Sequence record: OZ346228.1
Strand: one strand, 5' to 3'
Length of the DNA: 64,000 nucleotides
Source: a phage
Notes under the pieces: generated by a model
Database searches by the model: none
What the model saw: the letters and a program-made list of their open reading frames with translations, nothing else
What the model was told of the DNA's origin: nothing
Made by a program: the position numbers and the translations under genes
Shown here: positions 1 through 64,000 of the stretch, piece by piece
How the letters are laid out: the number at the start of each line of letters is the position of its first letter
How positions within the stretch are numbered: the first letter of the stretch is position 1

Positions 1-351
1 ACATCTGACGGTCAAACTGAAAGAATTTATTACTCCAAGGCAAACACCTACCGCCTAGATGTAAGAATTACCTACTCCGGTGCTGCGCTTTCTACAACCG
101 AAAAAGATGCCATTATAGAGGCTCTTTTGCAGGTTGTTAACGGACTGGATGTTGCAGATACGTTGTATAATATCCAATTGGTAGGTGCTGCATCTGCTGC
201 TGTGTCAATAGGCAGATTTAATAGGCTGGTAATTCAAGTTAAATCCGTAGGAGCTTCTGATGAAGCTTACACTACAAACGATATTGTTGCGAACATGACC
301 GAGGTGTTTGACCTCGACGAAAGTAATATAACTTTCCAACAAACTATTTAA
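1..351 (+). CDS. C-terminal fragment of tail/baseplate-like structural protein (5' end outside window)
   Basis: Frame 1 is open from position 1 to the stop at 349-351; sits directly upstream of the tail-fibre module. Confidence 0.5.
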   Translation, partial: TSDGQTERIYYSKANTYRLDVRITYSGAALSTTEKDAIIEALLQVVNGLDVADTLYNIQLVGAASAAVSIGRFNRLVIQVKSVGASDEAYTTNDIVANMTEVFDLDESNITFQQTI

Positions 352-362
352 GGCGGCGAGAT

Positions 363-1049
363 ATGGCAGAGATTAAGTCGGATGTTAACCACATCCACAC
401 TCTGCCAGATTTTGTTCAGGGAGGTCTTGACTACCTGCCTGGAGATTTTCTGGCTGAGAAGGTTAATTTAGTCACATTCTTAACCGTATACCTTAAAAGG
501 TTGGAGGATGTTGATAAGATGCTGGTAGGTTTGGCTGAAGGAAGATTGCTTAACAATGCCAGCGGAAGATACCTTGACGAAGTTGGTAATCAACTTGGTA
601 TTCTTAGGAATGGACTTTCAGATGCTGATTTTCGTGCCACACTAATTATTCAGCAGGCCGCAGCATCAATGGGCGGGACTCGCGAAGATGTCATCTCCAC
701 CTTGCGACAATTGTTCGGAAGAGACAATTTCGATACGTGGAAAGGAGACAACTTCAGGTTTGACATAAATATTAGAAAAACTTGCTTTGACATATTGCAG
801 TCTATCGATCAGATCTTAGATATGCTACCATTGCCTTGTCATTTGCGTCTTACAGAATCGCAAGGGCAAGCTTTTGGTTTTGAAGGGGACTCTACAGCTC
901 TTGGCTTCGGATCAGTATGGGAAGAAAACCAGTTTGGAGTTGGTGGACTGGCTACTTTGCTGTATGTTCCTGACGTAAGACCTGATTGGGACACCACAAC
1001 CATTTATTGTGAAAGTATTACAGTAAACGCAACTAGACAGGAGGGTTAA
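363..1049 (+). CDS. hypothetical tail/baseplate-associated protein
   Basis: 228-aa ORF with ATG start; stop overlaps the next start (ATGA-style coupling); position in tail module. Confidence 0.5.
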   Translation: MAEIKSDVNHIHTLPDFVQGGLDYLPGDFLAEKVNLVTFLTVYLKRLEDVDKMLVGLAEGRLLNNASGRYLDEVGNQLGILRNGLSDADFRATLIIQQAAASMGGTREDVISTLRQLFGRDNFDTWKGDNFRFDINIRKTCFDILQSIDQILDMLPLPCHLRLTESQGQAFGFEGDSTALGFGSVWEENQFGVGGLATLLYVPDVRPDWDTTTIYCESITVNATRQEG

Positions 1050-3121
1050 TGGCAACAGCTGTTTTTAAACCTTACCGTGATTACTCTACAATGGCTGCAC
1101 GGTTTCATTACCGAACAGTTCAGGATACTGCCGTTCCTGGTAGGGATTATGATCATGTTGAGGGCGATGTAACTATCCCAGTTGGGGCAACCAGTATTGA
1201 GATCCCCGTGGAAATTGTTGACAAATTACCCAACAGGTTGCCAAGAAGCTTCTTTATGGAGTTTTCATCAAAATCTCAAGGGGTGATGATTGGAACACAA
1301 AGGGCGAAATGTACAATAGTTTCAGATGAGAATCTTGACAGGATATCTTGGGATACTGTTGAGGAGAGAATGTTTCACCCAAGATATTGGGTTACAACCA
1401 CTCAGCAGACTGAAAGTACCTGTATTGTTGCAGATAACAACTGTTGTATTAACCGTTTAGTGTCAAGAACATATGGAGGTATGGCTGGGTGCATTTGGGA
1501 AACAGTTGACAAGTATGACCATTTCGGTATTGGGTTTGATGATCACTATGAGATGAGAAACACCAAGCTTTGGTTCAGAATGTCAATAACCAACGCCAGC
1601 AACTTCTCCACTCCTGAAAAGATGATTATGACTGTAGACCTTGTTGATGGCACAATCATCTATGTTCCTTTAGCTCAATATGCTGTCAGCATCTCAGAGG
1701 ATAAGAATGTTGCAGAAATTCATATTGATTTTGAGGACTGCGTCGGGATGGACCAGAACAACAACATGATGGGTGTTGATCCTCGGCAGGTGAGAAGGAT
1801 TTTAATACCGCTTATGCCTAAAGACTGGGTAAGTAATAGCACAGACCCGAGAACGGAAAATGTAAAGTGTGAGTTGCGCCTAGATCTGCTTCAGCCAGAC
1901 ACAGGCTGGAAAATGATGCAACTTAACAATATCCAGGTGAGAGAGCACGATGTTGGGATCTGCACCGCATATGACGATATGTGGAACGTGTCTCCTTTAA
2001 GGGTGTTGAACAATATCAAGCGTCTGGGCTATACCGGAACCATAAACCATTATGTTGGTATGAGTCATTATTATGACTACACATGGTCAGGAACCCAATG
2101 GTCTATAAACAGAACAGGAGCGCTAAACGCTGCAGCTTATAAATGGCATGATGATTTTATGTACAATGCCAAACGACATAACTTCGACGTTATGCAATCT
2201 GTAAGTTTTGAGCTTTTCAGCGATGCCTGCCCGTTGGAATGGACCCAAAGAGACTGGAACGATAACTACGCTAAAACAGGGTATACACCTTGTAGCTACC
2301 TCCTGTCTCCAACCATTGAAGAGGGTATGAATTTCCTTACTGCAGTATTTAAGAATTTTGCATCAGCCGCTATGAGAAACAACCTGCCAGTGATTATGCA
2401 GGTTGGTGAACCGTGGTGGTGGTACAATACCGATACTCGTAGACCTTGTATTTATGATTACCCTACAAAACAGGCGTTTTATGATGAGACAGGCGAGTAT
2501 GCATTAGATATTGGGACTATTGACGATCCTAAAACTGGCGGTGTTTACGATAAGTATGTAGCATTTTGTCGTGGTAAGCTTGGCGCTCGTATTGCGGCTA
2601 TTTCAAAGGCAATAAAGGCACACGCTGCATCAGCTCAGATGACAGCTCTGCTGTTTTTCCCAACCATTATGGAAACCGAGCTTACGCAAAAGCTTAACCT
2701 TGCTGACCAATATAAAAAGGAAGCAGGTGCTCTTGATTTCTTCTGCACCGAGTGCTACGATTGGGTGATGCAGGGAGGTATTGAAAAGGCAAAAGAGTCT
2801 GTAAACATACCTATCGTTAAGTTAGGTTGGCAACCGTCTGAAATACAATACCTTGCAGGGTTCGTTCCTAGTAAAGAGCTTGCTCCGGTATATGGCTACG
2901 ACCCAACCAGGAATTACCAAGAATTTTTATGGAGATGTATCTGCGGAAACATGGCAACCATAGAGTATAGATACCCTGAGGTAAAACAGTATGTGTGGGC
3001 ATACCCGCAAGTAATGTCTGACAGCATCACTGTTACAGCCAGAGATTCTACCGTGCTTCATATGGGGCAGGTTGCTCTGAAAGGGTATGTAGAAGATGTT
3101 GTCCCTCCAGACTTCTCATAA
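1049..3121 (+). CDS. hypothetical structural protein (690 aa)
   Basis: Long uninterrupted ORF, translationally coupled to the upstream gene; lies before the tail-fibre genes. Confidence 0.55.
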   Translation: MATAVFKPYRDYSTMAARFHYRTVQDTAVPGRDYDHVEGDVTIPVGATSIEIPVEIVDKLPNRLPRSFFMEFSSKSQGVMIGTQRAKCTIVSDENLDRISWDTVEERMFHPRYWVTTTQQTESTCIVADNNCCINRLVSRTYGGMAGCIWETVDKYDHFGIGFDDHYEMRNTKLWFRMSITNASNFSTPEKMIMTVDLVDGTIIYVPLAQYAVSISEDKNVAEIHIDFEDCVGMDQNNNMMGVDPRQVRRILIPLMPKDWVSNSTDPRTENVKCELRLDLLQPDTGWKMMQLNNIQVREHDVGICTAYDDMWNVSPLRVLNNIKRLGYTGTINHYVGMSHYYDYTWSGTQWSINRTGALNAAAYKWHDDFMYNAKRHNFDVMQSVSFELFSDACPLEWTQRDWNDNYAKTGYTPCSYLLSPTIEEGMNFLTAVFKNFASAAMRNNLPVIMQVGEPWWWYNTDTRRPCIYDYPTKQAFYDETGEYALDIGTIDDPKTGGVYDKYVAFCRGKLGARIAAISKAIKAHAASAQMTALLFFPTIMETELTQKLNLADQYKKEAGALDFFCTECYDWVMQGGIEKAKESVNIPIVKLGWQPSEIQYLAGFVPSKELAPVYGYDPTRNYQEFLWRCICGNMATIEYRYPEVKQYVWAYPQVMSDSITVTARDSTVLHMGQVALKGYVEDVVPPDFS

Positions 3122-3133
3122 TCAGGAGATAAA

Positions 3134-4174
3134 ATGTCAAAACCTAGTTTTCCATTAGAGATTTGGGCAGAGGAGGATCAGGTTCTGCCTAACACCCACA
3201 GACAGAACAGGCTACGCCCGATCGATGATTTGTGGAGAAAAGGTTGGGATCTTGGTCAAAAGCCATCCTGTGAAGAACTTAACTATATTTTCAATATGCT
3301 CGGAACTTGGGCAAAATACATTGCTGACGAGCAGATCCCCGCTCAAGAAGGCCGTTATCTGGTACGTGATAATAACTTGAGCGATCTTTTGAACATCCCT
3401 GTTGCCCGTAGAAACCTTGGGATTATCACTAAGGAAGAGGCAGACGCCAGGTATGTAAAAGTTACAGGTGATACAATGACAGGCCCCTTGGGGTTGCAAC
3501 GTATCAACTTTAAAGCTGCCGAGACAGATAAGGCTTGGATAGAGACAACTATTGGCCCAGATAAGACAACTCTCGACTTTGGGTTAAGTGATAATACCGG
3601 GTCGTTTGATGATGGTGGTACATCTACAGTGGATGCGTTTCGTTGGAGATTCCAGCCAACTCAGCCGGATATTAATCCAGAGTTCACTTTGATGTACCTT
3701 AACGCGATCACGGCTAATCGTGCGCTGTTGAAAGTGGTAGGCAATGTTGAAGTTGTCGATAACATGAGGTGCAATAACCTTACTATCAGCAATACAGCAA
3801 CATTCACCAACTGTAATGTGGCTAGTCAGTTGACGGCTGGGTCAGTATATGTTAATGGTGGTGCAAGTTGTGACAGTATGGTTGTAAGAAGCCAGCACTG
3901 TGTTGTCGGTAACAGAAATGTGGTGCGCTCCGTGAATGGAGTGACGGCTAACGGTAACGGTGATGTAACGATCACTATCCCGCAGACAGGTGTGCAAGAC
4001 ATCAGAATCGGTGCAAGACTTGTGGACGGCGTTTCTGAATCTCCAATCCGCAACGGCTACGTTGTCACAGGCTGGCATTTCGGTGACAAAAAAGAGATGC
4101 GTGGTTCAACCTACTGGGCAGGACCCTTACAAAAACTTGTAAATGGTCAATGGATCACTGTTAATTATGCATAG
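3134..4174 (+). CDS. tail fibre protein (paralog 1)
   Basis: 346 aa; GDTMTG-type fibre motif (VKVTGDTMTGPLGL); N- and C-termini conserved with ORF 5184-6230 (C-terminal QKLVNGQWITVNYA); followed by a Tfa-like chaperone. Confidence 0.7.
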   Translation: MSKPSFPLEIWAEEDQVLPNTHRQNRLRPIDDLWRKGWDLGQKPSCEELNYIFNMLGTWAKYIADEQIPAQEGRYLVRDNNLSDLLNIPVARRNLGIITKEEADARYVKVTGDTMTGPLGLQRINFKAAETDKAWIETTIGPDKTTLDFGLSDNTGSFDDGGTSTVDAFRWRFQPTQPDINPEFTLMYLNAITANRALLKVVGNVEVVDNMRCNNLTISNTATFTNCNVASQLTAGSVYVNGGASCDSMVVRSQHCVVGNRNVVRSVNGVTANGNGDVTITIPQTGVQDIRIGARLVDGVSESPIRNGYVVTGWHFGDKKEMRGSTYWAGPLQKLVNGQWITVNYA

Positions 4175-4188
4175 ATCGGAGGACTAGC

Positions 4189-4773
4189 ATGAAAATACTT
4201 CAAGAGTTTAAACTTTACCAACCAGGATCTGGCGAATACCACTCCAACAAGGAAACCAAGGAGCTGACCCCTCAAGAGGTAGAGGATTACACCGCATACA
4301 CTGGGTATTTTTTACGTAATGATGATGGTGATTGGTATGTGCAGTCACGAACATTACGACAAGAAAATCCAGGGTGTATCTTCCTACTTGTTGACGAGAA
4401 GGGAATTCTTAAGACATCTACAGAAGAACCTGATGCCTTATGGCCTGCTCCAGGTCTTCGTGTGGTTATCGCCAAAAAAGAAGAGGTACCAGAAAACATT
4501 ATGCTTCACCACGACGCTTTGCGTTTAGTTGGTGATGAATTTGTCACAGACAATGAATTCTTTGTTCAACAGGCAGAGGGTGTCATAGAGACAGAACTTG
4601 CTTGGGCTACTGCTAGAATTGGTGCCTATCAAGACATGATTGACCTTGAATATGATCTTACTGATGACCAGAAACGTAACATCAGAGATTTGAAAATGTA
4701 CAGGGTAAAACTTCTTGAAATAGATACATCTAAAGCCCCTGACATTTTCTTCCCAGAGCGACCTACCCTCTAA
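4189..4773 (+). CDS. tail fibre assembly protein (lambda Tfa / P2 G-like)
   Basis: 194 aa; C-terminal KMYRVKLLEIDTSKAPDIFFP matches the conserved Tfa C-terminus ([21 protein letters not shown] in lambda); GGAGG RBS. Confidence 0.75.
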   Translation: MKILQEFKLYQPGSGEYHSNKETKELTPQEVEDYTAYTGYFLRNDDGDWYVQSRTLRQENPGCIFLLVDEKGILKTSTEEPDALWPAPGLRVVIAKKEEVPENIMLHHDALRLVGDEFVTDNEFFVQQAEGVIETELAWATARIGAYQDMIDLEYDLTDDQKRNIRDLKMYRVKLLEIDTSKAPDIFFPERPTL

Positions 4774-4784
4774 GAGGAGGTGTT

Positions 4785-5099
4785 GTGGAGTTGGATTTGG
4801 CGGCATTGTACGGTATCTGCATGGGTACCGTTGTCCCGATCTGTGTATGGGCTTTCAACCAGTGGCACACCAAATGGAAAGACATTTCCAAGAGGTTGGA
4901 TGAGCTGGAGAAAGACCTCATCTTAGTGAAAAACAGTATGGTTACAAAAGATAAACTTGATTCCGTTATAGAGACCCGGTTAAGCAAGCTAGAGGCCGAT
5001 ATTAACGACCTTAAGCAGGATGTCAGGACAGATGTCTCCGGCATCAGAGCCGATGTACAAAAGATTTTGCACATGCTCGTAGAGCATAGTAAAAGGTAA
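4785..5099 (+). CDS. hypothetical protein, N-terminal hydrophobic segment plus coiled coil
   Basis: 104 aa, probable GTG start after GAGGAGG; hydrophobic N-terminus and heptad-rich C-terminal half. Confidence 0.45.
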   Translation: MELDLAALYGICMGTVVPICVWAFNQWHTKWKDISKRLDELEKDLILVKNSMVTKDKLDSVIETRLSKLEADINDLKQDVRTDVSGIRADVQKILHMLVEHSKR

Positions 5100-5183
5100 A
5101 CAAAGGTCAGAACGGAAAGGACTCCTCTTGCATTTTGTTCCCTAAAGTGTTAAAATAGTCCTAAGGAATTTTCTCAGGAGAAC

Positions 5184-6230
5184 GTGATGACTAAACCAGT
5201 TATCCCTCTTGATATTTGGGCCAATCAGGATGTTGTGCTTGAAAATACGGGAGAGTTGAATAAGTCTCAACCAAAAAAAGAAGAGAGATTGAAAGGTTGG
5301 GATATGACACAAAGAGTGGCATGTGAAGTTGTTAACTTTGAACTTCACATGCTTTCTGCGTGGTTAAAGCATTTAACAGAAGATGTTGTCCCAGGATGGG
5401 ATAATAGATTCTTAAGGGTCACTAATAATCTAGCAGACGTTCCAGACAAAGCTGCTGCACGTCAAGTTCTCAATGTATACTCGCCTGAAGAAATGGACGA
5501 TCTGTATGTTGACAAGTCTGGAGACATAATGACTCAGACTCAAACTTTAGGCCTTCAAAGAATCGAGTTTGCATCTGCGTCAACAGACAATGCGGCAATA
5601 TATACCACCATAACTCCAGACAAGACGACGATGGACTTCTGGATTATGGACAACATCGGTGGTGCTGACGGCACAGACCTTGATGATCCTTCTCACCAAA
5701 TAGACGGGTTCCGTTGGAGATTTCAACCTTCTGGTGGGCAGCCTGTGTTTTCGGCTATGAAGCTCAATGCTATAACTGCCAACCGTGCAAGACTGGCTAT
5801 CCAAGGAAATCTTGAATGCAACGATGCAAAAAGTTCCTCTGCAAATGCCAATGCGGTCACGATACCAAGAGCCACTGTTAACGGACAACAATCCTGCGGA
5901 AGCGCTCAAATAGGTGGAAGAGTTGATTGTAACGATGAAACCGTTAGAGGCCAATATGCAACCGTTGGTGGAAGAAACGTGGTCCGCAGGGTAAACGGTA
6001 ACAGCGCAGACGGTAGTGGTAACCTTACTGTCCCTATGCCCAGTAGAGGGGTTGACGATGTAAGGATAGCGAACCGTTTCAAAACCACCTACAGAGAGTC
6101 AAGGGTCTACCCTGGACATGTGATGTGCTCTGGTAACTACGCTTATAAACACCCTTATCAAGGTGATTACTGGACAGGTGCTATCCAAAAACTTGTAAAC
6201 GGTCAATGGATCACTATATCTTATGCTTAA
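5184..6230 (+). CDS. tail fibre protein (paralog 2)
   Basis: 348 aa; shares N-terminus (PLDIWANQD, KGWD) and C-terminus (QKLVNGQWITISYA) with 3134-4174; middle region divergent; KSGDIMT motif. Confidence 0.7.
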   Translation: MMTKPVIPLDIWANQDVVLENTGELNKSQPKKEERLKGWDMTQRVACEVVNFELHMLSAWLKHLTEDVVPGWDNRFLRVTNNLADVPDKAAARQVLNVYSPEEMDDLYVDKSGDIMTQTQTLGLQRIEFASASTDNAAIYTTITPDKTTMDFWIMDNIGGADGTDLDDPSHQIDGFRWRFQPSGGQPVFSAMKLNAITANRARLAIQGNLECNDAKSSSANANAVTIPRATVNGQQSCGSAQIGGRVDCNDETVRGQYATVGGRNVVRRVNGNSADGSGNLTVPMPSRGVDDVRIANRFKTTYRESRVYPGHVMCSGNYAYKHPYQGDYWTGAIQKLVNGQWITISYA

Positions 6231-6241
6231 AAAGAGGGTAA

Positions 6242-6508
6242 ATGAAACTAACTCAGTTTTTATGGGGACTGGTTGCGGAATCTGATGACCCTACGAAAGT
6301 ATCCCAATCTAAGCTATGGTCGAACATAGGCATGGTGGTGATGACTGGGGTGTTTATTCATATGGGGTATAATGATACGCTTCCTGAATGGTATGCGTGG
6401 ATATATGCACCTTCAGTAGCCTGCCCCCAGCTTATTAGCAAATTCATCTCGCTCCGGTGGGGTTGCCAGCACCCTGACCACGTTAAAAACGAAGAGCAAA
6501 AAGCTTAA
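6242..6508 (+). CDS. hypothetical small protein
   Basis: 88-aa ORF with RBS (AGAGGG) upstream; between fibre paralog and the 581-aa gene. Confidence 0.4.
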   Translation: MKLTQFLWGLVAESDDPTKVSQSKLWSNIGMVVMTGVFIHMGYNDTLPEWYAWIYAPSVACPQLISKFISLRWGCQHPDHVKNEEQKA

Positions 6509-6517
6509 GGAGAAATC

Positions 6518-8263
6518 ATGGCGCAAGACATGACAAGCTTCGAGCAGGCGGTAGATCAAGTAATTGTTGATTCTGAACGTTTGCACTTGATTGTCAACGG
6601 TAACGCTGTGGATGAAGTTGTCGTAGAGGATGGGACCACTATCCCTACGGTACGAAAAGCCATGCTTGACACCCTTTATTTTAAAACGCCACCAATCCCT
6701 TGGGCGTATGGTGCATCCACAACAGTTTTTAACCAGTTGTATGAGTTTAAAGGGGATACAGGCACTCAGTGGTGGTACGCCCCAGCAGCATCAAAATCTA
6801 ACCCGGTTAGAATGCCAGCAGATCCTTCACAATCTCCAAACTGGAGATTATACACCGACTCTGCAGTAATGGCAAAATACTACGCAAAACTTAACAGCCC
6901 AAGGTTCGAAGGTGACCCGCGAGTACCTACACCTCCAATGGACGATAAGTCAGAGTCCATAGCAAACACAGAGTTTGTTGTTGACTATGTTGATAGCATA
7001 TTTAAAGCCATGGAGGGGATGAAAGTTACTGTAGGATCTTTGGTGGTAAAAGGTCTTACAGAACTCGCTAACACTATAGTTGGTGGCACCCTTACCTTAC
7101 ATGGACCTGTTAATGGGGCAGATTCTACTGCACGCTTTAGGAATCTAATCCTCACGGCAAATACTTCTACACTTACTTTTGCGTGGAGCGATCCTAAGCA
7201 TGCAGACTGGAGAAGTACAGAGCTGCAACCTCATGAAGTGTCCACCCACAGGGTTATAGCTGACACTATAACTTCTGGGAAACCAGTGGCTAATAATAAC
7301 GATGTGCATTTTGATGGTCTGGGTAATAACTTTTTTGACTACGTGTACATTCGTGGTAATGCCATGAAGGCAGCAACCGAACCGACATTGCAGGTAGATG
7401 GGACCACCAGGGTTAAGAACCTTGAGGTGACAGGTACCGTTACAGGGATAACATACTCTGTCGATGGCACCATGATCTACCCTAGCTATATTGAAAGCAC
7501 TGGTGATGCATTGATAAATGGCGATTTGGAGGTTGGCGGGTCTGTAGTTATTCGAGGTACGGCCTCTATCCAAAACATAGCTCTGAATACCTTAAGAGTC
7601 AATGAGCGTGCAACTTTTGAAGGAGAAGGGCTTACAGCCAACAAAGGTGTAATTACCGAGCTGACAACAACCACTTTAACTGCAACAGCTGCAAACTCTG
7701 AAAACTGCAACGTTACCCGCAACTTGCAGGTAAATGGAGATGTCAGTTTAAACGCAGCAGGGCCTGGCACCACCTCTGTTCACAACCTTGAAATATCCGG
7801 CACGGTGACTGGGTGGTTGCCTGACTTCTCTAATGTCACCTTTGTCTGTAATGGCATTAACTCCAGTGGCAAGATAACCACCTCTCAAGAAATTGAGGCG
7901 GGTAAAACCATTACTGCCCCTACTTTCCACGCAGGAAAGGTAGATTTTGATTTAGAGGAGGTTGACGCGTCCAGTGGGACATGGACACCTAACGGGCAGG
8001 CCAGTATGTATGTTGTTCACGCGAAAGGGGATTTTACAATAGGACAGTGGCCTGGGACATCAGCGGAAGATAAACCTTATCCATTCACTGCGGTTATCTA
8101 TGTAATTCAGGATGCTGTAGGTCACAACGTGACTTTGCACGATAAGTATGCTATCCTGTCGGCAACACCTGTTATTAACAACAAGGCTAACAGTGTTACC
8201 TTGCTGCAATTAACGTATTGTGGTGTTGGTGATATCGTAGACGTAGTAATTGCACAACGTTAA
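6518..8263 (+). CDS. putative tail fibre / tailspike-like protein
   Basis: 581 aa; Thr/Gly/Val-rich repetitive beta-type sequence (LEVTGTVTGITY, NLQVNGDVSL); followed by a rho-independent terminator. Confidence 0.55.
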   Translation: MAQDMTSFEQAVDQVIVDSERLHLIVNGNAVDEVVVEDGTTIPTVRKAMLDTLYFKTPPIPWAYGASTTVFNQLYEFKGDTGTQWWYAPAASKSNPVRMPADPSQSPNWRLYTDSAVMAKYYAKLNSPRFEGDPRVPTPPMDDKSESIANTEFVVDYVDSIFKAMEGMKVTVGSLVVKGLTELANTIVGGTLTLHGPVNGADSTARFRNLILTANTSTLTFAWSDPKHADWRSTELQPHEVSTHRVIADTITSGKPVANNNDVHFDGLGNNFFDYVYIRGNAMKAATEPTLQVDGTTRVKNLEVTGTVTGITYSVDGTMIYPSYIESTGDALINGDLEVGGSVVIRGTASIQNIALNTLRVNERATFEGEGLTANKGVITELTTTTLTATAANSENCNVTRNLQVNGDVSLNAAGPGTTSVHNLEISGTVTGWLPDFSNVTFVCNGINSSGKITTSQEIEAGKTITAPTFHAGKVDFDLEEVDASSGTWTPNGQASMYVVHAKGDFTIGQWPGTSAEDKPYPFTAVIYVIQDAVGHNVTLHDKYAILSATPVINNKANSVTLLQLTYCGVGDIVDVVIAQR

Positions 8264-8272
8264 TATATCTAA

Positions 8273-8297
8273 CCGCTCCTGACGGGGCGGTTTTCTT
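8273..8297 (+). terminator. rho-independent terminator after 581-aa gene
   Basis: Hairpin CCGCTCC-TGAC-GGGGCGG followed by TTTTCTT. Confidence 0.6.
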
Positions 8298-8311
8298 ATC
8301 TGGAGAACACA

Positions 8312-11300
8312 ATGCTTCCAATCCCTTTGCTAAAACTTGGTCGTCATTTCCTCGATAAGAGGGGTGGAATTAAGGAACTTGCTGTTCTGTCATACCCAAT
8401 AGACAACAGTGATGGTACAAGCAACACAGTATCCTATGTAAATAGCTTAGCTATACTTTTTGATGATGGTCAGCTTAATATTACTGGCTATAACAAGTTC
8501 GGAGAGTGCCGCACTGGGGATCGTAGCCCTATAAACTATCCGAGCGAAACAGCCTGGAATGTTGATCATGTGTGGAGAGCAGACCGCGCGTTTGTGATCC
8601 GGACTTTTGATAACCAGTTTTTCTACATCGGCTGCACTGCAGGTCTTATCGGATCCACTGCGGCAGGCGGTAATGATGTTTGCGTAAACGAGTGGACACC
8701 ACTCCCAGAGCAGATTGTTAAAGGATTGCACCTTGACACCCACCCAGAACGCCTTATTGAGGTGATGGGCGGTATTAACAACACTGTCTGGGTTATTGCA
8801 GAGGCAGAAGGTACTGGCATACTTAACCTGTATGGATCTGGTAACAACACCTACGGATCTTTGCATGTAGATAAAAATCAGCATGCAACCCCTGTAAAGA
8901 TTGGTGAGACATCGGAAAATCCTGAAACAGGCCCTTGGAAAAACCCAAGCATCAACTGTGAGGTGCATGACAACTCTGTTATTTTCGGTGGTCCTAGGGG
9001 TTTCTGGATTGCTGGATACGACTTTCTGAGAAATAACAGTAGAAACGACCTTGTTTGGCCTCCTGTGCAGATTACTCGTAACGATTTGAGGGGCATTCCT
9101 GCAGATGAGGAGTGGAAAGGGTTTATGTGTGGTCCTAACGGGGCAGTAATTGCTACACAGAGGATGCATAGACCCGATGACCAGCAGCTTGTTAACGTAT
9201 TTTATGGTCAAAACATTTGGGGAGATGATACATGGCGGGAACTGAATATCACCTACACCCATGAGGTAATGATGGCTCGTGGGTACGGCACAAGTGGCAT
9301 TTTCTTCAATAATGGCACTAAGCAGTATCGTGGGTTCTCTCGCAACTTATGTAATGATATTGGTGCACAATCTGCAAACAATAGTCCTAGGGCCGATTTT
9401 ATCCACTATCAAGCTCTTGCTACAGCTAAATATGTTGAGCAACGCCTGCCAGTCAGCTGGACAGAGAGTGTTTATTTCCAAGGCATCCACAGAGAAGGTT
9501 TCTTAGGGACCTTTACTGTTGTTAATGGTAAACTTTGGTGGTCAGGTATCCCAAGGGGAAGTTTTACAGGCTCTAATAACCTGTTTGGCGGCAGACTTAA
9601 TAGTCAGGGGTTCACAGAGGTTCCTGAGAATTGGTATAAAAATGTCCCAGTAGACAGTTGGGGCGTTGATGATATTTTCGACGTTAATGGTGTTAGCAGT
9701 GTTAGCAATATCTACATTGGTGACACGGTCAAGATGAAATTGAAGCCTCAGCCAGAGGGAGCTACGTTCATCATTGACAAGATTGAACTGGTGAATGCTG
9801 CAGGTACGGTTGTTACAGATGCAAATTACCAATTCTCCACCAACTGGAACCACGGCGGGGCCAACGAAGTTGTTGTTACCCAGTATAACAGAAATGTTAA
9901 CAGACGTGGCCTGTACTCTGTAAAAATAACCTATCATGACAAGCATGGCACAGGCAGAACTCACACGACAAGGACTTTGAACTGGAACACCATAGTTCCT
10001 GCGTATCCGTCCAACGGCAAGTGGCATACCGTTGGTAGAAACAAGCAGTTCCATGTTAACGATACTGTATACTTTGGGCTGAATGGGACCCAGCCTGCAG
10101 TAGAAGGGGATACATCGTATATGGTCAGACTCCACAGAATGGATGCTGGATCAGTCACTTATGATGTGACCCAAGAGATCTACGATCAAAGACGCGCCAC
10201 GTATGACAATATTGTGAAAACACAAGCCTTGTGGGAGTTCAATCCTAATGGCAAGGGTGGTAAAATGTTGCAGGTTAATGAGCAGAACGGAACGTCGTTG
10301 ACTGTTCACGAACACCCAGACCCTTGGCCTGATCCTGGAAAACCTCACCCGGGAGCTCGTACACTGAAAATTGTCAGCCATGATGCAGGATATTTCGGAA
10401 TACGCTGGGAAGCTACAGTAAGATATGTCGACGGGACAACAAACAACATAGGGATTACACTTGGCGGCACTAGTGAAGATAGCTCGCTGAAAATTGCCTA
10501 CACGCCCAGAGGTATCTCTATTGATAATATGGATGTTGTTCGCAATGGTTACGGCGATGTGAATGTCAAAGTTACTCTTGGCGAACATCTTGGTGGGGAA
10601 AGGATCATCATGTATGCCTTTGATCATGATCCACGCACCAATGGAACTTATGCAAATCAGGCATGGAGTTACCTGATAAATGCACCTGAGCCGAATACTA
10701 AAGAGTTCTACTATGGCATGAAGCGAGATGTGTGCAAGAAAACAGGAACACATGACTGGATTGCTATCTGCGTTAAAGATGAGCGCACAGCTTGGGATGA
10801 GCCTGTTAACAGATGGTTCATAGGTATTCCTACCAGAAGTGATAAGTATGTCGCAGAATATATTGTATGCATGGGCGGTACCAACCTAAACATGTGTTGG
10901 AACGAAGATGTAAACAAATACTCTGATTATGACTATATGAGGGATTACTCTTGTAATTTGTGGTTTAACCAAACTACAGGTTACCCTCCAAGACAGGCGA
11001 GAGTAAACCCTGCAATCTTCACAGACACGCAGGTTTTCTTGACAAAACAGGCCAACGAGGTTCAGACCTTCAAGAATAAATACGATCCTAACAAGTGGTT
11101 CTACAACTGTTACGGCGCATTTTTCTGGGGACCTGGTGAGTTACCTGGTGGTGGATCTTGCTTGAATGAGGCAACTTACGCAAGTGACTACATCATGGGG
11201 CAGGTCAAGAAGTATAAGATAATCCCCGGTCCTGAGACTTTGGGCAATGCCGTTGACCCTTATATCATCATGACTGCACTGAGATCAAACATGGATGGGA

Positions 11301-13948
11301 CATCCATGTCCATGCAAATTCCGGTAACAAACGGATACAAACGTGTTGTGATGATCATTAAGTGCGACCTGATAGGTAAACAAGTTCTTGCAGAAAACGG
11401 GACATCCACACATCCTTTTGAGATCGCTCTGCACTATCAGTTTGCTGACTCACCTTTTGCAGGGGATAAGAGAATATCTGATACAGACGCACAGCGTTGT
11501 AAGAAAGTATTGTTGGGTGCAGGTTGGTGGTGGTATGAGTTTGATTTAACAGACAAATTCACCGACACGTCTAAAGTTGTAACAGGACTTCGTCTAGACC
11601 TTGGCGAGAACATGCACAAAGCTGTTTGTGATGGCACCTATGGTGACCCTACAATATACCTAAAATATGTTTCTTTTGAGCATCCGGAAGATGTTGTCTA
11701 CGGTCCAAAACTGAGATTGTTTGGCAGCTGGATTGCAAAAGATAGGGTAGGCATGGGTAAGAAGGTAAGAGGGTTCTTGGTTGATGCAGGAACAGAAGAC
11801 ATGCTGGTTAATGCAGTATGGCCTGAATTACCTGGGACTCAGTGGGACAACTCAGCCAAATCTATAAACTGGTTTAACATTCATAGGGCCATGTGGACCA
11901 CTAACTGCTACTTGTGGAGAGAGCTTAACGATCAGGCCTTTGGATTCAGCGAGGGTAGAAGGATGGCGATCATTTGCTGGACAACACTGCAAAGATGTTA
12001 TGACCATGACTATGAGATTGGGGGCAGGGCATGGAAAAATATCAGGGATAGAATCATAACCAATTTTGCAGACGACAACGGTGGTGGAGCACATAACTTT
12101 GGCACAAGCCGACTCATCCATTTGAACGGATCCTCAGCCTACAAGAAAGAAGGTTACTCTGGGTCTATGATCGAGCGGGGTCTGGTGAAAGATGCTCGCG
12201 TATTGATGGGCCAGCAACTTGCTGCCGCAGTAGGTCCCAGCGCAGTGCAGTCGGTTAAACCAGCGTGGTTCGATATTCCATTGTGGTCACCCGGAACACC
12301 GGGAACTGCTGCAATCAACCCTACCACTGGGGATCTGGAAATCTCCTGGGAAGACCTGAAGCAGGTCGGTGGTTGGGACAAAACAGGGTATCAGGTTCAA
12401 TGGTGGAGGGCTGACGGATCTTTAGCCGCTGATGAGTTTGTTAAGGACAATTTCTACACTATGTCCTCTGCAAAAGCACAGCAATTATTTGGTCAGGCAA
12501 CTCCGTCAACGATCACCATGTCTATGTGCTGTAAAGACAACAGGACTGGAGCTTTGGGGCCAAGGGTTGCTAAAGTTTTCTCAGGTATTAAATGGAATCT
12601 ACCTGTCCAAAGTATTTCATGGAAGCAAATAGGTGATAACAAGCTGCTGGTTACCCCTGCCTGTCAGTTCAACGCAACTCTTAACGTTGATCCTGCTGTT
12701 GCGGCAAACTCAGCTAAAGCTTCTGACTTCTCTGTGTCTAACACTGCTATGGCAGATGTGAGGAAGATTGACACGCTGAACGCCAGAATTACCTGTAAAA
12801 ACACTTATGGCACATTCCAAATCATCAACAACTTCACAGATGCTGATTCTAAGGTAGTGAGGACAGCAAGCCAGACTCTGAGTTTAGGAACTCTGGCCTA
12901 TGCGGCCCTGATCACCGAACAGTCGGCAACACTCCAAGGAGGTGGTGTAGGCAAGTCCATTACAACACCTGTGTGGAAGCCAAATGAGTGGGTTGTGTTT
13001 GATTTGACTGTGGACTTCTCCAGCGATAATAACTGGACATGGGTAAGGAATTGTTTGTCACAGTTGATGGGCGGTCCAAGCTCCGTTAGTGATAGTCACG
13101 ACTCTACTGACCCGAGTGTGTTCCAGGTAGGTAAAACTCACCCAGAGACTGGAGAAACGTTGCCTGACAGGAAGTATGCTTTGGTTTGCATCTCTTACGG
13201 GAAGGCAGATGTCGCCTTCTCAGGGACACACACTTATAACGGAACCTACAACTTCTCAAGGAAGTATAGTCTCAAAGCAGGGAACATTATAGACGAGGTT
13301 GGTGCGCTGTATAATCCGGGCAACGGCATAGGGATTGTTGGTGGTAAACTGCAGATGCAGGAACCTTCTATTACCCCTTCCAACGTATCCGGGATTAGAA
13401 AGACTTGGGAAAGTAGTAATACCAACATTGCAACAGTGGATGCCACCACAGGACTGGTAACATTTAAAGCTACTGGGAATGTCACCATAAAGTTTGTAGT
13501 TACTGATGATGTAGGGCGCAAAACGTCTTCAACATCTTTTACTGTCAAACAGATGGCACCACAGTGGAGAATGTGGATAGGTACAGCAACAAACGGGGCA
13601 TACCCTAATCCGTCAGGTACTTCTGGTATGAAGACTTTCTCTACAAGCAAACCGATGGAGTACGGCAGCGGTCCTAAGGTAGGGCAGATGGTGTACTTTG
13701 GTGCGTATATTCCTGAAATTATAGGGCTTCCTAGAAGTCAGCTTCAGTTGCTGTTTGGGGCTGGTGTTGACGATCTTGCCACTTTCGGGTATAGCGACAA
13801 CATCGAGGCTGCAAGGAGTTCAGGATGGGTAGGGTTCAGAATGGAGTCTGGAAAGGAAGGCAGGATTCTAGGGACAGCCTCTATAGGTGTTATGTTCCCT
13901 GGTGACCAGCAGTATCGTCTAGAAGCCTACGCAACCTTTTCTCGTTAA
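8312..13948 (+). CDS. large virion-associated protein with C-terminal Big_2-like Ig domain
   Basis: 1878-aa ORF; residues near the C-terminus (IATVDATTGLVTFKATGNVTIKFVVTD) resemble a bacterial Ig-like group 2 domain; strong terminator follows. Confidence 0.6.
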   Translation: MLPIPLLKLGRHFLDKRGGIKELAVLSYPIDNSDGTSNTVSYVNSLAILFDDGQLNITGYNKFGECRTGDRSPINYPSETAWNVDHVWRADRAFVIRTFDNQFFYIGCTAGLIGSTAAGGNDVCVNEWTPLPEQIVKGLHLDTHPERLIEVMGGINNTVWVIAEAEGTGILNLYGSGNNTYGSLHVDKNQHATPVKIGETSENPETGPWKNPSINCEVHDNSVIFGGPRGFWIAGYDFLRNNSRNDLVWPPVQITRNDLRGIPADEEWKGFMCGPNGAVIATQRMHRPDDQQLVNVFYGQNIWGDDTWRELNITYTHEVMMARGYGTSGIFFNNGTKQYRGFSRNLCNDIGAQSANNSPRADFIHYQALATAKYVEQRLPVSWTESVYFQGIHREGFLGTFTVVNGKLWWSGIPRGSFTGSNNLFGGRLNSQGFTEVPENWYKNVPVDSWGVDDIFDVNGVSSVSNIYIGDTVKMKLKPQPEGATFIIDKIELVNAAGTVVTDANYQFSTNWNHGGANEVVVTQYNRNVNRRGLYSVKITYHDKHGTGRTHTTRTLNWNTIVPAYPSNGKWHTVGRNKQFHVNDTVYFGLNGTQPAVEGDTSYMVRLHRMDAGSVTYDVTQEIYDQRRATYDNIVKTQALWEFNPNGKGGKMLQVNEQNGTSLTVHEHPDPWPDPGKPHPGARTLKIVSHDAGYFGIRWEATVRYVDGTTNNIGITLGGTSEDSSLKIAYTPRGISIDNMDVVRNGYGDVNVKVTLGEHLGGERIIMYAFDHDPRTNGTYANQAWSYLINAPEPNTKEFYYGMKRDVCKKTGTHDWIAICVKDERTAWDEPVNRWFIGIPTRSDKYVAEYIVCMGGTNLNMCWNEDVNKYSDYDYMRDYSCNLWFNQTTGYPPRQARVNPAIFTDTQVFLTKQANEVQTFKNKYDPNKWFYNCYGAFFWGPGELPGGGSCLNEATYASDYIMGQVKKYKIIPGPETLGNAVDPYIIMTALRSNMDGTSMSMQIPVTNGYKRVVMIIKCDLIGKQVLAENGTSTHPFEIALHYQFADSPFAGDKRISDTDAQRCKKVLLGAGWWWYEFDLTDKFTDTSKVVTGLRLDLGENMHKAVCDGTYGDPTIYLKYVSFEHPEDVVYGPKLRLFGSWIAKDRVGMGKKVRGFLVDAGTEDMLVNAVWPELPGTQWDNSAKSINWFNIHRAMWTTNCYLWRELNDQAFGFSEGRRMAIICWTTLQRCYDHDYEIGGRAWKNIRDRIITNFADDNGGGAHNFGTSRLIHLNGSSAYKKEGYSGSMIERGLVKDARVLMGQQLAAAVGPSAVQSVKPAWFDIPLWSPGTPGTAAINPTTGDLEISWEDLKQVGGWDKTGYQVQWWRADGSLAADEFVKDNFYTMSSAKAQQLFGQATPSTITMSMCCKDNRTGALGPRVAKVFSGIKWNLPVQSISWKQIGDNKLLVTPACQFNATLNVDPAVAANSAKASDFSVSNTAMADVRKIDTLNARITCKNTYGTFQIINNFTDADSKVVRTASQTLSLGTLAYAALITEQSATLQGGGVGKSITTPVWKPNEWVVFDLTVDFSSDNNWTWVRNCLSQLMGGPSSVSDSHDSTDPSVFQVGKTHPETGETLPDRKYALVCISYGKADVAFSGTHTYNGTYNFSRKYSLKAGNIIDEVGALYNPGNGIGIVGGKLQMQEPSITPSNVSGIRKTWESSNTNIATVDATTGLVTFKATGNVTIKFVVTDDVGRKTSSTSFTVKQMAPQWRMWIGTATNGAYPNPSGTSGMKTFSTSKPMEYGSGPKVGQMVYFGAYIPEIIGLPRSQLQLLFGAGVDDLATFGYSDNIEAARSSGWVGFRMESGKEGRILGTASIGVMFPGDQQYRLEAYATFSR

Positions 13949-13961
13949 CAAGGGGATAAAT

Positions 13962-13990
13962 AAAAAGGGGCCAAACGGCCCCTTTCTTTT
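13962..13990. terminator. bidirectional terminator between convergent genes
   Basis: AAAAA-GGGGCC-AAAC-GGCCCC-TTTCTTTTT; A-tract upstream and T-tract downstream. Confidence 0.7.
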
Positions 13991-13995
13991 TATAG

Positions 13996-14196
13996 TTAGT
14001 AATACTCCCAACATGCCCCATCTTCAGACGGCTTGACGCGCTTACCTTTATGGTCAACATAGGTATAGCCACAACCTTCACAAATAACAGGTGCTGCATA
14101 GCCTTCCTTCCACTGATCCTCAGTGATCAGACCTTCCAAATCTTTGCAGTCAAAGCCAAACAACTCTTCAGAGCAATCTTTACAAAAATCAGCCAT
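13996..14196 (-). CDS. small zinc-ribbon protein
   Basis: 66 aa with CxxC...CxxC cysteine pairs (CKDC, CEGC). Confidence 0.45.
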   Translation of the reverse strand: MADFCKDCSEELFGFDCKDLEGLITEDQWKEGYAAPVICEGCGYTYVDHKGKRVKPSEDGACWEYY

Positions 14197-14199
14197 TTC

Positions 14200-14664
14200 T
14201 CAGTCCTCGCATTTAACAAATTTTTCTATAGATCCACCAAGCACAGCTTGTTGTTTGATGGCACTTTCTTCATCATAGTGGATAGACTTATGTTCCGTAC
14301 CTCCAAACTTACCTGTGTGGAAGGTGTGCACCCAAATCTCTTTAGGAAGGGATTTATTCTCTTCCTCCACCAACTCCCACATACCCCACAAGTGATCTGT
14401 GATATCTCTGATGAAATATCCCTCGCCGAGGTTTGTATTCACACTGTAAGCTGATTCGTGATCTCCGCAAATATAACGGAAGGCAGTGTACTCTTTACCT
14501 GGTGTGAAGTGAGTATCCATTAGTATGGCTGTTAAAGAATAAGGGTCTCGAAAGCCCAAGAACTTTAGTTTAACAATTTCGACATTTACATCTGCAAGAT
14601 TATCCATGACGATCTCCTCTGTTTGGTTGGTGAGAATTATATATAGATCTGGTGGTGGCGTCAA
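14200..14664 (-). CDS. hypothetical protein
   Basis: 154-aa ORF contiguous with neighbouring minus-strand genes; true start may be an internal Met. Confidence 0.45.
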   Translation of the reverse strand: MTPPPDLYIILTNQTEEIVMDNLADVNVEIVKLKFLGFRDPYSLTAILMDTHFTPGKEYTAFRYICGDHESAYSVNTNLGEGYFIRDITDHLWGMWELVEEENKSLPKEIWVHTFHTGKFGGTEHKSIHYDEESAIKQQAVLGGSIEKFVKCED

Positions 14665-14768
14665 GCTTAATTTTAAGAGATCTGAGAGGGTATTTTATTC
14701 AGGAAGGCAATCGCACAGGGTGGAGAAATTTATGAAGGCACAGGCCTCGTTTGAGGCCTTAAATTCTA

Positions 14769-15149
14769 TTATGACACTTTGACATAGCGCTCTGACAAAG
14801 CTGGGAAGCCAAAAGTAGTGCCTATACTACCATAGGCTATCCACCATTGGAGTTCATCGTGACACCATTTTCCGATCAGGAAGGTGCTGGGATAGCGGGT
14901 CAGTATTTTGGCATAAGCTTTAGGATCTGCATCTTCTGGGATAATGATGCTTGGAATATCTTTGTTATGACCACAGCAGCAGTTTAGCGTTTTCAAACCT
15001 GCTGCCCACAAACTCATGATAGGCTTAGCCATACACTTATCAAGGCACACACGTTTTTTGCCGTCACGAAGATTTTTAGGCACATCAACGATAACATTTG
15101 GATGCTTGGCACCTTTTACTTTCCAATTATAGGATTTACACTTGCACAT
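14769..15149 (-). CDS. hypothetical Cys-rich protein
   Basis: 126-aa ORF with several Cys clusters (CKCK, CCCGH). Confidence 0.45.
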   Translation of the reverse strand: MCKCKSYNWKVKGAKHPNVIVDVPKNLRDGKKRVCLDKCMAKPIMSLWAAGLKTLNCCCGHNKDIPSIIIPEDADPKAYAKILTRYPSTFLIGKWCHDELQWWIAYGSIGTTFGFPALSERYVKVS

Positions 15150-15199
15150 TTAATCAGTCTCCGTCTAGAAAGCCGCACTATACGTTTTTGAGGTATACT

Positions 15200-15370
15200 T
15201 TACTTAAAGTCTTTATCACCTGCCACGATTGCATGAATCCACTCATTGTGATGCTCAATAGCGGTGAGATGTAACATGATGTAGTGATCGTCATTGCCAA
15301 ACATGATATGATAGGCTTTGGCAGCATTTTGATATAACTTCCACATCAGGTAATGATATCTTCGCCTCAT
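15200..15370 (-). CDS. hypothetical small protein (not in ORF track)
   Basis: 56-aa ORF read manually (MRRRYHYLMWKL...); ATG 5 nt after the upstream TAA stop, GGAG upstream; fills an otherwise empty gap. Coordinates approximate. Confidence 0.3.
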   Translation of the reverse strand: MRRRYHYLMWKLYQNAAKAYHIMFGNDDHYIMLHLTAIEHHNEWIHAIVAGDKDFK

Positions 15371-15375
15371 GGCTC

Positions 15376-15846
15376 TTACTCCGGTTCAGGATCTGGGTAA
15401 TCTTCAATAATAAAGGGCCATCCGTTCCGCTTAGCCTCAGACTTATACTCAATCTCCTTCATTGCAAACTCTAACTGATTCTTAGCCGGAATACATGCCG
15501 GAGAATCATCAATCCAGATATCTGGGTAGATATCAAACTGCGCCAGGTAGGCTGCCTTCTGAACACCACCTGTGTAGAACACACCAACATCGAGCTCCTT
15601 GCGCCAATACTCAATGTCTACATTGTCTTGAGTAATGAATCGGAAAGTCACAAGGTAGACTGTCCACCCCTCCTTCTTCAGATCCCTGATCAGGCGGGAG
15701 AAGATGAAAGGGCTCGCATTAAACGTTCCATCAAAGTCGATGGCAATGATGTGCGTGCCGTGGCGAGTCTCATATGGATTGCTCGTGGTAAGATTGCTGT
15801 AATTAAAAGGGACTTCTTCCCCGCAGTAGCTGTAGTCCATATTCAC
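15376..15846 (-). CDS. HAD-superfamily phosphatase-like protein
   Basis: 156 aa; HAD motif I (IAIDFDGT) and a downstream acidic motif (IWIDDSP). Confidence 0.6.
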   Translation of the reverse strand: MNMDYSYCGEEVPFNYSNLTTSNPYETRHGTHIIAIDFDGTFNASPFIFSRLIRDLKKEGWTVYLVTFRFITQDNVDIEYWRKELDVGVFYTGGVQKAAYLAQFDIYPDIWIDDSPACIPAKNQLEFAMKEIEYKSEAKRNGWPFIIEDYPDPEPE

Positions 15847-16118
15847 ACCTTCTCGTTGATAAATTTACGGGCGGTTTGGTGAGTTGTTTCTGCTGTCTTC
15901 AGAATGATATTAATTTTATCGTCAAGATCATTCATCTCGGCAGTTAATTCAGGAATCTCTCCGGCATGCATGGTGAAATCATACATAGACATGCCCAAGA
16001 TCTCATTGATGCGGCGGTTGCATTCTGCAGCACGCTGGTTCATTTTCCAAGCTAACACCAAAGCCTCCTGCGTAGCCTCTAGTGCAAAATCTAATACGTC
16101 GGCCTCTTCTTTCGTCAT
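15843..16118 (-). CDS. hypothetical protein
   Basis: 91-aa ORF overlapping the downstream gene start by 4 nt. Confidence 0.45.
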   Translation of the reverse strand: MTKEEADVLDFALEATQEALVLAWKMNQRAAECNRRINEILGMSMYDFTMHAGEIPELTAEMNDLDDKINIILKTAETTHQTARKFINEKV

Positions 16119-16175
16119 CTTAGTCTCTCCTGTTGTATTGTTGGTAGGTGTATGAATACCTTATAACTCACCTTT

Positions 16176-16742
16176 TTATTCAAACTGCAATAGTAAGTCC
16201 ACCACCGCGCTAGGTCTGTCAACAAATTCCCCAGGTCCACATGCCCACAGAGGGTATCCGTCTACATACCGCCAAATCCAACCTGCAGTGTGGAGTTCGA
16301 GCAGGGCAGTACCGTCCTTACTGTCAACCACTCTTTCCCACAGTGTCGGGCAGCGAAGCTTGAGGATCGGATCCCCTCCCTTATACCCATCCATGTAGAT
16401 ACCCATTGCAAAGTTCAGCATCATCTTTTTGTGCACTGATCTTTTACTGAGGGTACTCATCACTTCCTCTTTGTGAATGTTTGTAAGCTTCTCCTTGGCT
16501 ACCCGCAGATCGTTGCAACCATTGTTCAGCAGATCTTCCAGACACTTGATCCGAAGGTCGTGAATGTCTTTGTCGTGTACCGTTGGCACAGGGTCGTAGC
16601 GGTATAGCACTGTTGATACAAGGTTGCTCGGGTGTGGGTCTGACAGCAACCCATAACCCCAATACTCTTCTGTATCTGAAAGGACAAGACACCCAATGTC
16701 TCTGTCAAGCTTTCCTGTGTTGTAAGCCACATTGACCGCCAT
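16176..16742 (-). CDS. hypothetical protein
   Basis: 188-aa ORF in the minus-strand operon; no motif recognised. Confidence 0.5.
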   Translation of the reverse strand: MAVNVAYNTGKLDRDIGCLVLSDTEEYWGYGLLSDPHPSNLVSTVLYRYDPVPTVHDKDIHDLRIKCLEDLLNNGCNDLRVAKEKLTNIHKEEVMSTLSKRSVHKKMMLNFAMGIYMDGYKGGDPILKLRCPTLWERVVDSKDGTALLELHTAGWIWRYVDGYPLWACGPGEFVDRPSAVVDLLLQFE

Positions 16743-16744
16743 GA

Positions 16745-16990
16745 CTATAGCTCCACTAGCAAAGTGCTTTCAAAGTGACGTTCATGCAGACCGTTGTAAG
16801 GGACCACTTCCACAACGCCATCACGGACATATGGGGCCATCATGGTGGTATAATCTCCAAACGGGTTGGTATTGTCACTAACCACAACCACCTTCTGCCC
16901 TTCCTTGGCAGAGTGCCAAATAGATCTGCACTTCATCAGGTGTTCGAGAGCCCCAGGTAAAATTTTGTTACGTTCTTTACGGGTCTTCAT
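16745..16990 (-). CDS. hypothetical protein
   Basis: 81-aa ORF, tight spacing with neighbours. Confidence 0.45.
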   Translation of the reverse strand: MKTRKERNKILPGALEHLMKCRSIWHSAKEGQKVVVVSDNTNPFGDYTTMMAPYVRDGVVEVVPYNGLHERHFESTLLVEL

Positions 16991-17436
16991 AACAGGTATA
17001 GCTCCTTATGAAAGTGATCTTTTAATTTCTCACTGAGAAACTTCTTGATACCTTCCTCTAAAGTGTTTTCGATGTAGTCCAGCTTAACTGCTTCGATGGA
17101 CATATCATAGATCGCCAGCTCTAAGCTGTCAAGTCCCATCATAGCATGAACCATAAGATTTTCATCTTCAGATACATTCAGGGGACTTCCTATAACATCT
17201 GGAGGCAGAATAGTTTCCCAATTATTCTGGGTGGTAGTTCTCCCTCCCTCTACTTTACGGCGCAGTTCGAATGTGTTCTTAGTGTAGAACACTTCATAAG
17301 AAACGATACGACTGTCGCTCTCGTAATAAACGAAGTTCAGGTAGGAGCCTAGCCGCAGTCGGCAAACTTCTACCCCAAACCATTGTTTCTTATAAGAATT
17401 CAGGCTAATGCTGTCGCATTCACGTTTGCTCAACAC
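16987..17436 (-). CDS. hypothetical protein
   Basis: 149-aa ORF, 4-nt overlap with downstream gene. Confidence 0.45.
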   Translation of the reverse strand: MLSKRECDSISLNSYKKQWFGVEVCRLRLGSYLNFVYYESDSRIVSYEVFYTKNTFELRRKVEGGRTTTQNNWETILPPDVIGSPLNVSEDENLMVHAMMGLDSLELAIYDMSIEAVKLDYIENTLEEGIKKFLSEKLKDHFHKELYLL

Positions 17437-17452
17437 GGCTCTCTCCTTTTTG

Positions 17453-17689
17453 TTAATCTTCGTAAATCAGGATTTCTGCTTTAGGTTTTCGTGCTTTCAT
17501 GTCCAGCTCTATCCAGTGCACCATAGCTGTTTCAAGAAAAACAGCCTGGATGCATCCGTCCTCAGCAGCGTGTCCTAGCAGCATAACAAGATCTTCTCCT
17601 TCGTCATCTGCACCACGAACATACAGAATCTCCCCGGGTTCAAAATCTTTAACAACCTGATTGTTGGATAATTTACGAATTTTCGCCAT
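17453..17689 (-). CDS. small protein, member of tandem paralog array
   Basis: 78 aa; shares a G.(I/V)V core and overall pattern with the three 87-aa ORFs upstream. Confidence 0.5.
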   Translation of the reverse strand: MAKIRKLSNNQVVKDFEPGEILYVRGADDEGEDLVMLLGHAAEDGCIQAVFLETAMVHWIELDMKARKPKAEILIYED

Positions 17690-17690
17690 A

Positions 17691-17954
17691 TTAGAAACCC
17701 TCTAAAAAGCTCTTGTAGAAAATAATTTCAGTATCTACACCAGTCACGATCTTATCGTTCCTGATTTCATCTGTAAGGTAGGTGTCAAAACGCAGAACCT
17801 GTGTGGTGTTGTCACACATCCACTCAGCTGTGACCATTGCGAAAATCTTAGCATCTTCATTATCTGGTGTGAATGTTACCACCTCACCGCACTTAAACTT
17901 TTCGATAGGCTGAGTGTTAGCTTTCGGTTCTGCGATAGTGATTTTTGTGGTCAT
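17691..17954 (-). CDS. small protein, member of tandem paralog array
   Basis: 87 aa; KFKCGEVVTF core; same length as two neighbours. Confidence 0.5.
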   Translation of the reverse strand: MTTKITIAEPKANTQPIEKFKCGEVVTFTPDNEDAKIFAMVTAEWMCDNTTQVLRFDTYLTDEIRNDKIVTGVDTEIIFYKSFLEGF

Positions 17955-18217
17955 TATTCTCCTCCTTCTTTTGAATAGCTTGTCTCTCCAAGGATGGTAA
18001 TTTTGGTGTCAAGCTCTGTAACTTTCATGTTTGGCGGCAGATCGTACAACTCATTATTTTCTAAATCGAACCCCCACACACAATGTTCTCCTGTTTTGAC
18101 AATCATAACTATGTTTTGAATGCCGTCTCCGTCGCAACTTACCACAGTCCCACACGGAAAGCTGTCTGCACGCTTTTTGTTCTTCACCTTAGAATTGAAT
18201 ACAATGCTGGTAGCCAT
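17954..18217 (-). CDS. small protein, member of tandem paralog array
   Basis: 87 aa; MATSIVFNSKVKNKK and GTVV core; start overlaps upstream stop. Confidence 0.5.
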   Translation of the reverse strand: MATSIVFNSKVKNKKRADSFPCGTVVSCDGDGIQNIVMIVKTGEHCVWGFDLENNELYDLPPNMKVTELDTKITILGETSYSKEGGE

Positions 18218-18480
18218 TATTGTTCCTCCACCATAACTTCGCCAATAATTTCTATGCAGGCATCCATTTCTGTAACAACCAAACTGTGAGGTAGTTCTAC
18301 AAACACCTTTCTGAACAGGTCAAATACCCCAACATATATGTTTGCAGGATGTGATTTTACAACAAGTGCTGTATTCACATCCCCAAGTTCATCAACAAAC
18401 ATCACCACAGTGCCTGGAGCTACTGAGGACAGATACTTCTTAGTTTTACGGTTTGATGCAAATTTTAACTCTGTTGCCAT
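18217..18480 (-). CDS. small protein, member of tandem paralog array
   Basis: 87 aa; MATELKFASNRKTKK and GTVV core; FDL motif shared with 17954-18217. Confidence 0.5.
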   Translation of the reverse strand: MATELKFASNRKTKKYLSSVAPGTVVMFVDELGDVNTALVVKSHPANIYVGVFDLFRKVFVELPHSLVVTEMDACIEIIGEVMVEEQ

Positions 18481-18495
18481 AAATAACCTCCTCTC

Positions 18496-19977
18496 TTACT
18501 TAGCGTACTCGATTAATTCCACAGTTTTACCAAAGCTCGGGATATAATTTTTATTATACCCCTCAGTGAGGACCCATAGAGTATCGTACTTTTTCCACTT
18601 GTTGTCAACAACCTTTTGTTCAAAGTTATGCTCAAAGTATAGGTCGGTCAGGACGATGACATCTTTTGCATTAGGTATGTTGGCATCCAGATACTCGAAC
18701 ACGCAAGCAGCTGTTGTGCCCCATGTTGAGTGGACCTCATAGTTGATCATCTCGTCTATGTTGCCGCGAGTGTATACTTTAACCTCTCCAACCTCAGTTG
18801 ACCAACAGAACATTGTAACCTTAAACTCTTTATACAGATTGCACAATCCGGTGATTTCATTGAACATTTTCTTTAAAGTTCTTTGAGAGATCGAGCCAGA
18901 AACGTCTAAAGCCACCACAATATCTATAGTGTTTTCCGGATTACGACCAGGAACAATAACGTGCTGGTTCTTGTTTATAGCCCCAACTTTTCGCATTGTG
19001 CTGGTCAAAGACCCAGATCGGCGACCAGGTTTTCTGTAGGTCAGTTCGGCCTTTCTTTTAGACAACATACGTTGCTTAATGATGTCTATATAGTTGATTA
19101 CAGGCTTACCTCTGTTCTTGACAAACTCACGCACCGCCTCAGGGCAACGGCCTCCGGACGCTTGCATTGCTGCCTCCAGCATATCACCAGAGTCCTGCAT
19201 GGCCTGATCTTTATCAGATTGGCTGATTACAGGTTGTGGCTGATCATACCCCATAGCCTTTCCAAGATTATCACTGGTGCCACCGTTCCCACTCATGTGA
19301 TCATCGGTTTGTCGCTTATCACTTTGAGAGTTCTCACCTTTACCGTTCTTACTTTTACCGTTATTCTGATCTCTTTGCTTATCAAGAACTGCATAAACGT
19401 TCTCAGCAATCCATCCATGAAACTTCATGTCGCAGTAGCAGCTGGCTAAGAAGCCAAAAGGCTTACCTTTCATGAACGTAGTGCTTTTCCCCTTCGGGAA
19501 GAAAACACAAGGGGGTTTGCTAAAGTCAACCACAAGGCCTGTGTTGATAACGTGATCACAAGCAATATTGAACAGTTCCGGCTCAAAGCTTTTACCACGG
19601 ACTAGGTGATCACAGATAATATGCCCCACCTCATGTGACAGAAGGAAGGCCACCTCTTTCACAGATTTTGGGGAATAGAAAACTTCAGCCATCTCAAACT
19701 GCTCGTCAGTTAGAGAAGCCTTAAGAATAGCCTTGCGCTCATCAGCCAATCCCATAATGAACTCAGGACTGTAATAGATGCGTTTATGGTCGGTTGCCAT
19801 GGTGGAGCACCATGTGTGGTTTTCTACGAACTGCAACCCTGACAGTAGTGTGCCATAAAACGGCAGCTTTTCAAGGAGATACATACGTGCAGCCTGCAAC
19901 ATTCTCAGGGCATCATCTTTCTGCGAGGCAATGATTTCTGAACTTCTGCTATCCATTAAAACTCCAGAAGGGGCCAT
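18496..19977 (-). CDS. VWA-domain protein with N-terminal HExxH metallopeptidase-like domain
   Basis: 493 aa; HExxH (LSHEVGHIICDH) in N-terminal half; MIDAS-type DxSGS (VVALDVSGSI) in C-terminal half. Confidence 0.75.
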   Translation of the reverse strand: MAPSGVLMDSRSSEIIASQKDDALRMLQAARMYLLEKLPFYGTLLSGLQFVENHTWCSTMATDHKRIYYSPEFIMGLADERKAILKASLTDEQFEMAEVFYSPKSVKEVAFLLSHEVGHIICDHLVRGKSFEPELFNIACDHVINTGLVVDFSKPPCVFFPKGKSTTFMKGKPFGFLASCYCDMKFHGWIAENVYAVLDKQRDQNNGKSKNGKGENSQSDKRQTDDHMSGNGGTSDNLGKAMGYDQPQPVISQSDKDQAMQDSGDMLEAAMQASGGRCPEAVREFVKNRGKPVINYIDIIKQRMLSKRKAELTYRKPGRRSGSLTSTMRKVGAINKNQHVIVPGRNPENTIDIVVALDVSGSISQRTLKKMFNEITGLCNLYKEFKVTMFCWSTEVGEVKVYTRGNIDEMINYEVHSTWGTTAACVFEYLDANIPNAKDVIVLTDLYFEHNFEQKVVDNKWKKYDTLWVLTEGYNKNYIPSFGKTVELIEYAK

Positions 19978-19989
19978 CGGCCCCTGTCA

Positions 19990-21033
19990 TTATTTAACGT
20001 GTTTGAAAATACCTGCCAACTCGGTCATTGTCATGCGGGTGGTCTTCATAAGATCTGTCATAGCTTTCTCCATAATTGGAGATACTACCATAAAGTTTCC
20101 TTTAGTGAAACCTTTATTCCAGTCGGTCACCAACAGGGGTTTAAGTCCAGCTCCAAGACGTTCACCAGTTAAAGCACAGCATTTGCGAATATACGAACTC
20201 TTAAATTGGCTGAACGACAGATCAACTTTCATACCTACATCGTAGAACGTTTGACAATAGAAAGTGTAAGCTTTGGCAATCTCAACATCATCAGGTAGTG
20301 CAGGAACCTCTTCTGTAAGCTCCTCTTCGACCTCCTGAGTCTCTTTTTCCTCTTCATGCACCTGTTGCGTCATTTCTTCAATCTCTTCTGTGATAGGCTC
20401 GTTTACAATGTCGGAAATGTGCTTCTTGGGTGCACGATAAGTAACTTTAGACATCGGTAGCATATCTTCCTCCTCTTCTTCGTCAAAGAGTGCTAGTTTA
20501 TCCTCTTCCGTTCCATATTGCAAGATGAAATCTTCAAAAGTATAATCACCTTTCAATTTCTCCATACGCTCTTCGCTCAGGTGGAGCATCATCTGCTGGA
20601 CAATTTTTCGATCAGTTTCGTCTTTAATCAAGACTGCAGTCTTTTTATCTACCAGACAGTCCTTTAGAGAGTTGCATCTCAATCCCACCACACAACAGTT
20701 ATCAACCGCATAAGGACCTTCATCATCTATCCGCTCCAGAGATGGGTAGAAAGGATTCCCCAGCCCGTTTTCATCTGTGTGCATGTCAAAAGGTATAAGG
20801 GTATAGTCGCATACTCCATCTCCTAAAAGTTTTTTACCAAATAGGAGGTATTCTTCCCATGACAGGTCGAACTCTATATCTCGTTTCCGTGCGTTATTCT
20901 GTTTGCGTCTATATTTTTTGAGCAAGCGCTCTAACTCTTCTGGTGTATAATATTTTTCAAGATTCATGAGTCGTCTCTCGTGCTCTGTAAGTGAAGAAAT
21001 CGTATCAATTGTCTCAACAGATGTCAACATCAA
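19990..21033 (-). CDS. hypothetical protein with degenerate HNH-like motif and acidic linker
   Basis: 347 aa; PSLERIDDEGPYAVDNCCVVGLRCN resembles the SIDRID...GY...N...C..CN nuclease-like motif; Glu-rich linker; internal SD plus ATG at residue 194 sits inside a 29-bp inverted repeat. Confidence 0.5.
   Translation of the reverse strand: MMLTSVETIDTISSLTEHERRLMNLEKYYTPEELERLLKKYRRKQNNARKRDIEFDLSWEEYLLFGKKLLGDGVCDYTLIPFDMHTDENGLGNPFYPSLERIDDEGPYAVDNCCVVGLRCNSLKDCLVDKKTAVLIKDETDRKIVQQMMLHLSEERMEKLKGDYTFEDFILQYGTEEDKLALFDEEEEEDMLPMSKVTYRAPKKHISDIVNEPITEEIEEMTQQVHEEEKETQEVEEELTEEVPALPDDVEIAKAYTFYCQTFYDVGMKVDLSFSQFKSSYIRKCCALTGERLGAGLKPLLVTDWNKGFTKGNFMVVSPIMEKAMTDLMKTTRMTMTELAGIFKHVK
20431..20459 (-). 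repeat. 29-bp inverted-repeat copy spanning an internal ATG of the 347-aa ORF
   Basis: Reverse complement equals TACCGATGTCTAAAGTTACTTATCGTGCA at 22293-22321; perfect 29/29 match. Confidence 0.7.
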
Positions 21034-21109
21034 AAACGTGTTGACTTTACTCTAACTCCACAATATAGTGCACCCATTCGAAAGAAAACTAACATAGGAG
21101 CACTTACTT

Positions 21110-22009
21110 ATGGCAAATCTTAACAGTTTTAGTACGCGGTGGAAACAGGACATAACAACCAATCTTTCAGCTGGGGACATCCTTTCTGCAATTTACGAGG
21201 CTTTAGATGATAAAGCTACTTCAAAAGCGGTTTGTACCAACCCATTAATTCCTATAGTGATGAAGGTTATTGAGCGTAGATTGGTATCTGGGTCTGATAA
21301 GTGGACATATTTAGATAATGAAGGACACACCTATTCCAATGGGTATGTCGATATAAAAGTAGAATACGCGGTATCATACCGCCGGAGCGGTTCTGTAACT
21401 TTCAACTTCTCTGGAGGTTTTCGATCTCTGGCTACCTCACCTTTTGTTTCCTCAGAGGAGAAGTATGAGCTGCCATTTCTTTGGATGATGGCTAACGCGA
21501 CAGGAAAAACCCCCGTTAGCATCCGAGTAAAATACAACTACAACGGATCTAGTAAGATCTATGCCGAAAGTGTCTCAGCAAGTTTTTATTTTGTGATGGG
21601 GGATGGAATCCTCAAACATATAAAGATGTGCGATATGCATGATGTTATAAATGAAGTGACTGATAAGAATGTTCTAGTGAAAGACCTCAACAATTTTTAT
21701 ACACCTGGAGACTATTACGTCAGCCGTCCACTGTGCATCTTTAATGCCGCACACCCTCTAGGTGAGTATTTGATCGCCAATAGCGATATTGCCAATAACC
21801 GCTTCGAGGTAGCAAGAGTTCAGAATGAGGTATTGACATCTTGCAAGAGCGGTGATAAGTTTACCGAAGAAGAGATGGGTGTTTTAGAAATGATGGGATA
21901 TAAGTGTAGCCTTTGGGTAGATGAGGTGTTTAATGATTGCATCTATGGACAGGATATTTACCCATTAAAGAAGTATACTGATACAAGTTTAATTTATGCG
22001 AGGGTTTGA
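21110..22009 (+). CDS. hypothetical protein
   Basis: 299-aa ORF, first gene of the rightward cluster. Confidence 0.5.
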   Translation: MANLNSFSTRWKQDITTNLSAGDILSAIYEALDDKATSKAVCTNPLIPIVMKVIERRLVSGSDKWTYLDNEGHTYSNGYVDIKVEYAVSYRRSGSVTFNFSGGFRSLATSPFVSSEEKYELPFLWMMANATGKTPVSIRVKYNYNGSSKIYAESVSASFYFVMGDGILKHIKMCDMHDVINEVTDKNVLVKDLNNFYTPGDYYVSRPLCIFNAAHPLGEYLIANSDIANNRFEVARVQNEVLTSCKSGDKFTEEEMGVLEMMGYKCSLWVDEVFNDCIYGQDIYPLKKYTDTSLIYARV

Positions 22010-22284
22010 CTATGATGAAGGCATGTGGTAATGTATATTACGTCGGTGAACATGTTCAGGCAGACAGTGTGTGGAAATCTATTAAGTCCACCACTGACGA
22101 TGCCCTTCTGAGTGGACTATGTTTCCCCAATCCGGGAGACATCCTCCCTCATCCTGGAGATTTTGTTGTCAACAAGATGGACGGTTATACCGTGTGCCTG
22201 ATGGTTGAAAAAATCTTTTTAGACACTAGACACAATCACCGTCTTGTGTTAAAATTTCAAGAATGTAAAATGACAATTGCCTAA
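22006..22284 (+). CDS. hypothetical protein
   Basis: 92-aa ORF overlapping upstream stop by 4 nt. Confidence 0.45.
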   Translation: MTMMKACGNVYYVGEHVQADSVWKSIKSTTDDALLSGLCFPNPGDILPHPGDFVVNKMDGYTVCLMVEKIFLDTRHNHRLVLKFQECKMTIA

Positions 22285-22292
22285 GGAGACCT

Positions 22293-22321
22293 TACCGATG
22301 TCTAAAGTTACTTATCGTGCA
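22293..22321 (+). repeat. 29-bp inverted-repeat copy spanning the start codon of ORF 22298-22654
   Basis: TACCGATGTCTAAAGTTACTTATCGTGCA; partner at 20431-20459 on the opposite strand. Confidence 0.7.
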
Positions 22322-22654
22322 GCTATTTACTGCAATGAACACCCAATCAATAATGATGGTCACTGCCTTTTTAAAGAAAATCAATTGGGCTGTATTGTCC
22401 TCCCTGATGAAGGGGAAGGTTATCTGATTGCATTGACAGGGTTTGAACCTGAGGCTCTGGAAGCCAATCTGGACTACCTGGTAGAAGAGGGTGCTGCAGA
22501 CCTGGTTGCCAATGGCCTCTCCATAAGCCTTGACGAAGTAGAGCGCTTCATGGGCAATTACCGTGTAGTGCGTGAGTTTACTATCGAGGTGGAAACTCCC
22601 GAGTGGAGTAGCCATGAAACTAATGCCGAAGAAAAAGAAGAGGAGGTAGAATAA
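22298..22654 (+). CDS. hypothetical acidic protein
   Basis: ATG at 22298 preceded by AAGGAG; the track start at 22277 is TTG; the first 8 codons (MSKVTYRA) are identical at DNA level to an internal segment of 19990-21033. Confidence 0.5.
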   Translation: MSKVTYRAAIYCNEHPINNDGHCLFKENQLGCIVLPDEGEGYLIALTGFEPEALEANLDYLVEEGAADLVANGLSISLDEVERFMGNYRVVREFTIEVETPEWSSHETNAEEKEEEVE

Positions 22655-22911
22655 TGAAAGTGCAGATCTTGACTAATGCCGAGAAGATGTTTATTGAAGA
22701 TACACCTTTTGAAGCTGGTGAGCTACAGTTCGTTTATTTTGTTGACTTAGATAAGGTGTTTCCTGCACTGAATCTAGGTTTGGATGAAGTTCCTCATAAG
22801 GTTTTGTGCCAAGTTGTTCGTGCCTTAGCGGCAGAGGGGGAGTTCCACACCCTTCAAGATGTCCAGACCTACGGGTATCTTGAACTACAACGAGAAGAAG
22901 AGGTGGACTGA
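22654..22911 (+). CDS. hypothetical protein
   Basis: 85-aa ORF, coupled to upstream gene. Confidence 0.45.
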   Translation: MKVQILTNAEKMFIEDTPFEAGELQFVYFVDLDKVFPALNLGLDEVPHKVLCQVVRALAAEGEFHTLQDVQTYGYLELQREEEVD

Positions 22912-22913
22912 TA

Positions 22914-23294
22914 ATGGCTCAGTGGAAGACGACAGTTGACCTTCATGATCAGTGGTTAGGACGCATCACTGAAGACGGGAAGCTAGTGGAGTGGGACAAT
23001 AAGCATGTTAGCGAGTTGGCAAGTATTGTGGCTGGCAAGTTACGCTCCAAGTTCCCTGAACAACTGGATCCTGATAGTTCAAAGTTCGATCCTGAGTTGG
23101 AGGATGTTGTATACTACTTCGATACCGTGGATGACTACGATGCGTGGTTTGCAGCACGGGAGCTTTACCCACAAGGCTCTGCTATGCGCCAGATGGAAGA
23201 AGATTATCCTCCGTGTGAGCAATTCAATAGTGCAATGACTTGCCTCTATGATTGGGCAGATAAGAACCTTGTCTGGATTCGGACTGCATTTTAG
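22914..23294 (+). CDS. hypothetical protein
   Basis: 126-aa ORF. Confidence 0.5.
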   Translation: MAQWKTTVDLHDQWLGRITEDGKLVEWDNKHVSELASIVAGKLRSKFPEQLDPDSSKFDPELEDVVYYFDTVDDYDAWFAARELYPQGSAMRQMEEDYPPCEQFNSAMTCLYDWADKNLVWIRTAF

Positions 23295-23338
23295 TGGGCA
23301 GGAATGGCGGCAAGGATGCCGCTTAAGGAGTAGTAGAG

Positions 23339-23608
23339 ATGTTATACCAGCAATATGAACTTCGTGCAGAAAAAGAGTTAAATTTTGACAAAGATATTCA
23401 CAGATATTATTATGGGAAAGTTAGAGGGCAAGCAAGAAAGTGTACTCCAACACTCTTTTATGCCAGCAGACGACTAGCGCCAGAAGAGGCAACAGCAGAA
23501 AGGGTTGCGTACAACTGGAGAGTCACGTATGATATTGACAGATTCGATGTGATATCTGTTTTGGAAAACTTTGAAAACACTTACACACAAGTAGAGGACT
23601 TTTACTAA
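23339..23608 (+). CDS. hypothetical protein
   Basis: 89-aa ORF immediately upstream of the AAA ATPase. Confidence 0.45.
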   Translation: MLYQQYELRAEKELNFDKDIHRYYYGKVRGQARKCTPTLFYASRRLAPEEATAERVAYNWRVTYDIDRFDVISVLENFENTYTQVEDFY

Positions 23609-24792
23609 TGTCAAGAAACGTATTCGAAAGTGGTCAAATCACTGTCCGTGAGTTGCCAGCTATTATTCAGTTTGCCCAACGTCATAGCCGATCTGTCCTA
23701 ATTTTGGGACCAATGGGTGTGGGTAAAAGCCAGGTGATGAAGCAGATCGCTGATAATATGTTCGGTGAGCGAGATGACAACCTTGTTGACGTGCGACTGT
23801 CAGATAAAGATCCTGCCGACTTATCTGGGCTACCTATCCCTGTAGAAGCGGATGGAACTACACGTACAGTGTTTGCAATTCCAGAATTTTGGCCTGCGGA
23901 TCCTGACTGGAGCGGAATTATCTTTCTGGATGAGCTCACTCATGCAGATAACTACCTGCAAAAGGTTGCAATGCAAATTATGCTTGACCACAAGTGCGGC
24001 ACCTATGCATTCCCTAAGGGTTCTGTTTTTGTGGCTGCGGGTAACCGTTCTACAGATGGTGCGGTTCTTTCGGCGCTCGAAGCCCCTCTGGCTAACCGTT
24101 TTATCATTGTAGAGGTTACAAGCAATGCAGAGGTGTTTATTGAGGACTACGCATTCCTCAACGGGGTTCACTCCTCTGTAATTGGGTATCTGAAAAGAGT
24201 TCCATCAGCTATTGATAATTATGAGGCTATGGCTGAGATTAATTGTCCATCTTTTGCCACACCACGATCTTGGGTTGCTGCATCTGACATCTTGCACGAT
24301 TTTGACAGCGGTATTATTTCTGACGCTATGGCCCGTGTTCTTCTGCAAGGTGCTATTGGTCACACTGCAGCGGTAGAGATCTGGACATACCACACCAAGA
24401 AACGCAATTTACCGGAAATCGGTCGGATTATGGCAGGTGGCTGCAAAGAATACGTAGGCCCTAAGCAGCCAGACATTTTGTGGATTCTTGGATCTGAAGG
24501 TTGTATCGCTATTCGTAATATGATGGAAAATGCAAGTATCTCAGACGAAGATCTTGTCAGCTGTGTGGCAAACTTCCTCGATTTCCTTTGGGAAAACTTC
24601 AAGGACGAGAACCGAGATTTTGTATTCTCAGTCTTTATGGCGATGATGAAACCTAATGCCTTAGGAAATGCCTTGCTTATCGGTAAAGGGCGTGACAAGA
24701 TTGTTGCTCAGCTGATCAAAGCATACCCAAACCTGATGAAGATTGTAAAAGAGTTTGGTGAAGAGTTTAGCGCCATTTTGGCTAAAGCTTAA
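23608..24792 (+). CDS. MoxR-like AAA+ ATPase
   Basis: 394 aa; Walker A GPMGVGKS, Walker B IIFLDEL, AAGN sensor segment; fits MoxR/AAA_5-type ATPases. Confidence 0.8.
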   Translation: MSRNVFESGQITVRELPAIIQFAQRHSRSVLILGPMGVGKSQVMKQIADNMFGERDDNLVDVRLSDKDPADLSGLPIPVEADGTTRTVFAIPEFWPADPDWSGIIFLDELTHADNYLQKVAMQIMLDHKCGTYAFPKGSVFVAAGNRSTDGAVLSALEAPLANRFIIVEVTSNAEVFIEDYAFLNGVHSSVIGYLKRVPSAIDNYEAMAEINCPSFATPRSWVAASDILHDFDSGIISDAMARVLLQGAIGHTAAVEIWTYHTKKRNLPEIGRIMAGGCKEYVGPKQPDILWILGSEGCIAIRNMMENASISDEDLVSCVANFLDFLWENFKDENRDFVFSVFMAMMKPNALGNALLIGKGRDKIVAQLIKAYPNLMKIVKEFGEEFSAILAKA

Positions 24793-24802
24793 GGGGGGTT
24801 GT

Positions 24803-25183
24803 ATGGCTAAAGTAGGTAAGCGGGGAAACTACCTGGTGGTATTGACCGAGGAGCCGGAGAAGGAGTACGAATGCAGCTCCACTTGCGTGATCGATATCCG
24901 AGAAAAAGATGTAGATGAAATCTGGTTTAAAATATTGGACGCTTGCGATAGCAGTGATTATTTCTTCATTTATGTCAACGATAAGGCTGGATTCTTCCAT
25001 GACGACGGAGAGTTGCCGTATGAAATCTATGAACTTGTAGAGGCTTGCCATCGTGGAGATGCGGAGTTGTTTGGCCTACGGCTGAAAAGCGGTAAATTCT
25101 TCTATCAAGATGAGTGCATGAATCTTCATAACTTTGTAGAGGGAACTTGCAACGATGGAGAGATTTTGGCACACTACGATTAA
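24803..25183 (+). CDS. hypothetical protein
   Basis: ATG at 24803 after a G-rich RBS; the track start at 24755 overlaps the ATPase gene; terminator follows. Confidence 0.5.
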   Translation: MAKVGKRGNYLVVLTEEPEKEYECSSTCVIDIREKDVDEIWFKILDACDSSDYFFIYVNDKAGFFHDDGELPYEIYELVEACHRGDAELFGLRLKSGKFFYQDECMNLHNFVEGTCNDGEILAHYD

Positions 25184-25192
25184 TTTCTAAGA

Positions 25193-25222
25193 CCTCCCCC
25201 GCTTCGGCGGGGATTTTCTATT
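25193..25222 (+). terminator. rho-independent terminator
   Basis: CCTCCCCCGC-TTCG-GCGGGGGATT followed by TTCTATTT. Confidence 0.65.
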
Positions 25223-25232
25223 TGGAGTCATT

Positions 25233-25733
25233 GTGAAAATTAAGATCTTTGCTATTATTTTGAGCGCACTTTTATCGCTGCCTGTTGTTGCAGCACCAAA
25301 ACAAAAAGTATATCATACTTGCAAGCCCTCAGATACTAAGGAAAACATTCTGGCATGCAATATCTACAGGGAGGCTAGAGGGGATGGCACGATGGGTATG
25401 CTGGCATCAGGGTTTGCCACACTAAACAGGAAATCTCACCCCAAATACCCAGACACTATAAGAAAGATTGTCTACCAACCTAACCAGTTTTCGTGGACAA
25501 ACCACGGCAAAACTTTTAAGGTGACAGAAAAAGATTCATGGGATCACGCTAAAAGTCTTGCAAAGATGCTTCTAAAGGTCTATAATAACAACCATGTTGC
25601 ATACATGGCTATGGACATAACAGGTGGAGCAACACACTACCATACAACCAAAGTACGACCGAAATGGGCAAAAAAGATGCAGAGGACAGCTCAATTCGGG
25701 AGTCATATCTACTACAAGGAGCGCAATAAATGA
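25233..25733 (+). CDS. SleB-like cell wall hydrolase with signal peptide (endolysin candidate)
   Basis: 166 aa; N-terminal signal-like segment (KIFAIILSALLSLPVVAAP); CNIYREARGDG and QFSW motifs typical of SleB/Hydrolase_2 family; GTG start after GGAG. Confidence 0.7.
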   Translation: MKIKIFAIILSALLSLPVVAAPKQKVYHTCKPSDTKENILACNIYREARGDGTMGMLASGFATLNRKSHPKYPDTIRKIVYQPNQFSWTNHGKTFKVTEKDSWDHAKSLAKMLLKVYNNNHVAYMAMDITGGATHYHTTKVRPKWAKKMQRTAQFGSHIYYKERNK

Positions 25734-26275
25734 TTGTAAACAGTAATGAAACTAAAGCAGTACTAACCGGAAATATGGAGGTCACCAGGGGCTCAATTTC
25801 TCTGAACAAAGAGACTTTTGGGCTAATCATTAAAGGGATTTACGAAGATAAGGTGCTGGCAAGCTGCCGTGAACCAATCTTCAATGCTGTGGACTCCCAT
25901 GTTGAGTCTGGACGGGGTGATGTACCGATCATCATTCACTCTCCTACAGACCTTGAACCATACTTCTTTGTGCAGGACGTTGGATTGGGCATGTCGGAAG
26001 AGATGGTCCGCAACACTTTCATGAACCTCGGGGAGTCAACCAAGCGCAACAGCAACGCTCTGGTAGGTAATAAAGGTGTAGGTTCAAAGGCCCCGTTCAG
26101 CATGGTGGACACTTTCGATGTGATCAGTGTGCCATACCAACACAACAGTGCTAAGTGCCGTGCATGCCGCTACGAAATAGTAGCAGCACCGGAATCACGC
26201 AAAGATGGCGATCCGATTGAATACGTAGTTGACCGTGATGGTAACATCATCGACATTATCTACGAGGAGGCGTAA
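25730..26275 (+). CDS. stand-alone GHKL (Bergerat-fold) ATPase domain protein
   Basis: 181 aa; N box EPIFNAVDSH, G1 box VQDVGLGMS, G2 box GNKGVGSKAPF in canonical order; resembles Hsp90/MutL-type ATPase N-domain. Confidence 0.6.
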   Translation: MIVNSNETKAVLTGNMEVTRGSISLNKETFGLIIKGIYEDKVLASCREPIFNAVDSHVESGRGDVPIIIHSPTDLEPYFFVQDVGLGMSEEMVRNTFMNLGESTKRNSNALVGNKGVGSKAPFSMVDTFDVISVPYQHNSAKCRACRYEIVAAPESRKDGDPIEYVVDRDGNIIDIIYEEA

Positions 26276-27645
26276 TGGAAAAAGGGCAGTATGACGTAGG
26301 CACAGATGCTGCCCTCATTGCAATCATGAGTGGTGAGAATGTCTTCGTTTCAGGACCTGCAGGTTGTGGGAAGACGTATCTCATCAACATGATCCAGTCA
26401 ATGTATGGAGACTCTTGCATAACGGTTGCCCCGACAGGGGTAGCCGCTTTAAACGTTAATGGAGCAACAGCACACCGAACATTCGATCTTGCAGCAGGTG
26501 TGAGCATGGAGTCGGACTGGACCGCAATAAGGGCAAAAACAGCAAAGCCTTTGAAAAGCAAGGCATTTACCATCCTAATTATCGATGAAATCTCTATGAT
26601 CCGTGCTGATAAGTTTATAGAGATGGATAGGAAACTCCGCTTCCTTCGAAAAAATGACAAACCTTTCGGAGGCATACAGGTCATATTGTTTGGCGATTTT
26701 TACCAGGCACCTCCTGTTGTCTCTTCTATGGAGAAGGAAGCCTACTTCAACTTCTACCATACGGACCTGTGTTGCTACACCGAATCTTGGAAAGAGCTTG
26801 ACCTCCACAACATAGCCCTAATAGATCAGTTCCGACAGGAGTCTATTCGATTTGCCACAATGCTTAACTGTGTTCGTGAGGGTCGTCGCATAAAAGAGGT
26901 TGTAGCAGAACTTAATGCTCGCTGTTACAAAGGTGGTGTACCAACAGATGCTCTCACAATTTGCGCCACCAACAAACAAGCAGAGGAAGTAAACAGAAGG
27001 TTCTATGATGCCATCAACGCCCCAGAGAAGGTATACACTGGTGAAATGAAGGGTAAGTTTCCCTCCACCCTGCCAGTTGAGCAGGAGATGAAGTTGAAAA
27101 TTGGCATGAAAGTTATGATAACCGCCAACGATGTTGACCCGACGCACAAAGTACCTTATTATGTTAACGGAACACGTGCCACAATTGTTAAATTTAAGAA
27201 CAAGGCGGTGGTGGTAGAGCTTGAAGATGGAACACAGGTTGACATAGAGCAGAGGTTGTGGGAGAATAACGAGTATAAGCCCTCTCAGAGATACAACATT
27301 GCAGAAAGGAAGATGGAGAAGTTTATAGAGAGGGTAGTGATTGGGTCATACAAGCAACTTCCTCTGAAATCTGGGTACGCCGTAACATCTCATAAAAGTC
27401 AAGGACTTACGCTAGATTGTTACAACCTAGACCTTGGAAAGAACGGAGCTTTCTCTCCTGGGATGACGTATGTCGCTTTGAGTAGAGTTAAGACAATACA
27501 AGGAATAAACTTGTTGCGTCCCCTAAGAGAAGTTGACATTATTGTTGACCCGCGAGTAGTAGAGTTTTACAATACAACATTCCCTGACTTAGACAAAATT
27601 GTCAGGAAAGATTTTGAAACCAGAGCAGAAGAGGGGGACGTATGA
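26275..27645 (+). CDS. Pif1/RecD-family (Dda-like) DNA helicase
   Basis: 456 aa; Walker A GPAGCGKT, IIDEISM, FYQAPPV, SHKSQG, YVALSR helicase motifs. Confidence 0.8.
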   Translation: MEKGQYDVGTDAALIAIMSGENVFVSGPAGCGKTYLINMIQSMYGDSCITVAPTGVAALNVNGATAHRTFDLAAGVSMESDWTAIRAKTAKPLKSKAFTILIIDEISMIRADKFIEMDRKLRFLRKNDKPFGGIQVILFGDFYQAPPVVSSMEKEAYFNFYHTDLCCYTESWKELDLHNIALIDQFRQESIRFATMLNCVREGRRIKEVVAELNARCYKGGVPTDALTICATNKQAEEVNRRFYDAINAPEKVYTGEMKGKFPSTLPVEQEMKLKIGMKVMITANDVDPTHKVPYYVNGTRATIVKFKNKAVVVELEDGTQVDIEQRLWENNEYKPSQRYNIAERKMEKFIERVVIGSYKQLPLKSGYAVTSHKSQGLTLDCYNLDLGKNGAFSPGMTYVALSRVKTIQGINLLRPLREVDIIVDPRVVEFYNTTFPDLDKIVRKDFETRAEEGDV

Positions 27646-27983
27646 GTTTGTGGAGAAATATCGTTAACTACGTGTGTGGCAATCCGACTCCTGAAGAGAA
27701 GGATGTTGTGATTCACGATTTTACTAAAAGATCTCGTGAAAAAGATCTACTGCTAACAAAGGTGACTGATAAAGATCCTGCAGTAGGGGACTGGGCAGGT
27801 TTTGCGTTTACATCGGACAAATACACCTTTAACAAAGGTGACTACCTTGTTGTGGATTTTAACGAAGACATTGAGGGTGCTGAACCTTACTATCAAACCC
27901 TTATTGTTGCAGGGTGTGTTAATCTCTCTGCAGGTATGCACAGTTTGATTCTTTTTGAGCTTGACTCTGAAGACCTTGAGTAG
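27642..27983 (+). CDS. hypothetical protein
   Basis: 113-aa ORF overlapping helicase stop by 4 nt. Confidence 0.45.
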   Translation: MSLWRNIVNYVCGNPTPEEKDVVIHDFTKRSREKDLLLTKVTDKDPAVGDWAGFAFTSDKYTFNKGDYLVVDFNEDIEGAEPYYQTLIVAGCVNLSAGMHSLILFELDSEDLE

Positions 27984-28044
27984 TAAGATGTGAGTATAAA
28001 GGGGAGGCACTCCTCCCCACAAAAACTAAGGAGAGCACCAAACG

Positions 28045-29370
28045 ATGAGTAAAACCAAATTAGAACTAACCTGGATAGGTAAAAACGAGCGCAAAAAGTT
28101 AGAGCCGCACATTTTGTTAGAAGATTCTAGCAAGTCTTACCACAGCCAGAAAGTGACCGAAAACGATATTTTTGATAATAAACTGATTTTTGGAGATAAC
28201 TTATTAGCATTGAAGGCGCTAGAGCAAGAGTATGCAGGCAAAGTGAAGTGTGTTTACATAGACCCGCCATTCAATACCGGGAGGGCTTTTGAGCACTACG
28301 ATGATAGCCTGGAGCATTCCATTTGGCTGGGCTTAATGAGGGATAGGTTAGAAATAATTCGTAATCTTCTAAGTGATGATGGGGTAATATTCGTTCACTT
28401 AGATGATTGCGAAATGGCGTATTTAAAAGTTTTGATGGACGAGATTTTTGGTCGTGCAAATCAGTTAAATACCATATCGATGACCACAAATTCCCCTTCG
28501 GGATTTAAGGCAACAGGAGCCACAGTTTTCTCCACAGCAAACTTTTTGCTTGTATATGCAAAAGATCGCACCCAGAAACCGCTTAATAAAATCTATATAC
28601 CTAAAGGGTACGATACAGGATATAACAAATACCTATTAAACCCGGATGACCATTATAAAAATTGGACGTGGTGCAGTATTGCCGATGCGTTTGCAAAGGC
28701 CAATGGCTATAAGGATGCAAAAGAAGCCAAGAAAAAACTGCCTGACACATTCGATGATGAATTAGCACAATTCGCAATTGATAATGCAGAACGTGTATTT
28801 CAATCTGTTGCAATTGGTGGTGGTGCTAAAATAAAGAGAAAAGAAACTATCGAGAAGTCAAAGAAAGATAGGGATAAGGTTTATGTACATCCAAATGAGG
28901 ATGTTGAAGGATTTTATATCGCAAATGGTAGGCAAATGGTCTTTTACTCCAATAGGCTTTTGGAAATTGACGGTGAGATGCAACCTGCGGAACTAATAAC
29001 TGATGTTTGGACAGACATTAGTTGGAATGGAATAGCAAATGAAGGCGGCGTTAGTTTCAAAAATGGGAAAAAACCAGAAGCGCTTTTGAAGCGGATTTTC
29101 GAAATGTGTACGCGAGAAGGCGATTTGGTATTGGATTCATTCGGTGGTTCGGGAACTACTGCTGCTGTAGCTCACAAGATGAAAAGACGTTGGATCTCAA
29201 TCGAGCTAGGTGATCATTGTCATACCCATATTATTCCGCGCTTGGAAAAAGTGATCGATGGCGAAGATCAAGGTGGTATTTCTAAGTCTGTAAGCTGGCA
29301 AGGTGGTGGTGGCTTCCGTTATTACAAACTCACCCCGGCCTTAGTTGCGAAAGATAAGTCTGATCAATAA
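28045..29370 (+). CDS. DNA amino-methyltransferase (beta-class; N6-adenine or N4-cytosine)
   Basis: 441 aa; catalytic DPPF motif N-terminal (VYIDPPFNTG), AdoMet motif FGGSGTT C-terminal: order IV then I as in Mod/beta-class enzymes. Confidence 0.8.
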   Translation: MSKTKLELTWIGKNERKKLEPHILLEDSSKSYHSQKVTENDIFDNKLIFGDNLLALKALEQEYAGKVKCVYIDPPFNTGRAFEHYDDSLEHSIWLGLMRDRLEIIRNLLSDDGVIFVHLDDCEMAYLKVLMDEIFGRANQLNTISMTTNSPSGFKATGATVFSTANFLLVYAKDRTQKPLNKIYIPKGYDTGYNKYLLNPDDHYKNWTWCSIADAFAKANGYKDAKEAKKKLPDTFDDELAQFAIDNAERVFQSVAIGGGAKIKRKETIEKSKKDRDKVYVHPNEDVEGFYIANGRQMVFYSNRLLEIDGEMQPAELITDVWTDISWNGIANEGGVSFKNGKKPEALLKRIFEMCTREGDLVLDSFGGSGTTAAVAHKMKRRWISIELGDHCHTHIIPRLEKVIDGEDQGGISKSVSWQGGGGFRYYKLTPALVAKDKSDQ

Positions 29371-29383
29371 AGAGTACAATCAA

Positions 29384-29689
29384 ATGATGAAACGTTATAA
29401 ACCATACACTTTTGAAATCGATTTCGAACTTGACGATATGTTCACTGTGGAAGCTCAGGCAGTTGTCCAGTTGCCAGACCCAGAGTGTCGTGATTCTGAT
29501 GTTGACTATTATGGATTTAGACAGATCACTGATGTGCATGTTTACCACAACGGTGAAGAGGTGGACTTCCACCAATTGCCAAACGATATGCGCCACTCAA
29601 TTTACAAACGTGCAGCCCGTGAACTAGAGTCCTATCTGGATGCAGCGACGACAGCAGCTGCATTTGCTGAAGAAGTGGGAGGTTTCTGA
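29384..29689 (+). CDS. hypothetical protein
   Basis: First ATG after the MTase stop; the track start at 29345 is TTG inside the MTase gene. Confidence 0.4.
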   Translation: MMKRYKPYTFEIDFELDDMFTVEAQAVVQLPDPECRDSDVDYYGFRQITDVHVYHNGEEVDFHQLPNDMRHSIYKRAARELESYLDAATTAAAFAEEVGGF

Positions 29690-30084
29690 TGATTACAGGT
29701 GTGAAGATTATCCAATACCACTTAACCAAATTGGAAGATGCTGAAAAAGAGCTTGCAGAAGTTCTAAATAGTGGATATACTTTGCTATCATGCGCCTGCT
29801 CAGACACCTACGCTGTGTGGACACTTATCCGGAAGGAGGAGCCTGCAGGGATCTTGGTGCCAAACCCTAAGATTATCAGTGAAGTGGATGACTGCTCTCA
29901 GGACGGCCTGTCAGAAGACTGGGAAGCATGGGAAGGTGGTGAAAACCCTGCACCAGGTAAGTGGGTAAAATACAAACTACGTAGCGGTGCACAGCACGCT
30001 GGATACTCTGATAACCTGGACTGGAGTCATTCTTCACCGGAATCATTGGTAAGTGCATATGATATCGTTGCTTTTCAGGAATAA
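29689..30084 (+). CDS. hypothetical protein
   Basis: 131-aa ORF, start overlaps upstream stop. Confidence 0.45.
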   Translation: MITGVKIIQYHLTKLEDAEKELAEVLNSGYTLLSCACSDTYAVWTLIRKEEPAGILVPNPKIISEVDDCSQDGLSEDWEAWEGGENPAPGKWVKYKLRSGAQHAGYSDNLDWSHSSPESLVSAYDIVAFQE

Positions 30085-30096
30085 GGAGAGAGTGTT

Positions 30097-30579
30097 ATGT
30101 CAGATTTTATGTGGAAAGTAGGTTATGCCTCTCCTGAAATGTGCGAGGCTTGCTTTGTAAAAATAGGCCGCGAGGATATTGACAAAGTGATCTTTAAGTT
30201 TCGTGATGTATCTGTGATCGGCAACCGAGTGCTTAAGCACTTAAAGAATCTGAAGCTCACCAAAAAGAAGTTCTTCGGACTTTTCGAAGAGAAAGTTGAT
30301 GCTTGGACCCATTGCATTCAGGAAGCTAAATCTCACTACAGTGCTATCGTTACCCCAGAACGGGTAGCCAAGATGGAAGGATTCATCAACAGCACAGAGT
30401 TTGAGTGCCTAAAGGCTGCCCTTAATAGTTATCCAAAGTGCCTCAAACACCTTGACAAGTATGTAGAAAAGGATGGGGAAATGTATCTCACCCTGGACGC
30501 ATATTATGAGATGCAAGAAATTTTAAATTTAGATTTGACATTGGTATCCACCGAGTATACAATAGGTATCCGGGTTTAA
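30097..30579 (+). CDS. hypothetical protein
   Basis: 160-aa ORF with GGAGAG RBS; terminator follows. Confidence 0.5.
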   Translation: MSDFMWKVGYASPEMCEACFVKIGREDIDKVIFKFRDVSVIGNRVLKHLKNLKLTKKKFFGLFEEKVDAWTHCIQEAKSHYSAIVTPERVAKMEGFINSTEFECLKAALNSYPKCLKHLDKYVEKDGEMYLTLDAYYEMQEILNLDLTLVSTEYTIGIRV

Positions 30580-30585
30580 CACTAG

Positions 30586-30612
30586 GCCCTGCCCGAAAGG
30601 GTGGGGCTTTTT
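30586..30612 (+). terminator. rho-independent terminator
   Basis: GCCCTGCCC-GAAA-GGGTGGGGC then TTTTTG; near-identical to the terminator at 41575. Confidence 0.65.
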
Positions 30613-30630
30613 GCATTAGGAGACAGCAAA

Positions 30631-31395
30631 TTGAAATTTATCTACAAAGAACACTACCACAAAGGTGTTGTGTGGAGTCTATTTGACGGGTCTGGTGGTG
30701 CAGTCATTGACTGGGCAAAAGCTGGGTACCTGTGCCTGTGCTTTAATGCAGAAGGCGCTGATCACGGCAGTTATGCAGAGGTTATAACCGATCATCCCAA
30801 CATTCACTATGTGGATTATTGGATTGACCCATGGTTCCCTCAGGAAACTTTTTGCATGTACCCAGCTCCAGACTTTATTCTTGCATTTCCTCCGTGCACG
30901 CATTTAGCGGTATCAGGTGCTGCACATTTTAAGAAAAAGCTGGCTAAGGACCCTCTGATCCAAATTAATGCCGTAAAGGATGCTCGGGTTGCGGAAGAGC
31001 TGGGAGAGATTTACGATTGCCCGTGGCATGTAGAGAATCCTGTGGGTGTTATGTCCACACTGTGGCGCAAACCTGATTACCGTTTTCATCCTTCTGACTA
31101 TGGTGGGTATTTACCGGAGGATGATGTAAACCCTTGGTTTCCTGAATTTATAGCTCCACGTGATGCCTATCCAAAAATAACTTGCGGCTGGATAGGTAAT
31201 GGATTTATAATCCCGCCCACAAAACCTGTCCCGCAAATAGTTGACGCGGTTAGCGGGTATTCTATGCAACACGCCAAGCTGGGTGGAAAGAGTGCAAGAA
31301 CGAAGATGATTCGAAGTCTCACACCACGTGGCTGGGCAAAAGCCGTATTCTTAGCAAACGAGCCTGTAGTAAGGAGCAGAATTAATGGGAAGTAA
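30631..31395 (+). CDS. C5-cytosine methyltransferase-like protein (short)
   Basis: Motif I LFDGSGG, motif IV FPPCTHLAVSG (PC), motif VI HVENPVG (ENV); probable TTG start after AGGAGA, since the track start GTG 30601 lies inside the upstream terminator hairpin; too short for a typical target-recognition domain. Confidence 0.5.
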   Translation: MKFIYKEHYHKGVVWSLFDGSGGAVIDWAKAGYLCLCFNAEGADHGSYAEVITDHPNIHYVDYWIDPWFPQETFCMYPAPDFILAFPPCTHLAVSGAAHFKKKLAKDPLIQINAVKDARVAEELGEIYDCPWHVENPVGVMSTLWRKPDYRFHPSDYGGYLPEDDVNPWFPEFIAPRDAYPKITCGWIGNGFIIPPTKPVPQIVDAVSGYSMQHAKLGGKSARTKMIRSLTPRGWAKAVFLANEPVVRSRINGK

Positions 31396-33463
31396 ATTTA
31401 TGGCATCTGCATACAACCGTTTCGGTGAGCCAAACCCGAAAGCAACTAAGTATAAAAGTGGGGGGAGTGTGAAACGAGACTATCGTGATGAAAAAGAAGT
31501 TGAAACTGTAGAGACTGTTTTAGAAAATACTAAAATTGTCCCTGTCCCACAACAAAATATCGGTCTGATGGCTGCACAATATTTTGGTGTGCGATCAGCA
31601 TTGTCCCAAGAAGACGGTGTGACAGTCACTGCAACATATTTCCCATATTACGACCGCTACGGAAATCTGTCTGGTTTCAAAAAGCGTGACTGGACTATTC
31701 CTAAAGAGCAAAGGGGCCATTTCTCCGTTGTTGGCATCGTAAAGGCCAACTCCCAGATGTTTGGTCAAAAGCTGTGTGCATCTTCCAACAACCGTAAGCA
31801 GATTAATGTTTGTGAGGGAGAAGGTGATGTTATTGCAGCATGGCAGGCTGCATATCAAATACAAGTAAAAGGGATTCTCACCAACGCTAAAGCCCCGGCA
31901 AAGGTGAAACAGTGGGCTAAAGAGGTCCAGGACGGGATCGATGCAGTTATCAACGGGGGTGATTTGGCAGGAAAACCCTGCCTGCCTTTTGTTGGAATTA
32001 ACTGTGGATGTGCAAACGCAGTAGATACTTTTGCAAACAATGAGAAATTTATCCGTAGCTACGGAACAGTGGTCCTTGCAATGGACAACGATGCGGCTAA
32101 CGAGGTAGAGAAGCAAAAACACGTTATCAAAGGTGTTGAAGCCACACATAATATTGCAGCATTTTTGATGGCTGACAACGTTTACCACGTGGAATATCCT
32201 GGCGAGGTAAACGACCCTGATGGTGTAAAAGATATCCGTGACATGCTGAAGGCTAAAAAGCTGGAAGATATTGTAAACATGTTCCGGCATCCTGTTAAGT
32301 ATGTGCCTGATGCTGTGTCGGATTTAGAAGACTTCTCTATCGAATCTTTGCGGAAAAAGACTTCCAACGGGGTAGATATCAGCGCAGAGTTTCCAAAACT
32401 GCAAAAAATGCTAAAAGGCTTGCACAAAGGGACACTCGTAATGCTTACAGGTCCATCAGGAGGTGGTAAAACAACTGTAGCCAAAAAACTGGAACACTGT
32501 ATTGCAAGATACCTAATGGACCCGACATGTCCAAAGGCCGATGACTACGAAGAGGATGATCGTCTATGCATGATTCATCTTGAGGAGGACCCAGAGGAAG
32601 CAATTAACTCCTTGTATGCAAACCAGTTAGGGTTTGATGTTAAAGAGTTTGTTGAAGATCCTAGCCAGTTTTTAACTGATCAAGAACATGCAGAGATTCA
32701 CCAATCATGGGCAAAAGCTGGAAAAATCAAAGTGTTCAAACATTTCGGGTCTATTCCAGTGGACGAGTTGATTACCAAGCTTAAGCAAATGGTCTGCCTG
32801 TACCATTGTCGCTATATTGTGCTGGATCACCTGTCTATGGTAATTTCAGGGCTTAATGTTAAAGATGAGCGAAAAGAACTGGACATGGCTATGACTCAGC
32901 TGGCTGCGTTTTGTAAGCAGTTTAACGTGTTTATCTTGGTGATCGCTCACCTCAAACGTACAGAGATTGTGCCTCCTAAGGACAAGGATGGTAACCCATT
33001 ACCTTTCTGGTATCCTGTGCGAAAAGAGAATTTGCGAGGATCGGCTGGGCTTGAACAGTTGAGTTGGGTAGTCATAGGTGTCGAGGCCGAAGAAATGGTG
33101 GATCGTTCTCGTGGGCGTGTCCGTCTGGTAGGTCTTAAAAACCGTCCAGCAAAAACTTTAGGTATTGCTGACACTTTAGTTATGGACCCACATACAGGTA
33201 AGTTCCATGATGCCAGTAATTGGTACTGGGACAAAGAAATGCAGATGTTTACAGACGGAGAAGGTGGGGAGGTTGTTTGGAGACCTCAGGCCATGTTTGA
33301 GGACCAAGAGCATGCAGTTGTAGAAACACCTATGGGCAAGGTTGTAGCCGATAAGGTTGTAACTCCTACTATTAAGCCTGTTGACACGCAGGAAGACCTT
33401 CAGTACGATGATCCATCCTCTGATCCGGTCCCCGGTTTTGAGGATGATGAAACACCTTTTTAA
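31385..33463 (+). CDS. primase-helicase (T7 gp4-like; TOPRIM plus DnaB-type helicase)
   Basis: 692 aa; TOPRIM-like CEGEGDVIAAWQ, Walker A LTGPSGGGKTT, Walker B IVLDHL; AAGGAG RBS. Confidence 0.8.
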   Translation: MGSKFMASAYNRFGEPNPKATKYKSGGSVKRDYRDEKEVETVETVLENTKIVPVPQQNIGLMAAQYFGVRSALSQEDGVTVTATYFPYYDRYGNLSGFKKRDWTIPKEQRGHFSVVGIVKANSQMFGQKLCASSNNRKQINVCEGEGDVIAAWQAAYQIQVKGILTNAKAPAKVKQWAKEVQDGIDAVINGGDLAGKPCLPFVGINCGCANAVDTFANNEKFIRSYGTVVLAMDNDAANEVEKQKHVIKGVEATHNIAAFLMADNVYHVEYPGEVNDPDGVKDIRDMLKAKKLEDIVNMFRHPVKYVPDAVSDLEDFSIESLRKKTSNGVDISAEFPKLQKMLKGLHKGTLVMLTGPSGGGKTTVAKKLEHCIARYLMDPTCPKADDYEEDDRLCMIHLEEDPEEAINSLYANQLGFDVKEFVEDPSQFLTDQEHAEIHQSWAKAGKIKVFKHFGSIPVDELITKLKQMVCLYHCRYIVLDHLSMVISGLNVKDERKELDMAMTQLAAFCKQFNVFILVIAHLKRTEIVPPKDKDGNPLPFWYPVRKENLRGSAGLEQLSWVVIGVEAEEMVDRSRGRVRLVGLKNRPAKTLGIADTLVMDPHTGKFHDASNWYWDKEMQMFTDGEGGEVVWRPQAMFEDQEHAVVETPMGKVVADKVVTPTIKPVDTQEDLQYDDPSSDPVPGFEDDETPF

Positions 33464-33521
33464 TGTTTAACAAAGAGTGGGAGGGGTAGTACAACCGCCT
33501 CCCCTTTAAGGAGAACTGTAT

Positions 33522-35945
33522 ATGAGCATGTGGTCGTTCGACTTTGAGTCATCCGGTTTGCTGGAAGACCCAGATCTTTATTATCACTGCGGCCTGTTTA
33601 AAGAGCTGAATAAGAACCGTTTTATGCTGTTCCTTCCTCTAAATGACCGCACACACTACTCCGAGGAGGATATAGAAAAGGCTAAGAACTTCATTCTGGC
33701 AAAGAAAACTCTTTATAAAGATTTTGAAGTTCGCATAGCAGATTTTTCAGAGTTGGAAGGTTGGCTTACAGGAAATTCTGACTGGTCACCAACAGCTTTG
33801 AACTGCCATAACTGCTACAGTTATGACTTTATGCTGATGGAAAGATTATCTGGTATTCATTTTGATATGTTCCGTGATCCTAAGTGTATGGGGACTATCA
33901 ACGATCACCAGGTTAACCTGTTTGATACGTTGGCGATGAGCCGAATCTTGTGGCCTGATCGCCCTTTACCAAAAGGTTGTCCGGACTCTGTATTCAACCC
34001 GGTTACTAAGAAAATGCAGCCTGTTGGTCCTCACGGCCTTATGGCATGGGGCTACGCCCTTGGTAACCAGAAAGTTCAAATTGATGACTGGCGCGATCTT
34101 CCGTTATGGAAGTATGTGGATCGTGTATTTGAGGACGTTATCATCCAGGAGCTGCTCTGGAAAGAGCTGGTAGCGGAATCAAAAGGTGTATTCTACGGCA
34201 AATCTGACATGCAGAACTTTATGTACGATCCTGCCAAAGAGAAGCCGAAAGGGTTCAAGAAGATCACCTGGAAGAACGCATTACGTCGAGGCATGTTGCA
34301 GCACTTCCTGATGGAGCTGCAGGCCCGTCAGGGTGTATACTTCGACATAGATGGGGCTATTGCTTTACGTGACCGCTGCGATGCGTGGATGAAAGAGATC
34401 GCTGATCGTGTTGAACCACAACTGCCTTTAAAAGAGCTGTCAATGTCTCAGCGGCCCAAGTTCCCTGAAAAGCCGTTTAACCAAGATGGGACAATCTCTA
34501 ATAATGGTTGGAAATGGTTAAAAGATAAGCTTGGCTATCCTGTGGACATGAGTGCTTTAGAGTTCAAAGCCCCACCTAAGCGAGCATTTACCTCTACAGG
34601 AGATGTCAGTAAGATGGGGATAAAATGGTGTGAAGAGATGGGCTGCAAAGACCACGATAAGATGGCTGATTTCTTGAGAGGTTATATTAAGGGCACCTCC
34701 ACACCACAACCTTTACCTAAAGAGCTGATGGATCAGGCAATAAGCGATCTGCAACAGAAGCGAATGCCTGACTGCAAGATACCTATGAAAATCAGCAATC
34801 AGGACGACATTAAGCGATACCTGATCAGTGCTGGTTGGCTTCCGACAATGTGGAGAACTAAGGATGTAACTAAGGACAGCAAGAAGAAAGCTCTACCTGA
34901 TGCAGATGTTGATGCACGAGTATATGCATACATGGACGAGCTTTTAGAGTCAGAGTATTGTGACCTAATTATCAACTTCTGGAACAAAACTGATGCTAAG
35001 TTTCAGACAACAGTGCACAAGTTCCGAAGCTTTCCTAACTCCGAAAGGATTAAAAAGGAAGTGTTCGGGAAAATACGCAGAAAAGCCAGGGCACTTATTA
35101 CTTCTCCGCAACTGAAAGATACGTTTGGACACCTATGTCCGAATCTTGAAAAATTGAACGGAGAGATGGCTAAAGATATCGTCTTGTGGTTATCATTGCG
35201 AAACCGCAGATCGGTCCTTGATCCAATCAAGGAGGATAAGGTTGATACTGGTCTTCTTAATCACCCACGTTTGAAGATTGACCATAAGCTTCCTGCTAAA
35301 AGCTCTGGATTAACAAACACTTCCCGACAGAAACACAGTATTTGTGCAAACATGCCTAAACCATCTCCTAAAGTGGTTATGGGTAAAGAGATGCGTAGCT
35401 TGTGGGGTGTTCCTCCTGGATACTTTGAGATCGGTATTGACGGGTCCAACTTAGAGCAGCTTATCGGGGCTTGGGGTGCCTTTGAGTTCGACAACGGCTT
35501 GTACTATGATGTTGTAAGTAACGGGGACGCACACCAAAACAATGCTGAGGCATATACAAAAGTAGCAGGCAGAGAGGTGTCTCGTAACGACGGTAAACCT
35601 ATCACGTATGGGGTTATGTACGGGGCACAAAAAGATAAAGTTGCAGATATGCTGGATATCTCCCCAGAGTTGGGGCAAAGGGTGATCGATGCACTTTGGG
35701 ATGCCAACCCAGGTCTTAAGGGGCGCAAAGAGGATCTGGAGAAATTCTGGGAAGCAACAGGTAAGAAGTTTATCTACTCTTTTGATGGTCATGCTATCTG
35801 GACCCGATCTAAACACTCTTTACTTAATGCATACCAACAAAATGGCGGCGCATCGTTGTGTGACTTAGTTGGGATACTCATGCACCATCAAATGGTGAAG
35901 CGTGGGTGGTACGATGAAGGTGTTCGTCGTATTATCTATTACCAT
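33522..35945 (+). CDS. DNA polymerase family A, exon 1 (ORF continues to in-intron stop at 35951)
   Basis: 3'-5' exo motif FDFESSG, pol motif A IDGSNLEQL, motif B K..ITYGVMYG; ORF stops right after ...IIYYH-K, before motif C. Confidence 0.8.
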
Positions 35946-36787
35946 AAATAACATTGTGGCTTCGTGCAGTGATGCACGTCGAAAACCTCTTTAATTGACG
36001 GGAAGGCTAAGTTGACTTTTACACCTAAACATGGTAAAAGCTCAATATGCTAATCCGCAGCGAAGACTAAAGGGGTGTAGTTAAAATGGCTAGATCAGTT
36101 GAGTATCACGGATATACCGTGTTTGATGATGGAACAATACCTTTATCGAAACGTGATCATACAACAATGTTTTGTTTTGATAATGGTCGAGGTTACCTTT
36201 GCGTAACCATGTTCATCGAGGGGAAGCAGTGCACAAAAGGTGTCCACCACTTGGTTGCTGAATGCTTTGTATCAAACCCTGATCCTGAAAGGCTCACATG
36301 GGTGAACCATAAGGACGGAAACAAATACAACAATGCATACTGGAACCTTGAATGGACCACCCCTGGTGGAAATATCAAACACGCTTATGATAATGACCTC
36401 AGAGTAAGGCCAGTCGGTGAGTATAATGCCAACGCTGTACTGACCGAGGATGAGGTAACGGAGATTTGCGAACTGTTACAAAGTGGTTTACGACAATGCG
36501 AGATTAGGGATCTTGGGTATCCTTATGAGACGGTCAGAGCCATAAAGCAAAGAAGACAGTGGAAACATATCTCTAAAAACTACACCTGGTAGTAACGTTC
36601 AGAGACTATCGAAAGCATAGCGCCAACATAAATTGGTGCGAAGAAGCGAGTAGAGTAGACCAGCAAGTGCGGTCGAAATGGGAGGTGCCTTGGTAACAAG
36701 GTAGTGAGATAGTCCGATCCATACAGGAAACTGTATGGCTGTGCACGTAATGGTGCGGGGTAGCTTAACGACCTACCTGAACTATTG
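35946..36787 (+). ncRNA. group I self-splicing intron (842 nt) in DNA polymerase gene
   Basis: 5' exon ends in U, intron ends in G; IGS UUGUGG (about 35954-35959) complementary to CCAU|AA; P/Q/R/S-like elements aattgacgggaaggc (~35993), aatccgcagc (~36052), gttcagagacta (~36597), gagatagtcc (~36706); HNH ORF between Q and R. Confidence 0.8.
36086..36592 (+). CDS. HNH homing endonuclease (intron-encoded)
   Basis: 168 aa; HHLVAECF ... NHKDGNKYNNAYWNLEWTT HNH signature; out of frame with polymerase exons; lies within the intron. Confidence 0.8.
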   Translation: MARSVEYHGYTVFDDGTIPLSKRDHTTMFCFDNGRGYLCVTMFIEGKQCTKGVHHLVAECFVSNPDPERLTWVNHKDGNKYNNAYWNLEWTTPGGNIKHAYDNDLRVRPVGEYNANAVLTEDEVTEICELLQSGLRQCEIRDLGYPYETVRAIKQRRQWKHISKNYTW

Positions 36788-37141
36788 GATGAGTACCAAC
36801 TTCAAGTCCCTGACACACCGAAGTATAAGACTGTGTACACCTTCGACACAATCGAAGAACTGGAAGCATTTAAGGCAGAGCAGGAGGCCAAACTTCATGT
36901 GTTCGACGGTCATAAGTACAAAAAGGCACGCAAGGATGAGGACGGAAACGAAGTGGTTGACAGAGACGGAAACACGGTGTACGATCCTATCCTGAACGAT
37001 GACGGAAAGCTTGAACTTATCTGGAGCCCTGTGGGTGAAATGGTGGTGCATTGCTTCTGGCAAGCTTCTAAAATGATGGGCGTCCCGTTCCAGATCACGG
37101 GTGAATACCTGTGTGGTCGTAATTGGGGTGATTGTCACTAA
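36788..37141 (+). CDS. DNA polymerase family A, exon 2
   Basis: Reading frame open from 36764; DEYQLQV supplies the DE of motif C (YYH|DE) when joined to exon 1; ends GRNWGDCH like PolA C-termini (T7 ...GPNWAICH). Confidence 0.7.
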   Translation, partial: DEYQLQVPDTPKYKTVYTFDTIEELEAFKAEQEAKLHVFDGHKYKKARKDEDGNEVVDRDGNTVYDPILNDDGKLELIWSPVGEMVVHCFWQASKMMGVPFQITGEYLCGRNWGDCH

Positions 37142-37190
37142 TGTAAACTATCAACACATGGAAGTGTTGTTGAGCAAAGAGGAGACTTTT

Positions 37191-37475
37191 ATGGTAGTAG
37201 AACCAACAAAAACATTTACATCCATGACTATCCCTGTTATTATGCAGGTGGAGTGTGTTCAGGTATCTCAAGTGTGGCCTGGCACCAAAATCCCGACAGG
37301 GCCTGATTTCTTTCAGGTTGGCAAAGTGTACAATGTCTGGAAGGCACCAGATTGTTACCCTTTCATCAAAGATGACCGTGGGATGCTGTGGTATCTTGGA
37401 AATGATTTGACACTGCACCTTGGGAATGCTATTATTGCAGTATTCAGACTTAACAAGAAGGAGACTGATCAATGA
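37191..37475 (+). CDS. small protein, KDD-motif family
   Basis: ATG after AAAGAGGAG; GKVYNVW...FIKDDRGMLWYL motif shared with neighbouring paralogs; track start 37101 overlaps polymerase exon 2. Confidence 0.45.
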   Translation: MVVEPTKTFTSMTIPVIMQVECVQVSQVWPGTKIPTGPDFFQVGKVYNVWKAPDCYPFIKDDRGMLWYLGNDLTLHLGNAIIAVFRLNKKETDQ

Positions 37476-37699
37476 CGACTTTGGTTAAAGCTACCTTTGT
37501 AGAAGAAAAGATGACAGACCTGTCATTCTTTAAAGAAGGAAAGACCTACGAGGTTTATTACGATAAAGCTCGTGCAAATAAAATGATTAAAGACGAGGAA
37601 GGGGTTGCCTGGTTTATCTCCCATCTGGCAAACGGTGAGTATCATATCTACGGAACCACCCTGCTTGCCAAGTTTGTAGCTGTTGAAGAGGACCTATGA
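37472..37699 (+). CDS. small protein, KDD-motif family
   Basis: 75 aa; GKTYEVYY...MIKDEEGVAWFI. Confidence 0.45.
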   Translation: MTTLVKATFVEEKMTDLSFFKEGKTYEVYYDKARANKMIKDEEGVAWFISHLANGEYHIYGTTLLAKFVAVEEDL

Positions 37700-37890
37700 A
37701 AGTAAAGTATCTGGCTGAGGGTATGAGTAGGTATTTCACCCTTGGTGAAGAATATTGGCCATTTACAAGCAACGGCGATGTCTACGTGAAAGATAATTTC
37801 GGCACGCCATGGTTTTTGCACCCTAACGGGTTAGGGTATTCTATTTATCGCAGTGCAATGAGCGACACAACCCTTGCAGAGTTTGTATAG
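37696..37890 (+). CDS. small protein, KDD-motif family
   Basis: 64 aa; VYVKDNFGTPWFL. Confidence 0.45.
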   Translation: MKVKYLAEGMSRYFTLGEEYWPFTSNGDVYVKDNFGTPWFLHPNGLGYSIYRSAMSDTTLAEFV

Positions 37891-37900
37891 AGGAGGTAGA

Positions 37901-38272
37901 ATGTTAGTAAAAGGTACTCACACAGTCAAACAACGTATCGAAGTTGAGATCGATGACTGCGAGCTGAAGCATATTTTACGGTCATGTTCCAACGTTTTGC
38001 TCCTTAGTATTCTCCAGGAGCGAGCGGAGAACGAGTTCTTAAATGCACTGGCAGGCCGCCCTGGTGATTTCTGTGTGCGTAAGCGTGGTGACAACAAGTC
38101 ATGGCTGTGGGAGATAGACGCAGAATGGGATTACCATAAAAATGAGGGTATAGATGAACCTATTCGTGAATTGACGGACAACGAGGTTCAGATGTACAAT
38201 GAAGTTTGTCAGTGGGCAAAAAGTCAACAAACTTATCTTGATCCTTGGTGGATGATCGAAAATAGTCGTTGA
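37901..38272 (+). CDS. hypothetical protein
   Basis: ATG after GAGGAGG; the track start at 37874 overlaps the upstream gene. Confidence 0.45.
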   Translation: MLVKGTHTVKQRIEVEIDDCELKHILRSCSNVLLLSILQERAENEFLNALAGRPGDFCVRKRGDNKSWLWEIDAEWDYHKNEGIDEPIRELTDNEVQMYNEVCQWAKSQQTYLDPWWMIENSR

Positions 38273-38348
38273 CAGGAAGTAAGATTAGATATAAGATGCT
38301 TCACACAAACAGAGCGTTGATTGTTTAACACTTAAGGAGACCGCTAAG

Positions 38349-38603
38349 ATGAAAATTACTCTGAAGCCAGAATGCGTTGAAAATGACCGAGCTTTTAAAG
38401 ATTGCACAATCGGTGCAATTTATGAAGCAGAGTTTTGTGAGAACCCTTTGGTAAAAGCCCTTCTGGAAGAAGGAGCTCCTCTATCACAGGAAGAGCTTGA
38501 TGAGTTGGAAAACTCAGCACAGTGCCTTACCTTTAAAGATGATGAAGGAGACTCTGTCTGGTGCACTGTTAATGAAGTAGTTTTTGTAAAACCTGAACAT
38601 TAA
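38349..38603 (+). CDS. small protein, KDD-motif family
   Basis: 84 aa; AFKDCTIGAIYEA...TFKDDEGDSVWCT; AAGGAG RBS. Confidence 0.45.
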   Translation: MKITLKPECVENDRAFKDCTIGAIYEAEFCENPLVKALLEEGAPLSQEELDELENSAQCLTFKDDEGDSVWCTVNEVVFVKPEH

Positions 38604-38606
38604 TGC

Positions 38607-38641
38607 TTGACAACAGTCATAGGGCCTACTATAATGGCCCT
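38607..38641 (+). promoter_or_regulatory. sigma70-type promoter with palindrome overlapping the -10
   Basis: TTGACA, 17-nt spacer, TATAAT; palindrome AGGGCC-TACTATAAT-GGCCCT spans the -10. Confidence 0.55.
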
Positions 38642-38666
38642 ATCAAAACGAAAGGGGACCACAGCA

Positions 38667-38939
38667 ATGACCAAACAATATCAACGAATTAAAGCCAAGG
38701 TTAAGCCAGACTATCTGGAGAAGGACTCTGCTTTTCGGGACTGCACAGCTGACAAAGTTTACACAGGGGCCGTCCTGTTGAACGATGAACTTGAAGTAGA
38801 TATTCTGGGTAAAGAGGCCACTATTAAGGACGACCAAGGCGATTATGTTTGCTGCACCACACGTGAGCTAGAAATCTTAGAATACTTCGGTGAAATCTTC
38901 ACCTCTCTTGATGATTACTTAGATGATGAGGAAGCGTGA
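38667..38939 (+). CDS. small protein, KDD-motif family
   Basis: Start at the internal ATG after AAAGGGGA; the track start at 38607 lies inside the promoter; AFRDCTADKVYTG...TIKDDQGDYVCCT. Confidence 0.45.
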   Translation: MTKQYQRIKAKVKPDYLEKDSAFRDCTADKVYTGAVLLNDELEVDILGKEATIKDDQGDYVCCTTRELEILEYFGEIFTSLDDYLDDEEA

Positions 38940-39328
38940 TGAAAAATATTTGGGATATCGATATCTTTGAAGCCTCTAAGCTTGATGGTGCTGATGGAGT
39001 GATTATGGTGTCTGATGGCAAAGCAACACTAACTTCCGGAGATATCATCTATGCCTTGGACGAGCTGGCGCTTCTGAAATCTACCGGTAACACTTTAGAG
39101 GAGCGTCTTCAAGGCTTCGCCTTCAAAGAAGGCACAAATACCGCCATGATGTGCACCACACGGACAGTTCAAGTTGGTAACGGTGTCTATATGATCATTG
39201 CTGTGTGTCCTAAATTCAGCAACGTCAACAAAGATGATGCTGACGCTGTCAACGATGTGGTTGTTCTCTTCGTGGGTGACGCTATGGCAGATCTGATGAA
39301 TGCAGGAGAAGCAGCAAATGAAGACTGA
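38936..39328 (+). CDS. hypothetical protein
   Basis: 130-aa ORF coupled to upstream gene. Confidence 0.45.
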   Translation: MMKNIWDIDIFEASKLDGADGVIMVSDGKATLTSGDIIYALDELALLKSTGNTLEERLQGFAFKEGTNTAMMCTTRTVQVGNGVYMIIAVCPKFSNVNKDDADAVNDVVVLFVGDAMADLMNAGEAANED

Positions 39329-39620
39329 AAACATCACCCCCGCAGGGTTCTTAAAAGTATACCGTGAACTGCTATATACTACAGAGGACAGTGTTCTAGA
39401 GTATCCAGAATATCTTTTGCTGTATAAGTATCTGCAGGAGGCTGGTGAAAATCTGCCAGTTAGTGCAGAAGGTGGTCCGAACTGGATATACAGCGCATGG
39501 AGAAAGGTTGACATTCTCCCAGATCCGGGTAAAGATATGGTAGTTTGGCAGCTTATCAACAACATCGGGATTCCAATCTTTGATGAAGCTGTTAAAATCT
39601 ATTTTGAACTTGACGATTAA
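39318..39620 (+). CDS. hypothetical protein
   Basis: ATG after AGGAGA; the track start at 39300 overlaps the upstream gene. Confidence 0.4.
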   Translation: MKTENITPAGFLKVYRELLYTTEDSVLEYPEYLLLYKYLQEAGENLPVSAEGGPNWIYSAWRKVDILPDPGKDMVVWQLINNIGIPIFDEAVKIYFELDD

Positions 39621-39637
39621 TATCAGGAGACCTTAAG

Positions 39638-39883
39638 ATGGCTGAAGTAGTTGCTCGCGCAGGACAGAAAGTACGTTGTGTGGAAGTAGGTTTTGGTGGC
39701 AAAGGGTGTCAAAACTTGACTCAAGGTAAGGAATACGCTGTTATTTCTGGTGGTGGCGACGAGAGTATTGTGTTCGAGGGCCACATCCTGGATGCTGAAA
39801 ACTTTGAAATCTTTGACGACGATGGAGATCCGATCACCTGCCTGCTGGACGGGAATTGGGGAACTTTCGAAGTGATTGGCTAA
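39638..39883 (+). CDS. hypothetical small protein
   Basis: 81 aa with AGGAGA RBS. Confidence 0.45.
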   Translation: MAEVVARAGQKVRCVEVGFGGKGCQNLTQGKEYAVISGGGDESIVFEGHILDAENFEIFDDDGDPITCLLDGNWGTFEVIG

Positions 39884-39966
39884 CAAATACCTATTGTAAT
39901 TTACAGAAGGGGATGCTAAAATAGTGTCTCCTTCTATGTTGTTCAAATAAAATCGGAGATTCCATA

Positions 39967-40332
39967 ATGGAACAAATGAACGATCAAGCGTCGGTTGCGA
40001 TGAACGAGCAAGAACAACCTCAAGAATTTTTCTTAGGGTTAAGTAAAGATCAAGTGTCTCTTCTGCTAGTGCTTTCTTCTTTCATGGGAAGACTTCAGGA
40101 GCTCACACAACAGCCAGAGGCTGAACAATTATTCCAAGCTTTGCGTGAAGAAGAAAAATATCGTCGTTTGGACTATGCCTTAGGTTGGGTAGCTCAACAA
40201 CGAGATATGCTGATGGCCCTCTCTGGGACCACAAGTTTTGCAATGGGGCTGTTGGCTCAAGTTCAGGACAAATTAATTCAAGCAGGGTTTGCACACACGG
40301 CAAACACTAACGAAGAACAAGGAGACAAATAA
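39967..40332 (+). CDS. hypothetical protein
   Basis: 121 aa, Gln/Glu-rich, immediately upstream of SSB. Confidence 0.45.
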   Translation: MEQMNDQASVAMNEQEQPQEFFLGLSKDQVSLLLVLSSFMGRLQELTQQPEAEQLFQALREEEKYRRLDYALGWVAQQRDMLMALSGTTSFAMGLLAQVQDKLIQAGFAHTANTNEEQGDK

Positions 40333-41558
40333 TGAGCGTTATTCAACAATTCGCTAACCCGATGAATCCGCGTGAAACTGTTTTACTGGCTCACGGCATG
40401 ATTAAACGTGTCAGCATCAAGCCTATCAAAGGTGCTGATCCTACAACAGGTATTAAAACCACTGTGTGGCAAGGTAAGAAAATTGAATCCAGCCACACCA
40501 TCTCTTTACTGATTTCTGAACTGGATTCCTCTGATAACCTGCTTCAAGGTGGTGAAGAAGTTTGGATCAGCATGGGTGATAAGCTGCTTAAACCTGGTCA
40601 TCAAGACTCTGTCTCTGTTAAAATTGATGACAAGTGGGAAACCGTAACGCCGGGATGGATCGTAAATATTCCTTTGAAGGCAAACGAGCATAACGGTAAG
40701 ACCTATTACAAAGGCTCACTGGCTAAGATGGTCAAGCTGGGTGCAGGAGAGGCTCCAGCAGCGACTCAGCAGCAAAAACAGCAACAAGGTGCACAATCAC
40801 AAGGCCAGAAGCAGAAACCTCAGCAGAATGCCAATCAGGACGTTTTACGCATCTATGGTGATGTGACTCAGATTGTTGGCAACGTGGTTACTGTTAATGA
40901 CCACAAGATTGGCGAAGGTGCTATGGTTGTAACTGATGAGCAGCTTAAAGACCTGGTGGTAGGTGGTCGTGTTGCAGCCATTGTTGACAAAGACACCGGA
41001 AACATTATCAGTGGTTTCAAGGCCTATCCTCCTAAGGCAGAGAACGGCACTCAAGGCTCTGGTGGCAAGCGTAAATCCTCTTACGACCCTATCGGTGTGG
41101 AAACGGGGCATAGCATCAATGCGTTGCAGATCATCCTGGATCGCGGGTTTAAGGTAGACGACCCACTGGGCGTGGCTAAAACACTGCACGTAGTCACCAT
41201 TGAGCTTAAGAAAGAGTATGCTCAAGCCACCAACCGAGCTGAAGATGAAGTAGGTGCCAGTGTCGGTAATGCGGTGTTGAACGCTTGTCGCCGTATTGAC
41301 AAGAAAACGAAAGTTGATGATTTTGCAGTGGCAATTACTGCAGAAGCAAAAGATGTCTTGACTAATCTAGCTGAGCCGTTGTACGATTGGATCAAGAACG
41401 GTGCTGAGTCCACTGACCATCAAGAACCTCAGGCTGCCAAACAGGAAGCAGCTCCACAGCAAAACACTGTAGACGCTCCTCCTGTAAATGATGCGGAAGA
41501 TGACCCAATGGATCAGAATCCAGCACAGTACGTCTTTGATGATGACATCCCATTTTAA
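40332..41558 (+). CDS. ssb: single-stranded DNA-binding protein (SSB-like) with acidic C-terminal tip
   Basis: 408 aa; C-terminus ...YVFDDDIPF matches the bacterial SSB tail (DDDIPF); Gln-rich flexible linker; AGGAGA RBS; terminator follows. Confidence 0.65.
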   Translation: MSVIQQFANPMNPRETVLLAHGMIKRVSIKPIKGADPTTGIKTTVWQGKKIESSHTISLLISELDSSDNLLQGGEEVWISMGDKLLKPGHQDSVSVKIDDKWETVTPGWIVNIPLKANEHNGKTYYKGSLAKMVKLGAGEAPAATQQQKQQQGAQSQGQKQKPQQNANQDVLRIYGDVTQIVGNVVTVNDHKIGEGAMVVTDEQLKDLVVGGRVAAIVDKDTGNIISGFKAYPPKAENGTQGSGGKRKSSYDPIGVETGHSINALQIILDRGFKVDDPLGVAKTLHVVTIELKKEYAQATNRAEDEVGASVGNAVLNACRRIDKKTKVDDFAVAITAEAKDVLTNLAEPLYDWIKNGAESTDHQEPQAAKQEAAPQQNTVDAPPVNDAEDDPMDQNPAQYVFDDDIPF

Positions 41559-41574
41559 CATTTAGTTAACATAG

Positions 41575-41602
41575 CCCTGCCAGAAAGGGTGGGGTATTTT
41601 TG
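41575..41602 (+). terminator. rho-independent terminator after ssb
   Basis: GCCCTGCC-AGAAA-GGGTGGGG then TATTTTTG. Confidence 0.65.
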
Positions 41603-41620
41603 TATAAGGAGATCTAAAAA

Positions 41621-42037
41621 ATGACATTAGAAGATATCATTGTTAAACCTGAGAACTATGACCAATACAACCTGTCAACTCAATCTGTAGACCTTGGATG
41701 CGCCACGGTCAGTGCGTGGCTGGTTAACGGAAAAGAGCTGGATAAATGCTTAGAAGCTCACATGTCTATTAACAAGTTTCTGGATGAAAATACTCACTGG
41801 CTTGAGGGTGCAGGAGTATATGCTTCATGGTTGGAAAGTATGGGATTCGACTACCAATCTGAAGAAGGGTGGTGGAGCTATTTAGCTATCTGCCCAGAGA
41901 CGCTGCAATGCTTCATGAAATATTCTGAAGATTTGGAGTACCGGGCGGTGGTTGATAGTGCTATTGCCCGTTATAGCCGTAAACCTTTTTCCCACGACAT
42001 TAAAACTGTGGAAGAGTTTGTTGAAGTTTTCTGTTGA
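41621..42037 (+). CDS. hypothetical protein
   Basis: 138 aa with AAGGAG RBS. Confidence 0.45.
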   Translation: MTLEDIIVKPENYDQYNLSTQSVDLGCATVSAWLVNGKELDKCLEAHMSINKFLDENTHWLEGAGVYASWLESMGFDYQSEEGWWSYLAICPETLQCFMKYSEDLEYRAVVDSAIARYSRKPFSHDIKTVEEFVEVFC

Positions 42038-42133
42038 CACAGGTGGAAAGGTGTGCAATTATAACTTCATAGAACGGGAGGACGTGATGAACGAAGAAAA
42101 CTGGGATGTATAACTAACAGGAGGCCACTGCCC

Positions 42134-42331
42134 ATGATTTATCGAATCCGTGTAAGAGAAGATGCACCAGGCTGTTACTTTGACTGGCGTGGGTGGTGGT
42201 TTCTCCACCCAATGGATGGACTCACAGATAGAATGCTGGATGCTGCCCTTTATACAGATACCGACATAGAATATAATCTCTATCTGAAGGACGGTATAGA
42301 TAACGGCCTGTTTGAAGCAATTCCTGTGTAA
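42134..42331 (+). CDS. hypothetical small protein
   Basis: 65 aa with GGAGG RBS. Confidence 0.4.
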   Translation: MIYRIRVREDAPGCYFDWRGWWFLHPMDGLTDRMLDAALYTDTDIEYNLYLKDGIDNGLFEAIPV

Positions 42332-42399
42332 GAGACTGTAATAGCTATGTTTTATGATCTTCCTGTAGCACCACCACCTGTTGAACCCGGAGAACTAAG

Positions 42400-42825
42400 A
42401 TGATCTATGAAATGCCAAAACTGATTCGTGACGATGCCCAAAACGCCCACACCTTTATCATGGGCAAGCGCATGGATATTATTTGTCATAAAGATTTCTG
42501 GGAAGGTAGTTACTTCACAGAATATTTTGGTAAACTGGATAATGGTCTGCTGATCCAGTTCTACACCGATGCGGAAAACAATATCTGCTGGGAGTTCGAA
42601 ACTGAAGATATCCATAAACTTTTCACCTTCCTAGGTATTAAGGTTGAGGCCAAGTTTGAAGAAGGCGAGTGCGACGATTGTGGATTCTACGAGGTAACAG
42701 ATTTCTATCTCCCAAGTGGTGAGAACCTTTACTATGAAAGCCACTTCGGCAACTCAAATATGCCACAAGGTTGGGATGAGTTTTTTGAAATTGCGGAAGA
42801 GGAGCTGACATACCGTGATTATTGA
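42400..42825 (+). CDS. hypothetical protein (coupled to macrodomain gene)
   Basis: 141-aa ORF; 3' end overlaps the start of the macrodomain ORF. Confidence 0.45.
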   Translation: MIYEMPKLIRDDAQNAHTFIMGKRMDIICHKDFWEGSYFTEYFGKLDNGLLIQFYTDAENNICWEFETEDIHKLFTFLGIKVEAKFEEGECDDCGFYEVTDFYLPSGENLYYESHFGNSNMPQGWDEFFEIAEEELTYRDY

Positions 42826-43273
42826 TACTGTAGCGGGAGATTTAATCTCCCTTTTTAAGAGCGGTGCTGGTCACCTGATCCACGGTTGTAACTGCTTTCA
42901 TACAATGGGTGCAGGCATAGCGAAAGATATTGCCCGTGAGTTCCCTCAAGCACTGGCAGCCGACAAAGAGACTGCCTATGGTAATCTGGACAAGCTGGGT
43001 ATGTTTTCTTGTTGGGAGCATTTTGCCAAGAACAGGGTCGTATATGGAATCAACCTGTATACCCAGTTCTACCCAGGGCCCAATGCTGAATACTTCTCAA
43101 TAATGAAAGGTTTTGAGCGAGTCAACGAGGTATTCAAAGGTGTGTCATTGCCGTTCTACATTCCTAAAATTGGATGCGGTATTGGCGGTCTAAAGTGGGA
43201 ACATGTAGAAGATGTAATTAATCTTGCAACCACAGATATTGATGTGGTTGTAGTAGAGTACAAAAAGTGTTGA
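42815..43273 (+). CDS. macrodomain protein (TARG1/OARD1-like ADP-ribose hydrolase fold)
   Basis: 152 aa; HGCNCFHTMGAGIAKDI and PKIGCGIGGLKWEHV resemble the two signature segments of TARG1/OARD1-type macrodomains; probable GTG start. Confidence 0.7.
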   Translation: MIIDTVAGDLISLFKSGAGHLIHGCNCFHTMGAGIAKDIAREFPQALAADKETAYGNLDKLGMFSCWEHFAKNRVVYGINLYTQFYPGPNAEYFSIMKGFERVNEVFKGVSLPFYIPKIGCGIGGLKWEHVEDVINLATTDIDVVVVEYKKC

Positions 43274-43524
43274 CGACCATCTTCTGAGGTGATATAGTTT
43301 CCACAACAACTAAGAGAGGAGAGCACTGTGGAGACTAAAATCTTAATTCTTGCTGTGGTAGATACAACCGAAGGAGCTATATTCGAATCTGCAGGGGGGT
43401 ATTTCTACCTACCATACGGAAAAAGAACTTCCGAGCCAAGTAAAGATTCAATCCTCAAGGTGTTCCCGTGTGCTTTCTGGCTGGAGATTTTGGTATAAGA
43501 TTGCAGAGGATTTGGGAGAGAATT

Positions 43525-43719
43525 ATGAGAAACAAGAAAGAGCTTTACTCTGGTGAGTGGATCAACGATCAACAGGTGGGAGAGGTAACCTGCTTCCGAT
43601 GTTTTACCAGGTACAATCTTAAAACTGCACCAAAAAGTGTTCCAAAGACTGACGGTTATTACATAAAAGAACCTCATTGCCCAAAATGTAAATGCCGATT
43701 ATACTGGAGTAACCTGTAA
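43525..43719 (+). CDS. small zinc-ribbon protein
   Basis: About 64 aa from internal ATG (MRNKKELYS...); CFRC...CPKCKC cysteine pairs; start approximate. Confidence 0.4.
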   Translation: MRNKKELYSGEWINDQQVGEVTCFRCFTRYNLKTAPKSVPKTDGYYIKEPHCPKCKCRLYWSNL

Positions 43720-43782
43720 AAGATTGACATCTGAAAACTGCAGTGTATAATATATGCATAAACTAACAGAGAGTGATGTATT

Positions 43783-43974
43783 ATGGTAATTTTTAACCGG
43801 GATGGTATCATAGTTAGACAGCACCCGTTCCTTGAATACTATCAAATTGAGCAATGGTGCTACGGGGATTGCAGTCACTCCTATGGGCAAAGTTGGGGAT
43901 ATCGTACAGTTTTTGAATCCACAGACCTTGACAAAGTAAAACAGAAAGTTTTAGAACTTCTTAACAACAAGTGA
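43783..43974 (+). CDS. hypothetical small protein
   Basis: 63-aa ORF. Confidence 0.4.
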   Translation: MVIFNRDGIIVRQHPFLEYYQIEQWCYGDCSHSYGQSWGYRTVFESTDLDKVKQKVLELLNNK

Positions 43975-43984
43975 GTATCGTGCC

Positions 43985-44317
43985 ATGGTAACATTGGAAA
44001 GACGTAAAGCTATTGCCGCCACACTGGCAGACATCTTTTGGGATTGTAATTTAAAATCTACCCGAAATTGTGGTGCATCTGTAGATGTATTATTCCCACG
44101 GCCTACTATTGTTGCAATGGGCAACCTGCTCGATGTGGTATATGGAGCATGGGACAAGGAAGGTGGATTCTATATCTGGCAACCTGACTACGGGACTTGG
44201 AAAGAGGTTAGTGGTTCTTCGGACTTCACTCCTGCAGTGGCTAAAATGGATGGCTGGAAAATCTATGTCGGTAACGACATGGAACTGAAAGGCGAAATTG
44301 TTTACTGGTTACCTTAA
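43985..44317 (+). CDS. hypothetical protein
   Basis: 110-aa ORF. Confidence 0.45.
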   Translation: MVTLERRKAIAATLADIFWDCNLKSTRNCGASVDVLFPRPTIVAMGNLLDVVYGAWDKEGGFYIWQPDYGTWKEVSGSSDFTPAVAKMDGWKIYVGNDMELKGEIVYWLP

Positions 44318-44338
44318 GAAAGTCCAGGAGATAAAGTT

Positions 44339-44584
44339 ATGAACAAAGGGTGGACATTTGTAGACGGCGTTAAAAACATGCCTCTAGGAAAGTATATTGT
44401 AGCCATGGCAGATGAGAATGGCAAGGTTGATTTCGGAGTTTGCGAGGTTGTTCTTGCAGGATCTGGTGACTATGCTCACAAAACTGGGATAATTAACGGT
44501 CATTTCTACTTTGATTACAACCCTGTTGTGGCGTATATGGCTATGCCAGAGTTCGAGCTCCCAAAGGAAGGTGCAGATGTTTAA
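44339..44584 (+). CDS. hypothetical small protein
   Basis: 81 aa with GGAG RBS. Confidence 0.45.
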   Translation: MNKGWTFVDGVKNMPLGKYIVAMADENGKVDFGVCEVVLAGSGDYAHKTGIINGHFYFDYNPVVAYMAMPEFELPKEGADV

Positions 44585-44774
44585 GCTTAAATCTGCATGG
44601 AACATCGCTGTGGGGGACGAGATCCGTATCCCAGGTGGAAAGACCATTATGAAAATATCTCGTATCGAGTACGAAGGTGATCGTGTATTTCATATCTTTG
44701 CAGAAGATGGTCGAGAGATTTATATACAGGCAGGATCTCACATCTATATTCGTAAGAAAGGGGAGGACAAATGA
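44577..44774 (+). CDS. hypothetical small protein
   Basis: ATG overlapping upstream stop (ATGTTTAAG); the track start at 44511 is inside the upstream gene. Confidence 0.4.
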   Translation: MFKLKSAWNIAVGDEIRIPGGKTIMKISRIEYEGDRVFHIFAEDGREIYIQAGSHIYIRKKGEDK

Positions 44775-45100
44775 CAGAGATCATCATTTCAACTGCAGGG
44801 TATGTATTCCTGACAATCATTGCACTGGCTATTTTGGTGACAGTGTATGGGTTTGTTATCCTTCCTATCCTTGAGACATTTAGTTTGTGTCGGTGTTGGA
44901 GAAAAGCTTACGGTCCACAACCATGGAAGGACTGGCCCCACCTGGTGCGCTTAGCGTTCTCTTATGCTTACGATCACTCCAGTAGTGCATGCATAACCGG
45001 ATACCACGCCCACAACTGGAGCTGGGAAGGGTTGAGGAAATGGAATGTTACAAAGACCATACCTCTGCGCATGTACAAACCTAAAAACAAAGACAACTGA
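44771..45100 (+). CDS. hypothetical membrane protein
   Basis: 109 aa; N-terminal hydrophobic helix (YVFLTIIALAILVTVYGFVILPIL). Confidence 0.45.
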   Translation: MTEIIISTAGYVFLTIIALAILVTVYGFVILPILETFSLCRCWRKAYGPQPWKDWPHLVRLAFSYAYDHSSSACITGYHAHNWSWEGLRKWNVTKTIPLRMYKPKNKDN

Positions 45101-45139
45101 TACTTGAAAATTCCTGGCATATCAAGTATAAGGGGGATT

Positions 45140-45667
45140 TCTAAAATGGATTTCCTCCTTTTGATATTTCACCGGGCTGGATATTTTAAAATTCTTAGAA
45201 AATCAGAAAATGGATCGAAAACTAAAATGGATTTTTCAGAGTAGGCGCGACAAGCTGAATAACTCATCCTATCGTTTGCACCATATTCCAGGCCACCATT
45301 ATAGATTTCCCACACATGCTAACCTCTCCCTACTAGAACTTCCTCCACTTACCCTTGACCTTCTATGGTAACAATCTAACCGCTATCTTGAAGTTGCGGT
45401 GCAGCTTTCCAGGTACTCGATCTACTTTTCATTTCAGGGCTTGGATTTTCTGAAAATTTTTCTCGATAAATTTCTCAGTACTCGATCTGTTTTTCGTTTT
45501 CTGAATCGGATTTTCTGGAAATCGTTCCGGCTCTCAACCTGAAATTTTTGGGGACGAAATCGATTTTTCGTTTTCAGAAATGGATTTTTAAAATTTCTAT
45601 ATGGGAATATTTTAGTGGATACTGTTTTATAGGAAATTGTTACGGAGGGTAATTAGCATGCTAATTA
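45140..45667. repeat. AT-rich iteron-like repeat block with 18-bp perfect palindrome (origin-like)
   Basis: Three copies of TCGATCT-N-TTTTC-R-TTTTC-W-G (~45411, ~45476, ~45555); four AAAATGGAT motifs; GGATTTTCT twice; palindrome TAATTAGCATGCTAATTA at ~45650-45667; no ORF over 60 aa. Confidence 0.45.
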
Positions 45668-45702
45668 AATTTATTAAATGCGAGGAGTTCTCATTTAGAA
45701 TT

Positions 45703-45930
45703 TTGAATGATAATCATTCTCGTTTGCAGAATAACGGGCAGGCCCGGTGATTGTCTCCCGGCCCCTGTTGCCCCGGCTTGTTATTATAGTATCACACAGG
45801 ACAAAGAAAGCAAGGACTTTTTGCATAAATTTTTAAATGATAATGATAACCGTTCTCATTTTATGCAGCGCCCATCCCCGGTGGTTGTCTCCCCCGTCAC
45901 CGGTGCCTGCCGTCCTTTCGATATGTATAT
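45703..45930 (+). promoter_or_regulatory. two direct ~90-nt repeat units, each with a Fur-box-like GATAAT array and a GC-rich hairpin segment
   Basis: Unit 1 GAATGATAATCATTCTC ... CCCGGTGATTGTCTCCCGGCCCC ... TTATTATAGT; unit 2 GATAATGATAACCGTTCTC ... CCCGGTGGTTGTCTCCCCCGTCACCGG ... TATGTATATTGT. Confidence 0.35.
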
Positions 45931-46121
45931 TGTGCCACCTGGCGGGGCCGCTGTCAACACTTTTCAAAAAATTTTTCTAACCTGGTGCGCTAACCGTTGC
46001 AACCTGGCGGGGCCAGCCTGGCAGGACCTAACTGACCAGGTAGGGGAGAATGAAGGCTTGTAAACCTGGTGGGCCTATGCTACAGGATAGGTAACAATTG
46101 AAGAGGAGGTACAAAAATGAT

Positions 46122-46232
46122 ATGATCCCCCTGGAAAATGTAGCTATTAATGACTCTGAGGCTATCGCCCTGGTTGAAAAGGCTATGGCGGGAGCGTTGG
46201 AACATAAAGAAGAGTACGAAAATGGTGGTTAA
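46122..46232 (+). CDS. hypothetical micro-protein (not in ORF track)
   Basis: 36 aa read manually (MIPLENVAINDSEAIALVEKAM...); GAGGAGG RBS 11 nt upstream. Coordinates approximate. Confidence 0.3.
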   Translation: MIPLENVAINDSEAIALVEKAMAGALEHKEEYENGG

Positions 46233-46286
46233 CCTGGCGGGGGCGGCAGGTGGATTCTATCATAAAAATAATTTAAAATAGTAGTT

Positions 46287-46312
46287 GACAACAAGGTTAA
46301 TCATGGTATTAT
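46287..46312 (+). promoter_or_regulatory. sigma70-type promoter
   Basis: TTGACA, 16-nt spacer, TATTAT. Confidence 0.45.
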
Positions 46313-46362
46313 TACCCTACAAGGTGAACAACACCGCACTAACCAGTAAAGAGGATAAATTT

Positions 46363-46560
46363 ATGAACGCATACGGGATCAAAGTACGTCGCAACACTCG
46401 CCAGGTGGTCACCAATCAAGTGATTTGCCGGGTGGATGTAACCATCAACAACGGGCAAGGCCTTTATAAATTTCGTCGCGGTCATAGCTATACCCTGCAA
46501 CAGCTTAATCGTTGCGCCCTGACAAAAGGTCAGATCAACCACTGGTTTAATAAAAAATAA
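46363..46560 (+). CDS. hypothetical small protein
   Basis: ATG after AAAGAGGATAA; the track start at 46285 lies in the promoter region. Confidence 0.4.
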   Translation: MNAYGIKVRRNTRQVVTNQVICRVDVTINNGQGLYKFRRGHSYTLQQLNRCALTKGQINHWFNKK

Positions 46561-46563
46561 GTA

Positions 46564-46592
46564 TTGACATACAGTCAGACACCAAATACACT
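46564..46592 (+). promoter_or_regulatory. sigma70-type promoter
   Basis: TTGACA, 17-nt spacer, TACACT. Confidence 0.45.
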
Positions 46593-46624
46593 AAAAGCAC
46601 AAAAGACACTAAGAGGATAAAATC

Positions 46625-46810
46625 ATGAAAACCACTACCTTTAATTTTGATAATGCAGACTTTTCTTTTTCTGATGTCAAGAACTGCCGCCGTGATCGTG
46701 GATTTTACAAGGCTTATAATCTGGTGGGCCTGGACGATGACAATAATTTGCACGAAGTAGCTGAGATCCAGCTTGACAGATTGGACGGGAAAGTACTAAA
46801 AACTTATTGA
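46625..46810 (+). CDS. hypothetical small protein
   Basis: 61 aa; AGAGGATAAAATC RBS; promoter 46564-46592 upstream. Confidence 0.45.
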   Translation: MKTTTFNFDNADFSFSDVKNCRRDRGFYKAYNLVGLDDDNNLHEVAEIQLDRLDGKVLKTY

Positions 46811-46812
46811 GT

Positions 46813-46857
46813 TTATTTTTAGATGGCCTTGACACCAGGGCCATCAATAAAGTAAAC
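46813..46857 (+). repeat. palindromic promoter-associated repeat element, copy 1
   Basis: TTATTTTTAGATGGCCTTGACACCAGGGCCATCAATAAAGTAAAC; inverted repeat GATGGCC/GGCCATC around a TTGACA; identical to copy 2. Confidence 0.6.
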
Positions 46858-46890
46858 TAACCACAGTTGAGCGGAAAAGGAGGCTTAAAG

Positions 46891-47010
46891 ATGAGCACTA
46901 CACGCCAGCACACAAAGGTAACCATCATCGTTTGCATCATTGGGTACATCCTGGCGCAAATGTTGATGGGTAGCGCCAACGGTGTCGCAAAATTTTTCTT
47001 AAACTTTTAA
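46891..47010 (+). CDS. hypothetical small membrane peptide (not in ORF track)
   Basis: 39 aa read manually (MSTTRQHTKVTIIVCIIGYILAQMLMG...); AAAAGGAGG RBS; single hydrophobic helix. Confidence 0.4.
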   Translation: MSTTRQHTKVTIIVCIIGYILAQMLMGSANGVAKFFLNF

Positions 47011-47038
47011 TTGACAAGCTAACTTAAATCGATATAAT
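47011..47038 (+). promoter_or_regulatory. sigma70-type promoter (consensus -35 and -10)
   Basis: TTGACA, 16-nt spacer, TATAAT. Confidence 0.6.
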
Positions 47039-47089
47039 AAGCACATAAACGGGAAAACTTCCCAGAACACACAAAAGGAGAAAAACACC

Positions 47090-47431
47090 ATGACTACTAT
47101 GACCGCCTCAGAAAAAGCTATGCAGATCGCTGAACTGAAAAAACAGATCGCAGACCTTGAGAATAAGATCGATAACTTTGAAATCGACGAGGACAAGTAC
47201 GACGAAAACTATGATGAATGGTTAGACGAGATCTACGGCGAAATTATGATCGGAAACATTTCTTTTCTTCCGTCGCGTATCCTCAAGGAGCTAGATCCTA
47301 TCGCTTACCGCTGCGGATTTAGCGACTACATCGACAGCCTGGATATTGAGGACGATGAAGAATACCAGGAATTACAGACAGAGTTAGAAGAAGCAAAAGA
47401 AGAGCTTGCGGAGCTGGAAGAAAACGAGTAA
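47090..47431 (+). CDS. hypothetical acidic coiled-coil protein
   Basis: 113 aa; strong promoter at 47011-47038 and AAAGGAGA RBS upstream. Confidence 0.5.
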   Translation: MTTMTASEKAMQIAELKKQIADLENKIDNFEIDEDKYDENYDEWLDEIYGEIMIGNISFLPSRILKELDPIAYRCGFSDYIDSLDIEDDEEYQELQTELEEAKEELAELEENE

Positions 47432-47433
47432 GC

Positions 47434-47478
47434 TTATTTTTAGATGGCCTTGACACCAGGGCCATCAATAAAGTAAAC
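47434..47478 (+). repeat. palindromic promoter-associated repeat element, copy 2
   Basis: Identical 45-nt sequence to copy 1; intergenic between 47090-47431 and 47521-47766. Confidence 0.6.
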
Positions 47479-47520
47479 TTTATACTGTTAACACTGAACT
47501 AATGCATAGGAGTTAAAACC

Positions 47521-47766
47521 ATGGCAGCACTAATCACCAAATATTATGCCCCTACCAACACCAAAAGCGCCCGTATCATGGTAAAAGGCTTCGGACGTAA
47601 AAAGGTGTACACCTGGGATTATGCCTTAGACACGGAAGACAACTACACCAACGCAATGACCGATTTTATTAATGAACTAAATAAGCAGATCTTGACAAGT
47701 TATAAAGTGACCGATATTGCTTATATAGGTGAAGGCGGGATCTGTTTTGTAGGCATTGTGAAATAG
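47521..47766 (+). CDS. hypothetical small protein
   Basis: 81 aa; follows the palindromic repeat element and an AGGAG RBS. Confidence 0.5.
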   Translation: MAALITKYYAPTNTKSARIMVKGFGRKKVYTWDYALDTEDNYTNAMTDFINELNKQILTSYKVTDIAYIGEGGICFVGIVK

Positions 47767-47812
47767 TTATTTTTTCGGTGGTCCTGGTTGCAGGGCCATC
47801 TATAAAGATAAT
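47767..47812 (+). repeat. degenerate relative of the palindromic repeat element
   Basis: TTATTTTTTCGGTGGTCCTGGTTGCAGGGCCATCTATAAAGATAAT; same architecture, diverged sequence. Confidence 0.4.
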
Positions 47813-47840
47813 TTATTAACACCATGAAAGGAGAAAGTAC

Positions 47841-48194
47841 ATGATCAGCGGGGCAAGTTTTATTATTGGCGCTATTGCTACGGCTTTAATTGTAAATAAG
47901 ATCCAGGATAAAAAGGAAAGAGGAAGTACCGCCCTTGCAGAATATCCATTTTGGGCATTCAACGATAACGAAGATTATATTATAAAGTATAAAAATAAAG
48001 AAGGTGACCAAGTAACACCGCGACCGATCCCGGCTTACAAAATGCAGGAAACACTATACCGCCTGGAGGCGGGTGGCGCAAAAATTGTAGACTTTTGGGG
48101 ATACGACCACACAGATCAGGAAGTTATAAAGCGCCGTATCCGGGCTATTCAGGCCAATATTGAAGTTAGCAAGGGGGGAATATATGAAAATTAA
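47841..48194 (+). CDS. hypothetical protein with N-terminal TM helix
   Basis: 117 aa; AAAGGAGA RBS; hydrophobic N-terminus. Confidence 0.5.
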   Translation: MISGASFIIGAIATALIVNKIQDKKERGSTALAEYPFWAFNDNEDYIIKYKNKEGDQVTPRPIPAYKMQETLYRLEAGGAKIVDFWGYDHTDQEVIKRRIRAIQANIEVSKGGIYEN

Positions 48195-48381
48195 TTTCGA
48201 GAAAATTGTAAAGCGCCCTCATGATTCCGAAGAGCTGCCAGAACGCCGCCAGCGTAACAATAAACTGAATAAGCCAAAAAGGTTTGGGAAGATCTGGCGT
48301 AATCATTATGATCGTAAATTGCCCGGCCTACTTTTGGAACGTGAACGACAGGCAGAACGATACCGCCATAAAGACAAATAA
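48184..48381 (+). CDS. hypothetical basic protein
   Basis: ATG at 48184 after GGGGGGA; the track start at 48160 overlaps the upstream gene; Arg/Lys-rich; terminator follows. Confidence 0.4.
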   Translation: MKINFEKIVKRPHDSEELPERRQRNNKLNKPKRFGKIWRNHYDRKLPGLLLERERQAERYRHKDK

Positions 48382-48389
48382 CAACCAAC

Positions 48390-48418
48390 GCCCCGCCATT
48401 GTGCGGGGCTTTTTATTT
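48390..48418 (+). terminator. rho-independent terminator
   Basis: GCCCCGC-CATTGT-GCGGGGC then TTTTTATTT. Confidence 0.7.
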
Positions 48419-48538
48419 CTATCCTACGAATAGCGCCCCTGGTTGGCCCTGTAAGCGCCAAAAAGGCCCCCACCTATGCAATCGCCCCTTTAACCTGAAA
48501 ACATCGCCCAGGGCCGTTTCATGGCGTTAAAAATATCA

Positions 48539-48566
48539 TTGACATCGTCAACAGGTTAGCTATACT
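48539..48566 (+). promoter_or_regulatory. sigma70-type promoter
   Basis: TTGACA, 16-nt spacer, TATACT. Confidence 0.5.
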
Positions 48567-48598
48567 AACCACATCAAAGAGAGAAAGGAGTAAACGCC

Positions 48599-48859
48599 AT
48601 GCGTAAATTAAAAAATTTTGATAAAGTTGATGTTATCCTGAATAATTTTTACTACTGCAACAACAAGGCTATTTGGTGGCGTGATAGTTCCACCGATAAA
48701 GTCAGGGCGCGCTTTCTTCAGGGGCACTGGCAAGGCCGCCCAGTGATTAAAATCATGGGGCAATCGGTAGCGTTTAAAAATTGCCGCCGTGTTGATGACG
48801 TTGAGGAGATTTTAAACATTTTGCGCCACAATAATTTAAAAAATAGTGTTGACAAGTAA
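48599..48859 (+). CDS. hypothetical protein
   Basis: 86 aa; promoter 48539-48566 and AAAGGAG RBS upstream. Confidence 0.5.
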   Translation: MRKLKNFDKVDVILNNFYYCNNKAIWWRDSSTDKVRARFLQGHWQGRPVIKIMGQSVAFKNCRRVDDVEEILNILRHNNLKNSVDK

Positions 48860-48876
48860 GCCTCAATAAGTATACT
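48849..48876 (+). promoter_or_regulatory. sigma70-type promoter
   Basis: TTGACA, 16-nt spacer, TATACT. Confidence 0.5.
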
Positions 48877-48933
48877 TAAACACACAGGCGGGAAAACTTC
48901 CCGCCACTAACAAAGAAAATAGGAGAAAATATC

Positions 48934-49557
48934 ATGACCACCGTTAACATTACCGCAGGTTACAATTTATCTTTCGACGTGCTGACCGACGAACAAAAAG
49001 AAAAAGCCGTTGAAATGGTCCGCGAAAGAGAAGAACACAGCGGGGATAACTTTTTTGCAGAAAGTGTAATTGAATACTATAAAGAATATGTTTTTCCAGA
49101 GTATGGCCTTGAAGATACCGAAGTACATTGGTCAGGCTTTTGGTGCCAGGGTGACGGCGCGTCAATCAGTGCTGAAAACGTGGATTTAGAAAAATTTTTA
49201 CGTAAAGTAAAGGCCCTGACCAAGTTCCGATCAATTCGTCACTTGTTCGGCACAATGCACGATGGCGAGTTATCAGCCAGTGTTGAACGCGACAAGTACA
49301 GCCATTACAGCCATGAAAACACTGTAAGCGGGTACATTGATACCACTTGGCTAGATCTGACCGCCAAACAAGAAAACAAAGTGGAAGACCTGGAAGAACT
49401 GATCACCGAGACGGTACGGGAGCTATCCCGCAAGGTTTACGTAGACCTGGAGGAGGCCTATCTAGAACAGTTCACCGCAGAAAACCTGATCGGCCTTATC
49501 GAGGCCAATGATTGGCGGTTTGATGTCGATGAATATGGTGAGATGACTTTTTCATAA
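48934..49557 (+). CDS. hypothetical protein
   Basis: 207 aa; promoter 48849-48876 and AGGAGAAAA RBS upstream. Confidence 0.5.
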   Translation: MTTVNITAGYNLSFDVLTDEQKEKAVEMVREREEHSGDNFFAESVIEYYKEYVFPEYGLEDTEVHWSGFWCQGDGASISAENVDLEKFLRKVKALTKFRSIRHLFGTMHDGELSASVERDKYSHYSHENTVSGYIDTTWLDLTAKQENKVEDLEELITETVRELSRKVYVDLEEAYLEQFTAENLIGLIEANDWRFDVDEYGEMTFS

Positions 49558-49647
49558 ATAAAGTGTTGCAATAACCTAAAAACCTGCTATATTAAAACTC
49601 AAGGGGGCAAGACGTTTGCCCCAACACAAAACAAAGAGGATAACATC

Positions 49648-50028
49648 ATGAAAAACACTACCAAGGCTATTGACACCGTTATGTTTAACCTGGTTACATT
49701 CCGTGAAGATATGAAAGATCTTCCTCGTGAAACAGTGTGCGACCATATCGAAAACTATCGCAAACTAATCAAAGAGTTGCCTTTAAAACGTGATCAATAT
49801 GCGGCTAACGCCATGCTTAATGCCATGATCAAAAAGATGATCCAGTGTGATTTAACCCTGGCCTATGATTATGCAGGCGGTCGTTTTGCAGTATACAATC
49901 AGCCCGTGCCCGGTATGAGCACCACCGAAGAATTGCACGCGCTCAATCTAAAACAAGACGTGTGGGATAGTATGCCTCGCGTGGTGGTATGGGTAGAAAG
50001 CGGAAAGATTTACGGCGATAATTTTTAA
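49648..50028 (+). CDS. hypothetical protein
   Basis: 126 aa; AAAGAGGATAA RBS; terminator follows. Confidence 0.5.
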   Translation: MKNTTKAIDTVMFNLVTFREDMKDLPRETVCDHIENYRKLIKELPLKRDQYAANAMLNAMIKKMIQCDLTLAYDYAGGRFAVYNQPVPGMSTTEELHALNLKQDVWDSMPRVVVWVESGKIYGDNF

Positions 50029-50037
50029 TCAGGTAGC

Positions 50038-50064
50038 AGGCGGCATATTTGCCGCCTTATTGTT
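50038..50064 (+). terminator. rho-independent terminator
   Basis: AGGCGGC-ATATTT-GCCGCCT then TATTGTT. Confidence 0.5.
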
Positions 50065-50092
50065 AATCAGAACTGTAAAAGAGGTACATAGA

Positions 50093-50464
50093 ATGGAATT
50101 TATTATTTTGGCTGTATTGGTTGCCTTGTTTAACGCCTGGATCGCTGGCAAGATGGGAAGATCCGCCTTTTTATGGTTTATTATATCTATTTTCCTGGGG
50201 GTGGTTGCAACTATTGTATTGGTTATCCTTGCAATTGTTGACAAGGGGAATAATAGAAAGGGTAAAGTATTTTCAGACCTGTACGACGCTCAAACGTTTG
50301 TCAACGCCTATTATAGTGATCTTCCAGTCTCCCTACGTTGCAGCCTTGCACAACAGGTTTTCGATGAAGCTAAAACCAGAGATCACGCCCATGAGATTTG
50401 TTTAACTGAGGCGGATCGCCTATTTGAGAGGAATAGAAAATATGTGGACCAGCCGTTTAAATAA
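50093..50464 (+). CDS. hypothetical membrane protein (two predicted TM helices)
   Basis: ATG after AAAGAGG; the track start at 50060 lies in the terminator. Confidence 0.45.
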   Translation: MEFIILAVLVALFNAWIAGKMGRSAFLWFIISIFLGVVATIVLVILAIVDKGNNRKGKVFSDLYDAQTFVNAYYSDLPVSLRCSLAQQVFDEAKTRDHAHEICLTEADRLFERNRKYVDQPFK

Positions 50465-50683
50465 TGCCACGTTAATTAACCCCTTTAGTAAAGATTTGAA
50501 GCCAGCCGCCTGGCGGGATGGATTCAATAACGAACGCTTTATTTTCAGGCCTGATCTTGAGGAATTTTATAACAATGGATCGAACAACAGCGGAGATAAT
50601 TTTTCTTGTGGTGTGTGTCGTGATAGGACTCCTGGGGGGCCATTGTAGATCGCGTCACTACTACCAGAAGGAAAGGGGAGACG

Positions 50684-50803
50684 ATGACAACCAAGGATAA
50701 GCCCCGCACCGATAAGGTGCGCCGTGTTATGGTATGGCTTGAGATCATCGCCCTTGAAATATTGTTAGGCGTAGGGATGTATTTTATCTCTGTAAGTAAC
50801 TGA
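50684..50803 (+). CDS. hypothetical small membrane peptide (not in ORF track)
   Basis: 39 aa read manually (MTTKDKPRTDKVRRVMVWLEIIALEILLGVGMYF...); AAAGGGGAG RBS; terminator follows. Confidence 0.35.
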   Translation: MTTKDKPRTDKVRRVMVWLEIIALEILLGVGMYFISVSN

Positions 50804-50807
50804 TAAC

Positions 50808-50838
50808 GGCCCCCGATCCCTGGGGGGCCTAACTTTTT
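50808..50838 (+). terminator. rho-independent terminator
   Basis: GGCCCCC-GATCCCT-GGGGGGCC then TAACTTTTTTC. Confidence 0.6.
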
Positions 50839-50946
50839 TCAAAAAATTTTTCTTCCGGGGTGTTGCAATCCGGTCCTGAATATGGATAATAACAATCAAC
50901 GGGGAAACATCCCCACCAACACAAAAACCAGAAAGGAGAAACAAAA

Positions 50947-51147
50947 ATGAGCAACAATATCCGCGTTATTAACTTCAAAAAAGAAGAAAAAATTGCCGTG
51001 CTGATTGACGGTCAAGAAATCTTCAAGGGCGACTATGAAGATCATCAAACGGCGATTAGTATCACTCGCGTGATTGGTTACCATAATTTTTACCCCCAAG
51101 GCGCTGAGGCGGCGGTTAAACGAATCAAAGAGATTGTAGGCCTGTAA
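50947..51147 (+). CDS. hypothetical small protein
   Basis: 66 aa; AAAGGAGAAAC RBS; followed by palindromic repeat copy 3. Confidence 0.45.
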   Translation: MSNNIRVINFKKEEKIAVLIDGQEIFKGDYEDHQTAISITRVIGYHNFYPQGAEAAVKRIKEIVGL

Positions 51148-51150
51148 AAT

Positions 51151-51194
51151 TTATTTTTAGATGGCCTTGACTCTAGGGCCATCAATAAAGTAAA
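51151..51194 (+). repeat. palindromic promoter-associated repeat element, copy 3
   Basis: TTATTTTTAGATGGCCTTGACTCTAGGGCCATCAATAAAGTAAA; 3 substitutions from copies 1 and 2, all in the loop. Confidence 0.6.
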
Positions 51195-51240
51195 TTTAAA
51201 CCCTGTTAAAATACCACGCAGTTAACAAGGAGTAATGATC

Positions 51241-51540
51241 ATGTTTATCCAGGCTAATAATCTTTATTTCTTTGATGGTCAGATCGTAGATGGTGTGGAA
51301 GTGGAGATCACTGGGTGCCCTGGTGGTCAGGCTATGACTTTTCGGAATAATGCCTTTGATGATTCTCATATCGTTATGAGAATGGAAGTTACAAAGCTGG
51401 ACGACAAGAAAACGCTCATTGACTATTCCGTGAAAGATCATCCAGACTACCACATGATCTATGGTGATTTGTGCATTGTTGACCGTGACAAGGTGGGCGG
51501 CATTGTGATCGCTATTGTGAACGATGTTTTCTCTGTATAG
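51241..51540 (+). CDS. hypothetical protein
   Basis: ATG after AAGGAG; terminator follows at about 51598-51631. Confidence 0.45.
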   Translation: MFIQANNLYFFDGQIVDGVEVEITGCPGGQAMTFRNNAFDDSHIVMRMEVTKLDDKKTLIDYSVKDHPDYHMIYGDLCIVDRDKVGGIVIAIVNDVFSV

Positions 51541-51597
51541 TTCCGCAAATGATGCAAAAGAAGGCCCCTAGCAGGGCCTACAGCGATATAATCACAT

Positions 51598-51631
51598 AAA
51601 GGCCATGCAACCGCATGGCCTTTATTATTTT
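51598..51631 (+). terminator. rho-independent terminator
   Basis: AAAGGCCATGC-AACC-GCATGGCCTTT then ATTATTTT. Confidence 0.65.
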
Positions 51632-51763
51632 GGCGTTACAGCGGCCCCAAGGCGCTTAAAAATTTTTTAAAGAAGTACTTGCATCAAGCCCTACAATATG
51701 GATAATAGGACGTGTCAGGGGGGGAGGCCCCAATCATTAACCGGATAGATAGGAGTTAAAACC

Positions 51764-52048
51764 ATGGCTATTGTTACCGCTGGCGATGTAGTAGAAATGG
51801 AAGCAAAATACTTAAAAGCGGGTATGCATATCCTACGCAACGATCTTGAACTGGTCCTGACAATGGTTGACTATAACCCAGGGCAAGATTATCCAAGTGT
51901 TGACTACTTTTTTGAGTATGTTGATGAAGAGTTGAAAGAGGATGAGGCCTATTGCGGTGAGTTCTGCAACTTCTTTTGTCCTGATGAGGTTGTAAAGGTT
52001 ATCTATCAACCTGGCGTAGCTTTCCCGCTGCACGCTATCAATAAATAA
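51764..52048 (+). CDS. hypothetical acidic protein
   Basis: 94 aa; AGGAG RBS; terminator follows. Confidence 0.45.
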   Translation: MAIVTAGDVVEMEAKYLKAGMHILRNDLELVLTMVDYNPGQDYPSVDYFFEYVDEELKEDEAYCGEFCNFFCPDEVVKVIYQPGVAFPLHAINK

Positions 52049-52052
52049 ACCT

Positions 52053-52080
52053 GGCGGGGCCGAAAAGGCCCCCGCCTGAA
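52053..52080 (+). terminator. terminator-like hairpin
   Basis: GGCGGGGCC-GAAAA-GGCCCCCGCC with a weak U-tract (TGAAATT). Confidence 0.45.
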
Positions 52081-52110
52081 ATTATGAAAAATAAAAAGAG
52101 GCAAACTATC

Positions 52111-52344
52111 ATGATGGAACAAATTAAACGCGCTGAGGCTATTAATGGCAATGTAATCTATTTTGTCAGCAAAAACGAAAAAGGCGTACCCTATGCGGCG
52201 GTAATAGTACAGCCTGACGGCGATTATTGGTGCACTGTGTACGGCGCTTATTCTTTTGGGCGTCCAGTGCATGATAAAATTTTGAAAGTAGCGAACCCTA
52301 CCGGGAAAAATATTACAGCAGAAAAATTTTTTGAAAAAAGTTGA
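52111..52344 (+). CDS. hypothetical small protein
   Basis: ATG after AAGAGG; the track start at 52084 has no RBS. Confidence 0.45.
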   Translation: MMEQIKRAEAINGNVIYFVSKNEKGVPYAAVIVQPDGDYWCTVYGAYSFGRPVHDKILKVANPTGKNITAEKFFEKS

Positions 52345-52368
52345 CATGACCATATAAAACTGTAGTAT
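52341..52368 (+). promoter_or_regulatory. sigma70-type promoter
   Basis: TTGACA, 16-nt spacer, TAGTAT. Confidence 0.45.
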
Positions 52369-52421
52369 ATAAATCAAAAGGGGGCAACAAGCCCCACCAA
52401 CCACAAAGAGGATAAAAAATC

Positions 52422-52601
52422 ATGGCTATTATTGCAAAGACCGAGATCGTAGGCTTAGATTCTATTCTCCTCGCATATGAGGAAGCTATAGAAATGTATG
52501 TGGTTTCCTATGGTGAGTATATCCGTGAATATGAATCTATTGATCTAGCTTTTGAATGTTATATTCGCCAGGTTAATAAAGCGTACGATGATTATCGTTA
52601 A
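52422..52601 (+). CDS. hypothetical small protein (not in ORF track)
   Basis: 59 aa read manually (MAIIAKTEIVGLDSILLAYEEAIEMYVVSYGEY...); AAAGAGGATAAAAAATC RBS; promoter at 52341-52368. Coordinates approximate. Confidence 0.35.
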   Translation: MAIIAKTEIVGLDSILLAYEEAIEMYVVSYGEYIREYESIDLAFECYIRQVNKAYDDYR

Positions 52602-52692
52602 AATAGTTTGACAACAAACAACCATCTAACAAAGCATAATACATAAGGTGGTAGAATGATCCGCCACCCGGAACAAAGAAGAGGTAAACACC

Positions 52693-52938
52693 ATGAAAAG
52701 CAATAAAGGTTATAACGGTTACAAAAACAAAACTCATTGGAATGTAAGCCTTTGGATTAATAACGATGAGTCATTGTACCGGTTGGCCCAAGGATTTATT
52801 AACGCTAATGCTAATCGTAATGATGCGGCGCGGGATATGATGCTTTTTCTGGAGCTAACCGGACAAGATAAGACCCCGGACGGCTTCAAGTACAGCACTA
52901 CGGCGATCCGTGCCGCGATGGTTGGAATGAAACACTAA
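52693..52938 (+). CDS. hypothetical small protein
   Basis: 81 aa; AAGAAGAGG RBS; last + strand gene before the large non-coding region. Confidence 0.45.
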   Translation: MKSNKGYNGYKNKTHWNVSLWINNDESLYRLAQGFINANANRNDAARDMMLFLELTGQDKTPDGFKYSTTAIRAAMVGMKH

Positions 52939-53256
52939 AAGCACATAGCCGCCAGATCTCAGAATTTACGTACGCTCACCAGTCTATAGCCTGCTAAGTA
53001 TTTATTCCAACCATAGAATAACGGAATAGTCAATACCTGCATAAAATAATTATTCGTGTAAACTGCATAACATAAATCGGCTAGGATGTCAACATTTTTC
53101 GTAAACAGCTCGAAATTATAACGGTGAGTTATAATAAACAGAGAAATCTTTAGTCGTCTAATGTTTACTGTACATTACTATACTGACTGGAATCATTAGA
53201 TGACTAAGAGAAAGATAAGAAATCATTAACAATGCAATTGTTTTATTCGTAACAAT

Positions 53257-53692
53257 AAGGCAACTATGCAAACGGATGGCATGGCGCGACGGAGTCGCGA
53301 CATAATATAAAAGCAGTAACCATCACCCCCGTGATAGTTTGTCTGCAAACTATTAATCAGATCATAGTTGCCTTGTATTTAGTTAATCATGACATAACAA
53401 GCAAGGCAACTATAGATCTGCTAATAGTTGCCCTGCTTTTATATTATGTCATAGATTATTAGCCTGTTAATTGTTAGTCAGTCAAATCAACAACGTTATC
53501 ATTTCAGTCTTTATTGTTGTTGATCGTTATTGTTATCATGCAAACGAATGGCATGGCTTATCATTTTTGAGTAAACAATCTATACGTGAACAGTGAGGCA
53601 TGCAATAGTAAGGGCGGGAATAATGAGAGTGTAAACTGTCAGGCATGTCAATTATATCAATCGTGTCAGTTATGTCACCATTATGTCAGACA
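53257..53692. repeat. iteron and hairpin cluster within the large non-coding region
   Basis: GGCAACTAT motif four times (two forming a 12-bp stem hairpin at ~53364-53413); direct repeat ATGCAAACGRATGGCATGGC at ~53266 and ~53538; five spaced TGTCA repeats at ~53636-53692. Confidence 0.5.
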
Positions 53693-54215
53693 AGTTTTTC
53701 TCCTCTTTGTCAAGTGCTGCATGAAAAATTTACAATCTTGTATGGTAGCATTTTTGCGGCCCTGTTTACATTCAGTATTGTATGTATAATCCTTGTTGTG
53801 TGGGCGTTTAGACGTCTAGACGGTCAGAAGTCTGCAGGTTAATATCTAATCTATCGGCTGCTAACTATATCCCACACAAATAGTAAGAAATATAATTGTT
53901 ATGTGCGTAAACAGTAACTCATGTTATCAATCCCTGTATGTATCGCCAGTGGTGCGCATAATGGGTATTATGTTAAATTGCCCGTAATGATAATGGTTCT
54001 CACAATGATAGGTATTCTCATTCCCCCACACAAAATAGATTGCAAATGTTGTGCCACTATGTGAACGGCCTCACCTATTAATTTGCCTCACTGCCTCGAT
54101 ATTTGAGAATTATCATAAGAATGAGAAGTATTCCCATTTCGTCCGCCTGGCAGCACTCCAGTCGCTACGGCTCAGAACAGGGCAGAATTGTGTCCATTCA
54201 GATATTTCTGTCTGG

Positions 54216-55423
54216 CTCTTCAGGTCTGTGTGGGAAAAGTCCACCTCTCTGGCGGGGCATGGGGTCATGACGGGAAAATTGCAGGTCAATTAAAAAATTT
54301 ACGTGGTGTATGAAGCGCTCTTCAGGTAAGGCATGTATTATGGGATGAAACCCTCTTCAGGCAATGATATTTGTGGGTGTGATATTTGCTGGAAAGCCAG
54401 ATATGACGGGACTCCCGGCGGGGCAGGGGTAGTACAGACAGGGGAAATATGGAGGATGTGGTTAGGTGAATTGATCAGACAGGTAGAGTATGGAATATGT
54501 TACAGGTATGTTAAATAGGGCGGCTGAATATCTGTAGGATTTGTGTGTAAAATCAAAGACTTAAGTGGTGTTGTGGTATTTTCTATAAATAATTCAAGTT
54601 TAATAGGTAATATTTGTCTCTATTCGCTTTGTGTGGTAAACAGATTCAGATGAGATTGGTTTACAAGCGTATACATAATATACAAATTAAAGATACAAGA
54701 AACCCCCCTCCCCCTTCGGCTACCATTCACCTTTTCCTCTGACTGGTACTTAAACACTTATTCAGACTCTTCAGGTTATCACCCATATATCATATGGCAG
54801 TGACTGGTGTCCTCCGGCCCCTCTTTCGTCACCCGTCCGCTTCGCCATGCTAATGCCATAGCCAATGGTTCGGTTGTTCACCCTGTTCACTCAGGTGTAT
54901 CTCCATACCCCTTCAAAACGAAGAGAACAGAAAACCCGAATTACTCGGTAAAAGAAAAGAGAAGAACTTAATTTTATCAGGATAGGCAAGAATGTCAAGG
55001 CATGACTGCTCACTAAACAAGCAAACAGTCATGTGTGGGAGGTAAGTGATTGTGGTGGTAGGAAATTTAGTTGAAAGATGTGTTATAGGTGCTTCCAGCA
55101 CTTTAGCCGGGCAGCTAATTGTGTGTCAGTCCAGCGGTTCATCCTCTACTTCACTGAAATCAATGTTCATGGTCTCTTCCCAACCATCGATCTCAGCACA
55201 AGAGTGGAGTTCTTTAGGGTTTACTCCTAAAGCCTCAGCAACAGAGTCTATATTTAACACCTCTGGCAGGTATGATTCATCAAATTCAAGGTAAATCAGG
55301 CCACGAGTGTTGTCAGCTCCACCAAATATTTCTATCTTCATAAAATCTCCTCTGGAAATGAGAGTGTGAACAGGGTTTTATACGTCCCAATGCACAGGAA
55401 TTATGCACGTTTTCCTCTTCAGG
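54216..55423 (+). repeat. five same-orientation copies of the 9-mer CTCTTCAGG
   Basis: Copies at about 54216, 54318, 54353, 54767 and 55415, all on the + strand, in a region without convincing ORFs. Confidence 0.5.
55126..55341 (-). CDS. hypothetical acidic protein
   Basis: 71 aa; first minus-strand gene after the non-coding region. Confidence 0.4.
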   Translation of the reverse strand: MKIEIFGGADNTRGLIYLEFDESYLPEVLNIDSVAEALGVNPKELHSCAEIDGWEETMNIDFSEVEDEPLD

Positions 55424-55462
55424 CCATGCTTTAGCATGAGGAACCTGTGTGGGCTCGGTGCT

Positions 55463-55675
55463 TCATAGTCTACCACCTCTGAACTCTTCGTGCTCAGGCA
55501 TAATAGAGAACCAGATATCTACGATGTCCTCCCACGTCAGGTCATCAGCCTCAGGATCTGTCTGGGACGAAGATGAAGAGTCCTCAGAATCTAAGTTTTC
55601 CTCTTTAACTGGCTCATCCAAGGGACATATGGTCACTCCTTCGGATGTCTCTTCAGATGCATGTGTGTTGATCAT
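55463..55675 (-). CDS. hypothetical acidic protein
   Basis: 70 aa, Ser/Glu/Asp-rich. Confidence 0.4.
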   Translation of the reverse strand: MINTHASEETSEGVTICPLDEPVKEENLDSEDSSSSSQTDPEADDLTWEDIVDIWFSIMPEHEEFRGGRL

Positions 55676-56035
55676 GTTCCACCCGTGAGTATTCCGGCAA
55701 CAGCTGCTATGGACGTAATGATCATCAGGATCACCACTAAAACTTCGGACAATGTTCTCATTGTGTACTCCATATTCTACAAACTATGTGTGGATACTAT
55801 CACTGGATCGGTAATGTGTCAACAGAAACGCCGCGAGGGTTTGGTTAAAATCCGAGCGTATGGTGATTTGGGTCAAAACGGACGTGCGTTCTCGCTACGC
55901 TCGAAAGAGAGATTTGTTTGTAGGAAGCTCTTAAACGCTCTGTAATGAGATTATCTGTCCAAGGTATGCAATCGTGCACCAGATAAAGAAAAGGACGCCA
56001 CAGAGCGTCCTAGGTGTCTTAAATTTGATATTTTG

Positions 56036-56347
56036 CTATACCCATGAGGGCTTATCAAGGTTGGAGTAGCTGAAAGGTGTCAAAAGGTGACTGTCAAAAT
56101 CTCTCAAACTATCTAAATCTTTTTCCTCGTCCTGACACCATCTGTGCCTACATTTATTGTTGTAGTGCATAGAATGCATAGCGTTCTGCAACTTAACAGG
56201 TACAAGTGATTCAGGAGTAGATAGTATTGTTGGGTATGCCAGAATCACCTCAAACAGTGGAAACACATCGAAACTAAAGTCTACCTCTGCAGAGGTTGAT
56301 GGCATATAGGAGTATTTAGCCGCCTTTGTAGACATAATCCACCTCAC
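56036..56347 (-). CDS. hypothetical protein
   Basis: 103-aa ORF overlapping the upstream gene by 4 nt. Confidence 0.45.
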   Translation of the reverse strand: MRWIMSTKAAKYSYMPSTSAEVDFSFDVFPLFEVILAYPTILSTPESLVPVKLQNAMHSMHYNNKCRHRWCQDEEKDLDSLRDFDSHLLTPFSYSNLDKPSWV

Positions 56348-56670
56348 ACAGGTTTGATAATACCTTTACCGAATAATTCTTCGTATCTAATCTTATCCGG
56401 ATCCCACTCTTGGATAATTTCGAAGACAATATCCAACCCAGGGATAATCACTTCTCCAGTGTCAAGTTTGGCAAGAACAAAACCAGAAGGCTGAATGGTT
56501 TCCCAGTTGCGCCGATTGGAATAGAAGACCTCGAAAATATCGCCGACCTTTATCTGTTGATCAAGATGTTCAAGATTCTCTTTCATATAGACGCAGCGGA
56601 TTTTTCGTGCAGGCCATAGACCACCTGCATCACGTTCATTTAGCTCTTTTACAGTAATCGGTATACCCAT
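56344..56670 (-). CDS. hypothetical protein
   Basis: 108-aa ORF; GAGATTTGAG RBS-like region; downstream of the bidirectional terminator. Confidence 0.5.
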   Translation of the reverse strand: MGIPITVKELNERDAGGLWPARKIRCVYMKENLEHLDQQIKVGDIFEVFYSNRRNWETIQPSGFVLAKLDTGEVIIPGLDIVFEIIQEWDPDKIRYEELFGKGIIKPV

Positions 56671-56692
56671 CTCAAATCTCCTTCATAGATAG

Positions 56693-56722
56693 TAAAAAGA
56701 GGGGCCCAAGCCCCCTCTTTGT
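56693..56722. terminator. bidirectional terminator-like hairpin
   Basis: AAAAAGAGGGG-CCCAAGC-CCCCTCTTTG; A/T tracts on both sides. Confidence 0.55.
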
Positions 56723-56724
56723 CA

Positions 56725-57030
56725 TCATTCTACAGAGCGTTTGAACAGAATGTCTGCCTCAGACATGTGCTCAACCTCTTCTTCGATTTTAGCGCGACGT
56801 TTTTCAGCCTCATAGCGAATATCGAACTCGGTAGCCACCAGAGATTTGATGAATTTAGGAGAATACAGGTGATCCTGCTTCTCAACGAGAATGATATCCT
56901 TAATGGCATCTTTCAGATCTTTAATCTGAAGTTGGAGTTCTACCAGTTCTTCGATTGTTTTGCGAAGGCGATCACGCTCTGCAGTGTCAGAAGGAAGAGA
57001 GGTGAACAGTTCAACTTTAGATTTAGCCAT
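56725..57030 (-). CDS. hypothetical coiled-coil protein
   Basis: 101 aa; AAGGAGA RBS; heptad-like pattern. Confidence 0.5.
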   Translation of the reverse strand: MAKSKVELFTSLPSDTAERDRLRKTIEELVELQLQIKDLKDAIKDIILVEKQDHLYSPKFIKSLVATEFDIRYEAEKRRAKIEEEVEHMSEADILFKRSVE

Positions 57031-57058
57031 AGTAAGAGTCTCCTTATGTTGTTTTAAA

Positions 57059-57310
57059 TTAACGTTCTACAAAAATACCGTTCAGTTCAATAACCAGGAA
57101 TTTCTGGTCTTCACTATCGTCTCGTGCCAGCACCTCACAGACGTATCGGTCATCCCCATCATCATCGCAGTCAAATACAAGACTGAGGACTTTATCATGG
57201 TAAACCTTCGCCACTACCGCCTCGTAAGTATTGCCGATTGTGAATCCAAGATAATCTCCGATGCATTTGACAACAACATGGTCTCCAGCATTTAAGTCAA
57301 TCTTCGTCAT
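57059..57310 (-). CDS. hypothetical protein
   Basis: Start at internal ATG (MTKIDLNAGDHVVV...) preceded by AAGGAG; the track start at 57376 is further upstream. Confidence 0.45.
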   Translation of the reverse strand: MTKIDLNAGDHVVVKCIGDYLGFTIGNTYEAVVAKVYHDKVLSLVFDCDDDGDDRYVCEVLARDDSEDQKFLVIELNGIFVER

Positions 57311-57465
57311 TACTGCGCTCCTTGGGTAATAATACTGTATGTAAAACTTTAACCAGAGATGTGAATAACGCCCCAAAACACACCGATAGCGCTAAAACAG
57401 ACAAGGCCATCATTAAAGCTTCAGTAAAATCAGTCATTCCTCACCTCTTGTTAGCCACTATACTA

Positions 57466-57729
57466 TCATTTATCCTTTTCGTCAAGAACTTTTTTAAATC
57501 TTTCAGGGATATCTCCCGTTCTTAGATAGTTCATGACCTCGCAAGGTTCCCACTTGAATTTCTTACAGAGCAGGGCGGCTGAGATTGTTTCATTGCGAAA
57601 AGAAAGGATATTAATATCCCACTCTGAGAACCCCAACTTCCGAAGGGTAGCTACAGAAATCCTCACCGCAACCCAGCAGCAAAAACATGCAACAAACGCC
57701 ACTGCTACAACCCACATCAGGATGTTCAT
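57466..57729 (-). CDS. hypothetical membrane protein
   Basis: 87 aa; N-terminal hydrophobic helix (ILMWVVAVAFVACFCCWVAV). Confidence 0.45.
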   Translation of the reverse strand: MNILMWVVAVAFVACFCCWVAVRISVATLRKLGFSEWDINILSFRNETISAALLCKKFKWEPCEVMNYLRTGDIPERFKKVLDEKDK

Positions 57730-57818
57730 ATAAGCACCTTACTGAAATACAAGACACAGTGTTAAGGTTACTGACCAGCAAATAATTAGCAGGACCATTG
57801 CAACCTTGGCAAGATTTA

Positions 57819-58106
57819 TCATAGTGCCTCTAAGATTTCATATCCTTCAGGTCGAAATACAAGCCACTCCGTGGCTCCGTTTGGTCGATACGCTTTATAC
57901 AGAACAACCTGATCTCGGCACATGCACATGGCTACATAGTTTTCATCCACACCTGCAGCCTGCATTGCATCTTCTTCTCCGGCAACTGCTTTGCTTACAA
58001 CTTCCTTGGTAGGTAGGTGTGCGATCAGCTCGTCACCATCATTAATTCCAAAATGACTGAGTTCTCCATTGGTATCTTTAATCTTAATCTTAACCAGATC
58101 TTTCAT
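57819..58106 (-). CDS. small acidic protein (paralog family)
   Basis: 95 aa; MK..KIKIKD start and acidic EILEAL end. Confidence 0.45.
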   Translation of the reverse strand: MKDLVKIKIKDTNGELSHFGINDGDELIAHLPTKEVVSKAVAGEEDAMQAAGVDENYVAMCMCRDQVVLYKAYRPNGATEWLVFRPEGYEILEAL

Positions 58107-58435
58107 TAGTCTTTCTCCAGGTTCAAAGGTCCTAAGATTTCATATGCCAGATTAGAAGTTACCAGAGGGTCTTCTGCATCTTTAGTATTGTACCACCCGT
58201 GAATAACCAGAGTCCCACTTTGTTTCATATCCAACTGGAACTGTTCTGCAGTTTCCTCATCCAGCTCCAAGATTTCCATAAGGTATTTGATGTTAGGAAG
58301 GTATGCAGCTGTTACAGTTCCCTCCACCAAACCTTCGGGCCAACCTACATCCGGATGACAAGTAGGAACCAGGTTGGTCAACTTAATGGTGTACGCTTTT
58401 TCTGCACGAGCCTTCAGTAACGGGTCAATCTTCAT
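58106..58435 (-). CDS. small acidic protein
   Basis: 109 aa; start overlaps upstream stop. Confidence 0.45.
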   Translation of the reverse strand: MKIDPLLKARAEKAYTIKLTNLVPTCHPDVGWPEGLVEGTVTAAYLPNIKYLMEILELDEETAEQFQLDMKQSGTLVIHGWYNTKDAEDPLVTSNLAYEILGPLNLEKD

Positions 58436-58785
58436 TATTCGTCCTCCTCTTCGGTGCCTGCTTCCAGTAATAAGTTAAGAATATCTTCTGCACAAGGCTC
58501 ATAGAACTCTTGGCCTTCATTATCGATGATTTTGTAGTCATCTCCACGAATAATCAGGGGATCACTCTCAAAATTATCGAGACCTTTAACAACGACAACA
58601 CGATCGATTGCCATCATTGTAAGAACTTTATCGACATCTTCCTCTGCTACACCATACTGCAGCAGAATGTCTTTGGTAGGAGGAACAGCATCCACCACAA
58701 CGCCGTTACCAAAACCTTCTGGAAGTTTAGCTAAAATATCTTCCGGAACCACATTCACATCAAAACCGGTAATTTCTACTTTCAT
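58435..58785 (-). CDS. small acidic protein (paralog family)
   Basis: 116 aa; MKVEITGFD start; poly-Glu C-terminus. Confidence 0.45.
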   Translation of the reverse strand: MKVEITGFDVNVVPEDILAKLPEGFGNGVVVDAVPPTKDILLQYGVAEEDVDKVLTMMAIDRVVVVKGLDNFESDPLIIRGDDYKIIDNEGQEFYEPCAEDILNLLLEAGTEEEDE

Positions 58786-59046
58786 TTACAGCACCTCTTC
58801 GTCAACTACTTCATAAAAATGGCCTGGGATTGCAATAGCGTTCTCACCTTCACCTGCAAACACAGTTCCGTCAAGAATCAACATCATAAGAATTTCTGTA
58901 ATATCCTCTTCCGGAACGTTGCCAAAACCTTTAATCAGCTCGTAGGTTGGAATATTTACATCTAAGATGTCACCATCTTTAGAACGGAAATCAACACCGT
59001 CCTGAATCTCTGCCGTTTCAAGGTTTTTCAATTTAATCTTCATCAA
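58786..59046 (-). CDS. small acidic protein (paralog family)
   Basis: 86 aa; MMKIKLKNLE start; YEVVDEEVL end. Confidence 0.45.
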   Translation of the reverse strand: MMKIKLKNLETAEIQDGVDFRSKDGDILDVNIPTYELIKGFGNVPEEDITEILMMLILDGTVFAGEGENAIAIPGHFYEVVDEEVL

Positions 59047-59122
59047 TCGGTCTCCTGTCTTGTTAAGATGAAGGTATTATTTCACACAGGGTTGGCGTTG
59101 TCAACACCTGTGTGCAAGAAAA

Positions 59123-59518
59123 TTACTGAAACAGTGCGGATAAATTACCTTCTGGTGGGAACTTATCTGCCAAAAACGGTGTTAGCACAGTAGCCTTCTG
59201 AAGATCTGGGGTCCACTCGTTGTTCAGAACATCCCAGTAGTACGCAATGTTGCTGTGTGGGTGCCGCATTACGAACTTTTTCCCTTCGTAGTCGTCTGAA
59301 ACCTCTACAGAAGAAATAACAACAGAATCTTCAAGGGTTTCTTCATAGAAAGATCCCCCTTCAAATTTCCAACGAGATGCAAGAGCCCCTGCCTTGAACG
59401 CTGCAGATAACGGACTGTCGGCAAGAACATACATTTCTTGCACTCTGTCGCTGCGATCTTTGCTTCTTACGTTGTATACAGTATCTGAGCTATACTCAAC
59501 ACGGTATAGGCTTACCAT
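59123..59518 (-). CDS. hypothetical protein, paralog of 61330-61728
   Basis: 131 aa; FVMRHPHSNIAYYWDVLNNEWTP matches FVIVHPDSRVKHYWNSRTKTWTP in the other ORF. Confidence 0.5.
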   Translation of the reverse strand: MVSLYRVEYSSDTVYNVRSKDRSDRVQEMYVLADSPLSAAFKAGALASRWKFEGGSFYEETLEDSVVISSVEVSDDYEGKKFVMRHPHSNIAYYWDVLNNEWTPDLQKATVLTPFLADKFPPEGNLSALFQ

Positions 59519-59850
59519 TACCGCACCTCCTCAATAACTTCCACATCTGAACCTACCACAAATGCAAAAGGACAGGTTTCATGAAAGACATCTGGATCGC
59601 CGCCAAGCTTGCTAACAATCTCTCCACCACTAATAAACACAAGCTCACCGATATTCATCAGATTGCTGAAATAGTACCCATAATGATTAAAGAATGCAGC
59701 AGGGTCAGGTAGACTGGTAGCCTCAAGCACTACATCGGTTGAGGTTACTTTCTTATCATAACCTCTCGCCTTTTGAGATGCAAGATCTGCAGAATCCTCA
59801 GGAGACCGGAGATGCACAGGAATTGTTTCACCAATAAAGCGTACTTTCAT
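59518..59850 (-). CDS. small acidic protein (paralog family)
   Basis: Start at ATG (MKVRFIGE...) 4 nt after the upstream stop; the track start 59877 is TTG; ends VGSDVEVIEEVR. Confidence 0.45.
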   Translation of the reverse strand: MKVRFIGETIPVHLRSPEDSADLASQKARGYDKKVTSTDVVLEATSLPDPAAFFNHYGYYFSNLMNIGELVFISGGEIVSKLGGDPDVFHETCPFAFVVGSDVEVIEEVR

Positions 59851-59854
59851 ATTA

Positions 59855-60118
59855 TCACCCAACAACCATAGCTTCAAAAGGAGTCATGAACGAATAAACG
59901 GCATCATCATCTGCTTCAGGGAATGCTCCCAAAGACTTCATATCTGAACCCTTGACAAATACAAGGTTTTGATCAAAGGCTTCTTGGGGGTCAATCCGAT
60001 ACATATTTCGTAGAATATCGCTTACCTCCTCATCAAGAGGTGAGTATGCTGTGCACGTTTTTCCGATCAAGCTTTGAGAATCAGGGTATCCACCTGAAGT
60101 TTTAAAATAAACAATCAT
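59855..60118 (-). CDS. hypothetical small protein
   Basis: 87-aa ORF. Confidence 0.45.
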   Translation of the reverse strand: MIVYFKTSGGYPDSQSLIGKTCTAYSPLDEEVSDILRNMYRIDPQEAFDQNLVFVKGSDMKSLGAFPEADDDAVYSFMTPFEAMVVG

Positions 60119-60209
60119 ATAGTATCACCTCTGGTAAGAGATTGGGATTCCTTTCCCACAAATAATTACAAATCTTCCTTATCGAGGAAGTATGCTAATC
60201 CAAGCAGGA

Positions 60210-60479
60210 TTATTCCTCTACAATCTCATACACATCAGGAGTTACAATCAACTCTTCTCCGTTACCCGGTGCAACAAACACCACCAAACCTTCAGGTGTG
60301 TGCTTTTTAGCCATCTCGATAACATCTTCTCGCAGAGCTGGCTCCATCAGATCAAAACCTTCACCCAGGGCATCACGAACCACCTTCATATAGTCAACTG
60401 GTTGTGCTTCAACAATCATGCCTTCAACCAGTCCACAGTTTTTGTCTGCCAGCTCAGTTTTGAATAATTTAATTTTCAT
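60210..60479 (-). CDS. small acidic protein (paralog family)
   Basis: 89 aa; MKIKLFKTELAD start; TPDVYEIVEE end. Confidence 0.45.
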   Translation of the reverse strand: MKIKLFKTELADKNCGLVEGMIVEAQPVDYMKVVRDALGEGFDLMEPALREDVIEMAKKHTPEGLVVFVAPGNGEELIVTPDVYEIVEE

Positions 60480-60616
60480 TTAGAGGTCTCCTCAATTATT
60501 TGATATTAATAGCCGTAACCTAACACATTAACTACAACTGCGATTGCAAACATAATTTCAAAGCATGCAATCTCTACATTTGGGACTAATTTCTTAATCA
60601 CACCCATTGTAGCACC

Positions 60617-60937
60617 TCATTCTCCAAAGTCAATCTTTACTTTGCCTTTCCCCTTACCTTTCTTTCCACCGCATTTAGCCAGCTGACGTGCTGCAACATC
60701 TACCATACGGTCAGTTGCCTCGTAAGCATCACTGCCTTTAGCCTTGGCAATAACTTCTTTTCCAGAATTGTCAAAAATGAACGCCATAACTTCCTGGTGA
60801 TCATTTTCAACTTTTACACTTACACGTGCATAGTTAACAGAGGGATGTAAACGCTCCAGCTTGGACATTTTGCGGGAAATAAAAGATACCATACCTTCTG
60901 TGATTTCTACATTGTTGCCAGTGATTTCAATTTGCAT
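60617..60937 (-). CDS. hpf: ribosome hibernation promoting factor / RaiA-like protein
   Basis: 106 aa; MQIEITGNNVEITEG...KLER...VKVE...GSDAYEATDRMVDVAARQLAK aligns along its length with bacterial HPF/YfiA (MQLNITGNNVEITEA...KLE...LKVEK...GQDMYAAIDGLIDKLARQL); Lys/Gly-rich tail. Confidence 0.75.
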   Translation of the reverse strand: MQIEITGNNVEITEGMVSFISRKMSKLERLHPSVNYARVSVKVENDHQEVMAFIFDNSGKEVIAKAKGSDAYEATDRMVDVAARQLAKCGGKKGKGKGKVKIDFGE

Positions 60938-61021
60938 AACGTGTTCCTTTTAAGGAAGAGGGAATAACTATCTCTCTTTGAAAACAATGATACTAAATCT
61001 GAAGCGTTGTGTCAACAGTTT

Positions 61022-61312
61022 TTACAGCTTGTTGTCGATAGTTTTTAAAATATCCACAGCAAGATCTGCCATTTTTCGAACATACTCTGCAAACTCAACA
61101 GGATCCTTGATCAAAGAATTCACAGGGTCGTACCCTAGAGCGTTTAAAATGGCTGCAGCATCTACAACCTTCTCATCATTTGCGAAGATCTCTCCGTCAA
61201 ACTTGTAGGTCCATTTTGAGTCAACCTTAGCAGAGCAGGGTTTGTCCATGCTTGTTACACCATCGTCTTTAAACTCTCCTGCGTTATCAATATTTAGAAT
61301 TAAATCCATCAT
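61022..61312 (-). CDS. hypothetical protein
   Basis: 96-aa ORF. Confidence 0.45.
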   Translation of the reverse strand: MMDLILNIDNAGEFKDDGVTSMDKPCSAKVDSKWTYKFDGEIFANDEKVVDAAAILNALGYDPVNSLIKDPVEFAEYVRKMADLAVDILKTIDNKL

Positions 61313-61329
61313 GGTGACACCTCACTGTT

Positions 61330-61728
61330 TCAGTTTAGCTTTTCTTCAACAACCCCATAACTTGGGGCAGAGTCAAGAGCTTTCTGGTTTAAAAGTGGCG
61401 TAGCAGAATCTGCAAACGGTGTCCAAGTTTTTGTTCTGGAATTCCAGTAATGCTTCACTCTGGAATCTGGATGCACTATAACAAAAACTTTTTCACTTGT
61501 CAACACATTAATTTCTTCTACACCCTTGCTGATAATTTCTCCGTCATAGCCCCCAGTCTGGTATCCTTCGTACCAGGTTCTTGCATAGGCATAGCCAGCC
61601 TGCCAGCATGCAGCCTCCTCCGAGGTGGAGACTACGTAGAAGTCTTTCTCAAATTCCGGAATACGCCCTTGCTTTACGCTCCAAGCTCCGCGAATTTTCA
61701 TTGTTACTTTGAAAAGCTTGTTCTTCAT
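61330..61728 (-). CDS. hypothetical protein, paralog of 59123-59518
   Basis: 132 aa; shared HP.S...YW.....WTP segment. Confidence 0.5.
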   Translation of the reverse strand: MKNKLFKVTMKIRGAWSVKQGRIPEFEKDFYVVSTSEEAACWQAGYAYARTWYEGYQTGGYDGEIISKGVEEINVLTSEKVFVIVHPDSRVKHYWNSRTKTWTPFADSATPLLNQKALDSAPSYGVVEEKLN

Positions 61729-61729
61729 A

Positions 61730-61984
61730 CTACCGCTCTACAATCTCTACGTCTGTTCCTACACCGAAGGCATAGTAATGTTCTTCCCCAAAGTAATACT
61801 TGGGGACACCCGCTTTGATCAGATCTAACCCGCGAATAAATACCACACCGTGTGATACAGTGGAATGCTTCTGACGCACAGGATCGTTGTCAGGCAACCA
61901 TTCAAAGTACACCGCAGGTACAACCTTTCCCTTCAGGAAGGATTGTCCCAAGTAGACGTTAGAATCAAGAATTTTAACCTTCAT
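61730..61984 (-). CDS. small acidic protein (paralog family)
   Basis: 84 aa; MKVKILDSNVYLGQ start; GVGTDVEIVER end. Confidence 0.45.
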   Translation of the reverse strand: MKVKILDSNVYLGQSFLKGKVVPAVYFEWLPDNDPVRQKHSTVSHGVVFIRGLDLIKAGVPKYYFGEEHYYAFGVGTDVEIVER

Positions 61985-62201
61985 TCTCGTCCTCCACTAT
62001 CTCTGCATCCTCACCAAGGGCAAAGTTGTAGGTCCACTGGCTGTCAAAGCAGTCTTGAGATGCACCAGCGGCAATAAGATCTGCACCTTTTATTTTTAAA
62101 AGGTCAGGATAATCTTCGTTAGGGATAGCGGTAAACACTTTCCCCACTAAGGGCTCCTGACCAATATAGAAGCTTGAATCTAAAACTTTAACTTTCATCA
62201 A
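61974..62201 (-). CDS. small acidic protein (paralog family)
   Basis: 75 aa; MMKVKVLDSSFYIGQ start; EDAEIVEDENEG end. Confidence 0.45.
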   Translation of the reverse strand: MMKVKVLDSSFYIGQEPLVGKVFTAIPNEDYPDLLKIKGADLIAAGASQDCFDSQWTYNFALGEDAEIVEDENEG

Positions 62202-62485
62202 CGGTCTCCCTCAGGCGGTTGTGGGACGTAAACACTGTTACGAATATCGTCAGCAGTGTAGTAATAAGTGGTTCCAACCCTATCTCGGGCTGCAATGTAC
62301 TCTGCTATACCAACAAGTGCCATTGATTTGGTGGCGTATCTTCCCCACTCGTTAGCTCCCCAGTAGAATTTAGACCAGTAGGGAATAAGACCGAACAAAT
62401 ATACCTTTTGACGAACTTCCCAGTAAGTGCCTTTTCCGACAAGTTTAAACTCTACTTCACTACTGTTAATCTTTTTCATTATCAA
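62198..62485 (-). CDS. hypothetical protein
   Basis: 95-aa ORF, 4-nt overlaps on both sides. Confidence 0.45.
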   Translation of the reverse strand: MIMKKINSSEVEFKLVGKGTYWEVRQKVYLFGLIPYWSKFYWGANEWGRYATKSMALVGIAEYIAARDRVGTTYYYTADDIRNSVYVPQPPEGDR

Positions 62486-62778
62486 TCTCCCTCTACCGTG
62501 GTCGGATTGTCAGTAAGAAATTGAGCATTGGCTGGAGGCACGCCTGACATTTTCCACACAACCATAAGTTTATAACCAGGCACTCTATTAAGTGCAGATC
62601 GAGTAGAGTTTGTGCACGTATACTTTCGCTTTCCAAACCCGTTCTCCATCATAATCCAGTACCCAGTATCTTTGTCACCAGGTATCGGTAGACCACCTTC
62701 ATCAACCCACTGAATTGACCACGGCACGATGGCTACAGCTTTATATTTAAACTTTTTAAACCACTCAAAAAGTTTCAT
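62482..62778 (-). CDS. hypothetical protein
   Basis: 98-aa ORF. Confidence 0.45.
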   Translation of the reverse strand: MKLFEWFKKFKYKAVAIVPWSIQWVDEGGLPIPGDKDTGYWIMMENGFGKRKYTCTNSTRSALNRVPGYKLMVVWKMSGVPPANAQFLTDNPTTVEGD

Positions 62779-63078
62779 AATTCAGCCCCGCATAGACATA
62801 ATCACTATAAATAGGCAAACAATGAATCCGAATGCCACGCCACCCATAAACGTTAATATTGATGCAATCATAGTCAATCAGCCTCGCCTGGCAACTCTTC
62901 TACCTTAACATGCCGAAAAGTGTTACCGTAATGGTTGATCCATGACATCAGCTCACTTTCTTGCTCTTCCTCTGGGATGAACTCTCGAATACTGACAAGT
63001 TTTAAGAAAACCTAATCACAATCTGCACCCATTCTACCAGACAGACAATAGTGCTTCATAAAAACCCTCCCGCCCGGT

Positions 63079-63273
63079 TTAGAATATTGCTTCTTCCATT
63101 GCGCCTGAGAGCAACAAAGAGGTGATCTGGCTAACATTCATCTCAGACTCTACTTCCTCCCCTTTGAAAGGTTCGCGGCAGAATAGGACTGTTTCAGGAC
63201 TTTTACTTCGAACAATATAATACAAATCATTCAATGTGTTGTAGTAATAAGTGTTAAAACGTAAGTTTTTCAT
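63079..63273 (-). CDS. hypothetical small protein
   Basis: 64-aa ORF overlapping upstream stop. Confidence 0.4.
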   Translation of the reverse strand: MKNLRFNTYYYNTLNDLYYIVRSKSPETVLFCREPFKGEEVESEMNVSQITSLLLSGAMEEAIF

Positions 63274-63557
63274 TTTCTAGTCCTCTTCTTAGATTTTTGG
63301 GGAGAAACGCTTTCTGCAATACGAGACAGACGTTCTTCTGAAGCCTTACCTACTCCAGGTTTTTTGAGTGGATTATCTTTATGACCACAATCCAACTGGA
63401 TATTGGATACCTCTCCAACTTTGTAAGTCAATTCTAGCAAAAGGTTGTCGTCCTTGTCAAATGTTTTTACGATAAATTTTTTATCGTTCTCCTGAACTTC
63501 ATATCTGGTACCTGCAGTATACAGCATGGTGCCATCAGCATAGGATATCCAGATCAT
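63270..63557 (-). CDS. hypothetical protein with basic C-terminus
   Basis: 95 aa; C-terminal KSKKRTRK. Confidence 0.45.
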   Translation of the reverse strand: MIWISYADGTMLYTAGTRYEVQENDKKFIVKTFDKDDNLLLELTYKVGEVSNIQLDCGHKDNPLKKPGVGKASEERLSRIAESVSPQKSKKRTRK

Positions 63558-63901
63558 TGAGCCTCCTTTTGCTGCAACAGCATTAACTCTTTGTTAGAGA
63601 TCTTTACTGCTGTTTTTATTGTTCCATCTTCACGAAACCACGACCAGAACTCTACAGTGTCACCACTATCAAGTAAAGCATGCCCATGGTAAAAATCTTT
63701 GTCCTTAGACAGTTTCTCATCTATATCTGCATCAACACATTCGTGATCCAGAGCATTTTGCCTGAACGCATCGGTTATGCCAATGCACGCCTTGCTCTCA
63801 AGACTGGTATATCCGATATCTTTTAATTCAGTTTCCCAAGTCCAGTACCCTATAAAAGCTAAAACAGCTACCCACAGTAATAACGTTTTAATCTTTGGCA
63901 T
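63554..63901 (-). CDS. hypothetical secreted/membrane-anchored protein
   Basis: 115 aa; N-terminal hydrophobic signal/anchor (LLLWVAVLAFIGYWTW). Confidence 0.5.
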   Translation of the reverse strand: MPKIKTLLLWVAVLAFIGYWTWETELKDIGYTSLESKACIGITDAFRQNALDHECVDADIDEKLSKDKDFYHGHALLDSGDTVEFWSWFREDGTIKTAVKISNKELMLLQQKEAQ

Positions 63902-64000
63902 TCTCTCTACCTCTTTCTTAGTTTATTTCACTATGGCACATCCTTTGTGCCATATCTCAACTACTACTTAAATAGTAGTTCAAAATAGTGCAAAATTAAC

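Follow-up and report, generated by a model that had tools for sequence, protein, structure and literature searches.

The closest described counterparts of the element reported here are the PeSLs (promoter-early stem-loops) of T4-like phages, repeated intergenic modules reported for RB49/phi1, PST/T4 and nt-1/KVP40 (Arbiol et al. 2010, PMC2839356; Comeau et al. 2014, PMC4122927). A PeSL consists of a sigma-70 promoter, an AT-rich upstream tract and a stem-loop overlapping the -35 or -10, and between relatives PeSL ORFan cassettes are replaced by a single element (PMC2839356; PMC4122927). Their stem-loops have been described as terminators (PMC2839356). A terminator or attenuator role, promoter activity in vivo and mini-circles are taken as marks of the class. 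We found no mention in the literature of PeSLs outside the T4-likes. Phage T7 carries another family of hairpins, the RNase III processing signals R0.3, R0.5, R1, R1.1 and R1.3, which separate small early genes read by host RNA polymerase; the minor E. coli promoters B and C are located in or beside R0.5 and R1. REP/BIME repeats of enterobacterial chromosomes, in turn, are short imperfect palindromes that lie just 3' of stop codons and are transcribed, and REP elements can stabilise upstream mRNA.

We analysed a 64,000-nucleotide stretch of phage DNA (record OZ346228.1; hereafter the window), which belongs to a Vequintavirus (rV5-like) genome. It contains a 49-nt imperfect palindrome four times, in direct orientation, within a span of no more than 4.4 kb of plus-strand ORFan genes. 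A preliminary description had noted part of this repeat, and its existence is clear: the pattern GATGGCC-N10-GGCCATC, with up to two mismatches, matches five times against 0.14 expected from shuffles, and copies 1 and 2 are identical at 46 of 46 nt (46813-46858 and 47434-47479). The match at 55523, one of these five, was discarded as spurious. The four copies, with their covariance-model scores, are:

46810-46858, plus strand: copy 1, extended hairpin (81.5 bits); lower stem 46810-46819 x 46849-46858, internal loop 46820-21 and 46846-48, upper GC stem 46822-46831 x 46836-46845, apical loop 46832-46835; predicted -35 TTGACA 46829-46834, predicted -10 TAAACT 46853-46858; stop TGA 46808-46810 upstream, next ATG 46891.
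47431-47479, plus strand: copy 2 (79.7 bits), matching copy 1 exactly over 47434-47479; predicted -35 47450-47455, predicted -10 47474-47479; stop TAA 47429-47431 upstream, next ATG 47521.
47765-47813, plus strand: copy 4, diverged (68.1 bits, E ~1e-12); lower stem 47765-47774 x 47804-47813, upper stem 47777-47786 x 47791-47800 with two G.U pairs, loop GTTG 47787-47790; no TTGACA or -35; stop TAG 47764-47766 upstream, next ATG 47841.
51147-51197, plus strand: copy 3 (78.6 bits); lower stem 51147-51157 x 51187-51197, upper stem 51160-51169 x 51174-51183; predicted -35 TTGACT 51167-51172, predicted -10 TAAATT 51191-51196; stop TAA 51145-51147 upstream, next ATG 51241.

Every copy (4/4) starts 0-3 nt after a stop codon, the hairpin setting in at the upstream gene's stop, and a GGAG-type Shine-Dalgarno sequence and ATG follow, the start codon lying 33-45 nt downstream; the copies thus sit where they had been placed, just past a gene stop and ahead of the next ribosome-binding site. 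The suspected degenerate relative near 47767-47812 proved to be a genuine member of the family, copy 4. Copy 3 (51151-51195) does differ from copy 1 at three positions, as first described, but only two of these are in the apical loop (A46834->T and C46836->T); the third, C46857->T, is in the 3' tail, where a G->A change in the 5' flank offsets it and the base pair is kept.

That compensation belongs to a pairing which the preliminary description overlooked. The T-run on the 5' side of the GC stem pairs with AAAGTAAACT on its 3' side, and the element is therefore a 49-nt extended hairpin (~20 bp, interrupted), whose 10-bp A/U lower stem and 10-bp G/C upper stem are separated by a 2x3 internal loop and capped by a loop of 4 nt. 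Predicted folds are strong: -25.1 kcal/mol for copy 1 (z -7.0), -22.4 for copy 4 and -21.5 for copy 3, with z of -6 to -7. Of 70 promoter-like sites in the window, the copies have the most stable folds. For copy 4 the plus-strand value of -22.4 compares with -8.1 kcal/mol on the minus strand. Across 36 distinct sequences from 14 genomes, 97.1% of pair cells are paired, against 35-58% with the partners slid. Four pairs have changed on both sides, and none of 500 shuffles reached the covariation score; copy 4 likewise covaries with its rV5-type orthologues, and the flanking A/T stem covaries too. G.U cells number 84 and A.C cells 9, and wherever only one side of a GC-stem pair has changed, the result is G.U-compatible on the plus strand but not on the minus. 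Variation among orthologues is confined to the apical and internal loops. Because pairing, covariation and the excess of G.U over A.C all point to plus-strand RNA rather than a DNA operator, we conclude that the element is under selection to fold as an interrupted hairpin on the transcribed plus strand. Covariation and wobble asymmetry thereby lend strong support to the RNA hairpin that had been proposed as one of two readings.

The other reading was a set of operator-bearing promoters, in which a dimeric phage or host regulator would bind the GATGGCC-N10-GGCCATC duplex and occlude the -35. Such a protein would suit the perfect 7-bp dyad around TTGACA in three copies and its arms, which are invariant across the 14 genomes, but not the plus-strand bias of the arm changes (84 cells versus 9) or the covariation of A/T flanks that lie outside the supposed operator. 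Moreover, the half-site centres are 17 bp apart, off helical phase, and the dyad is retained in copy 4, which has no -35. Other promoter palindromes in the window, at 38619 and 59104 (minus strand), have arms unrelated to the element's. We regard an operator as improbable. The first of these palindromes had been described as a GGCC-type palindrome over a -10 near 38621-38641, and rightly so, since 38619-38643 encloses the -10 of a 12/12 consensus promoter. A further palindrome reported near 51561-51580 exists at 51562-51579; its assignment to a promoter fares less well, as it has no convincing -35 and is scored as terminator-like on the minus strand. Two DNA-structural readings, an N4-type hairpin promoter and a cruciform, are disfavoured by much weaker folding with DNA parameters and on the minus strand.

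Intrinsic termination is the function assigned by the Murica RefSeq record, where copies 3 and 4 are labelled as 45-nt 'terminator' hairpins. Their position right after a stop codon and the reported terminator activity of PeSL stem-loops (PMC2839356) would agree with that label. On neither strand, however, is the GC stem or the full hairpin followed by a U-tract; AAUAAAG comes after the former and mixed sequence after the latter. A terminator scan that finds canonical terminators at 48390, 50808 and 51596 misses all copies, in keeping with the preliminary view that these are not classical terminators. As the element has no 3' U-tract, this part of the PeSL analogy fails, and we consider terminators very unlikely.

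The resemblance to a promoter noted at the outset is borne out at the level of prediction. Copies 1 and 2 read TTGACA-18-TAAACT (10/12 against the sigma-70 consensus) and copy 3 reads TTGACT-18-TAAATT (9/12), both being consensus matches only; in copies 1-3 TTGACA is preceded, at a distance of 2-11 nt, by the T-rich tract TTTATTTTTA, and the 10-bp GC stem encloses the predicted -35. The predicted -10 matches consensus at only 4/6, and the 18-nt spacer is suboptimal and grows to 19 nt in two natural variants. In the -35, TTGAC is invariant and all four nucleotides occur at the sixth base. The rV5 authors' list of 33 promoters omits the sites of these copies, and our literature search turned up neither transcription-start nor RNA-seq maps of Vequintavirus early genes. 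The start predicted for the element's own promoter falls ~7 nt past the 3' end of the hairpin, so the hairpin would be transcribed only by read-through from upstream. Given that start site, it would form the 3' end of the preceding cistron in read-through RNA, and the earlier placement at an mRNA 5' end is disfavoured.

The layout of the hairpin is close to that of the T7 signals, which likewise consist of a lower and an upper stem of 9-10 bp each, separated by a small internal loop and capped by 4-5 nt, with fold energies in both families of about -20 to -25 kcal/mol. On comparison of folds, R1 has the same 2x3 internal loop and 4-nt apical loop. Unlike the T7 sites, with which it has no sequence homology, the element has a lower stem of almost pure A/U, and its cleavage is predicted from architecture only. 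The covariance model found nothing in T7, and an Rfam scan of 44-54 kb at E<=1 matched nothing relevant.

This likeness raises the possibility of a device acting purely in RNA, an intercistronic processing or stability hairpin (a T7-type RNase III site or a REP-type exonuclease barrier) whose promoter matches have no function. The element's architecture nearly superimposes on R1 and R0.5; in copy 4, which has no -35 at all, compensatory and wobble changes have preserved the hairpin; one-nucleotide insertions are tolerated in the would-be spacer; and all copies lie within apparent operons, downstream of strong consensus promoters with no intervening terminator, an arrangement from which we infer co-transcription. 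Three observations speak for a promoter nonetheless. The unpaired loop A and C of TTGAC are fixed in all sequences of copies 1-3, whereas the bases next to them are free to vary; conservation in the lower stem is higher on the 3' (-10) side than on the 5' side opposite; and the same -10 region, AAGTAAACT, recurs without a hairpin in the predicted rV5 promoter P194. A purely RNA role is a minority option in our assessment.

We found about three strong copies per genome in 121 Vequintavirus records. Each of the four sites has an orthologue in rV5, isim, naswa and others, and the positions are conserved across the genus. The covariance model, run over ~150 kb comprising the window and the rest of the naswa genome (with 50,001-51,400 of naswa excluded), recovered only the four copies and no further diverged ones. 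In IMG/VR a 21-base pattern is specific, matching only Vequintavirus contigs; the 14-base pattern GGGCCATCNATAAAG yielded only chance single matches in unrelated contigs and was set aside. A selfish or neutral palindromic repeat (MITE- or REP-like), spread among intergenic sites with no regulatory role, could also be short, imperfectly palindromic and repeated, with copies that convert and recombine. Such a repeat would hardly be limited to four copies in one orientation at fixed orthologous sites; 185,579 bacterial species genomes (genome_contigs collection, 0 matches) lack it, as do other phages, and the selection on pairing is strand-specific; this is the explanation to which we give least credence. 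From REP/BIME repeats the element further differs in copy number (four, not hundreds), in having no match in any bacterial genome scanned and no associated RAYT transposase, and in its promoter-like core.

The copies bound small gene cassettes, which are listed here with their contents:

46859-47433, plus strand: cassette between copies 1 and 2, missing from magaca and ime.
46891-47010, plus strand: 39-aa membrane ORFan in that cassette.
47011-47038, plus strand: 12/12 consensus promoter in the same cassette.
47090-47431, plus strand: 113-aa ORFan, also in it.
47480-47764, plus strand: cassette between copies 2 and 4, with an 81-aa ORFan (47521-47766), missing from 241Ecol014PP.

In magaca and ime, one copy 1/copy 2 chimera replaces copies 1 and 2, and a 621-bp unit (the cassette plus one repeat) is lost; between magaca and naswa each flank of the deletion differs by only 1 nt in 2480. 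Similarly, 241Ecol014PP has a copy 2/copy 4 chimera and no 81-aa gene. In a cassette-presence search, used instead of a junction-specific BLAST, the copy 1-copy 2 cassette is absent from 6 of the 121 records, fragments among them. Apical-loop variants, too, are shared above expectation by copies of one genome (permutation p ~0.0006, a test that ignores phylogeny). The copies recombine, leaving single chimeric copies and deleting the genes between them. Since deletions can arise between direct repeats of any kind, recombination may be incidental and not a function of the element. The surrounding region is rich in indels among relatives, and the flanking genes fall in PHROGs of unknown function with no Pfam match. 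A 685-bp deletion of the window beside copy 1 was considered as element-mediated and rejected, its junction lying inside two ORFs at a 7-nt microhomology. A role in cassette recombination did not figure in the preliminary description.

Comparison with the PeSLs thus extends from structure to genome context. Both have a sigma-70-type promoter (predicted here) with AT-rich sequence ahead of its -35, together with a stable stem-loop; a Shine-Dalgarno sequence and start codon come next, and the neighbouring genes are ORFans of an early region rich in indels. In each case one chimeric element stands in place of a cassette in some close relatives, and degraded copies that keep the stem-loop only occur. 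A few kb upstream, rV5 genes are annotated as homologues of RB49 ORFans. The differences are that the carrier is a Vequintavirus rather than a T4-like phage, with only four copies in one cluster; that the spacer is 18 nt, not 17; that the element's sequence does not resemble the published PeSL stems (G-run, loop, C-run); and that the stem pairs the upstream T-tract with the -10 region, so that the hairpin swallows the whole promoter.

On balance we lean towards the element being a PeSL-like boundary module for small early-gene cassettes, outside the T4-likes. In read-through early RNA the hairpin would mark or process the end of the upstream cistron, most likely by RNase III cleavage in the internal loop, as its architecture suggests, after which the GC stem would protect the new 3' end, as at T7 early sites. 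On DNA, three of the four copies would double as a modest sigma-70 promoter, re-initiating transcription ~27-38 nt ahead of the next ORFan's start codon. Together, hairpin and promoter would make each ORFan a self-sufficient, portable expression unit. We more tentatively entertain a tighter coupling, a self-insulating 'cut-and-restart' module carried by each ORFan, in which the duplex would be a sigma-70 promoter, the read-through RNA an RNase III-type processing hairpin and the palindrome a preferred crossover point for exchanging cassettes outside the T4-likes. The same nucleotides, from the T-tract through the -10, would then serve both promoter and hairpin, and crossover might proceed via cruciform cutting by a phage endonuclease VII-like enzyme.

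The locus provides a clean natural example of near-identical genomes whose sole difference is one repeat-bounded cassette, and covariation and wobble polarity supply rare comparative evidence for a stem-loop acting as RNA. Current annotations of Vequintavirus genomes, which include therapy candidates, overlook these sites or call them terminators; the sites also show where cassettes could be inserted or removed by engineering. If the boundary-module reading is correct, PeSL-type regulatory cassettes would not be peculiar to T4-like phages; large lytic phages would more generally use them to give every small accessory gene a promoter and a transcript boundary of its own, keeping these genes portable.

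On folding, the T-run that precedes the GC stem pairs with the AAAGTAAACT that follows it, which makes the repeated element an interrupted hairpin of 49 nt built around GATGGCC-N10-GGCCATC. Its copies and parts are as follows.

46810-46858, + strand: copy 1
47431-47479, + strand: copy 2
47765-47813, + strand: copy 4, diverged
51147-51197, + strand: copy 3
Lower stem: 10 pairs, A/U-rich, with one conserved U.G
Internal loop: 2x3
Upper stem: 10 pairs, the GATGGCC arms plus U.G, U-A and G-C
Apical loop: 4 nt

As + strand RNA, copies 1, 4 and 3 fold at -25.1, -22.4 and -21.5 kcal/mol (z-scores -6 to -7); on the minus strand, copy 1 reaches -16.8 and copy 4 only -8.1, and folds under DNA parameters are much weaker. 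As the preliminary description reported, two copies are identical (46813-46858 and 47434-47479, over 46 nt), a degenerate relative exists (the diverged copy at 47765-47813), and each copy follows a gene stop, starting 0-3 nt past the stop codon and lying 33-45 nt ahead of the next start codon. Its count of three substitutions in the copy at 51151 also stands, but not their placement entirely in the loop: two are in the apical loop and one is in the 3′ tail.

Selection has acted on this structure. In 36 distinct aligned sequences, drawn from 14 genomes, standard pairs make up 97.1% of pair cells; shifting the 3′ partners by 1-3 columns gives 35-58%. In the lower stem, both partners have changed at four pairs (G-C/A-U, U-A/C-G and a swap of U-A for A-U), and none of 500 column shuffles matched the observed covariation score. 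Among all pair cells, which are not phylogenetically independent events, there are 84 G.U against 9 A.C; by our own count of independent changes, about six are wobble-compatible and one is disruptive. In the upper stem, all one-sided changes remain paired through G.U. The excess of G.U over A.C cells is what marks a structure as being read on the + (mRNA-sense) strand. Orthologues vary only in the apical and internal loops, including two independent 1-nt insertions, while the 5′ UTRs and coding ends beside the element vary freely. These data show that the repeated element is a + strand RNA structure, and covariation and wobble polarity bear out the earlier suggestion of an RNA hairpin.

The same suggestion had offered an operator bound by a common regulator, and had pointed to similar palindromes over other promoters. 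Three further palindromic sites are as follows.

38607-38643: 12/12 sigma-70 promoter TTGACA-17-TATAAT, with the -10 inside a perfect 8-bp palindrome, ATAGGGCC...GGCCCTAT
59076-59115, minus strand: equivalent of rV5 P150, TTGACA-17-AATAAT plus an extended -10 TG
51562-51625: palindrome AGGCCCCTAGCAGGGCCT, then a canonical terminator (51596-51625)

The palindrome proposed over a -10 at 38621-38641 is thus real, and the minus-strand promoter at 59104 (rV5 P150) has its -35 within another, CACACAGG/CCTGTGTG; the stems of both composites are unrelated to that of the element. At 51561-51580, the proposed palindrome AGGCCCCTAGCAGGGCCT is indeed followed by TATAAT, but a good -35 is absent. The palindrome's minus-strand score is that of a terminator-like sequence, and 51562-51625 may therefore stop transcription in both directions instead of acting as a promoter. 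The diversity of these palindromes disfavours a DNA-binding regulator's operator, as do the wobble polarity, the covariation outside the dyad and copy 4. Two copies are annotated as 45-nt 'terminators' in the RefSeq record of the related phage Murica; the missing U-tract disfavours that assignment and agrees with the initial view that these are not classical terminators.

In the collections searched, the element belongs to one group of phages. The 46000-52000 region matches 124 phage records at 90-99% identity (megablast), nearly all of them from Escherichia phages of the genus Vequintavirus (rV5-like myoviruses with genomes of about 137 kb), and its genes are small, consecutive, on the + strand and annotated as hypothetical. 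By BLAST, a 55-nt form of the element occurs only in Vequintavirus, at 350 places in 121 records (about three per genome). GATGGCC-N10-GGCCATC with ≤2 mismatches was found 5 times against 0.14 expected; a 21-base pattern matched none of 185,579 species genomes of bacteria and archaea and occurred in only two IMG/VR contigs, and Rfam returned no match to the element. The proposed search beyond the window, run with a covariance model from 36 distinct instances, found only the four copies in the window plus positions 1-50,000 and 100,000-138,583 of the relative naswa. All four sites are orthologous across rV5 and twelve other examined genomes, and none is among the 33 promoters and 20 terminators listed in the rV5 paper. 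Seventeen GenBank MG0656xx records (for example, MG065662 and MG065672) are titled 'Campylobacter phage' with C. jejuni in the host field; in this region they share about 95% identity with Vequintavirus genomes of E. coli phages, and the host label looks doubtful.

Copies of the element recombine with one another. In phages magaca and ime, a single element joins the left flank of copy 1 to the right flank of copy 2, and the 621-bp intervening unit (two ORFans, of 39 and 113 aa, with a 12/12 promoter between them at 47011) is gone. Between magaca and naswa, which keeps the cassette, each flank of 2480 nt shows a single difference; ime is 95-99% identical, and the two losses are therefore probably independent events. 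In phage 241Ecol014PP, copy 2 and the diverged copy 4 have merged into a chimera whose crossover falls within GGGCCATC[A/T]ATAAAG, and the 81-aa gene is absent. These junctions show repeat-mediated cassette loss. The copy 1-copy 2 cassette is detectable in 115 of 121 records, the six others including fragment records. Apical-loop variants are shared within genomes beyond orthologous descent alone (permutation p about 0.0006, kinship ignored), which suggests gene conversion among copies.

The 81-aa ORFan between copies 2 and 4 (47521-47766) has 42-46% identical homologues in the unrelated siphoviruses Skure, CAjan and SLUR25 and weaker ones in Pseudomonas and Klebsiella phages, which fits a horizontally mobile cassette gene. 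The gene immediately 3′ of the copy-4 cassette (about 48181-48381) is annotated as T7 gp1.1-like in the relatives I29, Murica and 241Ecol014PP. In rV5, genes that lie a few kb upstream of the element region carry annotations as RB49 ORFan homologues. Relative to 99.8%-identical naswa (locus L122, 4986-5669), the window phage has a 685-bp deletion within 46625-46810, with a junction near 46763-46769 and a 7-nt overlap (microhomology). With it, predicted promoter P194 is lost and the rV5 gp190 and gp189 orthologues are joined as a single ORF of 61 aa; the element is not involved at the junction.

A promoter overlapping the hairpin is plausible in three copies, judged from sequence. Consensus scans give TTGACA-18-TAAACT (10/12) for copies 1 and 2 and TTGACT-18-TAAATT (9/12) for copy 3, and the T-tract occupies the position expected for an UP element. 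Within TTGAC, the unpaired A and C do not vary in any copy 1-3 sequence, and the next base, the weakly conserved sixth -35 position, takes all four nucleotides. In the lower stem, the -10 side is more conserved than its pairing partner, and rV5 P194, a predicted hairpin-less promoter, has the same TTGACAC...AAGTAAACT ends. Against this putative promoter stand a spacer of 18 nt (19 nt in two variants), a -10 matching at only 4 of 6 positions, and copy 4, which lacks the -35 altogether yet retains the hairpin. We conclude that the hairpin's function does not depend on the promoter.

The best architectural match is the T7 early RNase III sites, likewise a repeated hairpin family between early genes. 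T7 R1 (L136, the T7 NC_001604 locus, 2303-2349; record positions 3102-3148) folds, at -20.2 kcal/mol, into a 9-10 bp stem and a 9-bp stem separated by a 2x3 loop and capped by a 4-nt loop, giving a dot-bracket string nearly the same as the element's. The two families share no sequence homology. The annotated start of minor E. coli promoter C of T7 (record position 3113) lies inside the R1 hairpin, a precedent for overlap of promoter and processing site. We infer that the element may have promoter activity and undergo RNase III processing; that a single sequence encodes both is a tentative proposal, and we consider it rather unlikely.

The closest known match is the promoter-early stem-loop (PeSL) cassettes of T4-type phages. 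These are repeated intergenic motifs in which a sigma-70 promoter with an AT-rich tract upstream is accompanied by a stem-loop, which lies before the -35 or -10, between the two or over either of them (Arbiol et al., PMC2839356; Comeau et al., PMC4122927). They are concentrated among ORFans in hyperplastic regions, close relatives may have one chimeric element where a phage carries cassettes, and degraded copies retain only the stem-loop (PMC2839356; PMC4122927). The element has the other sequence-level features of a PeSL together with a putative sigma-70 promoter. It differs in host lineage (Vequintavirus, not T4-type), in a stem that extends over the whole putative promoter and in having no U-tract; the terminator role claimed for PeSL stem-loops is therefore unlikely here. 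We found no report of PeSLs outside T4-likes in the searchable literature. We class the element among PeSL-like cassette boundaries, here from a new phage lineage.

Follow-up and report, generated by a model that had tools for sequence, protein, structure and literature searches.

A gene-free region in a Vequintavirus as the probable genome-end region around a 459-bp terminal repeat

Terminal repeats in the closest described phages

Short exact direct terminal repeats (DTRs) are found in T7-type phages such as T7 (160 bp), T3, SP6 and phiKMV, and N4 carries one of about 400-500 bp. In the T7 sequence, repeat arrays (SRL and SRR) reportedly lie immediately inside the terminal repeat on both arms. 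End processing with short terminal repeats is well studied only in T7-like podoviruses. For the Mydovirus KPP-1, a DTR of 514 bp has been published, which lies at the same convergent, gene-poor spot as the region described below, shows two-fold coverage and was classed as T7-type by PhageTerm.

The genome of rV5 is described as circularly permuted in its paper, in which positions 104013-106618 have no ORFs and are drawn as a 'non-coding' box (Kropinski et al. 2013, PMC3606486), and one PhageTerm-based announcement lists rV5-like phages as 'circular permutated'. For EdH4 and HdK5, Korf et al. 2019 (PMC6563267) give terminal redundancies of 458 bp, the ends having been set from abrupt read ends in the assemblies and the genomes (e.g. 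that of EdH4) linearised. Both the gap and the DTR are already known for close relatives; within the available parts of the rV5, EdH4/HdK5 and Gotham sources, no link of the repeat to the non-coding box is described. Most of the >100 public rV5-like genomes have been deposited arbitrarily permuted, with the gap either unannotated or filled with spurious small ORFs (e.g. in PMBT16 and MiataMamis). The rV5-like phages are widely used in biocontrol and therapy, and the mode of packaging bears on the risk of transduction.

The gene-free interval and its terminal repeat

The phage analysed here is a Vequintavirus (i.e. an rV5-like E. coli phage), and the window (the whole 64,000-nucleotide stretch that was analysed) contains an interval of ~2.2 kb (52939-55125) that is the counterpart of the 'non-coding' box in the 2013 rV5 paper and is conserved across >100 records. 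A first-pass annotation had described this interval as lacking any ORF with an RBS or coherent composition and had pointed to homologous phages as the place to look for ordinary genes; its view is borne out, as no conserved ORF is present among 14 relatives. None of the 21 ORFs (34-80 aa) in the interval was gene-like when tested against these relatives, in which frameshifts, stops or more non-synonymous than synonymous changes were found, while the control gene adjoining the gap (55126-55341) was intact in 14 of 14, with 60 synonymous vs 26 non-synonymous changes. A protein-coding reading of the gap is ruled out, since every ORF failed this comparison, and no tRNA genes were found. The gene upstream of the gap (52693-52938) differs from the rV5 gene at that position because homology to the vequintaviruses starts only at 52945; the 71-aa flanking gene is also genus-specific, and blastn of the region returned no DNA similarity outside the genus. 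Transcription is convergent here, as the earlier annotation had correctly noted, in that the last genes of both virion arms are transcribed outward to the DNA ends. The GC skew turns in the same place as the transcription direction changes, a coincidence already remarked upon in the rV5 paper (Kropinski et al. 2013, PMC3606486).

Three independent GenBank records (EdH4, Gotham and ECP2309), which come from different submitters and have identical fixed ends, each begin and finish with an exact direct repeat of 459 bp. The EdH4 repeat aligns to window positions 54147-53690 with 97.6% identity, Gotham (MT682716) carries repeat_region annotations at 1-459 and 136567-137025, and several further records begin or stop exactly at window position 53689 or 54147. 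The DTR sequence itself (459 bp, 53689-54147, no strand assigned) occurs once in the window, i.e. as a single copy in a permuted or collapsed assembly. Compared with the published EdH4, Gotham and rV5 sequences, the locus is 92-98% identical, with the same cut-site sequences and the same repeat length. In virion orientation (the minus strand of the window), the genome start reads 5'-GGCGGACGAAATGGG (the complement of 54147 downward) and the genome end ...GAGAAAAACTTGTC-3' (the complement of 53689). Judging from the alignments, fixed, sequence-defined ends are common to the related phages: the sequences at the two cuts do not vary among the 15 phages aligned, and the terminal motifs stand 459-460 bp apart in each of 17 genomes. 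At the right-end cut, RTGTCAG|ACAAGTTTT is invariant among the 17 genomes compared. Indels are confined to 53454-53690 and 54173-54283, placing the indel-rich arrays just outside each DTR boundary.

Following these results, it is highly probable that the region is the Vequintavirus genome-end region, which the circular permutation of the assembly makes appear as a collapsed concatemer junction. A physical terminus in a permuted assembly, together with a packaging or cut site, had been among the four roles proposed, without a preference, in the first-pass annotation, and it is strongly supported by the relatives' 459-bp repeat at 53689-54147. The same sequence is present at both virion ends in three close relatives and would be expected there in this isolate too, its own ends being inferred from relatives that are 92-98% identical here. 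Headful (pac) packaging with permuted ends is contradicted by the identical fixed ends in the three records. The statements that these genomes are 'circularly permuted' rest on assembly or on default software output, and records once so called now start, in their revised versions, at the DTR boundary. The two end motifs allow the true genome ends to be placed from sequence alone.

The arrangement resembles that of T7-type phages in that each virion end carries a repeat of fixed sequence and a few hundred bp, of which the concatemer junction holds a single copy, in that the cut sites appear to be sequence-specific, and in that non-coding DNA with short imperfect repeat arrays adjoins the repeat on both arms. 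It differs in that the phage is a 136-kb myovirus without a phage RNA polymerase, in that the end genes are transcribed outward (as opposed to inward from left-end early promoters), and in the far greater length of its flanks (0.75 and 0.98 kb).

Boxes, iterons and a palindrome in the two flanks

On the right-arm side of the left-end cut, which reads ...GGAGTGCTGCCA|GGCGGAC in virion orientation, positions 54148-54294 open with 12 nt that do not vary, TGGCAGCACTCC, and then become variable; in some phages this segment holds a second copy of a GGAG(Y)GCTGCC-containing unit. The remainder of the right-arm non-coding flank (54295-55125) is 89-100% conserved per 50-nt block, with 54295-54444 and 54695-55125 mostly at 96-100%, and shows neither a conserved ORF among the 14 relatives nor excess folding. 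All the repeats listed in the first-pass annotation were found in their places, each far above chance. One of those on this side is the 9-mer CTCTTCAGG, which reads CCTGAAGAG on the virion strand and has five plus-strand copies starting at 54216, 54318, 54353, 54767 and 55415, i.e. 77-1276 nt outside the left-end cut. The five co-oriented copies reported earlier are real, except that the fifth (55415-55423) was wrongly counted as part of the gap, being located beyond it between two leftward genes. The sole other copy (27690, minus strand) is antisense within a gene, and the total of six, compared with ~0.5 expected per 64 kb, was reached in 0 of 100 shuffles. The four boxes at 54216-54775 (minus strand) share one orientation; all 15 phages compared keep copies 1, 3 and 4 unchanged, 12 of them also copy 2, and copies 1, 3 and 5 have a TGTGTGGG-type box close by. 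By inspection, a -10-like hexamer is present 9-12 nt downstream of 3-4 of the 5 copies. The idea that CCTGAAGAG may be the -35 part of a special promoter class is speculation and was not adopted.

A sigma-70-like promoter is predicted on the minus strand at 54998-54971 (TTGACA, 16 nt, TAAAAT with TG), pointing to the DTR. It matches the consensus at 11 of 12 positions, with the -35 kept in 14 of 15 phages and the -10 in all 15; an 8-bp inverted repeat, CATGACTG / CAGTCATG (at 55001 / 55026), lies just upstream of it, and a weak hairpin with a T-run (54948-54926) follows. Further towards the DTR, at about 54200-54700, the minus strand, in whose sense the upstream genes run, is rich in C, poor in G and almost free of structure. 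The GC skew over 54200-54700 is +0.23 to +0.57, and on the minus strand at approximately 54380-54680 folding yields no more than -3 to -10 kcal/mol per 120 nt. The stretch might thus be a zone of Rho-dependent termination ahead of the DTR. An intrinsic bidirectional terminator between the convergent operons was rejected, as a GC-rich hairpin with a T-run was not found for each strand: the only intrinsic terminators predicted are two weak sites, both on the minus strand, and shuffled sequence gave the same number. The rV5 authors likewise report that no terminator separates genes 163 and 164 (Kropinski et al. 2013, PMC3606486).

On the left-arm side, five TGACA iterons occupy 53637-53688 on the minus strand (TGTCA on the plus strand at 53637, 53646, 53664, 53673 and 53684, i.e. 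five within 52 nt, with a start-to-start spacing of 9-18 nt). No other stretch of the window contains five TGTCA per 55 nt, and such a density was reached in 0 of 2000 random placements. The first TGACA abuts the right-end cut (...CTTGTC|TGACA...) and is found directly after the cut in 17 of 17 genomes, while further GACAY-like units vary in number, spacing and flanks, with 1-5 exact TGACA per 130 nt in the 17 genomes. By its position and by analogy, the array is a candidate recognition or positioning site for the terminase. A sequence-specific need for the array is doubtful because it varies greatly and some phages have a single exact TGACA. Two promoter-like matches on this side were dropped: one at 53678-53651, which is made of the iterons and specific to this window, and one at 53707-53736, whose -10 is TACAAT in only 4 of 15 phages.

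Between the iterons and a 152-nt palindrome lies a hypervariable spacer (53451-53636) in which most indels occur and conservation is 0.31-0.80, compared with 0.92-0.98 in the neighbouring blocks. It contains GTRAAYAGTAA-type units, variable in number, and the second copy of a 20-nt direct repeat, ATGCAAACGRATGGCATGGC, whose plus-strand copies (53266-53285 and 53538-53557) are 272 bp apart, 95% identical and bracket the palindrome. Copy 1 is adjoined by a small hairpin, CGCGAC-GGA-GTCGCG, at 53285-53299. The rest of the left-arm flank, from the stop of the last rightward gene (52938) onwards, is an AT-rich spacer (52939-53265; conservation 0.88-0.98) without ORFs and with fold z-scores of ~0, which includes the first GGCAACTAT (53259-53267).

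This GGCAACTAT motif has four copies, at 53259 (+), 53364 (-), 53405 (+) and 53424 (-), and none elsewhere in the 64 kb. Copies 2-4 form the arms of the 152-nt compound palindrome (53299-53450), which has a perfect outer stem of 18 bp (53299-53316 / 53433-53450), a long inner stem built of GGCAACTAT / ATAGTTGCC copies (with the 12-bp stem pair at 53364-53375 / 53402-53413) and a 9-bp hairpin at 53318-53339. In a fold scan against shuffles it was the sole strongly structured stretch of the region, with z-scores of -9.2 and -8.7 for RNA of the two strands and -11.6 for DNA. Its stems are invariant in 14 of 15 phages, rV5 and LL12 carry a 33-nt insertion exactly in the apical loop, and 118 of about 122 records contain the element. 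The viable relative FV3 lacks the palindrome through a deletion of ~250 bp, in which copy 1 of the 20-nt repeat is fused to the sequence after copy 2, so that the repeat copies apparently were the end points of recombination. Since FV3 lives without it, the palindrome is not essential for packaging or replication, and we infer that it is a conserved but dispensable accessory element. It could serve as a barrier, as a hairpin for end replication or processing, or as an RNA.

On the genome-end reading, the virion DNA would be linear, from the complement of 54147 to the complement of 53689, with the 459 bp at both ends. In concatemers, one repeat copy would join the right arm (minus-strand genes from 55126 upward, then a flank of 978 bp, 55125-54148) to the left arm (a flank of 750 bp, 53688-52939, then plus-strand genes). 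A sequence-specific terminase would cut at ...GCTGCCA|GGCGGAC... and ...CTTGTC|TGACA..., as in T7-type packaging. Packaging proteins may be bound or positioned by the TGACA iterons that begin at the cut and, less certainly, by the co-oriented CCTGAAGAG boxes on the opposite side. The flanks might keep the outward transcription of both arms off the junction, the barrier being, on the right arm, the C-rich, unstructured and untranslated stretch suited to Rho and, on the left arm, the 152-nt palindrome. The boxes, the cut-adjoining iterons and the palindrome (with its natural deletion in FV3) are concrete targets for studying how ends are recognised, cut and regenerated in large myoviruses that have short terminal repeats.

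Counterparts in other genera and alternative readings

Several of these features recur outside the genus. The end sequences of KPP-1 resemble those of the window (GTGCTA|GACGGACA and CTTGACAAGGAGAGAGAATTGTGT), and PVP-SE1 carries the same two end motifs about 500 bp apart. KPP-1 and PVP-SE1 carry 3 and 4 copies of CCTGAAGWG, respectively, which agree with those of the window in orientation and in their side relative to the predicted termini, so that co-oriented boxes are seen in three genera. Furthermore, Mydovirus, Seunavirus and Henunavirus have a closed palindromic element (117138-117343 in KPP-1, with homologues in PVP-SE1, GAP31, 4MG, Mydo and Erwinia pEp_SNUABM_01) that is like the window palindrome in its location (in the non-coding flank of the left arm, 240-400 bp inwards of the repeat's right boundary), in its perfect outer stem of 18-21 bp around hairpins and a long stem, in its comparable stability (z about -10) and in tolerating insertions in apical loops only. 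Sequence homology was rejected, as nhmmer with a 12-sequence profile of the other genera's element gave no match at 53299-53450; the resemblance is positional and architectural only, and homology is unproven.

It is possible, and offered here tentatively, that these parts make up a cis-module shared by the Vequintavirinae through which the ends are recognised and the repeat is duplicated or replicated. The putative module would consist of CCTGAAGWG boxes that lie beside the terminal repeat, towards the right arm, in a common orientation, the end motifs G[GA]CGGAC (left) and CTTGACA with a purine run and TTGT (right), and a palindromic element, closed and covarying, that is located within the left arm at a distance of a few hundred bp, and it could act by hairpin-primed synthesis or as a single-strand priming signal. 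No description of such a module was found in related phage papers and records, and the iterons, CCTGAAGAG boxes, palindrome and cross-genus conservation of the end motifs are not described in the available parts of the rV5, EdH4/HdK5 and Gotham sources. If the proposal is true, the large Vequintavirinae myoviruses have their own variant of T7-like end processing.

A replication origin in all or part of the region, another of the roles proposed in the first-pass annotation, is unlikely, and it would not be exclusive of the genome-end reading. In such an origin, an initiator would be bound by the iterons, melting would take place in the AT-rich DNA, and the structure or transcript for priming would come from the palindrome or the conserved promoter. 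AT-rich DNA is indeed present (GC content falls to 35% across 53001-54000), short repeats are clustered, the palindrome is very stable, and the conserved sigma-70-like promoter is followed by a pyrimidine-rich stretch. The analogous palindrome of the other genera holds invariant boxes such as GCCACGATAACGCGAACGA, which is repeated 86 nt downstream in KPP-1, and in the relatives' palindrome G-U pairs (23 cells) outnumber C-A (3 cells), which favours folding of one strand and fits a single-strand priming signal. However, the repeats of the region are 5-9-nt cores with irregular spacing and variable number, and the iterons in particular are 5-nt cores of variable number, not phased repeats of 17-22 bp. 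Moreover, no initiator gene was identified nearby, the turn in GC skew coincides with the change in transcription direction, and the most origin-like element, the palindrome, is absent from FV3. An origin dependent on host DnaA/IHF finds no support, as there is no box cluster and only one DnaA-like and one IHF-like match were found.

That the region encodes one or more non-coding RNAs, be it a structured RNA of the 152-nt palindrome and/or a minus-strand transcript from the 54998-54971 promoter, is rather improbable. The high conservation without ORFs, the promoter conserved in 14-15 of 15 phages and the palindrome's z of about -9 point in this direction, as do the 18 compensatory base pairs in the Mydovirus/Seunavirus/Henunavirus element (0 of 500 shuffles; 98% of cells paired). 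Against it, Rfam 15 gave no match at the gathering score in the whole window, none with E up to 1 in 52800-55500, and the corresponding regions of four relatives were likewise without a match. Immediately upstream of the palindrome, no conserved promoter was detected. The first-pass suggestion of a structured non-coding RNA finds no support for most of the region, where no segment folds better than shuffles (z = -1.0 for the stretch downstream of the promoter), and survives only for 53299-53450, where such an RNA is conceivable. Covariation does not separate an RNA from a DNA hairpin there, because the palindrome folds equally on either strand and as DNA. Nearly all genomes keep perfect Watson-Crick pairing in the outer stems, where changes affect both arms and never one arm alone, a pattern that fits a palindrome acting at the DNA level better.

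Finally, it is very improbable that, beyond the DTR and the cut bases, the flanks are spacer without a sequence-specific role, since, although 95-100% conservation carries limited weight among vequintaviruses that are 90-97% identical overall, indels and copy-number changes are frequent beside the cuts and FV3 is viable with its 250-bp deletion, genera with flanks too divergent to align still show this architecture and the CCTGAAGWG box (gene-free flanks of 0.3-1 kb, co-oriented right-arm boxes and, 240-400 bp inwards of the other boundary, a closed palindrome), the relatives' palindrome shows compensatory evolution, and the block 54695-55125 (0.97-1.00) is more conserved than the adjacent gene (0.92-0.98).

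The terminal repeat in the gene-free interval

Judging from its relatives, the gene-free interval at the point of convergent transcription (window 52939-55125) is the concatemer junction and genome-end region of this phage. A DNA similarity search with 2.7 kb around it matched 273 phage records, the full-length matches being Escherichia phages of the genus Vequintavirus (rV5-like myoviruses, genome about 136 kb) at 90-95% identity. The non-coding interval is present in 122 records, 98 of which hold at least 80% of its length, and its homologue in rV5 lies, without annotation, between ORF163 and ORF164. Several records begin or stop within the interval: that of EdH4 ends at the equivalent of 53689, those of bov10K2 and bov22_2 begin at 54147, and those of ECP2309, ECP2303, Pr121LW and Gotham break at one or other of these positions. 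In EdH4, Gotham and ECP2309 the first 459 bases of the record equal its last 459 (both copies are annotated as repeat_region in Gotham), and this repeat is 97.6% identical to window 54147-53690. The passage on EdH4 and HdK5 in Korf et al. 2019 (PMC6563267) gives "short terminal redundancies of 458 bp". Among the roles that the first-pass annotation had proposed, a physical genome terminus is thus supported, as the exact 459-bp end repeat of the relatives maps inside the gap; by way of these relatives, the repeat and its boundaries in the window (53689-54147) are established.

The window carries the repeat once, as expected, because the assembly is circularly closed and the genome terminally redundant. 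In virion orientation (the minus strand of the window) the right-arm genes run toward the end and are followed by a 978-bp flank (55125-54148), the 459-bp repeat and the 750-bp left-arm flank (53688-52939), beyond which lie genes transcribed toward the end. The EdH4 annotation has an identical arm-repeat-arm layout.

The claimed absence of genes from the gap was borne out, since 0 of its 21 ORFs proved conserved and gene-like in a 15-phage alignment; all phages have the neighbouring 71-aa gene in intact form, its synonymous changes (60) outnumbering the non-synonymous ones (26). Neither tRNA genes nor Rfam matches (at either of two thresholds) were found. In the PMBT16 and MiataMamis records the gap is occupied by 12-14 very small CDS (30-120 aa, labelled 'hypothetical protein'), which the comparative ORF test does not support as genes and which look like over-annotation. 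The final rightward gene ahead of the gap (52693-52938, + strand, 81 aa) has no counterpart there in rV5, EdH4 and other relatives, to which homology begins only at 52945; therefore, the gene adjoining the genome-end region has been exchanged. About 19-24 unannotated 'Campylobacter phage' records (MG065635-MG065690), with Campylobacter jejuni as stated host, carry this region in its E. coli Vequintavirus type at 92-95% identity, and look like mislabelled or contaminating rV5-like phages.

Cut sites and repeats

Both boundaries are invariant in 15 phages, reading ...GGAG(Y)GCTGCC(A)/GGCGGACG... and ...AAAACTTGTC/TGACA... (slash at the boundary), and the distance between end motifs is 459 or 460 bp (17 genomes). 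Almost all indels fall in two stretches immediately beyond the boundaries, 53454-53690 and 54173-54283. Toward the left arm, the cut is the start of the first TGACA in all genomes, after which come GACAY-like units, variable in number and spaced by about one helical turn or more; toward the right arm come 12 invariant nt and then one or two copies of a unit containing GGAG(Y)GCTGCC. The ends of phage T7 are similar, with a strictly conserved repeat and labile short-repeat arrays on either side.

All repeats listed in the first-pass annotation were found, each far above chance. GGCAACTAT occurs four times, with zero further copies in the 64 kb, the 20-nt direct repeat has copies at 53266 and 53538, and the inverted repeat CATGACTG/CAGTCATG lies at 55001/55026. 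The five TGTCA units all fall inside 52 nt, a cluster unique in the window and not equalled in any of 2000 random placements. For CTCTTCAGG, chance would give about 0.5 copies over the window as a whole; five stand on a single strand, and a sixth is antisense, within a gene. Also enriched are TGTGTGGG/CCCACACA, at six copies, and GTAAACAG, at four. The iterons and CTCTTCAGG boxes may serve in recognition or positioning for the terminase.

In the record of Shigella phage CM1 (MK962749.1 104103-107644; window about 53625-54147) a 523-bp unit, made up of the 459-bp repeat and the opening 64 nt of the iteron array, stands in two tandem copies. This is either a longer terminal repeat with both its copies assembled in tandem, a real duplication or a mis-assembly; in the first case CM1 would cut after the iterons.

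The palindrome and the flanks

Within the region, folding much stronger than that of shuffled sequence is confined to a palindrome at 53299-53450 (z about -9 as RNA on either strand, -11.6 as DNA). It combines a perfect outer stem of 18 bp with a long inner stem from GGCAACTAT/ATAGTTGCC copies and with a 9-bp hairpin. Its stems do not vary within the genus, and a 33-nt insertion in rV5 and LL12 is located in the apical loop. A structured RNA, also proposed for the region, is conceivable only for this palindrome, where the data do not tell an RNA apart from a hairpin in the DNA. Phage FV3 (JQ031132.1) is a natural deletion mutant for it, missing about 250 bp (53286-53537) and with them the entire compound palindrome and all but one of the four GGCAACTAT copies. 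The two edges of the deletion meet within the 20-nt direct repeat, copy 1 being joined to the DNA beyond copy 2, so that the deletion looks like recombination between the two copies. As 118 records keep the palindrome and FV3 does without, it is nearly universal and not essential.

The right-arm flank is 89-100% conserved per 50-nt block over 54295-55125 (97-100% over 54695-55125, slightly above the adjacent gene), and neither a coding signature nor excess structure was found there by ORF comparison and folding. A sigma-70-like promoter is predicted at 54998-54971 (- strand; 11 of 12 consensus matches, with TG) and is conserved in relatives. Downstream of it, the minus strand of 54700-54200 is C-rich, G-poor and nearly unstructured (GC skew of the plus strand up to +0.57), a composition that would suit Rho loading on untranslated right-arm read-through, and the flanks might keep outward transcription off the junction. 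Origin function is possible and has no specific support, as no DnaA-box clusters were found and the skew turns where transcription changes direction.

Genome ends in other genera

For Klebsiella phage KPP-1 (Mydovirus) a 514-bp direct terminal repeat has been published, based on two-fold coverage and PhageTerm, and its position is the equivalent convergent, gene-poor point. Its ends, GTGCTA/GACGGACA and CTTGACAAGGAGAGAGAATTGTGT, are close to those of Vequintavirus, whereas the flanks of the two do not align. In PVP-SE1 (Seunavirus; GU070616.1) the end motifs GTGCTA/GACGGACA and CTTGACAGGGAGGGAAAATTGTGT are separated by about 500-510 bp and lie in a stretch without annotation (locus 583 to about 1097). 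A terminal repeat some 510 bp long is predicted from this at about 117218-117732 of the record. CCTGAAGWG, the complement of CTCTTCAGG, occurs three times in KPP-1 and four times in PVP-SE1, on the right-arm side and oriented as in the window.

KPP-1 also has a closed palindrome (21-bp perfect outer stem, z = -10) starting 309 bp inside the repeat, with 73-80% identity in Seunavirus and Henunavirus and more within Mydovirus. In a 12-sequence alignment of this element pairing holds for 98% of cells, and both sides have changed in 18 of the 61 pairs, a number reached by 0 of 500 shuffles (slid controls, 1-6). G-U pairs (23 cells) exceed C-A (3 cells), which weakly favours folding of the strand running inward from the repeat in this Mydovirus-type element. 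A sequence profile of the element did not detect the window palindrome, so that what links the two is their position and build alone. Across the three genera the element's inner stem and linker (GGTGTTATCGTGGC ... GCCACGATAACGCGAACGA) show no variation; in Proteus phage Mydo and Klebsiella phage NDO71 the last hairpin has an insertion of 54-55 nt that lies exactly in its loop and is a hairpin in its own right, and the Mydo record has a 'hypothetical protein' CDS annotated across the element.

The gap (2013) and the repeat (2019, and GenBank annotations) are already on record. The literature and records consulted on these phages gave no earlier description of where in the gap the repeat lies, of invariant cut sites at which the iterons begin, of a phage that has naturally lost the palindrome, or of end motifs, boxes and a covarying palindrome that recur in other genera. 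These findings, unsurprising in kind, are of use for annotation and as an experimental starting point.

A C-run (CCCCCCTCCCCC) lies in the right-arm flank at 54703-54716. Similar C-runs in KPP-1 (locus 3672-3686) and PVP-SE1 (locus about 488-510), 95-135 nt before the left end, are on the opposite strand relative to the terminal repeat and belong to small hairpins.

Follow-up and report, generated by a model that had tools for sequence, protein, structure and literature searches.

We consider it rather probable that nine small genes in a phage genome region of about 4 kb represent two paralogous families of SH3-like barrel proteins, here called A and B, which act as stoichiometric binders of host proteins in early infection. 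The window (the whole stretch of DNA that was analysed, 64,000 nucleotides of record OZ346228.1) comes from a Vequintavirus, an rV5-like E. coli phage that is 99% identical to rV5-like phages. Such phages are among the commonest coliphage isolates and are candidate agents of therapy and biocontrol; to our knowledge, no function is known for most of their early genes. The finding is an ordinary one of modest interest. Eight hypothetical PHROG families that look unrelated are reduced to two that share a predicted fold, some 4 kb of genome without annotation becomes a set tractable for experiment, and an attractive anti-restriction label that had no support is removed. If it is true that the paralogs bind different host proteins, the array would be a compact example of a virulent phage diversifying a binding scaffold.

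All nine genes lie on the minus strand and are named here by their lower coordinate. An earlier note on this DNA had described seven of them as one family of small acidic proteins with similar termini. Those seven ORFs, counterparts of rV5 ORF140-154, were all found on the strand and at the lower coordinates it gave, while three start codons had to be moved: in 58786 and 61974 the true start is the ATG one codon in, and in 59518 it is the ATG at 59850 (MKVRF), in agreement with the annotation of every relative. Sizes below are the corrected ones. Two members, 58106 and 59855, had been missed, and profile comparison (HHalign, HMM) splits the members into family A (57819, 58106, 58435, 58786 and 60210) and family B (59518, 59855, 61730, 61974 and, just beyond the window, rV5 gp122, which joins at E 3e-11). 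HHalign probabilities are 73-97% within A (57819, 58435, 58786 and 60210) and 78-100% within B (59518, 59855, 61730 and 61974). The genes of both families are interleaved in one operon, together with the HPF homolog previously recognized among them (Pfam Ribosomal_S30AE, E 4e-15). In runs they abut or overlap at their stop and start codons, and Shine-Dalgarno sequences (GAGGAG, GGAGGA, AAGAGG) sit inside the terminal codons of preceding genes; in tightly packed members, one to three acidic codons at the very end also serve as the ribosome binding site (RBS) of the next gene.

The four-gene run of family A is headed by a sigma-70 promoter at 59076..59104 on the minus strand (TTGACA-17-AATAAT with an extended -10 TG, 11/12 match), the equivalent of P150 of rV5, which is annotated at the corresponding place in that phage. 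Another, at 60987..61015 on the minus strand (TTGACA-17-TATCAT, equivalent to rV5 P144), stands ahead of the HPF gene and the genes behind it. Judging by these consensus sequences, the array is probably transcribed by host RNA polymerase and would be expressed early. The rV5 genome paper, which supports the sigma-70 promoters, does not mention paralogs (PMC3606486), and nothing specific was found in the literature on rV5 transcriptomics or functional screens of these genes.

Within family A, the modelled representative 58786 (58786..59043, minus strand, 85 aa, rV5 gp145/ORF150) starts with MKIKL and ends with YEVVDEEVL. Its neighbor 58435 (58435..58785, minus strand, 116 aa, rV5 gp146, phrog_12155), similar to it at blastp E 1.5e-6, starts with MKVEI; here the terminal motif lies inside the protein (YKIID), ahead of an acidic C-terminal extension of 26 residues that is absent from the L010 homolog, which ends at CYEVVEE. 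Membership of 58106 (58106..58435, minus strand, 109 aa, rV5 gp147) comes from its alignment to the other A members and from an HMM of the other four A paralog groups, which picks it out of 533 ORFs at E 5.9e-6; its first strand, TIKLTNL, comes after an N-terminal extension of 16 residues, and its last strand is YEILG. The last gene of the run, 57819 (57819..58106, minus strand, 95 aa, phrog_12794), has the first strand VKIKIK, ends with YEILEAL and is related by HHalign to 58786 (85%), 60210 (80%) and 58435 (73%). In the rV5 reference record its ortholog is split by a frameshift into gp148/gp149, whether by a real mutation or by an error in sequencing. Apart from the run, and with the HPF gene directly upstream, lies 60210 (60210..60479, minus strand, 89 aa, rV5 gp141, phrog_11868), which starts with MKIKLF, ends with VYEIVEE and reaches 91.5% to 58786 in HHalign; P0067 (L010:8001-8273) is a divergent homolog with the 'IPT' motif of the family.

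Family B was modelled on 61974 (61974..62198, minus strand, 74 aa, rV5 gp135), which starts with MKVKVL and ends with AEIVEDENEG. It shares 41% identity (blastp, E 4e-15) with 61730 (61730..61984, minus strand, 84 aa, rV5 gp136), which starts with MKVKIL and ends with DVEIVER. A profile of phrog_5009 matches both at full length (E 5.9e-37 and 4.2e-27, respectively), as well as 59855 (1.2e-4), rV5 gp122 (6e-36) and a MagusPhagus homolog (2e-30), and this PHROG already unites 61974, 61730 and rV5 gp122 with homologs from lambdoid phages. Gene 59855 (59855..60118, minus strand, 87 aa, rV5 gp142; HHalign 88% to 61974) starts with MIVYF and ends with FEAMVVG. The remaining member, 59518 (59518..59850, minus strand, 110 aa, rV5 gp143), has a long insertion behind its first strand, ends with DVEVIEEVR and is matched by HMM at E 3.3e-5; in HHalign it reaches 92% to 61974 and 91% to 61730 over its C-terminal 37 columns. 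An apparent relation of ORF 61022 to 61730 (HHalign 98.5%) proved to be an artefact of a natural fusion, P0061, present in the 61022 alignment.

The likeness of the termini that was first noticed is strongly enriched and persists in proper alignment within A and within B. The start MK[IV][KER][ILVF] is found in six of the nine members and in one of 112 other ORFs of the window (Fisher p 1.5e-7), and [YVA][EDK][IVA][IVL][EDG] near the C-terminus in eight of nine and in none of the 112 (p 1e-11); both patterns were defined post hoc, which makes these p-values generous. Acidity holds for eight of the nine proteins (pI 4.05-4.68, with 20-25% Asp + Glu) and fails for the neutral 61730 (pI 6.8); the median pI is 4.44 for the families versus 6.6 for other small ORFs. 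In the models, the MK(I/V)K(I/L) start and the (Y)E(I/V)(I/V)E end are predicted to be strands 1 and 5 of a small beta-barrel, and the two motifs would be conserved together because these strands adjoin in the SH3-like fold.

Similar termini could also be a by-product of translation signals instead of protein kinship, the AAA second codon serving efficient initiation and the final GAGGAG being the Shine-Dalgarno sequence of the next gene. Last codons of six of the nine members do overlap or adjoin the RBS of the next gene, and MK starts are also fairly frequent among the other ORFs of the window, but we regard this explanation as very improbable. YEIVEE of 60210 and YEILEAL of 57819 are kept where the next gene is about 90 nt off, the conserved Y-E-h-h lies upstream of the RBS and is strand 5 in both models, the likeness within each family spans whole proteins, and the motifs are missing from some 110 further ORFs of this phage. 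Translation signals are largely ruled out as a full explanation and are valid for the extra terminal Glu/Asp codons only. It is harder to decide whether all nine or ten genes form one superfamily that descends from a single ancestral barrel gene, with A and B as its diverged branches; we lean against this, while granting it a substantial chance. The models of A and B agree in fold class and strand order, and the motifs match in a joint alignment (strand 1 MKhKh, strand 2 G-x-h-h-x-A, strand 3 hVhhxG, strand 5 E-h-h-E). Besides their interleaving in one operon, 59855 of family B carries an acidic helical insertion after strand 2, as in A, and the pairwise P of A versus B in local HHalign is 0.002. 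However, the corresponding probability is only 13%, it falls to 0.7-1.7% in global alignment, and unrelated neighbors score alike (e.g. 57059 versus 58106, HHalign score 23). Adding the secondary structure of the models to HHalign raised the A-B score no higher (global P 0.011), and the HMMs of the two families gave no cross-match at E < 1. SH3-like barrels are moreover very common, so that the fold alone is no proof of common descent, and the insertions of A and B are in different loops. What links A and B is a common predicted fold class and similar strand motifs, without significant sequence similarity.

Structure comparison places the models of both families among SH3-like small beta-barrels, with five predicted antiparallel strands. 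One member per family was modelled (58786 and 61974), from shallow alignments of 26 and 21 sequences, respectively, which are mostly close orthologs and paralogs. A helical hairpin connects strands 2 and 3 in the A model, and in the B model strands 3 and 4 are joined by a helix and a long loop. A search of BFVD with the B model retrieved uncharacterised phage proteins only, with no functional lead and no direct A-B link; among them is an 87-aa protein of the rV5-like Shigella phage CM1 (TM 0.80, E 1.7e-4), which we take, from its length alone, to be the ortholog of 59855. SH3, KOW, PsaE, the C-terminal domain of retroviral integrase and Tudor-like domains belong to the same fold class as the models. 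Unlike these known families, A and B proteins are free-standing and strongly acidic, with family-specific insertions, and no recognizable ligand-binding motif of those families was found in them. Nor do the models qualify as ring-forming barrels of the Sm/Hfq type (defined by an N-terminal helix before a bent five-stranded sheet, and by Sm1 and Sm2 motifs), since they have no N-terminal helix.

Database searches place these genes almost entirely within one phage group. Every gene belongs, over its full length, to one PHROG family (E 1e-27 to 1e-76), the families concerned being 5009, 12359, 12155, 12794, 11868, 12457, 13661 and 13920, all of 'unknown function'. PHROGs divide A into five and B into three, and what is new in relation to them is the kinship among the families and the predicted fold. 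With E values up to 1 admitted, none of the nine proteins matched SH3, KOW, LSM or another Pfam family, nothing in NCBIfam came near the cut-off, and no PDB sequence matched the family profiles below E 0.1. The genes are present in all 119 of the matching Vequintavirus records and are distributed only among Vequintavirus-like phages and a few lambdoid prophages. A word-indexed search of 5.8 billion proteins returned only Vequintavirus orthologs and a few variants and chimeras, as did an exhaustive HMMER search with a joint A+B profile against 1.84 billion representatives (11 clusters at E <= 1e-3), and IMG/VR, searched with the family B alignment, gave one locus, again a Vequintavirus. Near the homolog of the conserved 56725 regulator in Seunavirus GAP31, Mydovirus Ro1, Certrevirus CR8 and phage TH18 there is no detectable homolog of A, B or the further small family C described below (best E 0.25 for C and at least 0.7 for A and B). 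The dN/dS values against eight related phages are typically 0-0.15 and reach 0.47 for 58786; the family genes are real coding genes under purifying selection. Such near-universal conservation and low dN/dS in the genus fit core takeover functions better than counter-defence genes in an arms race, a point against the binder role proposed below.

Fold, charge, size and gene position make a role in binding host proteins the most likely one for the A and B proteins, in which no catalytic motifs were found. They would act early and non-enzymatically, binding E. coli proteins in stoichiometric amounts to block or redirect them; each paralog would owe a target of its own to its acidic surface and variable loops, with the barrel as a stable scaffold. 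The ten barrels may even be a repertoire built by the phage on one duplicated scaffold with diversified loops, each copy directed against another host factor or defence, much as in the multigene families known from large DNA viruses of eukaryotes, or else a hetero-oligomer of the abutting and probably translationally coupled copies; we think both unlikely. Slightly more doubtful still is that they are KOW, Sm or PsaE-like nucleic-acid-binding regulators of RNA, ribosome or transcription, as would fit the HPF neighbor, since a pI near 4 is unfavourable for this, Pfam gave no KOW or LSM match and the models lack the N-terminal helix of Sm or Hfq.

The earlier note had also invoked the logic of Ocr, with small acidic proteins as mimics of DNA or inhibitors of host enzymes. 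As DNA mimics they would shield the genome of the phage against restriction or against other defences that target DNA. Ocr (T7 gp0.3) is an all-helical dimer that mimics bent B-DNA. It resembles A and B proteins in being small, acidic and early-expressed (for A and B as far as their promoters indicate), and some other known DNA mimics, Ugi and p56, are beta-rich. The strong acidity of these small proteins and their early-type operon agree with such a role, and there is a precedent in TifA (Orf65 of Enterococcus phage phi47), an acidic protein with an SH3-like N-terminal domain that directly inhibits type IV restriction enzymes (PMC11322646). TifA is comparable to A and B in its share of acidic residues, about 21%; it differs, by its published description, which is all that was compared, in host and phage lineage, in having an extra domain and in that its function has been shown. 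The predicted beta-barrels are however unlike Ocr or ArdA, for neither of which there was a Pfam match, and 61730 is not acidic at all. Furthermore, Vequintavirinae, whose BASEL isolates are close relatives of the window phage, are reported to be 'exceptionally susceptible' to restriction-modification of types I, II and III, without effective protection (PMC8594841); this evidence, which concerns the phage group and not single genes, gives no sign that carrying the genes protects from restriction. We therefore find DNA mimicry distinctly improbable, while the other half of the earlier guess, inhibition of host enzymes, is plausible by analogy and would agree with the preferred role as host-protein binders.

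The second pair of paralogs that had been pointed out among these genes, family C, is well founded: 59123 (59123..59518, minus strand, 131 aa, rV5 gp144) and 61330 (61330..61728, minus strand, 132 aa, rV5 gp137) are related by blastp (E 8e-11) and HHalign (100%), both belong to phrog_7379, and they have no kinship to A or B. Two genes of family B followed by one of family C occur in this order twice, 61974/61730 with 61330 and 59855/59518 with 59123, which suggests that the block arose by segmental duplication. The families probably grew by tandem as well as segmental duplication, with later divergence mainly in loops and insertions. Single copies of the array can also be lost or fused, as illustrated by the split of the 57819 ortholog in rV5 and by natural 61974/61730 hybrids, P0005 and P0007, the former located on a 133-kb contig.

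All seven ORFs that the earlier note had joined into a single family of small acidic proteins, on the strength of MK(I/V)K(I/L) starts and E(I/V)(I/V)E ends, were found in the window (genes are named here by their lower coordinates), and the observation itself is real, but it describes two families rather than one. Relationships were drawn from all-against-all blastp, iterated HMM searches over all 366 window ORFs and HHalign comparisons of ortholog alignments, and the three approaches concur on families A and B. The core of family A consists of 58786, 58435, 57819 and 60210 (HHalign 73-97%), joined by 58106, which hits an HMM made without it with E 5.9e-6. Family B is centered on the pair 61974/61730 (41% identity, E 4e-15), with 59518 linked through its C-terminal half (HHalign 91-92%) and 59855 linked both by HHalign (78-88%) and by phrog_5009 (E 1e-4). 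A fifth member of family B lies about 1.6 kb past the window end, in the rV5 reference genome (L001:15838-16071): gp122/ORF127, a protein of 77 aa reading MKVKFL...LEVVEE, which matches family B with E 3e-11 and belongs to phrog_5009. By this membership the original list held four A and three B proteins, with one of each overlooked. The two families could not be joined by profile comparison: HHalign of A versus B gave a probability of 13% and P 0.002 across 53 N-terminal columns, which is not significant, global alignment with secondary structure gave P 0.011, and there were no cross-hits below E 1 between the A and B HMMs. Similar HHalign scores are also reached by unrelated neighbours. The second paralog pair proposed in the same note, 59123/61330 (family C), was borne out, with E 8e-11 and phrog_7379 for both. 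Two more small acidic proteins with GDxVxV-type motifs are encoded downstream (57059-57376 and 56344-56670, minus strand); judging from their sequences they may also be small beta-barrels, and the first gives an HHalign value of 15% against 58106.

For three of the ORFs the true start is situated 1 or 9 codons downstream of the longest-ORF start. In 58786 and 61974 it is the ATG following a TTG, while 59518 starts at ATG 59850 (MKVRF), which matches every annotated relative and its PHROG. The terminal patterns are enriched in comparison with about 110 other window ORFs (Fisher p 1.5e-7 for the N-terminal and 1e-11 for the C-terminal one), these patterns having been picked post hoc, with the data already seen. 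Acidity holds for eight of the nine family members (pI 4.05-4.68) and fails for 61730 (pI 6.8); the median pI is 4.44, versus 6.6 in other small ORFs (p 6e-4).

One protein per family was modelled with AlphaFold2, using alignments of paralogs and orthologs as input. The 58786 model (family A, pLDDT 86.5) has strands at 2-5, 26-30, 61-63, 70-72 and 77-80 and two helices at 34-57, and the 61974 model (family B, pLDDT 91.1) has strands at 2-5, 21-26, 33-37, 56-61 and 65-69 and a helix at 38-43. The models place the MK(I/V)K(I/L) start in strand 1 and the (Y)E(I/V)(I/V)E end in strand 5. Strands 1 and 5 adjoin in SH3-like barrels, and the joint conservation of both protein ends can be attributed to this neighbourhood. 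The predicted loop elaborations differ: family A joins strands 2 and 3 by a helical hairpin, whereas family B joins strands 3 and 4 by a helix with a long loop. Members 59855 and 61730 have an extra insertion following strand 2, which in 59855 is similar to that of family A. A search of BFVD with the family B model matched only uncharacterised phage proteins, including those of T4-like, T5-like and other phages. One of them, from the rV5-like Shigella phage CM1 (87 aa, TM 0.80), we take to be the 59855 ortholog, judging by its length. Both the fold and the family assignments are well supported.

Gene packing also bears on the acidic ends. Genes 58786 and 58435 abut, one base is common to 58435/58106, to 58106/57819 and to 59518/59123, and there is an 11-nt overlap between 61974 and 61730. 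The ribosome-binding site of the next gene lies within or adjoins the last codons in six of the nine members, for example GAGGAGGTG, which encodes E-E-V of EVIEEVR, GAGGAGGA, which encodes EEED, and GGAGGA, which encodes ED. Part of the terminal Glu/Asp is therefore accounted for by this overlap. The Y-E-h-h strand is not explained in this way, since it is kept in 60210 and 57819, each of which is separated from the next gene by about 90 nt.

The genes studied correspond to rV5 ORF140-154 (gp135-gp149), all annotated as 'hypothetical protein' and all on the minus strand, and fall within genes 82-163, described in the rV5 genome paper as one long transcription unit (PMC3606486). They are arranged as 61974(B)-61730(B)-61330(C)-61022-HPF-60210(A)-59855(B)-59518(B)-59123(C)-58786(A)-58435(A)-58106(A)-57819(A). 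The ribosome hibernation factor homolog HPF (60617-60937, minus; Pfam Ribosomal_S30AE, E 4e-15) has its own consensus sigma-70 promoter. Sigma-70 promoters, each matching 11/12 of the consensus, lie on the minus strand at 61015-60987, in front of the HPF gene, and at 59104-59076, the sites of the annotated rV5 promoters P144 and P150; from these promoter sequences we infer early expression of the array. Further downstream, a small transcriptional regulator (56725-57030, minus; phrog_639) has 100% identity in most Vequintavirus genomes and retains 42-58% identity in other genera of the Vequintavirinae; a strong terminator-like hairpin follows its gene at 56715-56700. With Escherichia phages naswa, magaca and nomo the window region shares 99% identity, and with about 120 rV5-like phages (genus Vequintavirus) 90-99%. 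Eighteen GenBank records labelled as Campylobacter jejuni phages (MG0656xx, 'Campylobacter phage' C2, C9, A147 and others) are also 94-97% identical to it, and are probably mislabelled or derived from contaminating coliphages.

A B-B-C block occurs twice, as 61974-61730-61330 (61330-62198, minus) and 59855-59518-59123 (59123-60118, minus), and the best matches between the blocks are collinear (59855 to 61974, 59518 to 61730, 59123 to 61330), which suggests that a segment was duplicated long ago. Single copies can be lost or fused. Two proteins of metagenomic relatives (P0005, from a 133-kb contig, and P0007) are hybrids of the 61974 N-terminus and the 61730 C-terminus, and a third (P0061) joins the 61730 N-terminus to the 61022 C-terminus, whereby 61330 is deleted. 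In rV5 itself (L001:8039-8309) the 57819 ortholog is frameshifted into two ORFs, gp148 and gp149, while it is unbroken in the window and seven other relatives, so that the split reflects a sequencing error or, alternatively, a loss that the phage tolerates. One more fusion, of a DUF7399 N-terminus with the C-terminal half of 58106 (P0055), comes from a contig of 657 nt, which is possibly misassembled. In phiWec189 (L002:3987-4235) and MiataMamis (L006:3487-3735) the 58786 allele is only 51% identical between flanking genes that are 96-100% identical, which indicates local allelic replacement. Values of dN/dS against eight related phages are mostly 0-0.15, the highest, up to 0.47, being those of 58786.

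Both families are narrow, as an exhaustive search of 1.84 billion representatives gave just 11 clusters. Around the conserved regulator gene of other Vequintavirinae genera no homologs were detected. In a more distant relative represented by a metagenomic contig (L010, nucleotide identity 68% across 22% of 8 kb), four A genes are clustered, and there is a single C gene and a single B gene of the gp122 type; the B-B pairs and HPF are both missing. Family B also extends to a small number of temperate lambdoid phages (MagusPhagus, mEp554 and mEp013; 35-45% identity); in MagusPhagus the gene sits among about 25 small ORFs from the Q antiterminator to the holin (L003:6001-6228). Of 5,426 complete E. 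coli genomes, 35 carry family B homologs in prophages (chromosomal matches H244-H251). The gp122 type is common to the metagenomic contig and the lambdoid phages, and rV5 gp122 may thus represent the ancestral B copy.

All PHROGs involved are of 'unknown function', and no sequence relatives were found in Pfam, NCBIfam or PDB; the outcome is two new sequence families in a very common fold, from a well-sequenced phage genus. The Ocr-like mechanism suggested earlier does not fit the predicted fold and is not supported. As a functional precedent, the nearest that we found is TifA from Enterococcus phage phi47, an acidic protein with an SH3-like domain. It is a direct inhibitor of type IV restriction enzymes, and its authors refrain from calling it a DNA mimic (PMC11322646). 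In the reading that we adopt, A and B proteins would be non-enzymatic, stoichiometric binders of host proteins, produced early in infection, a role that we consider about evenly balanced between true and false. The barrel would then serve as the scaffold and the variable loops as the elements of specificity for host-protein binding.

Follow-up and report, generated by a model that had tools for sequence, protein, structure and literature searches.

A divergent short-form HPF/RaiA-family protein of rV5-like phages and its possible action on host ribosomes

A preliminary description of phage DNA (64,000 nucleotides of sequence record OZ346228.1, hereafter the window) proposed that one of its small genes encodes a homologue of the bacterial ribosome hibernation promoting factor (HPF/RaiA). 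The locus raises three questions: whether the product belongs to this family, whether such a gene is unusual in phages, and what the protein might do to the ribosomes of the host. The homologue was correctly recognised, yet it is already known: annotation of the gene goes back to the rV5 GenBank record, and Mizuno et al. 2019 (PMC6375957) published it and put it to an experimental test. Its value as a discovery is small, with HPF-type names present in dozens of GenBank genomes and a 2019 Nature Communications article about ribosomal proteins encoded by viruses having catalogued and tested the gene. What is new in the present analysis is the estimate of dN/dS, the synteny in a sister lineage, the gene’s own sigma-70 promoter, the loss of three basic residues and the presence of a basic tail in both lineages.

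Family membership and predicted fold

The coding strand of 60617–60937 is the minus strand, and the plus-strand translation is broken by a stop codon; the preliminary description had given no strand. The complete product is MQIEITGNNVEITEGMVSFISRKMSKLERLHPSVNYARVSVKVENDHQEVMAFIFDNSGKEVIAKAKGSDAYEATDRMVDVAARQLAKCGGKKGKGKGKVKIDFGE. All of the motifs quoted for the 106-aa frame are present: MQIEITGNNVEITEG at residues 1–15, KLER at 26–29, VKVE at 41–44 and GSDAYEATDRMVDVAARQLAK at 68–88, with the tail CGGKKGKGKGKVKIDFGE closing the protein. The end-to-end resemblance to HPF that had been noted by eye was borne out by alignment of residues 1–90 with residues 1–89 of E. coli HPF at 42–43% identity, and the added Lys/Gly-rich tail was likewise found where described.

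Table 1. Coordinates of the hpf-like gene and associated features in the window
Feature	Position	Strand	Basis or remark
hpf-like CDS, 106 aa + stop	60617..60937	minus	ATG start; stop codon 60617-60619; ORF list and Pfam/NCBIfam/PDB sequence matches
S30AE/HPF core domain, residues 1-88	60674..60937	minus	AlphaFold2 model and Foldseek against PDB
Lys/Gly-rich C-terminal tail, residues 89-106 (CGGKKGKGKGKVKIDFGE)	60620..60673	minus	charge +4; predicted disordered, pLDDT < 50 from residue 91
Shine-Dalgarno-like AAGGAA, 6 nt 5' of the hpf ATG	60944..60949	minus	sequence reading; Murica record has an RBS at the equivalent place
Sigma-70-type promoter TTGACA-17 nt-TATCAT, preceded by AAACTG	60987..61015	minus	promoter scan; 11/12 consensus positions
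33-aa strongly hydrophobic ORF MGVIKKLVPNVEIACFEIMFAIAVVVNVLGYGY	60506..60607	minus	ORF list; start 9 nt past the hpf stop codon

Profile searches placed the protein above the curated cut-offs of both general models of the family. Its match to PF02482 (Ribosomal_S30AE) reached 56.7 bits (gathering score 23.7; E = 4.2e-15) and spanned residues 3–89 and profile positions 1–83 of 88; against the general HPF/YfiA model TIGR00741 the protein scored 56.8 bits (cut-off 40.9). The scores for the two equivalogs were under their cut-offs, at 65.2 bits for HPF (NF007780, cut-off 125) and 22.8 bits for RaiA (NF007654, cut-off 158). In a sequence search of the PDB the best matches were the E. coli HPF chains 2rql, 4v8h and 6h4n (E ∼4e-15), and long HPFs matched through their N-terminal domains only. 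The N-terminal S30AE domain is the sole Pfam domain of the 106-aa protein, which is therefore not of the long-HPF type (∼180–190 aa with a C-terminal dimerisation domain); its equivalog score and its C-terminal extension also set it apart from the enterobacterial short HPFs, which are ∼95 aa long and lack such an extension.

An AlphaFold2 model, computed from a shallow alignment of five sequences, had a mean pLDDT of 84.2 and values of 89–95 in the core. Its predicted elements are strands at residues 2–8, 34–43, 48–56 and 61–68 and helices at 14–30 and 71–90. When this model was compared with the PDB by Foldseek, the top 36 matches were all HPF, RaiA or pY, with target-normalised TM-scores up to 0.94; the rmsd was 1.1 Å to V. 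cholerae HPF and 1.2–1.6 Å to E. coli HPF at 43% identity. Weak matches to dsRBD-like folds ranked after those to HPF. Profile search and structural superposition, two of the checks suggested when the gene was first described, thus agree, and we conclude that the product is almost certainly a divergent protein of the HPF/YfiA (Ribosomal_S30AE) family, of the short form.

A word-indexed homologue search returned only five proteins, and an exhaustive HMMER search was needed to recover cellular relatives. Among 1.84 billion cluster representatives, a single cluster (P0004) exceeded 50% identity, at 64–66%, and the best cellular relative, an enterobacterial HPF-like protein, reached 44%. P0004 is encoded on contigs of 125–137 kb whose gene layout matches that of the window, with hpf at the syntenic position; in the hpf region about one quarter of their DNA aligns to Vequintavirus, at ∼75% identity. 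These contigs are a divergent sister lineage of Vequintavirus. As a separate observation, the representative library contained a protein of 1160 aa (P0007) in which eight separate stretches match query residues 36–82, the central beta-sheet part, an unusual repeated arrangement of partial S30AE-like units.

Basic residues, tail and ribosome binding

We aligned the phage protein with 141 cellular homologues and with E. coli HPF and RaiA, and compared it with the rRNA contacts listed in a cryo-EM study of Gram-negative hibernating ribosomes (bioRxiv 10.1101/2025.10.07.680626). That study describes K80 and K89, in the basic track of helix alpha-2, as strictly conserved and rRNA-contacting. Five of the eight conserved basic positions (E. 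coli numbering) are kept, namely K23, K26, R83, K87 and K91. The other three are replaced in both phage lineages: R17 has become V, and K80 and K89 are V and G in the window protein but T and S in the sister lineage. Two of these three are described rRNA contacts, and they make up two of the five basic contacts of alpha-2. K/R is missing at both K80 and K89 in only 6 of the 141 cellular sequences, several of which resemble truncated or frameshifted fragments, and at all three positions in only 2 of the 141. In addition, H55, which together with E60 contacts the C-terminus of uS9, is F in the window protein.

The tail is basic in both lineages. In the sister lineage it reads SKSKGIDKRTAKWDY, with a net charge of +3, and there, too, the basic tail closes with an aromatic-acidic motif (KYSKSKGIDKRTAKWDY); the pI of the whole protein is 9.0–9.4 in the phage lineages as against 6.5 for E. 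coli HPF. Not a single amino acid of the tail differs among the window, nomo and rV5. Elsewhere it varies: single-base indels in G/A runs shorten it in Murica (99 aa) and APCEc02 (101 aa), and YN3 has an in-frame deletion of two codons. Such differences could be genuine or could reflect sequencing errors in homopolymers; if the Murica and APCEc02 frameshifts are genuine, they suggest that the protein may do without its extreme C-terminus. We rejected a changed number of GK repeats in the tail as the cause of the difference between the 106-aa protein and the 105-aa protein of rV5; the difference lies instead in a one-codon Asn indel at positions 8–9.

[quoted passage not shown] The rV5 protein was detected in crude extract, including the tail peptide VKIDFGE, and was absent from high-salt-purified 70S and 100S fractions; the abundance of 100S particles did not change upon its expression. 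The authors offered three possible reasons, namely the growth phase, the salt washes or a real loss of binding, and they speculated that viral HPF may compete with its cellular homologues and so prevent dimer formation (PMC6375957). The absence of the protein from the high-salt fractions indicates that ribosome binding may be weak or lost. The claim that the phage protein stabilises or silences host ribosomes, made in the preliminary description for takeover or stress, finds no support in this published test, which saw neither stable ribosome association nor an effect on 100S.

In E. coli, tail-less HPF acts together with RMF to give 100S dimers, whereas the longer tail of RaiA points to the RMF site and keeps RMF from binding, so that ribosomes stay as inactive 70S monomers (PMC7764885; bioRxiv 10.1101/2025.10.07.680626). 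The explanation that we prefer, tentatively and at a little short of an even chance for the whole of it, is that the phage family member is a RaiA-like, RMF-excluding factor of lower affinity acting on host ribosomes. According to this proposal, host RNA polymerase would transcribe hpf from the gene’s own sigma-70 promoter, and the protein would bind vacant host ribosomes at the place used by its cellular counterparts HPF and RaiA, the tRNA/mRNA channel of the 30S subunit. Its docking would be altered by the loss of R17, K80 and K89 and by the flexible, strongly basic tail of 16–18 residues that extends from alpha-2 and that, by analogy with the tail of RaiA, may reach toward the RMF site, close to the anti-Shine-Dalgarno region. 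The phage protein would there compete with host HPF and RMF, and idle ribosomes might be held as protected, easily released 70S monomers instead of 100S dimers. Host ribosome hibernation would in this way be tuned to the benefit of the phage in slow-growing or stressed cells.

An HPF-like core combined with a tail of RaiA-like length speaks for this RaiA-like reading, as do the retained rRNA contacts K26, R83, K87 and K91, and the unchanged 100S abundance and the loss of the protein in high-salt washes (PMC6375957) agree with it. Against it stand the absence of the rV5 protein from the salt-washed ribosome fractions, the replacement of K80, K89 and R17, the lack of similarity between the phage tail and the tail of RaiA and, if they are real, the frameshifted tails of Murica and APCEc02. 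The atypical basic residues and the conserved basic tail define variants with which to test if, and in which direction, ribosome hibernation is manipulated by phages, and the question has a practical side in that phages of the genus Vequintavirus find wide use in phage therapy and in the biocontrol of E. coli O157.

The replaced contacts can also be read as the mark of a repurposed fold, in which the HPF fold was kept, ribosome binding was lost, and the dsRBD-like fold with its Lys-rich tail binds another RNA or protein in the infected cell. We regard this as unlikely, although more probable than the other alternatives. It would account for a protein that is expressed yet missing from ribosome fractions (PMC6375957), for two lineages that both lack K/R at three conserved basic positions, a combination as rare among cellular homologues as stated above, for the high divergence from every cellular HPF (best identity 44% among the 1.84 billion representatives), and for the weak dsRBD-like matches behind the HPF ones in the fold search. 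However, five of the eight conserved basic positions and most fold-defining residues remain, and the negative experiment involved stringent salt washes and growing cells, caveats that its authors list themselves (PMC6375957). Moreover, none of our data point to an alternative target.

It is also conceivable, although rather improbable in our judgement, that the protein works against hibernation. A low-affinity HPF mimic, marked by the loss of three conserved basic contacts and the gain of a Lys-rich tail, would fill the HPF/RaiA site, exclude RMF and prevent or reverse the formation of 100S particles, and would be displaced easily when phage mRNAs initiate translation. The trigger may be the host, or a dormancy-inducing defence system, putting ribosomes to sleep; RMF induction has been reported with DRT2, as cited in PMC13434031.

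Somewhat less probable still is a genuine HPF-type promoter of dimerisation, which would act with host RMF to turn 70S into 100S and so shut down or store host ribosomes during takeover. The protein does resemble HPF more than RaiA, by equivalog score (65.2 against 22.8 bits) and by identity (42% to E. coli HPF, 25% to RaiA). Any dimer formation would have to use the RMF of the host, because a search of the phage record collection with an approximate RMF sequence found no RMF homologue, a weak negative. But 65.2 bits is far under the NF007780 cut-off, the tail is 11 residues longer than the end of E. coli HPF, in the place where the tail of RaiA blocks RMF, and the contact residues K80 and K89 are lost. 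Furthermore, when the protein was expressed in E. coli, 100S abundance showed no discernible change and the 100S fraction did not contain it (PMC6375957).

Conservation, expression and annotation of the gene

The remaining functional alternative, a neutral passenger gene taken from the host with no role in infection, is very improbable. It could appeal to a region dense in small accessory genes and to the fact that no phenotype has been reported. However, the comparison of the window gene with that of rV5 gave a dN/dS of 0.044 (dN 0.008, dS 0.185), and the gene is kept in about 118–119 of ∼121 related records. In the comparison with the sister lineage dS was saturated and dN was 0.30, and the gene lies there at the same position; it also has its own conserved promoter. 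The low dN/dS and the synteny across a saturated synonymous distance indicate that the phages have carried the gene for a long time and that strong purifying selection acts on it, as opposed to a recent or neutral capture. An old acquisition follows as well from the identity to any cellular HPF, which is at most 44%, and we rejected recent capture from the host on this ground and because the gene is older than the split of the two phage lineages.

The promoter upstream of hpf is identical in rV5, where it is annotated as P144, and in the sister lineage (contig L003) AAACTG followed by a TTGACA core likewise occurs 5′ of hpf. In the rV5 genome paper, ORF 144 belongs to a large transcription unit of genes 82–163, together with genes of nucleotide metabolism and replication, and E. 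coli-type promoters alone are reported in this unit (PMC3606486). If host RNA polymerase uses the hpf promoter, the gene could be expressed without phage factors. The preliminary description called the surrounding genes early-type, which is plausible given the consensus sigma-70 promoter directly upstream of hpf, and early expression of hpf is a reasonable inference from that promoter; a literature search found no transcriptome or time-course data for Vequintavirus. A regulatory hairpin hiding the Shine-Dalgarno sequence in the 5′ leader (60920–60985, minus) was considered and rejected, as the fold was no better than that of shuffled sequences (z = −0.6).

Five copies of the extended promoter motif AAAnTGTTGACA, each with no more than one mismatch, lie in the window, where 0.58 are expected, and none of 100 shuffles reached five. 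The sites are 1212–1223 and 1500–1511 on the plus strand and 45952–45963, 53087–53098 and 61010–61021 on the minus strand. The motif may mark a class of strong host-type promoters in the phage.

The neighbours of hpf are small genes on the same strand, as the preliminary description had said of the cluster. The 33-aa hydrophobic ORF that follows (Table 1) is annotated in rV5 (ORF 145), nomo, Murica and YN3 and is uncalled at this place in the sister-lineage contig L003. It has no Pfam match, is probably co-transcribed with hpf and may be a small membrane peptide. A terminator-like hairpin lies at 60190–60174 (minus), after the gene that follows this ORF. Seven neighbouring small ORFs were scanned against Pfam for translation-related partners, with no match.

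Several of the flanking small genes form a diverged paralogous family (61730–61984, 61974–62198, 59518–59850, 57819–58106 and 58435–58785, all on the minus strand). The adjacent pair 61730–61984 and 61974–62198 shares 41% identity (E = 1.7e-15), and each member matches 59518–59850 at the C-terminus of the latter. By eye, many neighbours of hpf share an MK(V/I)K start and an acidic end resembling (Y/V)E(I/V)VE. A second pair, 59123–59518 and 61330–61728 (minus; 131 and 132 aa), flanks hpf, and its members are paralogues with 28% identity over 119 aa (E = 8e-10). One of them corresponds to ORF 142 of rV5, which the rV5 record calls similar to a hypothetical protein of Listeria phage A118; neither has a Pfam match. 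ARAGORN found no tRNA genes in the window; phage tRNAs are discussed in the rV5 paper, and their genes are presumably clustered in the half of the genome outside the window.

The 2 kb around hpf are 99.5% identical to Escherichia phage nomo and 94–99% identical to ∼120 other rV5-like myoviruses (Vequintavirus), the genus to which the window belongs. A tblastn search with the protein matched 119 records, of which 118 are rV5-like phages (at least 93% amino-acid identity) and one is a Salmonella chromosomal contig that encodes a cellular HPF with 42% identity. Among the matches listed, V18, rV5_ev146, MaxBurger, slur16, A51.2, naswa and SophiaRose carry an identical 106-aa protein. A search of 50,697 phage records with E. 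coli HPF gave matches at E ≤ 1e-3 in 130, of which ∼118 were Vequintavirus; the remainder were scattered, with examples in the Xanthomonas jumbo phage XaC1 and in a small number of Listeria, Enterococcus or faecal fragments. The earlier statement that HPF genes are uncommon in phages therefore holds overall but not within Vequintavirus, where practically every record has the gene. Eighteen records labelled “Campylobacter phage” (MG065xxx, host given as C. jejuni) are 94–96% identical to rV5-like coliphages here and carry the same hpf gene, which suggests that they are mislabelled or contaminating E. coli phages.

The preliminary description also supposed that such genes are usually left unannotated, which proved wrong for this one. 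It has been annotated since the rV5 record (DQ832317), which names ORF 144 “sigma 54 modulation factor,” and 35 of the 59 phage matches listed bear an HPF, RaiA or sigma-54 modulation factor name; among the same 59, 10 are called hypothetical, 4 are called “ATP-dependent protease La” and 10 come from unannotated records. RefSeq uses ribosome-hibernation-type or RaiA names for the gene in slur16, Murica and FFH2. The protein’s own PHROG, 12469 (1e-69), is labelled “unknown function,” and the hypothetical labels in newer records are probably due to this. Mizuno et al. 2019 (PMC6375957) listed the proteins of rV5, FV3, JES-2013 and FFH2, together with typing-phage proteins, as virus-encoded HPF, and Mathieu et al. 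2020 (PMC6969025) gave the same annotation for five gut rV5 isolates; beyond Mizuno et al. and this mention, our literature search for follow-up on phage HPF found nothing relevant.

Two kinds of labelling error were observed in these records. The name “ATP-dependent protease La type I” on a 105-aa HPF homologue, in four Vequintavirus records (vB_EcoM_10C2/366V_SA_NWU, bov11CS3, bov25_3), is an evident mis-annotation. In APCEc02, “sigma 54 modulation factor” was placed on APCEc02_082 (89 aa), two genes downstream, and the true HPF, APCEc02_083, is called hypothetical; the misplaced label was passed to nomo_102 and apparently also to naswa, magaca and navn, where the name is listed twice. The 89-aa gene that bears it corresponds to 60210–60479 (minus) in the window, to 857–1064 in L008 and to 4211–4480 in L001, and has no Pfam match.

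The sigma-54 name goes back to the location of hpf within the rpoN operon; members of the family are today regarded as ribosome hibernation factors. That the phage protein regulates sigma-54-dependent transcription can be dismissed for practical purposes, since this historical name, carried in many GenBank records, is all that speaks for it and all of the structural relatives found are ribosome-bound factors.

Comparison with known HPF and RaiA proteins

The closest known counterpart is rV5 HPF (ABI79209, ORF 144), which is the same gene, with 97% protein identity and the same position, upstream promoter and neighbours. The window allele has Asn-Asn at positions 8–9, like E. coli HPF, where rV5 has a single Asn, and the two differ further by H22R and A34V. 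The 106-aa proteins of MaxBurger, slur16 (RefSeq) and rV5_ev146, which are identical to that of the window, are annotated as ribosome hibernation factor or RaiA. Far more distant, and independent, are the members of the same family in other large phages, namely Cronobacter phage GAP32, Xanthomonas phage XaC1 and PHROG 8990: PHROG 8990 was matched at E = 1e-7 as against 1e-69 for PHROG 12469, and the HPF of GAP32 was not retrieved by tblastn with the window protein at 1e-5.

Among cellular proteins, E. coli short HPF (YhbH; 2rql, 6h4n, 4v8h) shares K26, R83, K87 and K91 with the phage protein. Relative to it, the phage protein has one additional residue in the beta3-beta4 turn, a Lys/Gly-rich C-terminus that is 11 residues longer, V/V/G in place of R17/K80/K89, a pI of 9.0 instead of 6.5, and an equivalog score of 65 against 125. 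E. coli RaiA (YfiA, protein Y) shares the fold of the phage protein and, like it, extends C-terminally past alpha-2 to a comparable length, with 113 aa in total as against 106. The identity to RaiA is 25%, and the two tails lack sequence homology and differ in net charge (+4 in the phage protein, −4 in RaiA). Nevertheless, both consist of a basic stretch followed by an aromatic-acidic end.
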